A stretch of DNA of 64,000 nucleotides, from positions 24,180,001 to 24,244,000 of the forward strand of contig OX597836.1 of NCBI GenBank assembly GCA_951406725.2. Reading direction: 5' to 3'. Under the pieces are notes generated by a model. The model made no database searches and was not told where the DNA came from. It worked only from the letters and a program-made list of their open reading frames with translations. Origin of the DNA: Octopus vulgaris (Eukaryota). Shown here piece after piece: positions 1-64,000 of this stretch; position 1 is the stretch's first letter, and each line of letters begins with the position of its first letter. The position numbers and the translations under genes were made by a program.

Positions 1-127
1 GATGCTCTACGGTTTCCATTATTCCATCATCTTCATTTCGATAATTATGGTAACGAGCTTGGCTTTGGTGTTTGGTTCATTTAGACGTTAACTTCTCTAC
101 TACAAAATGACGAGACATTTGAATATA

Positions 128-1188
128 CAAGGGATGGACAAAATAATGGAAGCACCTTAAAATTTTAAAGAAATTTATTTTAATATGGGGTAATTACAGC
201 TTCGAGGTATGGACTCGGACAAAGTGTGAGTTGTTTCCAAATGAATTTTTGTCCATTCTACAACTAAAACAGTCTCCAGATTTTGTAGTGGTGATAGTGG
301 ATGATATTGACACCTTACTTGTTTTTCTAAAATGCACCATAAATGTTCAATAATATTGAGATCTGGGGACTGTGGTTGCCAGATAAGATGTTCAACTTTG
401 CTAGAATGTACCTTGTGCCATTCACTAACAACTTTAGCTGTGTGAATTAATCCATTATCATCATGAAAGATTGCGTTTTCCTCTGGAAACAGGTTCGCAA
501 ACATAGAATGAATTTGATCAGATAAAATGCTTAAATTATCTTGATTATTAATTCTGCCATGAAGGGAAACCATTGGGCCGGCGGATTTCCAAGATATAGC
601 CACCCCCAGATCATCACAGATCCTCCTCCATGTTTAACAGTTGGAAGAATGCAGTCTGAGTCAAATGCTTCTTTTGGCTGTCTCTACACGTATACTCGGC
701 CGGTAGTCGGAAATAAGGTAAAGAATGACTCGTCCTAGAAAATAACATTCTTTCACTGCTCTAAGGATCAATTTTGTAGGTTTCTACTCCAATCTAAATG
801 CTTTGCAACATTTGTTTTTGAAAGTAGTGGTTTTCTGATTGCAGCCCTCCCGTGAAATCCGGCTTTGTGCAGCTCCTGATGAACAGCTTTTGTGGAAACC
901 AAGTTATCGAAGTGGTCATTAAGCTCTGCAATAATTTTGGGAATTGTACTTTTGTGATTCTTTCTAACAATTCGCGTGAGAATTCGACGGTCCCTATCTG
1001 AAAGTTTTGGTTTTCTTCCGGAATTTTGTTTCGACGAGAATATTTTTCTCTTCTTTCTCAAAGTCTATCATTACTTTCGAGGCAGTACTTCTTTATACAT
1101 CAAACATTTCGGCTGTTTTCGTTACGCTAGCGCCTGCCATTCGAGCACCAACAATTTCACCTCTGTATATGCATTGATTTTTTCCCAT
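128..1188 (-). mobile_element. Tc1-family DNA transposon with frameshifted transposase pseudogene, DD36E-type spacing
   Basis: Minus-strand fragments: RGEIVGARMAGASVTKTAE, NSGRKPKLSDRDRRIL, DES (~728-736), KHGGGSVMIW and FHDDN...WQPQSPDLNIIEHLW. TA followed by a TIR-like CAAGGGATGGACAAAATAATGG at 126-150. The second TIR was not found. Confidence 0.92.
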
Positions 1189-1783
1189 TTATTTTCGGGT
1201 AAGTATATGGTCCATTATCAATCCATTATTTTAGTGTTTTTTTTGTGAAGATTCTTCTTAAATATCTTTACTCCGCGCTGCAAGCAATTCTGTTCAGTGC
1301 TCTAAAATCTCAAGTAGCAATAATCTCAACATGCTACATTTATTTTATTCAAATGTTAATAACTTGCTCACGTATGCTCGCACGCAAACATACTCGGGTA
1401 TATACACTCACACACATGCTATCGTTAATCGCAAGATTTATTTGATTTTTTTATCTATTTCCCTGTCTTAGTTTTATCAACTTCTCTCCTTCAACGAAAT
1501 TATAAATGCAAGCGAATAAGTGTTAGTAAAATTTCAACTTTTCTATTACAGCAGAATAATATCTTTGGCATGAAGTTGGCCTTTGTTTAAATTAGAAAGT
1601 TGGGAAATTTGGTTCCTGGTGACAACCATCTTATTTGTGGATATAAAAGAATATTCAAAAACAAAAAGTACATTTTAGATTTTAACTTTTGCTTTTGTCA
1701 TAGAACAGGGAAAATTGAGAAATAATTACGAAGACAACGGTTCTGTAAAGCGCTTTCATGATGGTATGGTACGCGGTATCTTT

Positions 1784-2016
1784 GGCGAGCTGGCAGAAAC
1801 GTTAGCACGCCGGGCGAAATGCTTAGCAGTATTTTGCCTGCCGCTACGTTCTGAGTTCAAATTCCGCCGAGGTCGACTTTGCCTTTCATCCTTTCGGGGT
1901 CGATTAAATAAGTACCAGTTACGCACTGGGGTCGATATAATCTACTTAATCCGTTTGTCTGTCCTTGTTTGTCCCCTCTGTGTTTAGCCCCTTGAGGGTA
2001 GTAAAGAAATAGGTAT
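1784..2016 (+). mobile_element. tRNA-derived SINE, family A (Nin/Deu-like central domain)
   Basis: GGCGAGCTGGCAGAAACGTTAGC head, B-box-like GAGTTCAAATTCC and GCCTTTCATCCTTTCGGGGTCGAT core. Flanked by the direct repeat GGTATCTTTG (1775-1784 and 2012-2021). Several near-identical copies occur in the window. Confidence 0.9.
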
Positions 2017-2125
2017 CTTTGTAGCAGTGTCAATGTAATTCATGGAAGTACAAACGCCCTTGAAAACATCAGAAATTTGGTCGGTTATATGTCTACCGAG
2101 CTATGTAGGAACTAACATACATACA

Positions 2126-2358
2126 TATTTCTTTATTACCCACAAGGGGCTAAACACAGAGGGGACAAACAAGGACAGACATAGGTATTAAGTCGATTAC
2201 ATCGACCCCAGTGCGTAACTGGTGCTTAATTTATCGACCCCGAAAGGATGAAAGGCAAAGTCGACCTCGGCGGAATTTGAACTCACAACGTAACGGCAGA
2301 CGAAATACCGCAAAGCATTTCGCCCGGCGTGCTAACGCTTCTCCCAGCTCGCCGCCTT
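2126..2358 (-). mobile_element. SINE family A, full length, with target-site duplication
   Basis: Reverse complement of the 1784-2016 element. TSD AACTAACATACATACA (2110-2125) / AACTAGCATACATACA (2359-2374). Confidence 0.92.
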
Positions 2359-5042
2359 AACTAGCATACATACAGATAGCGTGCAAAGACATTTAACAAT
2401 TAAAAGGATGCATGTATTGAGCAGGATGATTAATTCTTGTCAGGAAAAATAATGAAATAACTCTGAAGTTATTTCTTATTGAATTTAATTAGATGTCTTA
2501 TTGAGTCGTACATTTCGAAATGAGTTTGATTTTTGGAATTTACGGTGAAAATTTTCGCCATGGTTCGTTCTCAACAGATCTTCTTTGTAAAATAATGTTT
2601 ATACTAATAGATGTAACAGCTTAAAGACATCTGTATAGAATGCTATTTAGGGACGTCTTCTTCATGAAAGCTGTGTGCTAACATAGTGCAGTTAGTCAAA
2701 TCATTCTGATATCATACATGTGGTCAGTGAAAAATTATTAACCTAATGATTAATTCTGGTCAAGAATGGTATGGATAATTTTTCGGGAAAAATTCTTTTA
2801 AGCCATCATATCTGTCAGTGTTCTTAGCTCAAAGTGTTTTTCTCAGTCAGCTACAGTCTCGTAGATCTGCAGGTAACACTTTATCTAGATGACAAGGTCT
2901 AATAAGACTGAATTATACCCGGTGTTCTTACTGTTTTTCAAATATCTCCCTTACATATACTAATTTGAGTTTTTAATTCGTTCTGATTAACTTGAATTTT
3001 GGAATTGAATCTTTCCTTTCTTGATAAGAACTTATCATTTGGTTATTTCTTCTTTTCATAACTGTAGTAATCTTGATTAATCAAAATTGCCAATATTATT
3101 TTAATTAACAATATGTTTGGTTCGCTACATTAACTTTAACTTTGCTATGTTAATTGCACCGACCACGTTTATAGTCTTTGAATTTTTTAATATAATTAAT
3201 GATATGAAATGCGGACAACAGAATGGCAAGGCTTGAAAAGGGCGCATAAAAAACATATAGTACAATAACAAATGAAATATCTGAAGGTATTATTATATAA
3301 CACTATAGAATGGATTGTATTTGCAGTCAAAAAAATTTCAAATTTGTACCTTGCCATTGTGCCTAATCTCATAGAAAACAATACGTATTGGTATAACACA
3401 TCCACACATGCGACAAAATTCACAGGTTTTCTTGAACATTAAGTGATTTGTAATTTGTTGTCTATATCTTTAAAATGCAACTAGCTTTGTACATGTCTTT
3501 GGAGTGCTGTTCCTAATATTAAGGCTAGTGATAATAACAGGTTCGAATTTCTTTTAGAGGAGCAGAATTCACGATTCGTTTCCTATAGCTACTTGAATTA
3601 CTATTTTTATTTCATTTTTGTTATTACACTTCTAGAGAAAAGTCAAGGACGTTACAAGCTTCTGATTCTCAATATGTGTTGGCAAAAATATAAACGAATC
3701 TATATTAAGGACTTAGTGGGTGATGCAAAGTTCTAGTAAAACTCGGAAATATCTGCCGTTCAGTTTTAATTAATGTCTATAACTTTCTTATTAATTATAT
3801 ATTTATCATCGTTACATTCTACATATTCTAAACTTTGCAGATTCAAGTTAATTTTAAGAAACAAATTTTAAATATCCCTCTAAAAATAATGCTTTCTAAA
3901 TTGTCACATATATCTTTAATCTTTTGTGATTTTAATAAATAACTTTTAAAGTGGACTAACTTACTAAAGAGTTAGTCAGGACGTTTATCTTTAACATAAG
4001 TACGTATCAAATAATAGCATCGATATAATTAACTACTTGCCCCCAATTAACGTTGATCTTTGAAAGTGGAAGAAATCATTGTTGTTATAAGTGAACGCAG
4101 CAATAATGTAGAAAGCGTATTTGAATTAGATTGGATCACATTTATAGCAATACCATCTGTTAATACTCACAAAAACTCTAGTTACATTTCAAATGTAAAA
4201 AACCGTTTCCTCTTCTATAATATGAAGATAACCAGGTGAAAGGCTAACAGTTACAAAGGTATTACTAAACTTTCTACAAAAACTTTCCTTCAGATTCTAA
4301 AGATTTAAAGCTATTAAAATATTTATTTAGCTCAAATAATTAGTTTTTAAGTGTCTATTTTTGTAAGCGGGAAACAAATGGCTTCTAAGGATTTTGATAT
4401 TTTAGTTAACTTTGCTTTTAATTAAAGTTTTATTTGGAAAACAATGGCAACAAGATCCAGATAATTTTAAAATATTAACAAGTAGTGTTTATGTTATACT
4501 ATATAAATGTATAAAAAAAGATATTCCAAATGTTTCCGTTTACCTAACTCTTAAATATCTACATTAGGTTTTGTGAAAATATTCCATTTCATAAATTAGT
4601 ATTCTATCAAGATAGAAGGAAATATCAGATTAATAATCCCTTTGTATCTGTGAGAAAATAATAAAATTCATAATCCCTTCAGTTATAAAGAAACACTAAT
4701 TTCTAGAAAAAGAGATTCTACTATAAATATCGTTAAAACATGCCGTTCAAGAGCCGTTCTAGGTGGGTTTGAAGTAAAAGAATACCGTATGTTTGTGGGA
4801 TAGCGGTGTATAATTTTTGTTGGAAATTTGCCAATTACATATGTTGCTTCTTTTATTAGTGTTTGAATGTAGCAACACCACTGTTCCGGATATATGAATA
4901 GTACTCTAGCATACAACACAACTCTTCAGAGCGTAGTTATTTTCTGGCTCTCAGGATGAAACATGCTGAAGCAAATTAATATTAAAGGAAAACATGTAAC
5001 AAGAAGTGAAAAAAAGCCTTGATAGAAGTGCGTCAACTCGTT

Positions 5043-5441
5043 AGAAAGCTCATTATTTATTATGAGTATAACTGTTTTTCTTTGCTATACATAGTATTAT
5101 ATCTCGATATTGATGTCAGAGACTAGGTTCTCATGTCCCCACTGTACTACGCTTCCGATGTCTCTCTTTCTACAGAAAGCTCATTATTTATTATGAGTAT
5201 AACTGTTTTTCTTTGCTATACATAGTATTATATCTCGATATTGATGTCAGAGACTAGGTTCTCATGTCCCCACTGTACTACGCTTCCGAGGTCTCTCTTT
5301 CTACAGAAAGCTCATTATTTATTATGAGTATAACTGTTTTTCTTTGCTATACATAGTATTATATCTCGATATTGATGTCAGAGACTAGGTTCTCATGTCC
5401 CCTATATACTACGCTTCCGAGGTCTCTCTTTCTACAGAAAG
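5043..5441. repeat. 131-bp tandem repeat, 3 near-identical units
   Basis: The unit AGAAAGCTCATTATTTATTATGAG...CTCTTTCTAC starts at 5043, 5174 and 5305. Only a few substitutions separate the units. Confidence 0.95.
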
Positions 5442-6246
5442 GTCATACTTAACGAATATTATTAGCATGATTCGGTGCAAAACTACTACCAATATAAACT
5501 TTAATGACGTCATTTCAAAATGATTATTTGTAAGTGAATAAAGTGACTCAGAATACCTATTAGCATGTATATAGTGTGAACAATTTTAACATGTTGCTAC
5601 AGTTTTGTTTTTAAATCCTTTTCAGTTCATCTTCGCCATTTTGTTGTGAATATATTTCACTACATACACTGTCGTATATACCAACAGATATTCGACCATC
5701 TTTAAAAGATTAAAGAATATTCGTTGTGTTAAAATGGCCCATTATAAAGTAATTTTGTTTAGTTGTCCTTGCATATCTATTTCAACTGCCTGCCAAGCAG
5801 ATTAACCAGTAATACAGTGGATCAGCTGTCACGGAATCCATGAGCGTGGTAGTAAACGAGGTCCTCGGGTGGAAAGATTTAATGATTTCAAAATAGAGTA
5901 AATTGAGGTTTTTGGTGAGGGGAGGTTTGACAGAAGAATAGAAATAGGGATGAGAAGACGTCCATTAACTCATCCCGTATGATCTCGGTTATTAGCCGGT
6001 TTATATTATTGTAGAATAGACATTTGAATCAACTTGGCATCATTATATTAGACCTATTGGTAACCCATACTTGATAAAAATTCTCAAAGATCCGTTTTGT
6101 AAATGTTTACTGTGAAAATGACTATAACACTTTTCATAATTCTAAATTTTTCCTATTTCAGTTCTATATTTAAGAGATAAGGAATTATGTACATTATTTA
6201 CATTATTTACATTTGAAGGATAATTGTCTTCATCTTGTTTGTTGTT

Positions 6247-6292
6247 AGCACGACGTTTCGGCTGATATACTCTCCAGCCTTCATCAGGTTTC
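6247..6292 (-). ncRNA. Minimal type I hammerhead ribozyme motif (stem I degenerate in this copy)
   Basis: CUGAUGA core, 5-bp stem II GGCUG/CAGCC, GAAA, palindromic ACGU stem III and GUC triplet. Confidence 0.75.
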
Positions 6293-6333
6293 TTGGGGAA
6301 ATTTCGAACCGGGATTCTCATTCTCATTTTTCG

Positions 6334-6480
<147 letters not shown>

Positions 6481-6682
6481 ATGCAGGCTGCAGCCTGAAA
6501 TCGAATTCGAAATCTTGGGCTAGTAGCCCGCGCTTTTAACCACTACGCCATATGCCCGTGGACATATGGCGTAGTGGATAAGATGAGGACAAATATCCTT
6601 CAAATGTAAATAGTGTAGATAATGTTATTCATATTTATTTCCTAATAAAGGGACTCACATACAAACGCGCGCGCACACACAT

Positions 6683-6741
<59 letters not shown>

Positions 6742-6742
<1 letters not shown>

Positions 6743-7195
6743 TATATACTATATATGTGGGAAATTATGGTCTGTCGCTGTCCTACATCGTTTATCGATT
6801 TTGATAAAACTTGACACGTGAGTAGAATCCATGTCTGGAAATCTCATAGCATACTCAGATTGTTTGAAAAAACTCAATAATAGGCCCCTGGAAGGGATCC
6901 TTTTATATATCTAATATATTTCATTTTAACAATCAAGGGAAATAACCCATTCACCCAGATTTTAACAGCCAAGGGAAATAACCCATTCATTTTCCTAAAT
7001 CATTTGGCATAAATCAAATTGAGTATGCTTATTTCTTAATATTTGAACTGTTAGAGTTATTTTCACAATTTATCCAGTACAACCCTTAAACAAGTAAATA
7101 GCATTCTCTTAAACAATTGATCCACTTATTTTGGTTAGTGACTTATTCACGAACATATCAACACTAGCGCCGCTGAGGGTAACATTTTCTGCTAA
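6742..7195 (+). mobile_element. Possible non-autonomous Helitron-like element
   Basis: The 5' region (TATATACTATATATG...TCTGTC) resembles the start of the 39519 element. It carries an internal CAAGGGAAATAACCCATTCA duplication and ends in a GC-rich stretch followed by CTGCTAAT (compare CTGCTAGT). Confidence 0.45.
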
Positions 7196-7530
7196 TGCAC
7201 AAAAGCCCTTTTCAGAGTTATTTACTTTGAATTGTTATTATCTCATATCTGATTAGTCTCTTACTACGAAAAATGCTACACGATTTCAGTATACATACCC
7301 TATTACATTTATCCTAAGTTCTATATACTCTGGGAACGCATTAAAACCCTTTTCGTGGCTACTTTATTTGGTAACTAATTTCATGTTATTACATTACTGA
7401 CTTCACAATTTGGATATTTATAAGTTATTGGGAATTCCTAAAAACTGTGTAAGACAATTCGATATTCTCTGTAAATGCACAAAAATCATTTTATGTGCAA
7501 CATACTTTGAGTGGCTATACATACATACAT

Positions 7531-7570
<40 letters not shown>

Positions 7571-7594
7571 ACATAAATACATACATACATACAT

Positions 7595-7628
<34 letters not shown>

Positions 7629-7649
7629 GAAGACACAGACAGACAGATA

Positions 7650-7975
7650 GTAGGGTGGAAGCTATTGTCACTCATAATAAAGGAGTACTGGCGGAATGTC
7701 CTAGGAAAACCTCAATAAAATGTAAACGCAATAGACTTGACATAATAATTTAGGATAGAGAAGAGACACTGTGTGCAGTTGTGAAAATCAGCGACCCAGC
7801 GGATGTTAATATGAAGATAAAGATCAGCGAAGAAGAGAATACCTACGCTGAACTATTGAGACACCTGTAGTTACTCTATCCAGATTGCAAGTTCAGGTTT
7901 ATACATCTAATTATTGAGGCAAGGGAATATGTAACACACTACCTAAATACCAATCTTTAGAAATTAGACTTTTAA
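7650..7975 (+). mobile_element. R4/Dong-like non-LTR retrotransposon, restriction-like endonuclease fragment
   Basis: Translates as NRLDIII*DREETLCAVVKISDPADVNMKIKISEEENTYAELLR. Homologous to 20560-20860 and lies next to (CATA)n/(CAGA)n. Confidence 0.8.
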
Positions 7976-7999
7976 ATGTAAAACAACTCGATTTCATAT

Positions 8000-9320
8000 A
8001 GGAGAAAAGTATTCAGAAAACCGATTTCTTTATTAAAAGATGTCTGGATTTATTTCAATACATATTAACAAACCGAAGTTCAAGAAAGAAAAGATGGGTT
8101 TAAATCATATTATTTTCCTTTTTGTGACCCATTCCTGACATTATTTGGTTAGTTTATTTCGAACCCATTCATGCAATAAAATTGGGAAATAACAAGGATT
8201 AAGGTGTTGAAAGTACATATCATTATTCAATATCTTCAAATAGTGATAAATGTTGATGACGCTTTTGCGGTGAAATAAAAAATTCCTCGCATATTCTACT
8301 CGATATGGGCGAGCGATTTGACCGAGGCCACTGACTTGATAGTTTATACTATTCCGAATTAAGAGACACTTCGCTATTTCGGTAGGGGTCTCTAACGAGA
8401 TGATAACCCAATGAGCACGGATAACCTAATAATCACTGCCACAATGCTGCATAAATATTTTATTTTCTATGCTCTTTGTCTGAAAACTGGAACATTTTTA
8501 AGGGTTACTTAAATCATTCAATTAAAACATTAGCTAGTAGCAGTTTAAACGACAAGCTACGTTTCATTGATTACGTGAGTAGAATTAGGAACAACAGAAC
8601 TATTTGAATTGCTGGATATACGTGTGGATGTGACTACACCGATAGCTAAAATCTATTTTGCATTGGTCTAGAAGCATTTCCCTGCAGAACATAGATTTTG
8701 TAAGAACTTTAACCAAAATATGATTAAATTACAATATATAACTATATTATACTCAATCTTGAGCGAGACATAACCGTTTTGAACATGCGTAAATTAATTG
8801 GTAATAATTATGTAATCAATTATGATTGTAGCAATAATGTAAATCGCAATTTCATTTTTAAAAATAATTTTCATTTAGATAAGAATTATCTCATTAAAGA
8901 TGCAGCAAATGTAGTATACAAGTGTATGACTAGAAGCGCCTCTATAAGTAAGACTTGTATCGATTCAGCACTCAAAAGATTGAAAATTAAATAATGTACG
9001 CGTTATCACAAGTTTCGAAACATGGAGAAGGAATATGATTTCACTATCGGTTGTATTTACTCTTAAGTATCAGCTATATTCACTATGACTTGACATGTAG
9101 AATATGAAAAACAGGAACAATCAGTATGAAGTACAACAGGACATTCTGTCAAAGGTCAGTTCATAAAATGGAATTAAAAGATCATGTGAATATATTTGGC
9201 TGAATGACAACTGATACATCTGCTAAAGAGTCTGAACAGGAATTCGGAGATAATTTCGGTTTTGTAAATACCGCTTCATAAGATTGTCAAAACATGTATC
9301 CAATTGATTTATGGTCATGT
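8000..9320 (+). mobile_element. Highly decayed Penelope-like element (RT C-terminal part + GIY-YIG)
   Basis: Remnant motifs FPAEHRFCKNFNQNMIKLQY, NVVYKCMT...KTCIDS and DILSKVSS*NGIKRSCE match the PLE linker/GIY-YIG layout. Confidence 0.65.
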
Positions 9321-9519
9321 GTATACGTTTCTATAGCATATTGTGTTTTGGTTTGAAGTAGTAGTATTAGGAATGAGATAACGGTATTTCAACTTGATCT
9401 ATGCTTATAATTACATACATGGTTTATTATGTTTATTTCCTCAAATTAAAATTCTTCCATATAATTATGATGTGGACATATACTTGTATGAGTGTATATA
9501 CAGATATAATGTTATATAT

Positions 9520-9775
9520 GCAATGAATCCCGGACAAGGGTCTTTCACCTCGTCACAATTGAACGGAGAGGTATGAGTGACAGTGGGTTGTCGGAAAATA
9601 TACAGGAAGCACTGCAATCGCAGTTAACTGGAACAACCTTGTCACATGTTGTGTCATGTGGATTCTGATTGGAAATTAAATTCATAACACACTTGTCAGC
9701 GGAATGTTCAGCCACTTACACGCTAATTCAGGTAGTTTAGTTGATCGAACAACTGAAGTGACTACGTACCTGCAG
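9520..9775 (+). mobile_element. Degenerate SINE-like repeat fragment
   Basis: The segment CTTGTCAGCGGAATGTTCAGCCACT recurs in diverged form near 46470-46500. Confidence 0.4.
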
Positions 9776-9803
9776 CATAAAAAGGTTGCGTTTCAAGACA
9801 CTA

Positions 9804-11085
9804 CCAGGTGGAGTCAAATGCTTTTTTGTTTAAATTTTCACTGATGGTTTTTGGCATCTTGTATCTTCATGTTATATCATCAATGTGATATAACTTGTTA
9901 CTCAATCGTTCCGAATTGTTGATTCGCTACTTTCTTACATAACATATAAACATTAATTGTTTATTCTTTATTTTACAGTTTTGATAATGCGTGGTGAAAA
10001 ATTGCAATTAGAGCCGTTTTAAGTTACATGTGGGAAAAAAGGCCTGACTACAAGGCCAGCAGCAAAAAAAAATTAGTGATGTAAAAGGCCCAGGTACTGT
10101 CAACGAACCTGAGGTACAAAACTGGTTCAAACGTTTCAAGGAAGGAGACAACCAGTGTCGAAGACAAACCAAGGTCAGACAGACCTTCTGTTGTAGACGT
10201 TGAGACCTTGCTTGAAATATTTGAACAAAAGCTAAGCACAACCACTCGTACATTGTCGGCAGAACTTGATCCTTCATAAATTACCATCAATCGACATCTG
10301 CATAAGCTCGGCCGTATGAACAGACGCCGTCGAGAAGCTCCTCATAAACCAACCAATAACCAGGTTCAACGACGTGTGAATTTACATACAGTTGCTGGCA
10401 TTTCGTCGAGATGTCCGTTTCGGCTTCGAATTGTGACTTATGATGAAAAACGAATCTATTTTCGTAATTCTAATTAGAAATCAGTGGCCTCTGAAGAACC
10501 TGTTATCAAACAAGAGCGGTTTGAAGAGAAGGTCATGTTGTGTGTTTGGTGGAATTTTGAAGGATGTTGCATTTTAAGCTTGTCCTAGGTGCAACGCTAA
10601 CCTTTATGCCCACAACTTCAGCGAGTATATGTATGATGCTCTGAAAGCCCACTACTCAGCATTAATGAATCAAAGACGCGCACTCCTAGAGCATAACAAT
10701 ATCACAGCACGCACTGCCACTGCCAATATCACCAAGCGCAGACTTGGAGTACTTGAGGGGCTGGAAGTGCTGGTTCACTCTGCCTACAGTCCAGACCTTG
10801 CACTATCAGATTTGAGGAGCTGGAAGTGCTGTTTCACCCTGCCCACAGTCCAGATCTTACACCATGGCTCATTTCCTAGATGGCGAGGTTTGAACGATGT
10901 CGGTGAGGTTGAAAACGGGTGCAGGGAGATTTCTGCCTCTACACCAGCCAAATGCTATAAGCGTAGAATTGAGCTTATCGCACAACAGACAATAGAATAT
11001 GAGATATATTTTGATTATAATAAACGCATTTTGTATATTATTTACTTCGATCTTCAAAAACGAAAACTGCTTTGACTCAAATTGG
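9804..11085 (+). mobile_element. mariner-family transposon, full-length but decayed
   Basis: Imperfect TIRs CCAGGTGGAGTCAAA and TTTGACTCAAATTGG, each flanked by TA. Motifs VQNWFKRFKEGDNQCRRQ, IVTYDEKRIYF, KVMLCVWW and HSAYSPDLALSD. Many stops and frameshifts. Confidence 0.9.
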
Positions 11086-11323
11086 TACGCTGAAGAGTCG
11101 CCAATATTGCTTAGGTGCAGTAGTTGGCATAAAAACCGACGTTAACAATATTAGCTGCCATACGGCTTGACTATATATAAAACTATATATAACTATATAT
11201 AAAATTATATAACGTTTCTATTACTTATATTAAATTTGTTTTATTCTGCCTCAGAACTGATAATATATATATATATATATATATGTATATGTATGTATGT
11301 ATGTATGTATGCATGTATGTATG

Positions 11324-11355
<32 letters not shown>

Positions 11356-11472
11356 TGTATGTATGTATGTATGTATAAGTTCAGCAAAATTTAGATTCAG
11401 ATGAATATGATACTTAAGTTAAAGGCAACAGAATTTTGTATGGTATTATCCATATAAATCAAATGGAGTGAT

Positions 11473-11783
11473 TATAATCAAAATAAACAAGGATATCCAA
11501 GGTAGAGTATTACAATTGTTTCATGCTACTTCATTTTATTAAGGACTCTAAGTATTACATCAGTTTTAAAATGTCGAGCAATCTTCAGCCACATATAGAA
11601 TTTTCCAATTAAACGGACAATGCACATTCTTGCGCATTGTCCGTTTAATTGGAAAATTCTATATGTGGCTGAAGATTGCTCGACATTTTAAAACTGATGT
11701 AATACAGTGCTTAATAAAATGAAGTAGCATGAAACAATTGTACTACTCTACCTTGGATATCCTTGTTGCTTATTTTGATTATA
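11473..11783. repeat. Long fold-back palindrome formed by a Penelope-like terminal sequence
   Basis: Arms of about 150 bp centred on CAATGCACATTCTTGCGCATTG (~11618-11639), with a few mismatches and indels. Flanked by (TATG)n and (TA)n. Confidence 0.93.
11665..11746 (+). ncRNA. Type I hammerhead ribozyme with extended stem II
   Basis: GUGG-CUGAAGA-U-UGCU...AGCA-U-GAAAC-AAUU-GUA-CUAC. Stem I GUGG/CUAC, palindromic ACAAUUGU stem III, GUA site. A mirror copy lies on the minus strand at ~11507-11592. Confidence 0.65.
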
Positions 11784-12149
11784 TATATATATATACACAC
11801 ATTATCAGTTATGAGGCAGAATAAATCAAATTTAACGTTATATATATATATGCATATATACACATAAATGTACATGCCTACATATATATGTATGTATACA
11901 TGCATATATGGGTACAGGACGTCAAAAACATGAATAAAATGAGAAACGAGAACATAAAAATCAAAACATCTACACATAAGCGCAAAAATGTATACCTACA
12001 TCAACACACATGTGTATAAATAGGAAGCTAAATATAATTATATATAGACGGTCAAGTAGTGTATAAGTACAATCGAAAATTTTTTTATAAAAAATCTGAA
12101 ATAATTCAAAATAGTAGTTTGATTAGAGTAATCTCTCTTCGGAACACCG

Positions 12150-13560
12150 CTAGCCTACGTGGCTCTGATTACAAACAGTCTTGGTGATGGCGTCAATCAC
12201 ATGGACAATAAGATTTGAATATTATAGAATTAAAGAGTTTGGTGCATCCAAATTTCGTAGCAACATATTGTCTGCTACTTGTAGCAGTAGCTTGCGAAGT
12301 GTACATGATCAGCTGAAGTGAACTGAGAAACTCTTTTGAGTATTTGGAAGCTTCGGTATCATCAGCAAACATTGTGTGGAGTGACATATATGTTGTCTGC
12401 CTTATGCAAATGACCATTGCTTAACTTAAGTAAAAGTTTTACAAACCGGGTTTCTGAGACACCCTATGAAGTATAATAATTATTTTGGTGGAAAAGATTA
12501 AATTTTCCTTACAATCCCCAAATACAGATTTCCTTTTGTGAAAGCTATCGACTTATCAGATGCACCCTTTGAAATGACTATTAGAGTGTGTCTGAAATTT
12601 TCAACGTGCAGGAATATGACTCCGCCCATGATATCAGTATTATTTCTACGGTCTTGTAAGGTGCAATCGAAAGCCTCAAATGTAAGTCTTGGAGACACTA
12701 AGCACTTATACCTTTATCTTATACCTTTACCAGTTTTACATTCAGAACTGTCAATATGTGCAAGGTCGTATGGCAGCTTAAAACCAGAGTGAGCAGTCCT
12801 GCAACTTGCGAGCAAATTTGAAGCAATTCCAGATGATTCACTGCAATAGCGATCTGCTTGAATGAACAATTTTTTGCCGAAATTAGGTTGATCACAAAAA
12901 CAAAAAGGTTGCGTGTTTGATCAGAAGTATAAAAGAACACTGAAGGAACATATTCCTCTCGAATCAGAAGTCACCAATTGTCTTCTTTTTTTTTTCGTTT
13001 TTGAAGGGGTTGGTTCTTATATAGTACCATGAATAATGAATACTGGAGGACACACCGCCCCAGTTGATGAGTATCATAGTTGGTTTGCCGGATGATTCTT
13101 CCAGCTTAGAGTTGCAGCTACAGCTAAAACTGTTAGCATCCACACTGTACAAATCACTGGTGACCATCGACTGTACAGAAATTTCAATGAGAATCAATGT
13201 GTCGTTATGCTTGGCATAAGTAACTCTTGTTGTAGGTTTTCTTTTCCTCTACTTGATAAAGTATATTTTCCGTCATGATTGCATTCGCGCCAAAGTTGTA
13301 TTGGAGGCTAAATTGACACAGAAAATATAAAAAATATTCTCATCTTGATGCAGCCTCTTCAAATGTACTATTCCAGTGTGCTTCGTCTTCAGCAAAGCAC
13401 CTTTTCTTGCAAGCTTTGTGATATGTTGCACAGACATATTAAACAACTGTTTAGGCGAGACGAAGTTATACTAGACTGTCGTGCAGTAGCTGTGTGAGAT
13501 TTTAAAATTCATACCTTCCTAAAGTAAGTACGTGGCTTCAGATATAGAGGTTACAAATAA
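12150..13560 (-). mobile_element. Helitron RepHel (PIF1-like helicase) pseudogene fragment
   Basis: CATYHKACKKRCFAEDEAHWNSTFEEA, MFFY...FVINLISAK (decayed Walker A region), IAIAV, and GGVIFLHVENFRHTLIVISKG (compare GGxxxxxxGDFRQILPV). Confidence 0.85.
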
Positions 13561-13711
13561 GACGAAAGATTATTTACCATACAAGTTTCTATATATCAAT
13601 ATCCAATGATGCGTTCATAAAATGTTCTCCCAGTATCTCTGACAATACCAGGAGACAGTTCTATGTTACTCAAACACAGTCTACAATGGAACGCTCTCGC
13701 TGTTAATACTG

Positions 13712-13908
13712 ATTTCAAATTTGGTCGCAAGGCCAGTATTTTCGGGGAAGAGTGTAACTCACTTACCTCGATCCCACTAATACTCCTTTTATCGAACCCG
13801 AAAGGCAGAGTCGGCCTCGGCAGAATTTGAACTCATAACGTAAAGACAGAGGAAATACCACTAAGCATTTTGCCCAGCGTCCTAATGAATCTGCCAGCTC
13901 ACCGCCTT
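13712..13908 (-). mobile_element. SINE family A, diverged copy with the alternative 3' tail
   Basis: ...CTCGGCAGAATTTGAACTC...CTGCCAGCTCACCGCCTT matches the family A head in reverse. Confidence 0.85.
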
Positions 13909-14502
13909 GTTCTTGCTATTGATATTCGTCATTTAAATAAACTTCAGGTTAATACATGCTTCCAAATACTATGTAACATAGGGAATAAATCATTATTGCA
14001 TTGTTTCACTTTAAATTTATTCATATTATCAAATTATTCTATTAATATTCTTTGAATTCTGAAATAATTTCAAAAATATTTTAAAAAACTTATTGATCTG
14101 ATATTCAGAGGATATGACCTAAATATTTCAGAAACAAATATAAACAAATAAATTCGAGACATTGTTTACAATTATTCATGGTATTTGAAACCGATTACTG
14201 CCTTTTCAGACATGATTTTTAAATGCAATATTTATTTACACAAGCTTTCCATTTACCCACCCACACAGAAACACAATATCTATATGTGTGTGTGTGTGTG
14301 AACGTACTTATGTATATATCATTGGAGAGAAAGGAGCAAAAACAATAAAAAGGAGAGAGAAACACACAGAGACAGATATTAAAGAGAGAGAGAGAAAGAG
14401 AGGGAGTAGAGAAAGAAAAGCAAAATTTGACATGACAAGCTTATCTTGTTGCTATACTCCCCACAAACGCGACTCCTCCACTAGTAATCCCTTACAACTT
14501 AC

Positions 14503-14641
14503 AGTCTCACAGTATCTCTTTACTTAACTCATCCCTGTTTTAGCACGAGGTGACATCGAATCATCCAGATTGTTTTGCTTTTGATCAAGAGCTATCCAGG
14601 ATTGCATTTGGATCTTTCAACGACATCTGTTGAAGACACGT
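14503..14641 (-). other. Candidate 139-nt non-coding (UTR or lncRNA) exon
   Basis: Minus strand: ttttccttttgtc...ccattcag|ACGTGTC...GAGACT|gtaagt. Unique, non-repetitive sequence with stops in all three frames. Confidence 0.5.
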
Positions 14642-15141
14642 CTGAATGGCAGTGTTATATTAAGACAAAAGGAAAAACATCGACGCTTATACATATACAT
14701 ATAAATGTATATGTATGTGTGCGACCGTGTGAGTATGTGTATGTATATACATATATATATATGTGTGTGTGTGTGTATACATACACACACTCACACGCTG
14801 TATGTATGCATGTATATTATATGCGTGTATACACATTTTCCATATGCAAAATATATAGAATATCATTGTATAGTTTTCTTTCCCTTAAATTAACTCATCA
14901 ATTTTTATCCTTCCTTGTCGCTCCATCTTCCTTTCTCTCTCTTTCTCTCGCTTCTCTCTCTCTCTCTCTCTATCTCTATCTCTCTCAATCTCTCTCTCTC
15001 TCTGTAAATTCGCTATGCATGCACGTGTGTGTGTGTGTGTATTATGTATATTATGTGCATTACATATACACGTTACACATATGTGATAGTGTGTGAACGG
15101 AAAATATAAATCTGGTTTGCACATACGTATTCAGATATACT

Positions 15142-15187
<46 letters not shown>

Positions 15188-15192
15188 CATAC

Positions 15193-15286
15193 TCAAGTGA
15201 ATAATAACAGACGATGGATAATTGTCAACTGATTACAGCGCTGTAATGAGCTGACAGTTATCCATCATCTGTTATTATTCACTTGA
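15193..15286. repeat. Loopless ~94-bp palindrome next to (TA)n
   Basis: TCAAGTGAATAATAACAG...CAGCGCTG...CTGTTATTATTCACTTGA. Confidence 0.92.
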
Positions 15287-17335
15287 TTATAATACACCAT
15301 AGGAACTAACAACATGTCGAACACCCTGGAGTATACCAACAGCGTACAATCAACGTAACGTTTACTCTGGACCAGCCCATAAGCGCTAAATACTCACAGG
15401 GTTGATTTTCTCTGTGTATACAAAACGGAATATCCTAATTGATATTTATGAACCATAGGTTTATCCAATCCTACCTGTTGCATATCTTACCAAGTACCCG
15501 ATTTTTTTTCAGAATCCTATTACATATATACATACATACATGTATATATATTTATATATATATGTGTGTGTGTGTGTACACACTATATAATATACCACAC
15601 ATGCACACACAGTTCCCTTTGCACTAGTATCTATACAGATACCCGCCTATATATGCACAAGCCATTTCGCCTGCTCTGTCGTTCTTAACTTCCTTTCTTG
15701 AATATCGTTCCCAATTAATCCCTAATTCCCTTTCTCAACCACCTCTTCTTTCATCTTTGCATTTTACCCACTAACTTTCTCATTTTTAAATTTCTTTCTC
15801 ATAAAGGGCTAACGTCCGAAATATGGAGACTCCCTTCTTTTTAGCATTAAATTAATATATTTGTTACAATTTTCCCTTGAATTAAAGATCTTCTGATTTT
15901 CGAGCTGGCAATGCCTTGGAAGAGAAGGTGTCTCTGCGCGCGAATCACAAGCATGTCAATGTAGTAGGCCTCCGGCAGAGGTGGCATGTTATTGCCTCTT
16001 GACTAGATTTTCTGTATCCCACATAGTTGCAATGAAACTTAGGAAATATAGCAAACTTTTCAAACAAAGTTAGGAAAGGCACTTTCTCTCTGTGATTCAC
16101 AAACTGTCATATTCAAGTTGAAACGTTTTCTTCTGCCCTCTCCGGCGCATATAAAAATGAGAAAAAGTTTGCTCAATTGTTTGTGGAAAGAGGACTTCAT
16201 CCGAGGGAGTAGAATTAATCCTCAGTGAATAGAGATATAAAACATTTTCTTGCGAGCTGGATTGGACAGAGTTGTAGCCAGCCTGGTCTGATGAGAGCAT
16301 GGAAGACCATCCAGGATGCGTGCTACAGTGAAAGGTCAAACCACTCAAACATTCCCTGGTTTCATCAAAGATGCTTGGTACTGAGGAAAGGAGCTTCTCT
16401 GACTCAAGATGCTGATGTTGTTGAGAACTCTAGTCCTATATGTATGTATGTAGTTGATCTAATCACAAACCCAAGGCATCCTACTTCTTCTGGAAGTATC
16501 GAACACGTGCATACACTTCCCAAAGTCCGTCATATTTCATCTGCCTCGTGTCCACATCCAATGCCGTTTGCTTGGTCAGTATTGTGCTTTTTACCGCGTT
16601 AATTTCCAGGCTGGTCACGGCTATCTAACAGTCTTATTCCACACTACATTTTATTCTTACTAACATTCTTGTCTGGATTGCACATATAATGGGGCCCGCC
16701 GAATCCTGTGGTATCATATGACAGTGCTCTTGATGTTAGAGATAGCAGGAGTTTTTGCGGTAATTCTATGCAGTCCAAACTTTGCAAAGCGTAACGGAAG
16801 CCACTCTAAGAACCTGCTAACACGCCTTTTTGTCATCTTTAATATTATTAATTGTATTTCATACACATAGAGAAAGAGTAACAATCTTGTCAAAACGCCA
16901 TGTGCGCGACATCAGAACTCGCTACTGACAGTTTTGCCAAGGCTCTTAGCTGACTATATTATATGAAATTCTGTCACCTAGGAAATATAGTCGCAGTCTA
17001 AATGCAAAACACCCTTCACAGGTGTTAAGAGAAAAAAAAAATAGCAAGCAAGGAAAACAATGCCTACATCATGAGGTAATCAAAATTTGGGGAAAAAATG
17101 AGACACTACCTATATGAAAAGACTTAGCTTCTGTAGCCAAGTTGTAAAAGCAATGGACATGCTTTGATTTTGTTAGCTCACTTCAAATATTACCTTGTGG
17201 TTGGCTTGGGAGAGATTCGTCAATATATTAAAAGAGAGTGATAGAGAGAGAGGGGAGAAGAAAGAAAGGGTGACAGCGAGAGAACGAGAGAGAAAGTACG
17301 TACAGTGGCTATTTAAATCACCACACACATATAGA

Positions 17336-17371
<36 letters not shown>

Positions 17372-17408
17372 GGAGATGTACTTGCATAGCAAGTGTGTTG
17401 AAACGAAC

Positions 17409-17571
17409 ACAATTGCAGCATGGAAGGTGTTTATAAGCCATTTAAGAAACACACAAAATCTCGTTAGATTCACTTCAACATTTAAATTTAATTACATTTA
17501 AATATTGAAGTGAATCTAACGGATTTTGTGTGTTTTAAATGGCTTATAAATACCTTCTACGCTGCAATTGT
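17409..17571. repeat. Fold-back palindrome between two (TA)n tracts
   Basis: ACAATTGCAGC...GATTCACTTCAA / TTGAAGTGAATC...GCTGCAATTGT. Confidence 0.92.
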
Positions 17572-17578
17572 TGTTGTT

Positions 17579-17930
<352 letters not shown>

Positions 17931-18244
17931 ATGTGTGTGTATATATGTATGTATGGATGGATGGAGGGATGTATGCGACAGGCCTTAACAGCCAAGAGTG
18001 GAAGACATTCGCAATGAGACACACTTCGAAGGGTTTGAGAAGCGTAGTTAATTGTCACCACAGAGTAATTTCTGCGAATATATATAAGTAGTTGAATGAA
18101 TTATCCTAGTATGGATAATTCGGTTAACCGATACCCGGGTAGCATATTCACGTCAAACACTGTTGAAGCTACGTGCTTTCGTGTGGGAATTTGTGTGTTT
18201 TTTTTTACTATAAATAAATGAAAGAATGGAGTCGAACGACGTGT

Positions 18245-18275
<31 letters not shown>

Positions 18276-18771
18276 TGAGTGTATAAGTACAAACGCACAC
18301 ATTTATCTATGTATGTATTTATTTATTTGTGTGTAAATTGTGTGTGTATATTTTTGAGTATTATTTATTGTCTACAAGTAGATATGATACCCATATCAGA
18401 CTAATGATCAACATGTTTGTTGAAATTGCCTGCCCCGATGATAGTGTCGTTGCTATTTAGCATCAAGGTGCTCTGCAAAGCTCCTTCGGAAAGTGGGTCC
18501 TTCTCTTCAAGAGTCAATTCAGAGTGTGAAATATATATGCCTCCCCTCCTATTTTATAGTATTGAATAGTCACACTTATTTAATATCACATTGTATAATA
18601 TATTCATATGTTAAAGCTAAATATACTATATATTAAATAACTACATATTATAGTAAATTTACTGTAAATTATGTATAAATAAATTATATTCTTATTATAA
18701 CTATAATTGAACATACGTGTAATTATTTGTATATGCGTATGTGTGTGTATGTATGTATGTATGTATGTATG

Positions 18772-18815
<44 letters not shown>

Positions 18816-18893
18816 CATATATACAGCTGTGTGTTTTTGTATATATAAACGTAATCTAATAATCTAATGATGCTTTCAACAGGAATGTGTCTC

Positions 18894-18945
<52 letters not shown>

Positions 18946-18948
<3 letters not shown>

Positions 18949-19118
18949 AAATGGGACAAGAAAGCAAAACATCCAAATACACGATACCAAAAACACGCGC
19001 CGGTCATTCGAAGCCTTTAATCTTCAGTCAAGAACCGGATCATCCATGCAATTTCGGCTGATTAATCATGAGATTGCTCCAATCTGGCCAGCCCCAAGGA
19101 AAAACTAAGCTAAGAGCA
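18946..19118 (-). mobile_element. Short repeat inserted in (TA)n, probably a PLE terminal fragment
   Basis: Flanked by (TA)n on both sides. Diverged homolog at 23876-23990 (shared AAAACATCCA..ACGATAC..GGTCATTCG..TCAGTC). Confidence 0.55.
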
Positions 19119-19179
19119 TATATATATATATGAATACTTTCAGAAATATTAGGTAGGTAAATAGATAGACAGACAGACA

Positions 19180-19351
<172 letters not shown>

Positions 19352-19574
19352 TTTATATGACACACACGAATAGAGATATACGAGACAGAGATAGATGTGC
19401 ATGAATAGGTATATTTTTATGACATGTGTGTGTGTGTTTATTTATATACTTCAAAATAGACCATATATTTCCATGTATATACATATCTATATCAATATCT
19501 TTACAGCTATCTAGATACACATACACGTACACACACACACATACACACCAAGTAAGATATATACGTTCATAATA

Positions 19575-19806
19575 AGGCGGCGAGCTGGCAGAAACGTTAG
19601 CACGCTGGGCGAAATGCGTAGCCGTATTTCGCCTGCCGTTACGTTCTGAGTTCAAATTCCGCCGAGGTCGACTTTGCCTTTCATCCTTTCGGGGTCGATA
19701 AATTAAGAATCAGTTACGCACTGGGGTCGATGTAATCGACTTAATCCCTTTGTCTGTCCGTGTTTGTCCCCTCTGTGTTTAACCCCTTCTGGGTAGTAAA
19801 GAAATA
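19575..19806 (+). mobile_element. SINE family A, full length, with TSD
   Basis: Matches 1784-2016. ATATATACGTTCATA occurs on both sides. Confidence 0.92.
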
Positions 19807-20182
19807 TATATACGTTCATATAATGTGTGCCCGCGCTTAGGAGAGTTGCATACGTCCGTGCGTGCGCGTGTGTGTTGTTTGTGTGTATGCCTCCATACGT
19901 GCAAAATTCATCCATTGCCTGTAGCTTCATGTTAGCCAATTCTTTAGACTGATTTTGGGTAGAATGAGCCTACGGGAAATTTTCACATTAAGTACCCATG
20001 GTATACTGGGCACCTTACAAATCACTTCAGGATTTTGCAATTGTGTTGATCGAAGAGTTATCCCAACAGTGACAGAGATCCACTCCCCAAAACCATTACC
20101 ATATGTGTGTGTGTGCGTGTGCGTGTGTGTGTGTGTCTGTGTGTGATTGTGTATGTGTATGTATATATACGTATATATGCAG

Positions 20183-20252
<70 letters not shown>

Positions 20253-20262
20253 GCATATATAC

Positions 20263-20335
<73 letters not shown>

Positions 20336-20559
20336 TGTGTGTGTATATATTGAGAAAATAAGTGTCAGAATTTTGTGAAAAAATCTTTTTATTTCTTTAT
20401 CATTAATAGCGATTTCGTTTGTTACTCGAAATAAAATTTTGTGAATGTACAAGCAAGTATATATATATGTGTAACATTGGGATGTTCTATATATATATAT
20501 ATATATATATAATTTTATTTTATTTATTTATTTATCATATTCAATTTGTAAATATTATA

Positions 20560-21068
20560 CTAACGTGTACAGTTGTGGAAATTAGATGCCCAGCGGATGT
20601 TAACATAAAACTGAAGATCAGTGAAAAAGAGAACATCTATGCTGAACTATTGAGAAATCTGCAGTTACTCTATCCAGATTACAAGTTCAGGTTAATATCT
20701 GTAATTATTGGGGGCCCTGGGATATGTAACACACTGCCTAAATACCAATCTTGAGAAAGTTAGCTTCTCAAAATCAAAAAGGAGAAAGCTAATTCGACAA
20801 CTACAGATCTAATCCATCACTGGAACAGTAAAAATCTATAAACTTTCCAGTTTATCATTTAAATATACAGGAGCATGTCTAGATATGTAACTATATGCAT
20901 GAGAAAACATACATTAAACATACAAATATGCACATACATACATGCATACATACAAACAAAAACACTCTGTTGTTGATGTTGAAATTCCAATGAAGGAGCC
21001 TTGAATCTAGGTTAGAATCTGGTGCTTTCTCTATAGGCAAGAAATCTTGAAATAAACCGAATAATGAC
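20560..21068 (+). mobile_element. R4/Dong-like LINE 3' end (RLE domain + 3' UTR) running into (CATA)n
   Basis: CTVVEIRCPADVNIKLKISEKENIYAELLRNLQLLYPDYKFRLISVIIG fits the RLE C-terminal pattern. The 3' UTR ends ...AATAATGA|CATACATA. Confidence 0.85.
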
Positions 21069-21177
21069 ATACATACATGCATGCCTACATACATACATAC
21101 ATACATACATACATACATACATACATACATACATACATACATAAATACATACATACATACATACATACATACATACA

Positions 21178-21210
<33 letters not shown>

Positions 21211-21791
21211 TCACCCTATATCTTTGACAAGATTTCTTCGTAGAAACACTGCAGCGCCCGTCCATGCAAACACTCGTCAACATTCCAGTATTGATGTCCA
21301 AGGGGAAGATAACCAATATATGTTGCCAGCCGTGCCACTGCTGGTATCTCGTTCAGAGACGACGAACCGCTACAGATGCAGAACGTTCTTATATTATCCT
21401 GTTTGGAGTCTTTCTTTATCATCCCATCGCAGAAGTGACGAAACCCAAGTTTGACATCGATTGATTCTGAACTTAGAGGGAGCGCCGAGAACCGGAAGAA
21501 ATACAGCGACACATTATAAGCATATGTATATATATTCAAGCTTGTGTGTGTATGTGTGCGTGTTTGTGTGTGTGTGTGTGTGTACAGGTATATATATATA
21601 TGTGTGTATATATGTTTACTACACGTTTTTTAATTGTATATATATATATACAAGCATGTATACATACATAATACATACACACATACATACATACATACAT
21701 ACATACATACATACATACATACATACATACATACGTACGTACGTACATACATACATACATATATACATACATACATACATACATTCATACA

Positions 21792-21822
<31 letters not shown>

Positions 21823-22517
21823 GTACATACATACTCCTGATCATGATCGTTCTCTCGTGACCAATCAAGACCATCACTGACCATTAAACACCAATGCCTA
21901 TCCAAAATGTCAGCAATTCCTGTGCAAAATTTTAGGTCCAATCAATCTTGCACGATACTTCACAGATCCTCGCCAAACTATTTACTCCATCCAGAGACAA
22001 GCCAAAGCAAGAAAACCAGTGTCGATATGGGCCGCTAGGAGCGCCATGATCTCTGCGTATCCGGTTGTGTGTAAGAGTGGCCTCCTAGAGAGATGCTTTA
22101 ACAAGAACTGAGGGGCGCCCCATTCCAGTGTTCATCCACAACGACGGACACCAACCCGAAATTCCTGAGTGCCTGTGCTTTCAACCTACACTAGATTCAT
22201 CTGTCCTTTCGACAACTTTTGTTCTTAAATATGCTGAGTTTCTAGCAGCCCTCTTCAGCAAACTAGCCTAGTTTTAATTGCCCATGACCCGACCATGCAA
22301 CAGGTTGCACTAGGTTCTATGTTATCAGTAGCACTCATGAGACACCTCACAAGTGAATTGACTCCATATATATATTGAGACATACATACATACATACATA
22401 CATACATAAATACATACATAAATACATATATACATATACACACAACACACACGCACACACGCATAGAAACAAACACACACATATATATGTATCTCTCTTT
22501 CTCCCTCTCTCTCTATC

Positions 22518-22539
<22 letters not shown>

Positions 22540-22550
<11 letters not shown>

Positions 22551-22760
22551 TTGTGTGTCTGTGTTTGTACCCCTAGCATTGCTTGACAACCGATGCTGGT
22601 GTGTTTACGTCCCCGTCACTTAGCGGTTCGGCAAAAGAGATCGATAGAATAAGTACTGGGCTTACAAAGAATAAGTCCCGGGGTCGATTTGCTCGACTAA
22701 AGGCGATGCTCCAGCATGGCCGCAGTCAAATGACTGAAACAAGTAAAAGAGTAAAAGAGA
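22540..22760 (+). mobile_element. SINE family B, 3' half
   Basis: GCTTGACAACCGATGCTGGTGTGTTTACG...AATGACTGAAACAAGTAAAAGAG is shared with the 24112 and 24940 copies. Confidence 0.85.
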
Positions 22761-23299
22761 TATATATTTCGAGTCTCTTACAATTTAGTGTTGGTAATTG
22801 AGAATCAATGGTTATACTTAAAGATTTGTGTGGTTGATATTAGTAAGCCATACTCAGTTTTTATTTATTAATGAGAAGATAATCTCCTTTATCTACAGAC
22901 AATTACAGACACATACACCTACATTTATACATCAGCGTTGGATTAAGCACCACAGAAATAGTAAATCGCTTGCATCACAAAAGAGTCAGTTTCAAACTCC
23001 GAGAAAACATACTTGAAATTGTTCATATCGTCAGAAATAAAATTTTGAATTGTTTATAGTATCCATAGTAAGAATCTCATCAAAGGCTTTACAAGTAAAA
23101 AAAAAAAAAAAAAAAAAAAAAAGCCACGTTGAGAAAAGTTTTCAAATATAAATAAAGTGGAAGTATGCAAAAATGAAACAGTATTTTCCATTATTCTGTA
23201 AGTTTTAAAGATTATTATTGTTTATAGCTTCAGTTACATACATATGGGGCACAAAAATCTACTAAATGCTTTGACCCTCAATACGCCTTAATCCGACCC

Positions 23300-24111
<812 letters not shown>

Positions 24112-24423
24112 GTAGGAGTTGCTGTGTGGTAATTAGTTTGCTCCCCAACCACATGATTCCGGATTCAGTTCAACTCCGTGCCAGCTTGGGCAAGTGTCTC
24201 CTAGTATATCTTCCGGCTTTGAGAGTGGATTTGGTTGACGGAAACTGAAAGAAGCTAGGTGTATATATATATATATATATATTAAATAACTTAGTGCTTC
24301 GGTAAAGCAGACCGATAGACTAAGTACTAGGCTTAAGAAGAATAAGTCCTGGTGTCGATTTCTTCGGCTAAAGGCGGTGCTCCAGAATGGCAGCAGTCAA
24401 ATGACTGAAACAAATAAAAGAAT
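24112..24423 (+). mobile_element. SINE family B (tRNA head + CORE-like TTGGGCAAGTGTC), internally deleted
   Basis: GCTGTGTGGTAA...CCACATGATTCCGGATTCAG...CTTGGGCAAGTGTC...GGAAACTGAAAGAAGC-(TA)n-...AATGACTGAAAC. Confidence 0.85.
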
Positions 24424-24429
24424 ATATAT

Positions 24430-24686
24430 TTATTTCTCCTTTTATCCTTCTATTCTTTTACTTGTTCCAGTCATTGGACAGCAGTCATCCTGCAGTATTG
24501 CTTTGAAAGGCTTTTGTCGGAAAACCGATCCCTGACCATTTTCTTTTAAGACTAGTACTTATTTTATCGGTTAATTTTACCGAACTACAAAGTTATGGGG
24601 ACGTGGACACACCAACAGCAGCTGTAAAGCACTGGTGGGGTGGATGAACACAGACACACATAGCTGTACACACACACACACACACA

Positions 24687-24736
<50 letters not shown>

Positions 24737-24830
24737 TATATACAGCTAGTTTTCCAAATCCACTTACAAGATTTTGCTCGGCACCAGGTCACAGTTGAAG
24801 ACACTTGCCCAAGGTTCTACGAAGCCGCAT
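24430..24830 (-). mobile_element. SINE family B, diverged reverse copy
   Basis: GAAGACACTTGCCCAAGG, internal (CA)n, and CTTTTACTTGTTCCAGTCATT tail. Confidence 0.75.
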
Positions 24831-24846
24831 ACATTTACTTACACAA

Positions 24847-24911
<65 letters not shown>

Positions 24912-24939
24912 TACACATACACAAATAGACATACATATA

Positions 24940-25381
24940 CAGGCGTGGTTGTTTGGTAAGAAACTTGCTCCTTAATCACATGGTTCCGGGTTCAGTCACA
25001 CAGCATGTTACCTTCCGCAAGTGTCTTCCGCTATAGCTTCGGGCCGACCAAACCCTTGTGAGTGAATTTGGTAGGCAAAAACTTAAAGAAGCCCGGCGTA
25101 TATATATATATATATTTATGTGTGTGTGTGGGGGAGAGAGAGAGAGAGACCGTGTGTGTGTGTGTGTGTGCGTATGTGTTGCCTCCCCACTATAGTTTGA
25201 CAACAGATGCTGGTGTGTTTACGGCTCTGTAGCTTAGCGGTTCAGCAAAACAGACCGATAGGATGAATACTAGGCTTACAAAGAATAAGTCCTGGAGTCG
25301 AGTTCTTCGACTAAATGCACTGCTTCAGCATGGCCACGTTCAAATTAGCAAAACAGGTAAAATGATAAAAGAATAAAGAAT
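24940..25381 (+). mobile_element. SINE family B, full length with internal microsatellite
   Basis: CAGGCGTGGTTGTTTGGTAAG...CATGGTTCCGGGTTCAGTC...GGGCCGACCAAA...(TA)/(TG)n...CAGCATGGCC. Confidence 0.87.
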
Positions 25382-25399
25382 ACAAATATATATACACAC

Positions 25400-25845
25400 A
25401 GACACACACACGCATATATATATATAAAAAGATATATACATAGACACATATATATACATATATAAATAAATATACATGAATAAACTTATATGTATACACA
25501 CACATAAATTGTATATATATATATATACACATGTATATATGTGTGTGTGTGTGTGTGCATATGTACATATGTACACACCCGTATATATATTTATAATAAT
25601 TGTATATACATATATACAGACACGTATATATACGTACATATATATATATGCATATATAAATATATACACATGTATGCATATATCAATATATGTATATAGA
25701 TACATATATGCATATATAAATACATATATATATATATACATATATATATACATATATATATACATATATATATACATACATATATATACATATATAGGCA
25801 TATATATACATAGGTATATACATATATTTGTATATATACATATAC

Positions 25846-25882
<37 letters not shown>

Positions 25883-25949
25883 CATATATATGCATACATA
25901 TATACATACATGTATATTTATATATGCATACATATATATACATGTATAC

Positions 25950-26003
<54 letters not shown>

Positions 26004-26535
26004 TTTCATATATACATACATATGTGAATGTACATATACATACATATGTGAATGTACATATACATACATATTTATATATATATATATATACATATATATA
26101 CATGGCTGTAGCTTTCGGGCTGAAATATTTTAAGGATTTTTTAAGGATATACGCATATATATACATATATACACATATATATACATACATATACATATAT
26201 ATAAACTTATATATGTACTTATATATATGTATATATATATATATACTTACATATATATATACATATATATATACATATACATATATATACATATATATAC
26301 ATATACATATATATACATCTATATATATATACACCTATATATATATGTATATATATATATATATATACATATATATATGCATATATATAGACATATACAT
26401 GTAAATATATATATATATACATATATGCATATACACATATATACATATATTCATGTATATATGCTTATATATGTAAATGCATATATATATATGTTTATAT
26501 ATGCATATATACATATATACATATATATATATATT

Positions 26536-26574
<39 letters not shown>

Positions 26575-26600
26575 CTGTGTCTGTGTGTATAGATATATGT
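25400..26600. repeat. Degenerate (TA)n/(CATA)n low-complexity field
   Basis: Seen directly. Confidence 0.95.
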
Positions 26601-26826
26601 GCATCAATCCTAAAAAGATAGTCTTTGAGAACTGTATTTACAAGAGTGAAGTTGATTCGTCCGACAGATATGGATTGGATTTGCTGACAATGTATTATGT
26701 AGAAAGGTGTTAGGACTACACTGGTGCATTATGTTGAGAGTGAAGACATCACTAACAAGGGATTAGGAAAAAAGGTATAGTCTAGCCATGAGCCTTCGAT
26801 AATATGGTGTTGCTCACAGTGTGGTA

Positions 26827-27429
26827 GTTATAACGGTGTGTTTGAAGTAAGAGGAAAGGTTTTTGAAAATTAATGGTGTTATAATCAGTTTATCTAGTAA
26901 ATAATAATGATGTGCTAACACTGAATTGGAAGTGATTTACAGTGGTGTTAACAAGAGATTAGATTTCGAAGTATGATAATCCTAAATGCTGGTTATGCAA
27001 TAGTTTATATGGTGGTGTTAGTTTCGAATTTATGGCTGCAAAGTTTCGATAATATAGAGAGGTGTTTATTGCTAACAGGAGATTAGACACGGAGTTGTGA
27101 TGGTGCTAGAACTGGATTAAGTAGAGGTGGTTATAACGGTGTGTTTGAAGTAATAGAAAAGGTTTTTGAAAATTAATGGTGTTACAATCAGTTTATCTAG
27201 TAAATAATAATGATGTGCTAACACTGAATTAGAAGTGATTTACTGTGGTGTTAACAAGAGATTAGATTTCGAAGTATGATAATCCTAAATGGTGGTTATG
27301 CAATAGTTTATATGGTGGTGTTAGGTTCGGATTTATGGCTGCAAAGTTTCGATAATATAGAGAGGTGTTTATTGCTAATAGGAGATTAGACACGGAGTTG
27401 TGATGGTGCTAGAACTGGATTAAGTAGAG
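26827..27429. repeat. 303-bp tandem duplication built from a degenerate ~30-35-bp subunit
   Basis: GTTATAACGGTGTGTTTGAAG at 26827 and 27130. A subunit like TGGTG(C/T)TAACAnGnGATTAGA recurs across ~26740-27460. Confidence 0.9.
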
Positions 27430-29734
27430 AGGTATGGTAATGTTCGCAGTGGATTATAATTGTTGTCGTTCTTGCTTAGCTGCCATGTCTGCTTTGACAG
27501 CTGGGGCATTCGGTTCAATGCATTCCAGCTGTTACGTTAACTTTCATTGTAAGTTTGTCTAAAACATTTCTTTCTCTATTTTAGGATTGTAGGTGTGCTT
27601 CCTGGGAATTTGTCTGTTATTTCCATCAAATTGAGCGACTACACATAGTTTCATTCATTGAAAGATTTAAATAGAGGGCTAAAATGTTTATAACAATCGA
27701 TTCGTTATACAGAAATGCTGTTCTTAACATGGAATGCCCATTTGACATTATATATTCAGTAGAAATTATGGAATCCCATTTCCCCTAGACAATGGACTTT
27801 TGTAACAGCTCAAATGATAAAATTGCCAACTAATTTTTCCTAATAATATCTATTTAATATCTCACTTACTCATAATATACGATGATGTTTAAGATTTTCA
27901 AGTGTTTTGTTATAAATGAAACAGGCCATTTCTTGATTGAAGAAAAATAAATGCGAGATTGTTAAGGTACTGTAAATGTAACTGTTTTTATTATATTCCA
28001 GTTAGCAGATAGTTGTAAAATTATGTACTGAAGTTTCATCCTGCAGGGAATCGAAAAGGGAAAAGCATGGGGTAAGGGGCAAGTGAAATTTTTTTTAATT
28101 GTTTACAATTTCATTGTTGCTAGTTCAAATACCTCTTTGTTCAGAATTGAAAGGATTCATTGATATGAATTTTAATTTTCAACAGTTGATAGCATCACAT
28201 TAGGAGAGAAGCTTAATTTTTATAAAAACAATTCATGTATATAGTTAAACACATCATTATAAGACTTACTAATGGTTAAGTCCAATAGACGTCCAAACTT
28301 ATGTGTTAGATCAATATTAGTTTTCTTATTAAATTGCTCTTGTTGTTGGGTGTTGATATGTTAGCTGCTAATTTAACAGCTACTGGATTTGCAGTATTAA
28401 GTTTTATTTTTCCTATAAATTGAAAATCTTGCGACTGCGTAGGAATTAATATTCCTTTATTGTTTATTTAGATATATGACTCAATGATGTAGATGTAACT
28501 GGAGTCGCTTCTAACTTCAATGCATTTTAATGAAACAAATACCTCAGATCTCAAAGGTATGAACATGGGTTTGAAATTTTCATCTTGAGATTATATGTTA
28601 CACATAAAAAGTAATCACTCCGTTATCAAAATATGTGTCAATAACGCAATCATATAGCTTTAAAAAGTAGGTACATGAGACTTTTCGAAGTCTTGACTTT
28701 TCTTTCATCTAAAGAGAAGTAATTTAATTAATTAATTAATTAATTAATAGAGTCTGAGAAGTATTCTAACAACTGGATGACATTGAGCATGATGAGATCT
28801 ATGCTTAGCTATTTAATCCCCTACGCAAAATTCTGATCAAGCGTTCAAACGATTTTAGTCACATCTCAAGATTAACATACTTATGAATTTGAGAGAGGAA
28901 TTGAATAAGGGAAAACGTCAAAACAAATAATGCAATCACACATGTTTACTCTTATATTTACGAATATGAATTGTGTGATGTTAACCGCTACCTTTATGGT
29001 GGCGATATTTCCTAGATTTTACTTGATGAGTTTGCTGAAGTGAACACTACCTAAAACCTTTGCAGACCCTGCGTAGCCTGTGAGCTTGATGTTGTTAATG
29101 ATCCGGTTAAACTGTTACAGGTAGAAGACTCCAGAAGGCCGATGTTCTGAAAAGGTAGAAATGGCTGGGAATGGTGGAAAATGCGAGGCTGAAAGTTGGA
29201 CGACAAAAAAAAAACAAAACAAAAAAAAAAAAAAACAGTGACGAAAAATGGGAAGACGAGGAGTTTCAGGGATGTCTGAATTTTGGAGGTATAAAACCAA
29301 CCAGTTTCCCAGAATAGATGTCATTGCAGTAGCGAGGTAGATAAAAAGAAAGAATTTGAGAGAGAGAAGAAATTAGAGATACTGAGAGATGTCCTCATAT
29401 ATCGTATATAGCGTATCGTTATATCCGGAGTATAATGTGGTTTCAGATTATATTAGCGTCTTAAGTTTTCCAAAATCCCTGTTAAGCCTAGCTCCCTTCA
29501 AGACGTCCAGTGCTAAAGAACAAACATACCTAGACAATTGTTTTTCATAAGATATACCATAAACAAAGTCTACTTCTCATTTATACAAGTAATCAGATAA
29601 TTTATGTATGTAGGTGGGTGGGTGTAAGAATGAGAGTTGAGTGCATCGGTGTGTCAACATGTATGTATATATAGAGAGATGAGTGAAGAGTACTCAACAC
29701 AGCGTAGAAAAACAAACAACAACACCAATAATAA

Positions 29735-30030
29735 CTGTTTCTAACAAAGATACGAGGGCAAGAATTTGGAGGAAGTATAGAGTTGATTATATTAATCTCT
29801 ATACTCCGAACAACGCTACTAGAAATTTATTATATGAACTGTTCAGGAAACGATGACTTGTAAGCTTAGTGGATTTCTTCGGTACCAGCGCTTGATTTGT
29901 ATTTTCTTTTATCGATCCGGAGCAGAAGAAAAGTAAGGTTCACTTCCTGTGGAGCTCAGACTGAAGCACAAACAGCCAGAAAAAAATATTGCAAGACGCT
30001 ATTCCGTCGATCTAGCGACTCCACCGGTGC
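29735..30030 (-). mobile_element. Old degenerate family A-like SINE
   Basis: TTTTATCGATCCG...AAGTAAGGTTCAC...GAGCTCAGA...CCAGAAAAAATATTGCAAG. Confidence 0.55.
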
Positions 30031-30044
30031 ACTGCTTCCGGGAC

Positions 30045-30126
30045 GATGATGATTATGATAACATTAACAACAATAACAATAACGATGATGATAATAATAA
30101 TAATAATAATGATAATAATAATAATG

Positions 30127-30202
<76 letters not shown>

Positions 30203-30302
30203 TAATAATAAAAATGATAATAGTAATAATAATAATAATAATGATAATAATAATAATAAAAACAACATCAATAATAACTACAACAACAACAACAACAACA
30301 GC

Positions 30303-30336
<34 letters not shown>

Positions 30337-30353
30337 TTAATGATAATGATAAT
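30045..30353. repeat. (AAT)n/(AAC)n microsatellite
   Basis: Seen directly. Confidence 0.98.
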
Positions 30354-30490
30354 TTTTACTAGAGGCACAAGAAGGGCTGAAATTCATTGGGTGGGGCTGT
30401 CAATAAAAGATATTAGTGTTCAATTCGAACATATACTATCGAAACGAAACGGATGGAAAACTGCCATTAAATTTAATATATAGGCTAACA

Positions 30491-30544
<54 letters not shown>

Positions 30545-30549
<5 letters not shown>

Positions 30550-30810
30550 GTAATATATGACAATTATTCGGTAGCCATGATAAAACTCCGTGTTTCGGAT
30601 GTCGGGGTGTAAATCCACGCCGCCATCCCTTCAAATGCTATGTCCGGATAACTGAAGAGATGTCGGCGTGGATTTCCACCTCGACATCCGAAACTCGGAG
30701 TTTTATCATGGCTACCGAATAATTGTCACATATTACATTTACAGATAAATTCCTCTATTTACAAAATATCGAGGTCTCTTTCATTCTTTTGCTGTCTTAC
30801 CATTTCTAAC
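30545..30810 (+). mobile_element. PLE-type terminal fragment with inverted 5' duplication, inserted in (TA)n
   Basis: Inverted arms at 30545-30632 and 30654-30741. The right arm continues for a further ~70 bp and contains a hammerhead. Confidence 0.8.
30647..30707 (+). ncRNA. Type I hammerhead ribozyme motif
   Basis: GAUAA-CUGAAGA-GAUGUCG...CGACAUC-C-GAAA-CUCGGA-GUU-UUAUC. Stem I is 5 bp, stem II is 7 bp plus an inner GUGG/CCAC hairpin, and the site is GUU. Confidence 0.72.
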
Positions 30811-30819
30811 AATATATAT

Positions 30820-30821
30820 GC

Positions 30822-30862
<41 letters not shown>

Positions 30863-31066
30863 TATGTATATACATATATATACATATATATACATATACA
30901 TATACATACATATATATATATATATATATACATATTTATACATTCATGTATACATCTATACATATTTATAAGTATACATAAATATATATACATATTTTGA
31001 TATATATTTATGTTCATACATATATATATACATGTACATATATATATATACACACACATATATATA

Positions 31067-31099
<33 letters not shown>

Positions 31100-31133
31100 A
31101 CATATATATAATATAAAATGTAAATATATATAT

Positions 31134-31164
<31 letters not shown>

Positions 31165-31367
31165 GATAGATAGATAGATAGATAGATAGACAGATAGATA
31201 TATATATTTATATATATATACATACATATATATATATATAACAAATAAAAGTCAGAAGATGGAATATACGAGGATATATTATTAATCACAACAATTGTTT
31301 CGACACGCCTAGCATCGACTCCTCTTGTAAGACACACAAAAGCTGGTACAGGAGTATGCGGCGGTGA

Positions 31368-31437
<70 letters not shown>

Positions 31438-31599
31438 GTATGAGCCTCCGTGCATATCTCCAAATGTATGTGTACGTAGATATATACAAATATATTACAA
31501 ATTTGTCACCCGTATATACATATACATGTGTATCTATACAAATAATATCCACTAAGACACATTCCTTTAAGCATACACATATACATGCACATACATACA

Positions 31600-31676
<77 letters not shown>

Positions 31677-31707
31677 GCATATATAAATTTGTACATATAT
31701 ATATCTG

Positions 31708-31749
<42 letters not shown>

Positions 31750-32056
31750 CATACATGCATTTATTCATCAATATACAAAGAGATATGTTTATATATATAT
31801 ATATATATATGAAAGTATATATATATATATATATATATATATACAAACATACGCATAACAATACACATCATTATGTACACCAACATATTAACATTCATAT
31901 ATACATAGATATATATAAACACACACATATATTTATTTACTCATATGCTTATATATATATATGTACACATATATATATATACGTATATGCACATATATAC
32001 ATACATATACATATATAAATAATATACATATGTATATACATATATGTATATGCATG

Positions 32057-32089
<33 letters not shown>

Positions 32090-32140
32090 GAATACACACA
32101 TATATTTGTGTATATACATACATGTATATATATATATAAA

Positions 32141-32228
<88 letters not shown>
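30820..32228. repeat. Degenerate (TA)n field
   Basis: Seen directly. It holds a short insert at ~31240-31368 that contains GAAAC-AAUU-GUU on the minus strand. Confidence 0.93.
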
Positions 32229-32230
<2 letters not shown>

Positions 32231-32295
32231 GGTCCCGGGTTGAGTCGGGGTTAACCACAGTAAATAAGGTACTCAATACCTAGCAGAGTAAAGTA

Positions 32296-32407
32296 ATTTA
32301 TTTTATAGAAGGAGCTTCTACAGGACTAGAACTGTTTCATTCAGATTATATTCTTCAGGAAGCTTTCTGAGTTCTAGTCCTGTAGAAGCTCCTTCTATAA
32401 AATAAAT
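32296..32407. repeat. 38-bp inverted repeat within a (TA)n-embedded insert
   Basis: ATTTATTTTATAGAAGGAGCTTCTACAGGACTAGAACT / AGTTCTAGTCCTGTAGAAGCTCCTTCTATAAAATAAAT. Confidence 0.93.
32313..32364 (-). ncRNA. Type I hammerhead ribozyme motif (weak stem II)
   Basis: AGCUUC-CUGAAGA-AUAUAAUCUGAAU-GAAA-CAG-UUCUAGUC-CUG-UA-GAAGCU. Stem I is 6 bp, stem III is 4 bp, and the site is GUA. Confidence 0.72.
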
Positions 32408-32552
32408 ATATATATATAGTCTGTTATTCTTATATATTTTATTTTCTTCTCTTTCTTTTGCATGTTTCCCTTTATAGGGTGCGGTCATGCAGGAGCACTG
32501 CCTATGTAATCACATTTCAGTGGGCATTTTTATGCAACTAGATATACAGATA

Positions 32553-32639
<87 letters not shown>

Positions 32640-32670
32640 GTATATTTGTATATGTCTATATATGTATATG

Positions 32671-32737
<67 letters not shown>

Positions 32738-34506
32738 CCATACAAAGATATACATATATATACATAGATATGTTGATATATATTTTTTCATATATATGCA
32801 TATATATATACATACATGTCCATATCTGTACATACTTAAGCATATATATACATGTATATACACATATACATATACACACATATATATAAGTATATATCTA
32901 CATATAAACATATATATATATATATATCTAAACATACATACATACTTATGTTTACGAATAAATGCTGATATACAGATACTCATATTTTTTACTTATATAT
33001 ACTTACGCATTTTTATATTTACATATTCATATATATATATTTATATGCACGTAATTGGAAGGAACTTTTCATTTCCCTATGCAAATGTTGTATTCCATTG
33101 ATCGATATTCAGTTGCAGAATGCTAATGTATCTCTGCAATAATAACTTTTTGGCTTCGTATTTATCGCATTAATTACTTGAGTAACATCAGTCAATGAAA
33201 CTGAATTGCGAAATGTTTATGTTAAGGTGATTATACACAGAAGAATATATACTGTATGGGCTTTTACTTAAACTTTAAAAATGGGTTTTTGTACGTGTGT
33301 GTGTACATATGTGTGTGAGAGAGAGAAAGAGATGGAGAGAGAAAGTGGGGGGCTTACATCTAAGCCCATTGTTCTTAATTTGAAATCACGTCAAACACGC
33401 TTACTGTGGATTTTCCGTCAGCTAATTTTACAATTATCAAACTTTGTCACTTTTATTAAATTTAATTAACGTAAAAAGTATTTGTAAACTACTTGAAAAC
33501 GTTAATTTTTCGACATTTCAAAGTATAAGTTGTCTGATGAGATTCTGTTTATAAGACAGTTGACGATATGGAATATAAAATATATCATATGTCGTAACAT
33601 AACTTCCGTCTGTGACGTTTATATTTGAAACGATTGAATATTCGAAAATAGTATTCTGTCGTGAAAATGTCATAGTAAATGTACACCAAAAATATATATA
33701 TATTTAGAAGGAAAGCTACTTTAGGAAATCAGTGAGGAAATTAAGTTATACATACAAAATGTACACATATGCACACACGCTATTCTTAAATTAGTGTCAG
33801 ATGAAATCATAAACATAAAATTAAGAAGCAGAAAACTTCGAAAACATTTATTTTGTCTTATTTTATTTTATCACTGGATTTTGCAATTTAAATATTTTAT
33901 CCCGACATTTCCTGTGTGCAACGAAAACAAAACTTAAAGATAAAACAGCTACAAAATATTGTCTTAAAAATAGTAATATTTAAAACTCTCTAACAGGGTA
34001 AGAAAAGAAACCACTGTATCACAGTTCGCTGAAAATGTAAATAATATTTTAATTATAATTAAAGTGTCTTAACTTGGAATACGTTTAAATTTTGAAGCGT
34101 AATGAAATGTCTCAAAAGATTTAAGTGAAATGGAAAATAACTTAAGAAAACAAATGTATTTTAAGTAAAGATTAAATATATATATATTAGAAGATTTCAT
34201 ACTTTTAGATGGTATGTATTTTATTTAAAAACAATTATTCGTATAGTCATTCAAAGAATTTGTCGATATCTAGCATAAGTAATTTCCTCGTATTATTGGA
34301 TAAAACTTAGAAGTTATATAAATTAGTACATGCAATAAATAAAGGGAACTCAGCCAATGATACGCTAACATTTGACATCTTGCAGGGCTATTGCAAAAGG
34401 ACTTGGGAAACTTATATCGCACCCATCTCCAAAGGGTACGTCTGCATATATATATATATATATATATGTGTAAAGTTAATATGTAGTTCAGGCTTCCTCA
34501 ATAATA

Positions 34507-34579
<73 letters not shown>

Positions 34580-34843
34580 CAATAATAAACTACTTTCTAT
34601 GAAATTAAAACATTACAACATACATCTGCCTTCTTTATTTTATTATTAACGATATCAATTCAATTCAATTATGATCGTTCTCAACAAATTTGATGTGAAT
34701 CATTAATTAAAACAAATAGAAATATACATATTCATTTATAGCGTTGCTATAGAAACTTGTAGGAAAACCCAATTATGCAAATTTTTTCAAGCTGTTAATT
34801 ATAGCAGTCAGCTGTAGACTGTGTACATGCGTGGATGTGACAG

Positions 34844-34918
<75 letters not shown>

Positions 34919-35084
34919 TGTATGTATGTATGTATGTATGTATGCTTGTATGTATGTATGCTTGTATGTATGTATGTATGTGTGTGTGTATGTATGTATG
35001 TATGCTTGTATGTATGTATGTATGTATATATGTAATCCTGTGTGTATTGAAATAATGTTTGGAGAGTATAAAAGCCGTACTTAC

Positions 35085-35106
35085 CACCAAAGTCCAATTA
35101 TGTTGA
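35085..35106 (-). other. Candidate 22-nt microexon (or the 3' end of a longer exon)
   Basis: Minus strand: ctttatttctacttgatgtttccag|TCAACATAATTGGACTTTGGTG|gtaagtac. Confidence 0.45.
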
Positions 35107-35674
35107 CTGGAAACATCAAGTAGAAATAAAGACCCACTAATATAGTTTGAAATCGCATGTTTGTGCAACGTGTTTCATGTATGTCTCTATACACGTGTTG
35201 CTGTTGTTGCTACTGCTGCTGCAAGTCACATAAGTCTATAAATTTGGCGGACGGGGGAGAGAGAGAGAGACGAAGAATGAAGGGGGTTTAGTATTTGGTT
35301 TTATTTATGCTTTTGTGTATAATATTTAAAAAAAAAACTAAAGGAGAGCTGCCCAAACTCAAAGTTTATGTGATATCAATAGCGAATAAATATATGGATA
35401 TGAGGATGACAGATAGGACTGTTTCAAGAAGAGCAGCTCAGCTGGACTGATAGATACTATTCAGATTGTTTTATGGAAAAGCAATGTGTTGTCTGCTACT
35501 CGGAAATATTTGGACGCAGATAGAAAATACACTTACGTTTACACTAATATTTTTAATATTCATAACGCATTAGTTTTACTAACAATTTCATATGCGTACA
35601 ATATGTGTATGCGTGTGTCTTTATACATTAGTGTGTTGATATATGCATATATACAATGTGTGTATGCACGCGCC

Positions 35675-35719
<45 letters not shown>

Positions 35720-35866
35720 GAGAGAGAGAGAGTGTATGTGTGTGTATATATATATATATATATCGAGAGAGAGAGAGAGAGAGTGATAGATAGATTTCTG
35801 AATCTATAAATATATGTGAATATATGTATATATTTGTTTATATGTACGTATATGTGTGTGTGTGTT

Positions 35867-35909
<43 letters not shown>

Positions 35910-36104
35910 GTGTATATGTATTATGCTAACATATTGGTATGCATATATATGTGGTTGTGTTTTTGTTGTTGTATATGTACATATATATATAACACACACT
36001 AAAACTTAAGAATTATTTTTAATAGTTAAAACTATATAAAATACCATCTATTTTTTTCTGTATAAATTGTAAGGATTTCCTTATTAACTTTTATATATTG
36101 TGTT

Positions 36105-36142
<38 letters not shown>

Positions 36143-36719
36143 TTTATTATTAATTATTTTATTAATTACTATTTTAAGGAAACATTGTTCTTAAAAGAAA
36201 TCGTTATTATGATTATTAATGCATTCAGCAGCCGCACAGATTCAATGACATCTTATAAATCAATGTAAACAAATCCTAAGATTTTGTTTTATATAACTCA
36301 CTTAACCCACCCCCTTTTAGCTCATCGGAATACTAGCGAGGGAATAAATATTTTCGATACATATTATTTATTATGTTCCTATGTAAAAATGCTTTTGAAA
36401 AAGTTTCCATAAAGTCGACACTATTTCCTCCATTTAAGATCCAACTCATAACTAACAACACAATAAAATGTTCCGATTTAACGAATCGATATTTCGAGCA
36501 TTTACTCCGCTACTCAATACATTTTATTCCCCATTTCCTGGATTTGAATTTTAGCGATTTCTCATTGCCGTTGTTGTCTGTAAGTGGAGGTCTTGTAGTG
36601 ATAGTGGCGGTGGTGGTGAACTGACATATTTTCGGGATGAGGGTGGGGGTGATGTTGAAAGCAACATTGTTAAATAATTGTTTTTATTTTTTTGGTTTGC
36701 TTTGTTTTATCTGTGTTTC

Positions 36720-36969
36720 TACCAATATTTAGAACACCCAACTTTCGCCAATAGGCCAATCGGTGACCAGAAATGGCATCATTTTCGTTTTCTCTCTGTT
36801 GTTCCAGTTTGTATGTATAGAAGACTATTGGATTGTCATTTTATTTTTTAAGGGCAAGTGTGTGTATGTATCCCTCAATTGAATGACTGCGCGCGCTTGT
36901 GTGTGTGAGTGTCTATGTGAGAGAAGGAAAAAGAGAGAGTGAGAGAGTGTGTGTGTGTGTGAGTGTGTA

Positions 36970-37033
<64 letters not shown>

Positions 37034-37265
37034 TATGCGTGTAGAATGTCGTGCGCGTGCGCATGTCATGGATCTCTCCTCTGGTTGTAAAGCCTGGTAA
37101 AGTAGCCGCCCACTCGCTTGAAGTTTAGCAGTCAATCACTGCTGAAGCTAGAGAGCTGCCACTGCCATTATCACATAGCGCCTGCTGGTGAGTGAATGAG
37201 AGAATGAGACATAGCTGAAGACTACAGAACGGGGGGAAAACTAACATTCTATTGGCCAATGAAGA
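36720..37265. promoter_or_regulatory. Candidate promoter or enhancer
   Basis: Unique sequence enriched in CpG and GC relative to its flanks. Clustered CCAAT boxes (~36722, 36748, 36756 and ATTGGCCAAT at 37251-37260), NRF1-like TGCGCGTGCGCA (~37052-37063), and Inr-like TCATTC on the minus strand at 36881-36886. Confidence 0.45.
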
Positions 37266-37732
37266 CCACGTTACATGTTAGCCAAACCATAGTGAACTTC
37301 TTTCTTTTCTTCCTTTTCAATTTAATACATACCTACCGTACAAGACAATCGTAATTGTACATAAATAATGGCTAGTATTCGGATTAATTTATAAGATTTC
37401 AACATACACTTTTTTAAATCTTTTTTAATTTGTTATTTAGGTTGTATTATTTCAAGTACAGCTTGTTAGTATTAATATATTTATCCGAGAAATTCTTTTC
37501 TGATAGTCAAACTTCAAATATTTTCTAGATCAAAATCTACAGATTACGTTTACGTTAATAAATTAGTTTCCATTTGTATGTAATACTATGTTACTATGAG
37601 AAAAATATTCTAAACATTATAAAACTCTCTACAAACACACGAACATTCGCTTGTGTAAATATTTGCTGATATACAGATTTTATATATAAACATATATATA
37701 AATATGTGTGTGTGTATGTGTGTGTGTGTGTG

Positions 37733-37778
<46 letters not shown>

Positions 37779-37932
37779 TGCGTCTGTAAGTATTTTTAAC
37801 TTTATATATAACAGCTATTTATTCAGAAGTTACGTAATTCTTTTGCTGATACTCTATCTGATCCACTATCAGAGTTTTTTTTATATACATCAGTCTGTAT
37901 GCAAATATTTTGTATGTGTGTATGGGTATATA

Positions 37933-37985
<53 letters not shown>

Positions 37986-38062
37986 TATGTCTATAGCTAT
38001 CTGTTTAACTATCTATCTAACAATTTACCTCCCTATCTATCTCTTTCATATATATACATATA

Positions 38063-38093
<31 letters not shown>

Positions 38094-38407
38094 ATACACA
38101 CTTTTCGTGCCAAAGGGTACTCATTAAACAGTAAAATAATGTAGTATCCTTATGTTCCGTCACTTTTGTTTCCACTGACGATTGGCTGGTTTGAATTCGG
38201 TAATATATTTTGCTTCAAATCAGTGAGGTTTTTTTCCAATTATTTGAAAATAAATTGCAATAAGTACTTGCATATTCTAATCATACTAGCTTAATTATTA
38301 AGGACAGAAAGTTGATAATTCAGCAACAACATTTTCGTTTGGTATTTTCCAATCTTGTTCAACTTTTTGAGACCTAAAATATAGAAAATAGAAAATAAAC
38401 ATTCGGA

Positions 38408-38468
<61 letters not shown>

Positions 38469-38534
38469 CGTGCGCGCGTGTTTGTGTGTGTGTGTGTGTG
38501 TGTGCGTGCATGTGTGTTTCTCTATTTCTCCCCT

Positions 38535-38585
<51 letters not shown>

Positions 38586-38621
38586 TATATATACATACAT
38601 ATATATACATATATATAAATA

Positions 38622-38692
<71 letters not shown>

Positions 38693-39518
38693 GTGTATGT
38701 GTGTATGTATATATATAGGTATATGTAATGCTGAATGAGTATAAGCTGAATGTTATTTGAAGTCTGTACAATGTTACCAGCTTTATGACACCTTCCGGTA
38801 TAAATAAAGAGAATTCATTCTTTACCGAAACAAATTGATTTGCTAAACACGCTGGATGAAGAGCAAAAGTTGATCCTCATCTGAATCGAGCAACGAATAA
38901 TGAAGCAGCGACTAGTATTCGAAGCAGCAAACTTCGTACACGAGTTGATTCTATCAAATACACGTTTTATCATCTATATTCCAATAAAATTCCTTATTTT
39001 CCTATATGTGTTTTGAGATAATAGAAATACCTCTCATGTTCTCTGGTAGCGGTGTCTTTCCTATAGAAAGATCATTCCAGAAAATATTTCGCTGATAAAA
39101 TTATGTCAAGTTTCTTATGGTAAACAATGAGGATGACAATGAAGAGATTAAATAACATACTATATAGATGACAAAATATCCTCTCAACTATAAAGTTCTT
39201 GATACGAATTTTTGGAAACGATCAAATACTTTTAACATTTAACCTAATGAAAGAGCCTTGAATGTTCAAATGACCATAATTTTCAACATAGCTATCGAAC
39301 GAAGATGATAGGAAAATGGACAGCAGAAACACCTATACTTTTCTGAAAGCTACAAGAAGAATGCAAAATATACTGCGAGCTGATTGCAGACAATACTTGA
39401 TAGAACTCACCTTTATTATATTGTTAATACATCTTGGCAACGTTAAAGTAAAATAACAAACGAGTACTGGATTAAATTTTCCCCTCTCCCACCTAAAAAC
39501 TGCTGCTTGGTTCCTAAA

Positions 39519-39812
39519 TCTTTATATATAAAAGTAAGGTTGTGTGTCTGTCTCCTACGATTTAGATTCCTAACTACTCCACATTTTGCGGTGCAGTTTA
39601 ACCAAAACTGGGTATCTTATAGTCGTGATTCATATCGAGCCCTTCCGGGTATCAGCGCGCGTCTAAGATGAGTCTACGATTTAAAAAAAAATTACCATCA
39701 TTTTTTTCCCATTTTTAATGCATTTTTTGCTATTTTTTGGCTATAACTCTCTAAAAATGCTTATATGGTTATTTCCCTTACAAACCCGAGCAATGCCGGG
39801 CGATACTGCTAG
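39519..39812 (+). mobile_element. Non-autonomous Helitron (294 bp)
   Basis: A|TC 5' end, subterminal hairpin CCCGAGCAATGCCGGG, CTAG|T 3' end. Inserted between A and T with no TSD. Confidence 0.9.
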
Positions 39813-40949
39813 TTAGAAATAATTATTAAATGAAAGAGTAAACTTTGAACGACTCGCTGACTCGATTCTATTTTAACATTCACAGCACGATTTGTTTTAA
39901 TTAAAAAGAAATTATTTATAATTGTTTCAGAATCAAGGGAGCGTTTAATGTCCCCCGAAATATTAAAAATATTACAAACTCTCTAAAAGTTATTTGATTC
40001 CTGTGTTTTTCTAGAAATGTTTCTGTGTATTTTTGTTTATCTAACAAATAATTCAATCTAATACCTCACACTTTCTTAGTTTTGTACACCTTTATTAATA
40101 ACATATATGTAATTTCCCTCATTGACTTCCATAGAAAATATCAAAATCTGGATCTTATCCTGTACATATATTAAACAATATAAGTAAATGAGAGTGTTCT
40201 GATGAAATTTATAATTTGCATGATTCTGATGAATTATATAAAATTTTGAAATAGGATCTATAGTAACGTCTGTTCTTAATAAATAGAAAATATTTGAAAC
40301 AAGCATCAAAAATGTTTCATATATATACATCTCTCAATTTTCTTCCGTCCAATTTTATATATTTTAAAAAGATTTTGTAAAATTTCAAACAAATATTTAT
40401 TCCAAAGACAACAAACTCTTTTGGAATTTTAGAACTGTAGATCTGTTCTTCCTTGCAAGTAATTGCCTCAGCTAACGAAGAAAATCATCAGCAAACTCTG
40501 TAGCTGGAACTCTTGTATTGACCATTCGTACTGAAACATTAGTTTTCTTTCTAAGCAGTGATCTAGCTATCAGATGTAGGCTGGAGTCACGGGTTATCAT
40601 GGCAGACAGTAGCGGGAAACTTGGTAAATAGCCTATGGGGAATTAATCCAAAAATGAATGGGAAGAGCAACGTCGAAACTATGTACCAAGACGTCGTGAA
40701 TCGTTCCCTATAACCATAATGACAATTCTCCAGTAGATATGACTTGTTAACCGAATACGTAAAATATTACTTAACCTATTCTTAGCCAAAATTTTTGTAC
40801 TTTGTAAAAAGATAAATTAGATTCTGGCACATCCATATCTTTCTCAAAACAACAGAGGTATATGTAAAGCAATTTGGGACAATATTTCTTGGTAAATACA
40901 CAGTCAACCGCCGCCTGACTTAAAGTCGTAACGTAAAGTGCCCAACTAA

Positions 40950-41920
40950 CACAAAACAAGTTATCTACCACGAACAGGTCTGTTAACAGTATGACAATAA
41001 AGTATCCTAAAGATGGTTCAGTCAGAGAAACAGTTGTTGAGATTGTAAACTAATGTATTCCAATTAAGTTTAATGTTACTATTACAAAGAAATGTTACTA
41101 TTATAAAAGAATTCTAACAAAAATATTTCAGACGTATACAACTTCCTTTAAAAATGTAAACTGTAATAAAGAGAAATTGCTTCGTAAAATTTTTAATTCG
41201 TCTTTTGTCTCAAATTTTATTTGTTTAATAACCAGAGAAATATTTGTGAAATTCATGAATCCACTAAGAAATTTAATAATCAGAGATCTTTAAAACAATC
41301 ATTTCTTAGTAGAGTAGCTTATATTTAAAAGTAGACGGTTGACTATTATTTTATTAACGACTAAAATAAATCAGCGGATTGACTGTGAGCTCAAATATTA
41401 TTTTCTTTGAAGAAAAAACTTTGCTATCCGCATCCACTGGAGTACAAGAGACAAAATAGCGACAAGATTTGAAACTGAGATTGCATAAGCATTAAAGTTC
41501 GGTTTCTATTAGTTACTAAATACAAGTGAAAATAGCTATTATCAATCTATGTTAACTAGATTGGAAATTAGAGGGTTAGTGTAAGCAAAATAAGACACAA
41601 GAAAACGAAAAGGAAAACTCCAACATGTCTCACTCAACACGAGAGATATATTTAGAAATTAATTTAACTTGAATCAAACAATATATCGATATAATAGAAT
41701 TGAAAGTAAGCAGCCTGTACCACTCGAGAAGTACTGGAATTCTGACAAATATAAATATTTGATAGCGATTCAAATGTGTTTAAACTGACAAGACAGCCTT
41801 AATGTTTCGAATATACATTCATGATAAACTGCCTTTTATATCTCTTTCAGCACCAAGCTTTATTCTGTGTAAAAAAAGAGAAATGTGATTATATTATAAA
41901 AAATACAAATAACTACTTCG
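40950..41920 (+). mobile_element. Very old Penelope-like remnant
   Basis: Faint GIY-YIG-like remnants: KQYIDIIELK at ~41675-41705 and a C-x-x-x-EK-like region at ~41860-41890, in the same order as in the 50215 element. Confidence 0.35.
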
Positions 41921-42430
41921 TGCCTCTGGTACATACACTATAAAGATATATATCATTATTATTGTAAACTATATCATTTTATCAATATCCATCTCAAACT
42001 ATTTATGCGGTATATTTGTTTATCAGAATAGAATAAATAAAAGATCATACCTTTAACCGACATAAGTATTGGCAGAGTTGGTGAGGAAGAGTTTAAATTG
42101 CTAGTTGCTTTTATGTTCCAAGCAGAAGAATTACTACCACCTTCTTAAATGCACCCAAGCTATTTCAAGAAACAAAAGCAATTGTCATTTAAGATGGGAA
42201 CGAAAACCAAATAGAAACAATATATAACTAAACATAATGAGCCGTCTAACCTTTGGAGGCGTTACATCTTAAAGCAAATTTCGAGAGAGGTTTAGCTTTT
42301 TGTTAATTTTATTTATTATTTTATTCATTATCAAAATGCTACCCGTTCTTGAAGCTTTGATAAAACTGGCTACATCGGGACACCTTTTGTTTTCATTGCA
42401 TACATGTGTTGGCATGTCAATTACACTCAC

Positions 42431-42440
42431 CGTAATGTGA
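42431..42440 (-). other. Candidate 10-nt microexon inside an RNA hairpin
   Basis: Minus strand: ccttttgtttctttgcag|TCACATTACG|gtgagt. Both splice sites are near consensus. Confidence 0.55.
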
Positions 42441-42781
42441 CTGCAAAGAAACAAAAGGTAATTGCTTGTGCTTTAAGAAGTACCTCTATGTTTTTTCGTC
42501 GCTCGCTTGCTTGACGTGTGATTGTATTTCTATTATTTCGCGATGTCGACGAAATAACTTACGAGGGATACAGTCATTTTCGGGAAGCTTATATTTTATT
42601 CAACATGCGACTACTTCTAACTTTTAAAACATAGTTAATGTTGGTCAAAATAAAGAAATAATTATAAATGATCTTTAATATCAAGTTGTGTTACCTCAAA
42701 CCTATACAAGATTTTGATATCCAGAGTAGTTCTTTCCATTTCATAAATTATGTTAAGCTTTCTTTATTTTAGACTAAACTC

Positions 42782-42813
<32 letters not shown>

Positions 42814-43559
42814 TATGTGCGTGCGTGTGCGTACGTACGCGCCCGTGTGTTGTTACGGGCTAGTGGGTAGTGTTTATTTCAATCGTACCAACACTATTAA
42901 TTACAGATTACAGTTCGTACTAAAACACTGTCTGTAGTAAAGAATTATCTGATGCTACTCCAAAATGTTTTGAAGTGTAACGATAGAGATGAAATATAGA
43001 AATAAATATAGAAATAAATGAAAGGAAAGGCGGTGGGGAACAAATCTCCGCTGGTAATGATTACAAATAGAAACTAATCTCAAGTGAGAAATCTAAAATA
43101 ATATTCCCAAGTAAGTGTGTAGAGTCTTTTAAAGTTCCCCTCCCCTAGTCAAATACATAAAACAAGAATGCCGAGTGCAGAGTCCTTATTCTTGTTAGTA
43201 AGTATGTTTTATTACATGTTGTAGTCCAGCACATATTGATTTAATAAGACAAAGAATTTATGGAAGTTTTAAAATAAGGCCGGTACTAAGAAAACTTTCG
43301 AAAAGTTATAAATTGCTCTGACAACTGTTGAGACTAAAGTGATTTACAGAATGAATCAACTGATGACCATAAAGAATCGAAGAGCACATTAGATATTACC
43401 TAGCAAAGAAAGTCTGCTTTCGTAATTAAATAAGTTAGCGTCTGTATTGAAGAAATTTAGGAATAACAACTTTGAGAGGATTATAAAAATATGAAAAGCA
43501 ATTATAGTCTAATAGAAAACGTCTCATACAGTATTATTCCAGTAAAATGCTTCCTAACA

Positions 43560-43800
43560 AACATTGTTTACTCTCCGAAAACTCCATTTCTAGTTGTATT
43601 TTTTTTTCTTTTCGCCCAGTCGTTATTGCAGGCTAACAAAGGTGACCAACTCTTTTCTAAATCCCTCACAACCTTCTTAAAAGATGAGAATATTGCGTAA
43701 TGAAATGTACTGAGCCTGAAGTGAGATTGAGCTGGCCATGACTGCGACGCATTTAATCCTAAGTCTGACCTCTTCCTTAAAAGCATCTTAGAATATTCAA
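43560..43800 (-). mobile_element. Tc1/mariner-superfamily transposase C-terminal remnant
   Basis: SWPAQSHFRLSTFHYAIFS resembles WPPxSPDLNPLDYxxW. Confidence 0.4.
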
Positions 43801-44461
43801 AAAGAAATATGTATTACATCATTTGATTCTGGTCCATATAATTTATTCACTAAAAAAGAAGTCAATACATAAACATTTACACTGAACATTCTAAACCTCA
43901 AATCAATGCAAATTTTAAATATTTAGGAAATATAAAATTTATTTCCAAAGTTAACATGTTGGTTTCACAACGTGTTAAATTAAAACTATGTGATAGACAT
44001 GTTCCTGGTTATTGCCTTCATATCTATAATGCATTAATTCAGACAAAATGCATTATATACATAAGTGAACGTAGAATTTATATGCTACCCAAAAGTAGAC
44101 ATCATATGTTGAATAAACGAATATTCGGAGTCATATCCATATATATTTAGTCTCGCTGTGTAATAAGGCCCTCCATATCTCGCTGACATCTCCCTCGAGT
44201 ATGCTGCAGTAAATCGCGGATGGCTAGTTATTAAAACATAAACAAAATTGTGCCCGTATAATTTTGCTAACACTGTAAAACTGATAACGGTTTCTTTTAT
44301 ACTTAGTGTGCATTCAGTTTCTCCTGCAGGTAAAGGATGAGATAAGATGGAATCCTCAAAAACCGAGGTGACCATGATATACTAACACCGTAGAGTATGT
44401 AGAGAAATCAGCTTTGGATTGCCCAAGCGAGAACCTTACTGATACTCCGTAACGCAAATAT

Positions 44462-44852
44462 TATTTTCTACTCTAGGCACAAGGCCGGAAATTTGGCGGG
44501 AAGGAGCCAGTCGATTAGATCGATCTCAGTACGCAACTGGTACTTACTTTATCGACCCCGAAAGGATGAAAGGCAAAGTAGACCTCGGCGGAGTTTGAAC
44601 TCAGAACGTAAAGACAGACGAAATACCTATTTCTTTACTACCCACAAGGAGCTAAACACAGAGAGGACAAACAAGGACAGACAAACGGATTAAGTCGATT
44701 ATATCGACCCCAGTGCGTAACTGGTACTTATTTAATCGACCCCGAAAGGATGAAAGGCAACGTCGACCTCGGCGGAATTTGAACTCAGAACGTAACGGCA
44801 GATGAAATACCGCTAAGCATTTCGCCCGGTGTGCTAACGTTCCTGCCAGCTT
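44462..44852 (-). mobile_element. Dimeric SINE family A
   Basis: Two tandem cores (CGACCCCGAAAGGATGAAAGGCAA at ~44553 and ~44737), joined at GAAATACCTATTTC and ending in different 3' tails. Confidence 0.9.
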
Positions 44853-46117
44853 GTCACTTGAGAAAGAAATAATATTGTTTACAAGAGAAGAGTGGAAGGA
44901 TGAGCAGTTTCAGATGTCGAGTGACATTGTAGACAAATGTGACGATAAAAAATGACCAAAATCGGAGAAGGATGAAATTGGACATAAAAAAGCTAAGAAC
45001 TGCAAGACAGTGTTTAGAGAAATAGTAGAGTAAAAGTGCGGGTAGGGAAAAGAGTTACAACTACTACTGAATACGAAAGTAGCAACGAACAGACGTACAG
45101 GAGTTGAATTAAGAGAAACGGACAGAATGTTTGAAGTACCTATGCTACTATCTCATTTGAAAAAATCCAACTAGTCTGCTTACTCTGGAACAAGAAAGCC
45201 AGAAAATGCAGAACAGGAGTAAGACCCATGTATTCTCTAATTTATTAAGACAATTGATAATCAGGAAAACATCAGGAGTGCAATGTAAATACCATTCCCA
45301 ACATTGTAATTGAAGTAGATGAAGTGAGAATGGTATAACCAAGAATTGAAACTATTTCCGACAGTCTTTTATGTGCATTTCGTCCGTACACTATCAAGCA
45401 GAACTGACATTATTAGAATAGTTAAAAATAATTCATTCATTCATTTTGAGTAGACGAAGGCAACATCCTATATTTAATAGTAGTAAAAAATGGAACTTAA
45501 GGGCATTCCTCACCCCTTTTCTAATGATTATTAACGGTTAATGAGATGCAATAGCCACAACTGAAGATGGCAAACAGCTGCGTCAACTCTGCAGAAGATT
45601 CTTTCTAATTCTACTGGACTAACGGCATTAGAAGCAATATATATCATATGTGTAAATAGGCCTTACGACCTGTCCAGATTTAATGTGTCTACGATTTTAG
45701 CGGCTGTCAATTAATGCGGATACTTACACTTGAATTGAACTTTGTTTAACATCAATTGCCAATTGTAGTAAGCTTTCACATCTTTGACATGAAACGAGAA
45801 CTCAGTGGAATTAGATAAGAATTTATGGTCTTGCGCAACTGCGCAGTCTTAAAATAAGGTAATGATAGTTTCTTCCAGTGGAACATGCCAAAATTTATAA
45901 GTGGTTTGTCAGTTCAGTTGAGCCCTAGTATACAACTCGTATTATATTATTATCCCTGAAAATATTGGAACACAGAAAGTAAAACTACAAGACTAAATAT
46001 TATATCAAATATCATTACCAATAATATATATAAGCAATAATATATTCAAGCAACAAGTGACCATTCCTAAAGCGTGAAAACCACTGGTAAACTTGTCTTA
46101 TGCTCATGGCAGCGTTC

Positions 46118-46322
46118 TAGTGATCTGTTTGAATCATGACAACTGTTTCGGTCGCCGTTTTCCCCAGCAGAAAACAGAATTTCACGGAAGCACGTTGTTC
46201 TTTCGTTTCAGTCATCGCAAAAATCGATGAAGAGGAGAGGAGCACTGCAAAACAAGGATGCACCACGTGGTAGTACGATCTCACTCGATGACGCCGATTA
46301 CTTTTGGGGTACCCCCTTGCAT
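46118..46322 (-). mobile_element. mariner 5' fragment (TIR + transposase N-terminus), a second family
   Basis: MTETKEQRASVKFCFLLGKTATETVVMI preceded by a TIR-like CAAGGGGGTACCCCAAAAGTAATCGG. Confidence 0.8.
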
Positions 46323-46897
46323 ATATAAGAAGGTAGTATGTTCTAACATCGCTTACGGGAAACGAAATTCTACTGTAAGCTGTAATTGCCTTACTAATCA
46401 CATACCAAAATAACAGTGCAACTGTGATCGTGCAAAATAGATGCCTTAAACAAACAAGCTAATATCAACACCTTGTCAGCGGGGTACTTAGCCACTCATT
46501 ATCAAGTTATGGAATTATATATAAAATAGCAAACGAAAATGAGTTTTAATATTGTCTAAGAGAATCGAAATTAGTGCCTACTACAGACGGCATAGTTCCT
46601 CTACTAATCTCTATGTTGGTATCAGTTGGAAGTAGATACAAGGCAAAAAACGCAGTGCTGTATCATGAGCAAAAGGGTGTCGGGATCGAATAAAACCGTT
46701 GGCGAAATTATGGGACAAGACGAGGCCAAGTCATTCTTAGTTAGGACTGAGGGCGTTGGTGATTAACACACACACATACATGTGTGTGTGTATTCAAGGG
46801 GCATTTTTTAGGAGAGGCAGTTATTACTGTCCTAGATTATTGTAATCTTGGTATAATTGTTATTATGCATCTAATATATACATGCACACATACATAC

Positions 46898-47004
<107 letters not shown>

Positions 47005-47349
47005 CTAAGGGTAGAAATTGATATCAACATCAATTTAAACCAATGGTCTAGCATATTCAAAAGAACCGAAGATTTAAAAATGATTTTACAATTAATAAGA
47101 GGAATGACCACTAAAGTGGAATTTCTATACGCTAGAAATATACGTCAAATCGCCTTACAAAAAAGTGTGTTCTCAAGAAAAAAAACCTACCAAACGCCAA
47201 AATGTAAAAAAACTTTTTACATTTTGGCGTTTGCAAGGATTTACCCAGCAGATGAATTACAGTGGGATTGATTACCCTGAGCAATCGGAGTATGAATGTA
47301 TACGATGCAATCGGAGTGTGAATGTATACAGAAGCTCAATCCACGCTCA

Positions 47350-48284
47350 TACCATTTGACTGGTGTAGATGAAAAAATTGCTTGCATCCATTTTCAACTC
47401 CCACCACGTTGTTCAACCTCCGTCCTTACACAAAACGAGCCATGGGTCAGAAAAGGTAGCATTTGTGATGGTGGAATGTCAAGATGTAGGCAGGTTGAAG
47501 CAGCACTTCCAGCCCATCATGTTCCTTAAGTTTGCGCTTGATTCCAATGGCAGTGTCAGCTGGGACATTGTCATGCTCTACGAGTGAGTGTCTTCGTATA
47601 ACCAATGAGTGGGTGTCTTCGTATGATGCTTTCAAAGCATCATATATTCGGTGCAGATGTTGAACACAAAGATTATCATTCATACTATAACCACTTGGGG
47701 CAAACTCAAAGTGCAACAACCCCTCAAAATTCCACCTAACACACATGATCTGTTTAAACCACCCTTATTTGACAACAAGCCAGAACGAAGCCATTGATTT
47801 CTTAACAGGATTGCGAAAATAGATCCATTTTTCATCCCCATTACAATTCAACGCCAAAGAGAGCACCTCGAGAATTTTCCAGCAGTTCTATGGGGAGGGT
47901 CACACGTCGTTGAGCCTGAACATTACTCACTTTATGGGGAGTTTCTCGACAGAGTCTTTTCACAAGGCCGACTCTATGGAGGAGTCGATTGATGCTGTTT
48001 TGTGGAGAACTAAATTCTGACGACAATGGACGAGTGCCTGTGCTTGGCTGTTGTTCAACCACTTCAAGCAATGTTTCATCTTCCACATTAGAACGTCTGT
48101 CTGACCTTGATTTGTCTTCGACGCTGGTTGTCTCCTTCCTTGAAATGTCTGAACCAGTTTTTGTACCACAGGTTCGTTGACAGTTCCTGGGTCTTTTGCA
48201 TTATTAATTTCTTTTGCCGCTGCCCTTCCAGGTAGCCTAAAGCGGCCCTAATTGCAATTTTTTACCACTCATTATCAAAGAATA

Positions 48285-48285
<1 letters not shown>
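47350..48285 (-). mobile_element. mariner transposase pseudogene, same family as 9804-11085
   Basis: VQKLVQTFQGRRQP, DEKWIYFRN, MCVRWNFEG and EHDNVPADTA...LKEHDGLEVL. Clear nucleotide similarity to the plus-strand copy. Confidence 0.9.
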
Positions 48286-48346
<61 letters not shown>

Positions 48347-48588
48347 TGTGTGTATGTATATATGAATGAACGGTTCTCTAAGACAAGAAATATATATATG
48401 CGTGTGTGTGTGTGTGTCTATGTGTGGATGTGTGAGGGTGGGTACAGGTGTTATCAATGAGAATCCGAAAAACATGTCTTAACTTCATATATGTATTTGT
48501 ATGTCTGTATGCATGCATGCATGCCTGTTTGTTTTATATATACATACACATATATACATATATACACGCTTCTTTAAGAGTGTGTGTG

Positions 48589-48676
<88 letters not shown>

Positions 48677-49238
48677 CGGTTCTCTAAGGGAAGAAATTGA
48701 ATAACAAACGGTTTTTGAACAAACCACGAGTAGAACACGCACCGTACTGAGAAGAAGCTGGCAGAGCGTGAACAAACGATTCGTTAATGTCCATGTGTGA
48801 ATTTCACGTAGTTTGCAAATTTCCTTGTTCAACAGAGAAAATAATATTTCTTATATTTTTGCTAAAACATAACGTGGATTGACAGAAAAAAAATGTAGGA
48901 AAATAGGAAAAAACACACACACACATGCATACGCTCACACTCAAACACAAAAAAGACATACGCATGCCCACATACACAAGCACATGCACATATATACGTA
49001 TGCATTTAAAATTATGTATTTGCTATAGATGGCTGGATAACTAAAACATCGTTTCATGCCTTTATGTGGAGTTTGGGTGTGGCTTGGAAGAGATTATATT
49101 CATAAAGACCCTCTCTCTCTCTCTTCTTTATATACGTATATATACACACCATATATATATATATATATATATATATAAACATATAAGTACACACACACAC
49201 ATATATATATATTTGTAGATATACATGTATGTATATAA

Positions 49239-49301
<63 letters not shown>

Positions 49302-49764
49302 TATTATATAAAATATTTATGTATACATTTTAATGTATCTTCCTTTCTCGCTATGTACATATGTATATATATATATTAAATATCAGCGCGCTGAAAATAC
49401 TTTACAGGATATGCAGAACTGTCTATGGTCTCCACTGCACAAGCCTTGAAGCCGAATCTGCTACGTTGGTATGTTGTACTGTATATTTTCAGTAACTTCA
49501 CGAAGGTAAGATTAACATTTAATACCTTTTTTGTGGATCTCTGTTTGTGTTGTTGCAAGAAAGATTCCGTTGTATATACTTAATAAGGCTGTAGCACTAT
49601 TTTGATTGTTTTTATTTTTGTCTTTCCCTTCTATTGATGTAGCATGAAATTGTTTACATTTGCGTCAAAAATACTCTTACTATGAATGTTTTGGTGGGTT
49701 TTTTTTACATTGATTTGATGTTATTGTTTTGTTTTGTCTGTTTGCTTCAAGCATTCGGCCCCAG

Positions 49765-50052
49765 AGCTTAGTACTTATTTTATCTGTCTCTTTTGCCAAA
49801 CCGCTAAGTTACGGAGATGTAAACACACCAGCATCGGTTGTCAAGCGATGGTAGGAGACAAACACAGACACATAAACACACGCACACGTATTAATATACA
49901 TATATACGACGGGCTTCTTTAGTTTTCGTCTACCAATTCCACTCACAAGGCTTTGGTCGGTCCGAGGCTATAGTAGAAGACACTTGCCCAAGGTGCTACG
50001 CAGTGGGACTGAACTCAGAACCATGTGTTTGAGAAGCAAGCTTCTTTCCAGA
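49765..50052 (-). mobile_element. SINE family B
   Basis: GACGGGCTTCTTT...CACTCACAAGGCTTTGGTCGG...GAAGACACTTGCCCAAGGTGC...GGGACTGAAC. Confidence 0.88.
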
Positions 50053-50056
50053 TATA

Positions 50057-50156
<100 letters not shown>

Positions 50157-50214
50157 TACTTTACCTCCCAAATGTTTCCAACCAAAAGGTACAAAATGTT
50201 AAGAATAGTTTAGT

Positions 50215-51310
50215 TAAATTTTTCTGTTGAATGGGCTCAAACATCGTTTTTGATGACGATATGACGAAGCTCAACTTTTTAGATATTGCGCTTAATTTAC
50301 ACAATAACTCTTCCCATATCATAAACCATTGACCAATCTTAAGTACATCAGCAAATTTAGTAATTATTTTAGGACAATTACTACGAAATTAGTTAAGAAT
50401 ATTTCATTTAGATTATCTAAGTTATCTGCTAATGTTGACATTTTCAATGATAACGCTGAATTTTATAACTCTGCCTTACTTAAAGCAGGTTATACAGAGA
50501 AAATTTTCTACATTGATTTTATTCAGTCTTATTCTAACTTCAATAATGTAGATATGAAATCTAGTTGTAAAAGAATTATCGATAACAAGCATAACTTATG
50601 CACCGATACAAAGCGCATGAAGGGAGATAACCCTTATTTAATCCCCTATTATCATTCTAAAAGTAAATGTAAGGCTTTCAAAAATAATTACACTAAAAAT
50701 AAGATAAATGGTAGTAAAAATATTTGGTTCATTGTTCCATACGGGAGAAGAAGTAAATCTAATCTCCCACTGCAATTTCGTCAAGCTATTGTTAGAAATT
50801 TTCCAAAGAATTCTAGGTATTACTCTATTATCAATTCATATACAGTTAGGATTGGTTTATCCAACACAAACAATATCTTACAAATTATTTCTTCATATGA
50901 TAACAAACTGTTAAATATTTATTTAGCTAATACAAGCCAGCCCTTTAGATATATTAATAACAAGGTTATTGTATCTGAAGTCAATTCCAACAGAATTAGG
51001 TTTATGTCAAGTAACTCTAAATTTAAAAATTCTTTATACCAGTTTATAATCAGTACTCGTTATAAAGTACGATTTTACATTGGAAGCACGTCGTTAGAGT
51101 TATCTAAAAGAATTTCTATCCATTACTCAACAATGAACAATTTAATTTAGAATGGTTGATTCTCTCAATCTCGATACCTTATGATAAAGGCAAGGAATTC
51201 TGTCTTCTCTGTAATTCTGAACAAATTTTTCATTATTTTTTCTAAAAATCCCCTAGCAAACACGATTATAGAGCGTGCATACCGATGTAAACGTTGGTAA
51301 AAACACACCT
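50215..51310 (+). mobile_element. Penelope-like retroelement, 5'-truncated (RT C-terminus + GIY-YIG endonuclease)
   Basis: LNFLDIALNL and YHKPLTNLKYISKFSN, ORF 50329-51150 with NIWFIVPYG, NFPKNSRYYSIIN and LYQF...FYIGST...KRISIH, then PYDKGKEFCLLCNSE. Bounded by (TA)n tracts. Confidence 0.9.
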
Positions 51311-51432
51311 TTAGTTCATATAAGTAATCTCTATAATTATATATAATTTAAACATTAATTTTCTTTTATAATTAACATTCACTAAATCCCTTCTCTTTCC
51401 GTGTTAATTGTTAAGAAGGGAAAAATACACTC

Positions 51433-51483
<51 letters not shown>

Positions 51484-51755
51484 CGTTATAAATTCACATA
51501 TATTTATATATATATATGTATATATATATGTGTGTGTGTATGTATGTATATACACGTATTCATTTATGTATGTATGTACATACGTATGTATGTGTGTGTA
51601 TTTATGCCTGTGTGTGTATGTGTAGGAATACACGCAGTTACCATCCAACATTTAGATGAGTACCAACACTTGCATGCAGCACTCTTCAACAATTGCGAAT
51701 ATATCTCCCTATGAAACCATTGGTAGCCTTGTTAAATAAACACAAATAAGATGTT

Positions 51756-51813
<58 letters not shown>

Positions 51814-51941
51814 TACATATATTTATATATGTGTACATATATATGTATATATATGTATACACACACACACACATATATATATAATATAAATAATATATAA
51901 ATATATACATATATGTACATACCTACATATATATGCGTATA

Positions 51942-52130
51942 TGGGTACAGCACATTGAAAGACTATGAACACCATGATAAACGAAAACATAAAAACAAAA
52001 ACATAGAAACGAACTTTTTGGGGAGCATCAAAACAAAACAAACAAACAGAGAAACGAGACATACAACATTAAGAATATTCCCCTTCTCTAGTTGTCCCTG
52101 TTTCATCTACTCCACGTTTGCACTCGTGTT
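51942..52130 (-). mobile_element. Repeat fragment in a TA-rich field, probably a PLE terminus
   Basis: GGGTACAG...GA(T/G)AAACGA(A/G)AACATAAAAA also occurs at 11910-11970. Confidence 0.5.
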
Positions 52131-52240
52131 TGACAAAACACTGAAAACACCACTTTATTTAGGTATCTTTTCTTTTAGCGTTATGACGAATTCAAAATTG
52201 TTCATATCTATCTATCCATCTCTTGCTTGTTTTATATATA

Positions 52241-52273
<33 letters not shown>

Positions 52274-52285
52274 ATATATACATAC

Positions 52286-52507
<222 letters not shown>

Positions 52508-52579
52508 AAATTTAGAGGACTGACCACTTAAAAAATGGACAGTTAAAGTGTATAACCAGTCTGATCCCGAAAAGAGAGT

Positions 52580-52930
52580 AATTGTTGGAGTGTGAATGAG
52601 TGGAGTTTCAGTCTTTGAAACTGCTGAATTGATTGAGAGTTCGAGGGGTAGAGTCTCTAAAATCCTGTTCGCATTCTAAAACCTAAGTAAAACAAAATAG
52701 CAATATCTAGAAAACTTTTCACAGTCGCATAAAAAGTGACAACAGAGCAAAGCCATCCCTTTACTGGATATTATGGTGTGGGGCGGCAGTTGTTAAAACT
52801 CTTCTGCCTTCCATGAGATTTGATGAGCGGACAAGGGTGTCCAGACTAACTCAAGTGGTCAATGTCCTAATAGAACAATGTCATCTTTTCAGATGAATCG
52901 TCTTTCACCCTTTTTCCACATTTCGGGGAA
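52580..52930 (+). mobile_element. Decayed Tc1 transposase fragment
   Basis: NVIFSDESSFTLFP at ~52877-52918. Confidence 0.65.
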
Positions 52931-53019
52931 TCATTCCTTGATGTTAACATAATCTTCCAGAATGAATATGCGTCAATTCACGTGGCTAATTTTATTAAAA
53001 ATAGGTACGAAGAGTGTGT

Positions 53020-54640
53020 TTGTGTCTGCTTTCTGTCATAGTTTTGGTGAAGAAGCGAGTTGGACGAAGCAGCTCCTATTTGTGTCTCCTGTCCAGGGAG
53101 AAATTTGTACAGATGCATTTTTAAGATCTCCACATCTACACCTCGCAAATCTCTGAGGTTGCTTGGCAGGATATTAAACGGTTGCAAACCCCTAAAACTC
53201 AAGCTGTTGCAGTACTAGAGACATAAAGGCGGGATTTTTGGTATCATGCAGTGCCTTAAATTCGTTGCTTGGTACAGCTTTTAATTTCAGAGTTGGGATC
53301 TAGACGTTCCAAGGTTAGGGTTAGGGTTATATATCATTGCATATCTTTCTCGCCTTCTCTCCGGGGATTAAAGCTTCAGTTCTTTTAGCCTCTCCCAGTC
53401 GCTCAACTGCTTCACCGAGTCAATCTTCTTTGTGTAGTGGCGCTGGATTTTCTCAAGTTTCGCCACCAGGTTGGACCAGTAATCCAGATGACTAAGAATA
53501 AAATTTCTCCATAGGAGTGGCAAGGTATCTTTATTTCTGGTTCTGAATGATTTAAGAATCCATCCAGCTGCTCACCTATCCTACGTTGCCATCTTTGTAA
53601 TATGTACATGAAACGTCGCATCATTACGCATGTAGATTCCCAGGTCGCACACCGATTCTAACTCTGGGATTGCACAAAAAGTAGCGGTCCAGGTTCATTT
53701 CCTTGAGGAACTCCGCTGTGGATTGATCTCTTCCCAGAGGGAGCACCATTGGCTGTCTCACTTATGTCTTTTAACTGTTTCACTTATGTCTTTTAAAAGT
53801 CGTGCAGCCTCTCTCCCAATCTTCCAGTGATACTAAGGTCATGTAGTTTCTAAAATATCAATCCCATGATCAACTTTGTCAAAGGCCTTGGCAAAGTCGA
53901 GATAGATCACGTCCACATTTGAGTGGTTTAACATCCAGTTGTAATGTTGCAGTGACACGTGTGAGGAAGAAACCATGTTGTGTGTTTGTGAACAAGTTAT
54001 TCTCTTCCAGCAACGTGATCAGTCTCTTGACGATGCGTTCCATGACCTTGCTAACATGTGAAGTCAGAGAGATAGGTCTGTAATTTTTAGCCTCTGCTTT
54101 GCTTCCTCCTTTCTGAACAGGACATATGATACCCTCCTTTAACAGTTTGATAGTTTTCTACATGCAAGGAAACTCTGAATAAATATCTACAATGGCTTTG
54201 CGAGAGCTATCTTCCATGTTTTTAGGAAACAGCCGGAAATCCATCCGGGTCCGTTGCTGAGTTTGAGCTCTTCTCACCAATGGCCGATATTACATCTTTC
54301 TCTCTTATGTCTATGCAATCGATGGTCGCTTCTTCCTCGTGTAGGTCCACAGTGTTAAAAAACTCTTTAAGCTCGCTTATTCGCATGTTTCCCAGTGGAG
54401 AAATGAAGACACTCTGGAATTGTTTGTTTAGCATTTCATTTATCCTCTTGTGGTCTCCAGTTAGCTGGTCTTATCTTGTAATGCACCGAGGAGGCACATT
54501 CTTTCGCAAACGTCTAGAAGGCTTTGGGATTTATTTTTGTATTTTCCATCGCCCTGGTTTCTCTTTCTACTCTTTCTTTTTCATGGGAGAGTTTGAGTTT
54601 ATTTTCGATTTCTAGAAGCGCCTTCTTTGATGAGGGGTTT
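53020..54640 (-). mobile_element. CR1/L2-group LINE reverse transcriptase pseudogene
   Basis: SATDPDGFPA, NYRPISLTSHVSKVMERIV, QHG, NVDVIYLDFAKAFDKVDHG, LEKIQRHYTKKI and WERLKELKL. Confidence 0.92.
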
Positions 54641-54894
54641 TTCACTGTCATTATACATAGTCAGGATGTCTGAGAGATGAAAATAGAAATACTTTTCTAT
54701 ATGACTTCCTTATGATTACATGCGTTTCGTAACCTTTTTCTTGTAGTATCAATTTCAGAATGCGAAAGTTAAACGTACATTTTGCACCAGTATGTATGCC
54801 CAGTATTATACAAGTGTATATTCACAAATTAATGCGAATAAAGGAGGAAAGAAATCTAATTCATCAGATCCCTAGAACATACGTTCTGTATGAG

Positions 54895-54956
<62 letters not shown>

Positions 54957-55261
54957 TGCGTATGAGTACACAAATGTTTATAATATACATATATGTATAT
55001 TTATAGACACACAGTCATGTGTGTGTGTGTGTGTGTGTGTGTATAAACACAGGCACACAACTATATTTTATGTGAATATTCGCTGTACAGTTGAAGTCAA
55101 CCTTTTCGATCTTATCCATTATTCAACAGGAATTATATTAATTTTGACGTGGCCACCCATATCTCTATATATCATATGCAAATGAGATAAAAACAACAAG
55201 AATCAAAAAGGCGTATCGAAAAGAAAATAATAAAAATTCAATGATTAGAATTAAACATAAA

Positions 55262-55280
55262 AGTAAGTAAGTAAGTAAGT

Positions 55281-55355
<75 letters not shown>

Positions 55356-55371
55356 CAGTAGTAGTAGTAGT
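55262..55371. repeat. (AAGT)n/(AGT)n microsatellite abutting a SINE tail
   Basis: Seen directly. A SINE-like tail follows at 55380-55450. Confidence 0.93.
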
Positions 55372-55525
55372 GGGAGTTCTTTCTCTATTCGCATAAGGTC
55401 TGAAATTTGGGGATGGGGTTAGTCGATTACATCAACTTCAGTGCTGCACTGGCCGACGCGGTTGCTCCCGCACAAGATGGGATGCGTTCGCACGTCAAAA
55501 TTCGCACAACATGCTGACTTGCGCG

Positions 55526-55561
<36 letters not shown>

Positions 55562-55739
55562 AAGCCCTACAACACACATAGATTAACAGCCACAACCACA
55601 CACACACACACACACGCACACACACGCACACACACACACGTGTTATCATTGCACACATACACACACACGCACACACAGACCTTCGCGCATGCACATATCC
55701 ACACTTACACACATATACCTCATTTTGCTCTCTCCAGTC

Positions 55740-55985
55740 TCTGAAAGAACTTTTCTTCACCCATTTCCTTCCGGTCATTGAAAATGTGACGGCGTGTGTA
55801 CCGTTGGCGATTTTTTCCCTCCGTCTTTTTTTCCCTGGATCTTTCCTTTTCCTATGTTTCCGACGAAGAGCTCCGCTCGAAACGTTAAACCATCCTTCTT
55901 CCCTTCCTTCCTGAGCGTCCAATAATACTATATTTGTTCCACGTCCTCGCGTTGTTGTGTTTTCTCTTCGTGTTTTCATGTTTGG

Positions 55986-55993
<8 letters not shown>
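55740..55993 (+). mobile_element. PLE-type terminal fragment ending in (TA)n
   Basis: Pyrimidine-rich segment containing a minimal hammerhead, with its 3' end joined directly to (TA)n. Confidence 0.7.
55856..55890 (+). ncRNA. Minimal type I hammerhead with a U4C core change
   Basis: GUUU-CCGACGA-A-GAGC-UCC-GCUC-GAAAC-GUU-AAAC. Stem I is 4 bp, stem II is 4 bp, stem III is the palindrome ACGU. Confidence 0.78.
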
Positions 55994-56038
<45 letters not shown>

Positions 56039-56633
56039 CACACACACGCATAAGTATACAGACAAGGAAATCCAAACACACGTAATAAAGCACATCTTTA
56101 GTGGGCACGATCAGGCATAAATGTGTGATGATGAAGATAAATAGGCATGAAAATGGAGGGTAGCGTGGTTTTGATGTTGATATGCGATGTAGAAATACCA
56201 GATATGTGATGTAGAAATACCAGAAATTACAGTGTCTATTTAACATTCGTTTACCTATGTTTGAGATGCAGCCGCCATTGCTGTACATTAGCTTTTAATG
56301 AGCTCCCGAGTGAACCAACTTCTTGTACGCGTTCGTGGGACTCGCTAGATATAGCAGCCAAATCTCAGTCAAATTATATTCTACAGTCTTAAAAGAAGCA
56401 AGCGTTTCATAATATATATCTAAATGCCTTTCGGTAGAGGAAATAATGAAGGCTAGCATGTTTTTGATTACAAGTTTGCACGGCTATTCTGTGATAATCT
56501 GAAGCCAGTCAACAGCAATTAGAATTAAATCCACTTCCAGGGAGAGAGAATCCAAGATTTTGATGCTGTACTGTAATACCGCTTTCATCCTTATTAATCA
56601 ATGACACCTTTACAGCATATACATGCGTACATA

Positions 56634-56674
<41 letters not shown>

Positions 56675-56789
56675 ATGTGTGTGTGTGTATGTATATATAT
56701 ATATATATATAATGAGAGAGAGAAAAAAAGAGACAGACAGAAAGATAGTTAGCTAGCTAGATAGATATAGAGATGGACAGAGATATCTA

Positions 56790-56887
<98 letters not shown>

Positions 56888-57013
56888 CATGCAAATACAT
56901 ACGTGTTACACGTATGTATTTACATCTATATGTATATATATATATAGACACGCACATACATATACATACATACACATACCTACATACAGACATACATGCA
57001 TACACATACATTC

Positions 57014-57056
<43 letters not shown>

Positions 57057-57138
57057 AACAGACAGATAGATAGACAACAGACAGACAGACAGATAGACAG
57101 ACAGACAGACAGACAGATAGACAGACAGACAGACAGAC

Positions 57139-57206
<68 letters not shown>

Positions 57207-57274
57207 TGACAAGTGGAGAGAGTATTGTTGTTTTTTCTAGTTACTGATCTCACTGTTTGCAGCATTGATTCCTT

Positions 57275-57510
57275 TCAGGCTTGTTCATTGGCAGAAATGG
57301 TAAAGAGAAGTGGTAAAAAGTATGTGACATAATGCATTGTGGTATTTAGTTAAGTCTGTTTACGTTCCACGTTCAGATACGACCGGGATCGAAATTTCTT
57401 CTTCCGCCTTCGACTAAAGAACTCCAGGTTAAGTACTGGGCTGACTCTATTTGACTATACCTCTCTTTATGCCATATATATGGCCTAATGCCACTTACAA
57501 ATCGATATTA
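57275..57510 (+). mobile_element. Old degenerate family A-like SINE
   Basis: TTGGCAGAAATGGTA...TTTACGTTCCACGTTCAGAT...AAGTACTGGG. Confidence 0.55.
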
Positions 57511-57650
57511 ATTTCATTGTTTAAATACTAAATGCAATACACCTATATTTCACAGGAAGTAAATAGAAATTCACAACTTTCATGTTCTGAAAAGAATTAA
57601 TAGCATTCATTAAACGAAAGTAGAGTTCACCATTCCTGGGGTTCACTCAC

Positions 57651-57720
57651 TCCGGCAGGAAGGGCGCCGCTGTCAGTTTCAAAAATTATACAAAATAGTT
57701 ACTTCGCAAGACACCGCTTG
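57651..57720 (-). other. Candidate 70-nt non-coding exon
   Basis: Minus strand: gatattttttacag|CAAGCGG...CTGCCGGA|gtgagt. Unique sequence with stops in all frames. Confidence 0.45.
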
Positions 57721-58260
57721 CTGTAAAAAATATCAACTTCGAATTCTGATAAATCTACTGACACCTGTCCTGCTTTATTTTCAGTTTGATGTTTAAATGG
57801 GCAATAATGCTTGACACATAGTAACATTCATATTCAGCTAGTATCTCTGTCTGCTAAGAGTGAATCCAGTAAAGCTATTTTTTCTTATGCTTTCATGATT
57901 AATTAAAACATAAGGGTCATTTCACATGCAAAACCATCTCCAAAATAACCGCATCCCTAATATCACCCATACAACCCACACCACCAACACAAACAGCAAT
58001 ATATCTTATAGAAAGAGGAGAGGAAAAGGGCACTGATGCAGAACAATAATGATAGTAGATTGCTATCAGTGTTAGACCGAGAACATTTTCTTTATTAGTA
58101 TAGACAAGTGTGGCAATCAAGATATCCCTGTACAAAATTGGAAATATTCATGTTAATTTAACTGTACCAATGGTTAAGTTCCTTTTTCCATGTTGGCCTA
58201 CATAGCCCAATGCTGAACCTCTTGCTTTATACACTACGTTTGGTTTCGACGTATGTGTAA

Positions 58261-58340
<80 letters not shown>

Positions 58341-58495
58341 TATGCATGTTTACATGCATGTATCCATGCTTATATATGTATGTTTATATATATGTATATG
58401 TATATATATAATAAAATATTAGGGAATAAATCCAAACTTACAGGGAAAAATCAGATTTAGGATTGAATCCAATTTTATAGTAAAATATTATATTA

Positions 58496-58738
58496 TATTA
58501 AATTAGAGATAAAACCACTATTAGGCAAATCATACAATGAAAAACTTAAGCCAATACATAAGATTAATTAATTTATATTATTTAAATATATATCAAAATT
58601 ATATTAAAAAAAATTAATTAATTATCTTTTTTAATAATTTTGATATATATTTAAATAATATAAATGAATTAATCTTATGTATTGGCTTAAGTTTTTCATT
58701 GTATGATTTGCCTAATAGTCGTTTTATCTCTAATTTAA

Positions 58739-58742
<4 letters not shown>
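58496..58742. repeat. AT-rich fold-back palindrome within a (TA)n-embedded insert
   Basis: TATTAAATTAGAGATAAAAC...AAGCCAATACATAAG / CTTATGTATTGGCTT...GTTTTATCTCTAATTTAATA. Confidence 0.92.
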
Positions 58743-58790
<48 letters not shown>

Positions 58791-58845
58791 CATACATACA
58801 TACATATATGTATGTATGTTTATATATATATATTTATATATATAC

Positions 58846-58907
<62 letters not shown>

Positions 58908-59149
58908 GTATATGTATATGCGTGTGTGTTTGGGTGTGCGTGTATTGTTTGAATGTGTGTATTTATAAGCATTATATGCGTGTATTTCTGAACGATTATT
59001 ATTATGAATGTTTTTCCTTTCAATTTTGTTTCCATTTGTTGCAAAGTATCCTCCCGACACCAAGGATAAAGAAGCTCACTGTATATCTTGATGGATGGGG
59101 CATTAAAATAAACACACTGCACTGCATTGTTCAATTACAAAATAAAATA

Positions 59150-60690
59150 AAGTTATGGAGACAATATTATTTCCATTATCTTTTTAATGCGTGTGCCAAA
59201 GCAGCTAAAACAATCTTTTGCACTCTTGCAGGGACGGTCACCGAGGGATCATTCTCAAATGATTTTCAGTTTTTTTATCACTCTCTGTGCTTCCGCAATT
59301 ACTGGTATTTTAACCGCCTTGAGACGCTGTATTTTTTCAATTTCAATGAGCAAATCTATATTTTCTGGCCTTGTCAAATTCTTTTGCCGGGATATATGAT
59401 CACTATTATGTTTGCCTTTAAGAACACCATCCAGCTTATTAGCTTTGATGGTTTTCTATGTATATACAGGAAAGTCCCAAGGAACCGTTACATTCTCTCC
59501 CTCAGTTACTGTCTCAGCATGATGCTTATGGACACTTGTGGACAGTAATGATTTTATAATACCGACATATTAAGCATTATAGGTGTTGACCAACTCTACT
59601 GGTGTTAAAACTTTATATTTAGAGATTAGGTGGTTCACCATTTATTAGCTTTAATAGTTTTGTATGTATGTATGTACTCGAAAGTTCCAAAAGAATCGTT
59701 ACGTTTTCTCCCTCAGTTATAGCCTCAGGGTGATGCTTATATTATTTGTTTTGATTTTTTAATGTCGACATATTAACCAGTGTATATATTGGCCATCTCT
59801 GTTGTATCTTGATTTATCCTCTACTGATGCTAAAGCTTTACATCCTGAAACTAAGTGGTCCACTGTTTCAATTTTATCATTGCTAAATCAGCACTTTGGA
59901 TCTACTTCATTTTTATCATATTGGCTTGGTAGTGCCGAGTCAATAATCTTTGAACTTGATCAACTACCATGAAGCCTTTGATTTCTGCCTTTGACTCTAC
60001 TCTTCGTAGCCACTGATGAATGTGCTGTTTACTACGCTCCACATATTTGCCATGAAGAGGTTTCTGCTTCTATCAACCAGCAAATTGTTCATGCGCATTT
60101 TTCGTTGCCATCAATTTTACTTGCTTTGCAATGACAGTTGCCACAGTTCATTCTGGCTATTCAGCCTGGGTATCATTCATGAAATCAATAGCAAATATTT
60201 TACCCTCCTTCAAAACGGAACGAAACTTCTTACGCTTCTCTTGACTTGCAACGAGTTTTAGCATCCTGTCGTTAATTGTTTTAAGATATTTTGCCAGTCC
60301 AGTTGAAGAGCTTTTGTAAGAAAGTTCCAATTGGATCAAGCCTCGATCTCCTTAGGCCCTGGGAAGGTAAAGACGATCCACGTCTGCCTTTGGGTTGGGT
60401 ATTTTATTTCAAATCAACAGCTTATGGATTTTTCAACTAATTTTCTTTATTTTACTGATATTCCAGTTCAGCACATGGAAGCTAAAAATAACAACTGGAA
60501 CTGCTAAAGAATTTATGACTGACACCTTATTATGTGCATTTAGCTGCCCAAACTTTCCTATAACATTCCTTCCTGATCTACTCTTTCATGTATGCATGCT
60601 GAATGCCAGAGCCTTAATTTATTCTTAGGTATTTGGTAGGTCTGTTCCTGCTCAAGTTCTTTCATAGCGATTATTTCGTTGTTAATCTAG
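59150..60690 (-). mobile_element. R4/Dong-like LINE (RT C-terminus, zinc knuckle, RLE), decayed
   Basis: NKVSVINSLAVPVVIFSF, PKADVDRLYLPRA*GDRGLIQLE, HQWLRRVESKAEIKGF and TVDHLVSGC. The zinc-knuckle region occurs twice (~59470-59640 and ~59680-59870). Confidence 0.88.
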
Positions 60691-61100
60691 TTTATTATGG
60701 CAGTATTTTGAGGGTTATGAATATTTTGTATTTGTGGAAGGACTTAGTGCAATTTTTCTCTAATGGTAGCCTACTGCGTAGAATAAAAGAATGGATAGAA
60801 TCGATTGATTAGAGAGGGATAGCAAGGTCAATAACATAGGGAGTCGAGATCAAAATGTAAAAGGAGGTAATTGAAATATTACATGATATTTTCCCCATTG
60901 ATCATTTTCTACAAGGACGAAATGAGCAAACATTAGAAGGGTACACTAGAGAAAGATTGGCATTGATACAGAATCAAGTATGAAAAAACAAGTATCAAAG
61001 GCAACGGTATAAAGAAAAGAATGTGAACCTTCTCAGTAGGGTGACCTCTCCCCACTGTGTTCTCCGCCCGCCAGGTGCATGCTCAGAATACAGCCACTTA

Positions 61101-61192
61101 GTCCTCCGCCAAAATATGTAATTTTGTGCTCTAAATGAAATAATAATTATTATTTCATTTAGAGCACAAAATTGCATATTTTGGCGGAGGGC
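61101..61192. repeat. 92-bp near-perfect loopless palindrome
   Basis: GTCCTCCGCCAAAATATG...AATAATAATTATTATT...CATATTTTGGCGGAGGGC. Confidence 0.95.
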
Positions 61193-62244
61193 AATTAGTT
61201 AAACCAACACAGCGACTGGTTATTTTAGTAATCACAGATAGATTTTAATACTCTTTTGATTGTTCCACTGGCGGCCCAAATAATTAATAACCCTATTAAG
61301 GATGATAATAATGATAATTTTTAAGAAAGGTAACATTGAAATCAACTGAATATTTAAGAATGCCGGAGAAAAAAAAAAGCTGCAATTCCCGAGAAATTAT
61401 TCGTGAAACAAAAAACAAAACTAAAAAAACAAACGATTATAAAAGAAGAAAACAACGACGATAATAATCTAATGTTCATGTAGCTGAAATGAAAACCGAG
61501 GAGCAATGAGAAAAGCATCTGAGAAGTAGAAAGCTGGCCTTGTTTTTCAAGTGTCGGCAATAATGGAGTTTCAATAGAGCTCTGAAACAAAATAGACACC
61601 AGAGGGAACCCTCTAATGACATGAACATAGCTATCAGATTTCTTAGTAGAATGTGCACCGTCCAATGATACTCGGTACATGACATCACTCTATTATCATT
61701 ATTATTAAACCCCCGCTGTTTTTCGTAATTTTTCTTTTCAATGTCCTCTATTTGTTACCCCTGTGGCAAATAAAGAAATCATAACCAGTAACACAATCAC
61801 CATCCTCCCCCAACTCCTCCTCCTCCTCATCATCATCATCATCATCATCGTTATCATCATCATCATCATCATCATGTTGATATTGTTATTGTTGTTGTTA
61901 TCGCCGCAGTTGTGATCGCTGTTCTGTAGCCATAGCAGTTGTTTTTAGATGTTACGTTTACAATGGTTTTAGCTCTTCTTGCTGGATGACATCGTGTCAC
62001 TCCTATCACGGATCGATGACATAGCTGTTTTTTCCAATACTTCACTACAAACTTCGATGATTCGTTTGTTATTAGGTTAGATATAAACAGTGTCGTTGTT
62101 ATTAAATAAATGCAAAACAACATAAAGAATATTTGTGGAACATTCCATACAAAGCTGTCACCAAGTGCCAAAATAACAGACCTGATACATATACTTGGTG
62201 GGGGTGGGGAGGAAATAAAGTCATAAATATTAACTGCCTCTAAA

Positions 62245-62267
62245 AAGTTTAACTGACAATCTCGAAA

Positions 62268-62324
<57 letters not shown>

Positions 62325-62350
62325 CATTTTCGAGATTGTCAGTTAAACTT
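62245..62350. repeat. 27-bp perfect inverted repeat enclosing (TA)n
   Basis: AAGTTTAACTGACAATCTCGAAAATGT-(TA)n-ACATTTTCGAGATTGTCAGTTAAACTT. Confidence 0.95.
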
Positions 62351-62801
62351 ATATATATCACTCTTAAATACTATCGGTGTTGAAATGAATTTCTTAAACC
62401 AGTAATCTTTCGGTTCAATGAGGATTAACGAAAGAAAATGTTTTTCGTTAGGAGAGATAGTAATAAAGTCTAATGATTAATAATGATTTCGCACAAACAG
62501 CACAACGCAACTCGTTCTTGTAGTCATATAATCGCTTGTCTTAAACATACTATGGAACTGGTCGTTTTTCTATTCACCCCTATAATTATTTGATCGAGGG
62601 ACTGCTGACTGTCAACTGAGCAATATTACATTTATGCATTTAAAACATTCTTTACTGCTCTCCCTTCTCTCGTAGAATAGCTGCTGGTGGAAAGAAAGAA
62701 AGAAAAAAGAACATTATTGACATCAGTCTCACTGGTCAAGGAGGGGCTGCAAACTATACGCATGTATGTGTGCATGTATGCATGCTCGTATTTATGTCTA
62801 T

Positions 62802-62873
<72 letters not shown>

Positions 62874-64000
62874 GTATATATATATGTATATATTTCATCC
62901 TGATGTTCAGCACGTGATTTTAAACTCAAATGCCACATCAAATATTAATGAAAACAAAAGCCAACTTCCTCCTCGCCCTTCCCATCATCATAATCATCAT
63001 CGTCATCGCCACTACCACCACTATTTTTCTAGCATTTCATTGTTACTCATATTTTACTACAATCGTTATTGTTGATTCTAATTTTCTAGCTTACGTAGGC
63101 AGAAAACCATTATAGACTTTTTTAGTGTACTGCAGTGTAGTGTAGTTGTGCAATATCGTGCAGAGGTGGAAGGTAGAGCAGAAACGTAACGAAATTATGT
63201 AAGAGTAAAGCATTGAAAGATCGAGTGTATCAGTACAGGGTTCTGTAGTGGTGTGTAATGGAACAATTGGAATGCTTCCAATATTTCTATATTTCAAGTT
63301 GATGTTAGTTTGAAGTCAGTAATTTAATGTAACACTTCTTTATTAAAATTTTCTATTCCATACTTCCACAGAATTTCAGTCCCTCCGTCTGGCACCATGT
63401 AGAATGACTTGATGTGGATCAAACCATTGACGTTTCATTCGGAACAAGATTCAATCGATTGGCGATGTCCGTATCATCTGTCTGATTTAATTAGTCAGTT
63501 ATTATTCTGCTAATATCAATCGATAGATTTTGACTTCAGATAAATCAATAAGCCATTATGAAACGCTTCCTAACTTTCATGCCTTTGAAAATGGTACAGC
63601 AGCAATATCAATGGAATCATATAAGCAACACTGGGAATTGAAACTGGGTCGCGCACTCAACTCGCTTGTTTCCTCTCTACGATAGTCGCCATACTGGGAC
63701 AGTAAACTTAGTTCTTCTTGGGATTGTCTGTAAAGGGAGCGGTTATTCATATTCATAATTCTCGAACGACTACCAGAAGCAAGAATTTAATGAGAATAAC
63801 AGGAATAAATTCTAAACATATTTTCTTGATTTTTAACAGCACACCCCCACCATCAACATCGGCGTCTAAAAAACAAATAGAGAAAATATTCATGTATAAC
63901 AGTTTGCCAAACTTTACTCGACAGAATGAGAAGCTTAGAAGAAAGTAAGCATCTTGAAATTTGCTTCAGCATGTCGGCATTTAATTTAACAGTGAAATAT

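What the first reader, a model, noticed from the sequence alone, without database searches (positions are those of the whole stretch)
42382..42459. 10-nt microexon locked in a hairpin: 3' splice site paired, 5' splice site exposed in the loop
Seen in minus-strand RNA: the polypyrimidine tract ACCUUUUGUUUCUUUGCA pairs with downstream intronic UGCAAUGAAAACAAAAGGU (11 contiguous bp plus 6). GUCA/UGAC and AUUAC/GUAAU pair the exon itself. The 7-nt apical loop is exactly G|GUGAGU, the donor site, and a 15-nt bulge lies on the 3' side. Known: RNA structure can gate splice-site use, and microexons are typically neural-regulated. Inference: a structural splicing switch, U1-accessible but U2AF-blocked, that could be opened by a helicase, temperature or A-to-I editing of the A-rich strand. 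At 10 nt it would shift frame or alter uORFs.
Basis: partly seen in the sequence, partly recalled or inferred. Interest (0 to 1): 0.75.

Follow-up and report, generated by a model that had tools for sequence, protein, structure and literature searches.

The report
Hairpin-locked cryptic microexon upstream of Wnt6
About 7 kb upstream of an octopus Wnt6 gene, a 10-base stretch with strong splice signals sits inside a hairpin that is predicted to keep it shut; it is likely a silent cryptic exon beside a weakly expressed, apparently non-coding RNA rather than a working splicing switch, and its use in RNA is untested.

Summary
The sequence is as described: a 10-nt exon-like unit (minus strand 42440-42431) with the best short-exon splice signals in 464 kb, its pyrimidine tract paired to a downstream arm (11 bp, predicted probability about 1). 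It lies 7.3 kb upstream of the Wnt6 start codon (35158), outside the coding sequence. One contig from a probable RNA run shows a minus-strand splice 42051 to 38373, so the neighbourhood is likely transcribed and spliced on the right strand 380 nt downstream. Inclusion of the 10-nt exon and its conservation were not tested. The asymmetry survives in weaker form (donor about 3 kcal/mol to open, tract 10-12). Temperature (10-37 C) and modelled editing do not free the tract, because a second, upstream arm can also pair it. Equally good hairpins occur in 16 of 2778 neighbouring tiles, and equally good microexon signals in 5 of 40 shuffles. Best reading: a cryptic exon held shut, not a regulated switch. 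A regulated leader microexon of Wnt6 remains possible (about 0.1).

The parts
42431..42440 (-). 10-nt exon-like unit TCACATTACG; use as an exon untested
   Evidence: Sequence; top score among short-exon candidates in 464 kb; matched in 5 of 40 shuffles
42441..42460 (-). Pyrimidine tract and CAG acceptor; 5' arm of the outer stem (42459-42449)
   Evidence: Score 8.4, higher than five used acceptors nearby, 0.6-5.9; paired with probability about 1 in the core
42425..42430 (-).
42382..42397 (-). Downstream A-rich arm that pairs the tract
   Evidence: Duplex -20.0 kcal/mol, strongest of 104 strong acceptor-like sites
42401..42415 (-).
42481..42497 (-).
   Evidence: Duplex -13.9 kcal/mol, 7 of 104 sites as strong; takes over when the downstream arm is absent or blocked
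42481..42580 (.). CpG-rich patch, possible start region (inferred)
   Evidence: 9 CpG in 100 nt; 1.7% of unmasked windows as rich
42051..42159 (-). Exon of a spliced, apparently non-coding RNA: donor at 42051/42050 seen in a contig; 5' end at 42159 is only a candidate acceptor
   Evidence: Loose end of one X3 contig equals 42053-42082 and gives a GT-AG junction; candidate acceptor score 2.4
38286..38373 (-). Next exon of that RNA; acceptor at 38373; 3' end unknown
   Evidence: contig depth 3.9; single copy in the genome search
35085..35158 (-). First coding exon of Wnt6 (signal peptide region), context for the element
   Evidence: Matches the N-terminus of Octopus Wnt6 records P0009 and P0013; spliced to downstream exons in contigs of X1 and X3

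Best explanation
The element is most likely a cryptic 10-nt exon that stays unused or mostly skipped, because its pyrimidine tract is predicted to be paired at every stage. Shown: the splice-like motifs, the single-copy inverted repeat, the position 7.3 kb upstream of Wnt6, and one contig with a minus-strand splice 380 nt downstream. Computed: as the RNA is made, an upstream arm captures the tract first, then the stronger downstream arm replaces it and the RNA settles into a three-way junction that also pairs the donor; freeing the tract costs 10-12 kcal/mol and does not change between 10 and 37 C. Inferred: U2AF cannot load, so the spliceosome would pass to the next acceptor (candidate 42159); the stem likely arose as one of the short inverted duplications common in this region and acts as a fixed lock, or does nothing if the RNA starts downstream of it.
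For: Tract unpaired only 0.09-0.24 of the time at all transcript lengths tested and 0.13-0.14 from 10 to 37 C. Editing modelled as A-to-G gives 0.14-0.17 and as unpairable A gives 0.10-0.20. Short inverted repeats are frequent here: 72 rows of at least 11 bp against 7-17 in 5 shuffles (some rows are nested in one hairpin), 16 of 2778 tiles as good. Splice signals this good arise in 5 of 40 shuffles of the 371 kb of unmasked sequence. No Wnt6 protein record examined carries the exon's translation; the N-terminus is contiguous in one exon. One X1 contig runs unspliced from 35432 into Wnt6, and no joint links the upstream RNA to Wnt6 in 4 of 4 runs laid.
Against: The hairpin is single-copy, unlike 10 of the 16 equally good hairpins, which have other copies within 464 kb. 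Folding models ignore U1 invasion, helicases and kinetics. No reads over the element itself were examined, so skipping is inferred, not seen.
Confidence: 0.5

Rival explanations
1. Only one of the two sites is used. Either the RNA starts in the CpG-rich patch and the strong donor at 42430 ends a short first exon, or the strong acceptor at 42441 opens a 390-nt exon that ends at the seen donor 42051.
For: CpG-rich patch directly upstream; donor cheap to open; the seen exon extends at least about 60 nt upstream of 42051 with its 5' end unknown; no acceptor between 42440 and 42051 has a tract as rich as the one at 42440.
Against: No start site mapped. The acceptor version needs the locked tract to open. 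CpG patches of similar density occur elsewhere in the window.
Confidence: 0.25
2. A real non-coding microexon that is included routinely, with the hairpin resolved by fast spliceosome assembly or simply irrelevant.
For: Both sites score above the used sites nearby; U2AF could bind before the downstream arm is made. Earlier AI notes report many microexons in this genome (unchecked).
Against: The upstream arm is predicted to pair the tract before the exon is even transcribed. A 10-nt non-coding exon has no evident constraint.
Confidence: 0.13
3. One reading: U1 binds an exposed donor, U2AF is blocked, and a helicase, temperature or A-to-I editing opens the stem to include the exon and reframe upstream ORFs of a distal Wnt6 leader.
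For: Opening asymmetry, donor about 3 versus tract 10-12 kcal/mol. The donor-in-loop fold is favoured briefly while the RNA ends at 42415-42405 (0.79-0.80 unpaired with a 5' end at 42500). Non-coding position and nearby splice.
Against: That window drops to 0.17-0.35 with a 5' end at 42560. At equilibrium the donor is paired. Temperature and modelled editing do not open the tract. No link from this RNA to Wnt6 was seen.
Confidence: 0.12

Closest known systems
F8 intron 15 / exon 16 three-way junction (Tse et al., as described in review PMC11802352; passages read)
   Same: A three-way junction that sequesters the pyrimidine tract and weakens the 3' splice site; the best fold here is also a three-way junction closed by the tract.
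   Different: F8 exon 16 is a used coding exon and the structure was studied experimentally; here the exon is 10 nt, non-coding, unproven, and the fold is only computed.
MAPT exon 10 stem-loop and TNNT2 exon 5 hairpin (review PMC9198270; passages read)
   Same: Hairpins that mask a splice site or block U2AF65 at the tract, opened by DDX5 or stabilised by MBNL1.
   Different: Those mask one site of a normal-sized exon and have a known regulator; here both sites of a 10-nt unit lie in one fold, with no regulator or inclusion shown.
eMIC/Srrm4-dependent neural microexons (PMC8797185 passages; PMC12871342 abstract and section 20)
   Same: Very short exon with a strong pyrimidine tract.
   Different: They have long AG-free zones, UGC and UCUC motifs, CUAAY branch points and an unpaired branch-to-acceptor region; this site has an AG at -26, no UCUC, no CUAAY, and a paired tract.
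Dscam docking-site/selector pairing (PMC9198270 passage)
   Same: One element could in principle pair with two look-alike acceptor tracts (42440 and 42159).
   Different: The second pairing is 6-7 kcal/mol worse with probability about 1e-5; no array of mutually exclusive exons.

Membership tests
Spliced microexon (any) | Canonical acceptor and donor around 3-27 nt (size range recalled) | tested here: met
   CAG / 10 nt / GTGAGT, scores 8.4 and 6.6 on recalled generic matrices
Spliced microexon (any) | Lies in a spliced transcript on that strand | tested here: inconclusive
   One contig in 1 of 4 runs shows a splice from 42051; its 5' end stops near 42114, short of the element
Spliced microexon (any) | Inclusion junctions in RNA | not tested
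   No reads or contigs over the element were examined
eMIC/Srrm4 neural microexon | Long AG exclusion zone, UGC and UCUC motifs, CUAAY branch point (PMC8797185 passage) | tested here: not met
   Nearest upstream AG at -26; only UGC is inside the acceptor (-5); no TCTC or CTRAY in 120 nt
eMIC/Srrm4 neural microexon | Unpaired branch-to-acceptor region (PMC12871342 section 20) | tested here: not met
   Tract unpaired 0.13-0.14; second most paired of 107 strong acceptor-like sites
eMIC/Srrm4 neural microexon | Neuron-specific inclusion | not testable with these tools
   Runs carry no tissue record and are contigs
Structure-masked splice site (F8, MAPT, TNNT2 type) | Stable local structure covering a splice signal | tested here: met
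   Computed only:
Structure-masked splice site (F8, MAPT, TNNT2 type) | Splicing changes when the stem is broken and is rescued by compensation | not testable with these tools
   Needs a minigene
Structure-masked splice site (F8, MAPT, TNNT2 type) | Conservation or covariation of the stem | not tested
   No orthologous DNA was obtained; no look-alike in other scanned genomes
RNA thermosensor or editing-gated splice site | Accessibility shifts over physiological temperature or on editing | tested here: not met
   Computed: no shift 10-37 C; modelled editing leaves the tract paired
Multi-copy palindromic repeat (MITE-like) | Many copies with the same terminal inverted repeats | tested here: not met
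   1 match in the genome (which warns that common words are skipped); arm-pair pattern 5 loci against 7 for the control
Known structured RNA family (Rfam) | Match at gathering score | tested here: not met
   0 matches in the 64 kb window against 4227 families

The most novel reading that the evidence does not exclude
A 10-nt non-coding microexon in a distal leader of octopus Wnt6 whose acceptor is handed between two competing arms during transcription, with a brief window in which U1 catches the looped-out donor and commits the exon; inclusion reframes upstream ORFs and so tunes Wnt6 output.
Probability: 0.08. Interest if true: 0.7.

Novelty: new member of a known kind. Interest (0 to 1): 0.3.

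Why it matters
If the best reading holds, this is a small example of RNA structure silencing a cryptic exon, plus an unremarked spliced RNA upstream of Wnt6: modest value. If the exon is included under control, it would be a very compact, fully testable structure-gated microexon (78-116 nt) in a developmental Wnt locus of a cephalopod, and the opposite of the reported rule that microexon acceptors are kept unpaired.

Tried and rejected
1. Coding microexon of Wnt6. The 10 nt joined to an internal AG at 35106 would read SHYVNIIGLWW, but all full-length molluscan Wnt6 records read ...YFYL-x-x-P-x-N-(I/S)IGLW and that N-terminus is contiguous in one exon at 35158-35085. Rejected.
2. Docking-site competition between the 42440 and 42159 tracts. 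The two acceptor regions share a 12-mer found only twice in 371 kb, but the alignment score is reached by 17 of 1338 tiles including the self match, and the second pairing has probability about 1e-5. Rejected as a mechanism; a duplication is not excluded.
3. Protein-coding upstream RNA: three hypothetical isoforms give no long frame; the ATG frame across the seen junction is 31 codons.
4. Repeat family or Rfam family: negative.
6. The sigma-70 scan does not apply to an animal promoter. Atlas searches named the two flanking genes only as Wnt family.
7. Literature: 'microexon'+'octopus' (4 papers, 3 listed) and 'wnt6'+'octopus' (14 listed) showed no title or abstract start on this element; I saw listings only, except PMC9635652 (passages). 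Supplements were not read and genome annotation files, which may hold a UTR or lncRNA model here, were not available.
8. Earlier scan notes near this place or in relatives: none.

Full report
Observation. On the minus strand the window reads a pyrimidine tract ending in CAG, the 10 nt TCACATTACG (42440-42431) and the donor GTGAGT. The 191-nt stretch has one match in the 2.8-Gb genome (with the tool's caveat that common words are skipped), the arm-pair pattern is no commoner than its control (5 loci against 7), and no Rfam family matches the window.

How unusual. With recalled generic splice matrices, this is the highest-scoring of 9 short-exon candidates in 464 kb. In 371 kb of unmasked sequence, 5 of 40 dinucleotide shuffles contain a site as good (mean 0.125), and looser candidates number 6 against 4.35. 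The splice signal alone is therefore suggestive only. The inverted repeat beats 2000 of 2000 base shuffles, but 16 of 2778 neighbouring 100-nt tiles score as high, and stems of at least 11 bp are about six times commoner than in shuffles (72 rows, some nested, against 7-17). Of those 16 tiles, 10 have other copies within the 464 kb and 6 do not. Among 104 strong acceptor-like sites, this one has the strongest duplex with downstream sequence, and it is the second most paired of 107 in local folds. The combination is rare, but the first stage has read at least 423 windows of this genome, so a coincidence is not excluded.

Where it lies. Flanking DNA was fetched. A minus-strand exon 29 kb beyond the window's start matches Wnt6 of squid and bivalves, and Octopus vulgaris and O. 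sinensis Wnt6 records map exon by exon, with the start codon at window 35158. Four Wnt genes lie on this contig between 23.5 and 24.5 Mb; a wnt9-wnt1-wnt6-wnt10 cluster is described for molluscs (PMC9635652, passages). The element is 7.3 kb upstream of the Wnt6 start codon. My first idea, that it encodes part of the signal peptide, failed because that region is contiguous in one exon.

RNA evidence. Contigs of four probable RNA runs were laid on 35035-38405 (the tool marks RNA as a guess and omitted 3 rows of its table of pieces). In 1 of 4 runs (X3) one contig of depth 3.9 covers 38286-38375 and continues with 62 letters whose first 30 equal window 42053-42082; this is a GT-AG splice from 42051 to 38373 on the minus strand. 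The 38373 exon is single-copy. So a spliced RNA has a donor 380 nt downstream of the element on the same strand. It has no long reading frame in three hypothetical isoforms, which fits the many low-level lncRNAs reported for octopus (PMC9115989, passages). No joint links it to Wnt6; an X1 contig starts at 35432 and runs unspliced into the coding exon, and other pieces cover parts of 35958-37205. The contig stops near 42114, so whether the RNA reaches the element, and whether the 10 nt are ever included, is open: no reads over the element were examined, and no orthologous DNA was obtained.

Fold. The core of the outer stem has pair probability about 1.0 in all 12 conditions (three temperatures, four window sizes). 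The asymmetry survives in part: opening donor +1 to +6 costs 2.7-2.9 kcal/mol (6.8-8.8 for -3 to +6), the tract 10.3-12.5. A second arm upstream (42497-42481) also pairs the tract (-13.9 kcal/mol, 7 of 104 sites as strong). Because of it the tract stays paired at every transcript length (unpaired 0.09-0.24), and when A-rich arm positions are read as G or barred from pairing. From 10 to 37 C the tract stays at 0.13-0.14 unpaired. All of this is computed with nearest-neighbour models, which lack inosine, proteins and kinetics.

Mechanism. The most likely reading (0.5) is a cryptic exon that stays shut. Shown: motifs, repeat, position, nearby splice. Computed: double capture of the tract and a paired donor. 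Inferred: U2AF exclusion, skipping to the candidate acceptor at 42159, and origin by a short inverted duplication; if the RNA starts downstream the element is inert. These weights are my judgement.

Comparison. It would work like the F8 intron 15 three-way junction that hides a pyrimidine tract (PMC11802352, passages) and like the MAPT and TNNT2 hairpins (PMC9198270, passages), but membership needs splicing data that I lack. It fails the sequence and structure marks of eMIC/Srrm4 microexons: AG at -26, no UCUC, no CUAAY (against PMC8797185, passages), and a paired rather than open acceptor region (PMC12871342, abstract and section 20). A Dscam-like competition with the look-alike tract at 42159 is rejected. 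Two literature searches showed no paper on this element in their listings.

Verdict. New here are the Wnt6 context, the neighbouring spliced RNA and the second arm. Interest 0.3; new member of a known kind at best.

Noticed in passing
L040, G000:C23:24164571-24164521 minus (first intron of Wnt6, outside the window): A 51-nt in-frame cassette exon adds 17 residues right after the Wnt6 signal-peptide region and turns the conserved WW into WC; both inclusion (X1, X3) and skipping (X3) appear in contigs, and it is in public models P0009 and P0010.
   Followed up: partly
window 35178-35137 minus: An ATG 20 nt upstream of the Wnt6 start opens a 13-codon overlapping frame (MKHVAQT...); squid records have a similar MKYPGQT in frame as an N-terminal extension, so an extension may have become an out-of-frame upstream ORF in octopus.
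   Followed up: no
G000:C23 23.54-24.50 Mb: Four Wnt genes in orientation minus, plus, minus (Wnt6), plus. The plus-strand gene at 23.93-24.005 Mb looks like Wnt1 from recalled motifs; subfamily names of the neighbours were not established.
   Followed up: partly
window 11568-11689, 15193-15286, 17430-17550, 30592-30694, 32296-32407, 61103-61190, 62245-62350: Long near-perfect inverted repeats; those at 11600, 30600 and 32300 have further copies within 464 kb and look like palindromic repeat families, those at 15200 and 61100 have none.
   Followed up: partly
window 39430-39409 minus: Another short exon-like unit (22 nt, AAG then GTGAGT donor) inside the intron of the upstream spliced RNA; skipped in the one contig seen.
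   Followed up: no
window 36619: A-to-G difference on the plus strand in contigs of X1 and X3; on the minus-strand RNA this is U-to-C, so likely an allele, not A-to-I editing.
   Followed up: no
window 42178-42160 versus 42463-42441 minus: The two acceptor regions share TCTTAAA, CAATT and a 12-mer found only twice in 371 kb; a short tandem duplication is possible but the alignment is not clearly beyond background.
   Followed up: yes
window 175-1064, 46117-46458, 47447-48247, 50308-51150, 53412-54615: Decayed transposon-like frames (Tc1/mariner-like, GIY-YIG-like and reverse-transcriptase-like by recalled motifs).
   Followed up: no
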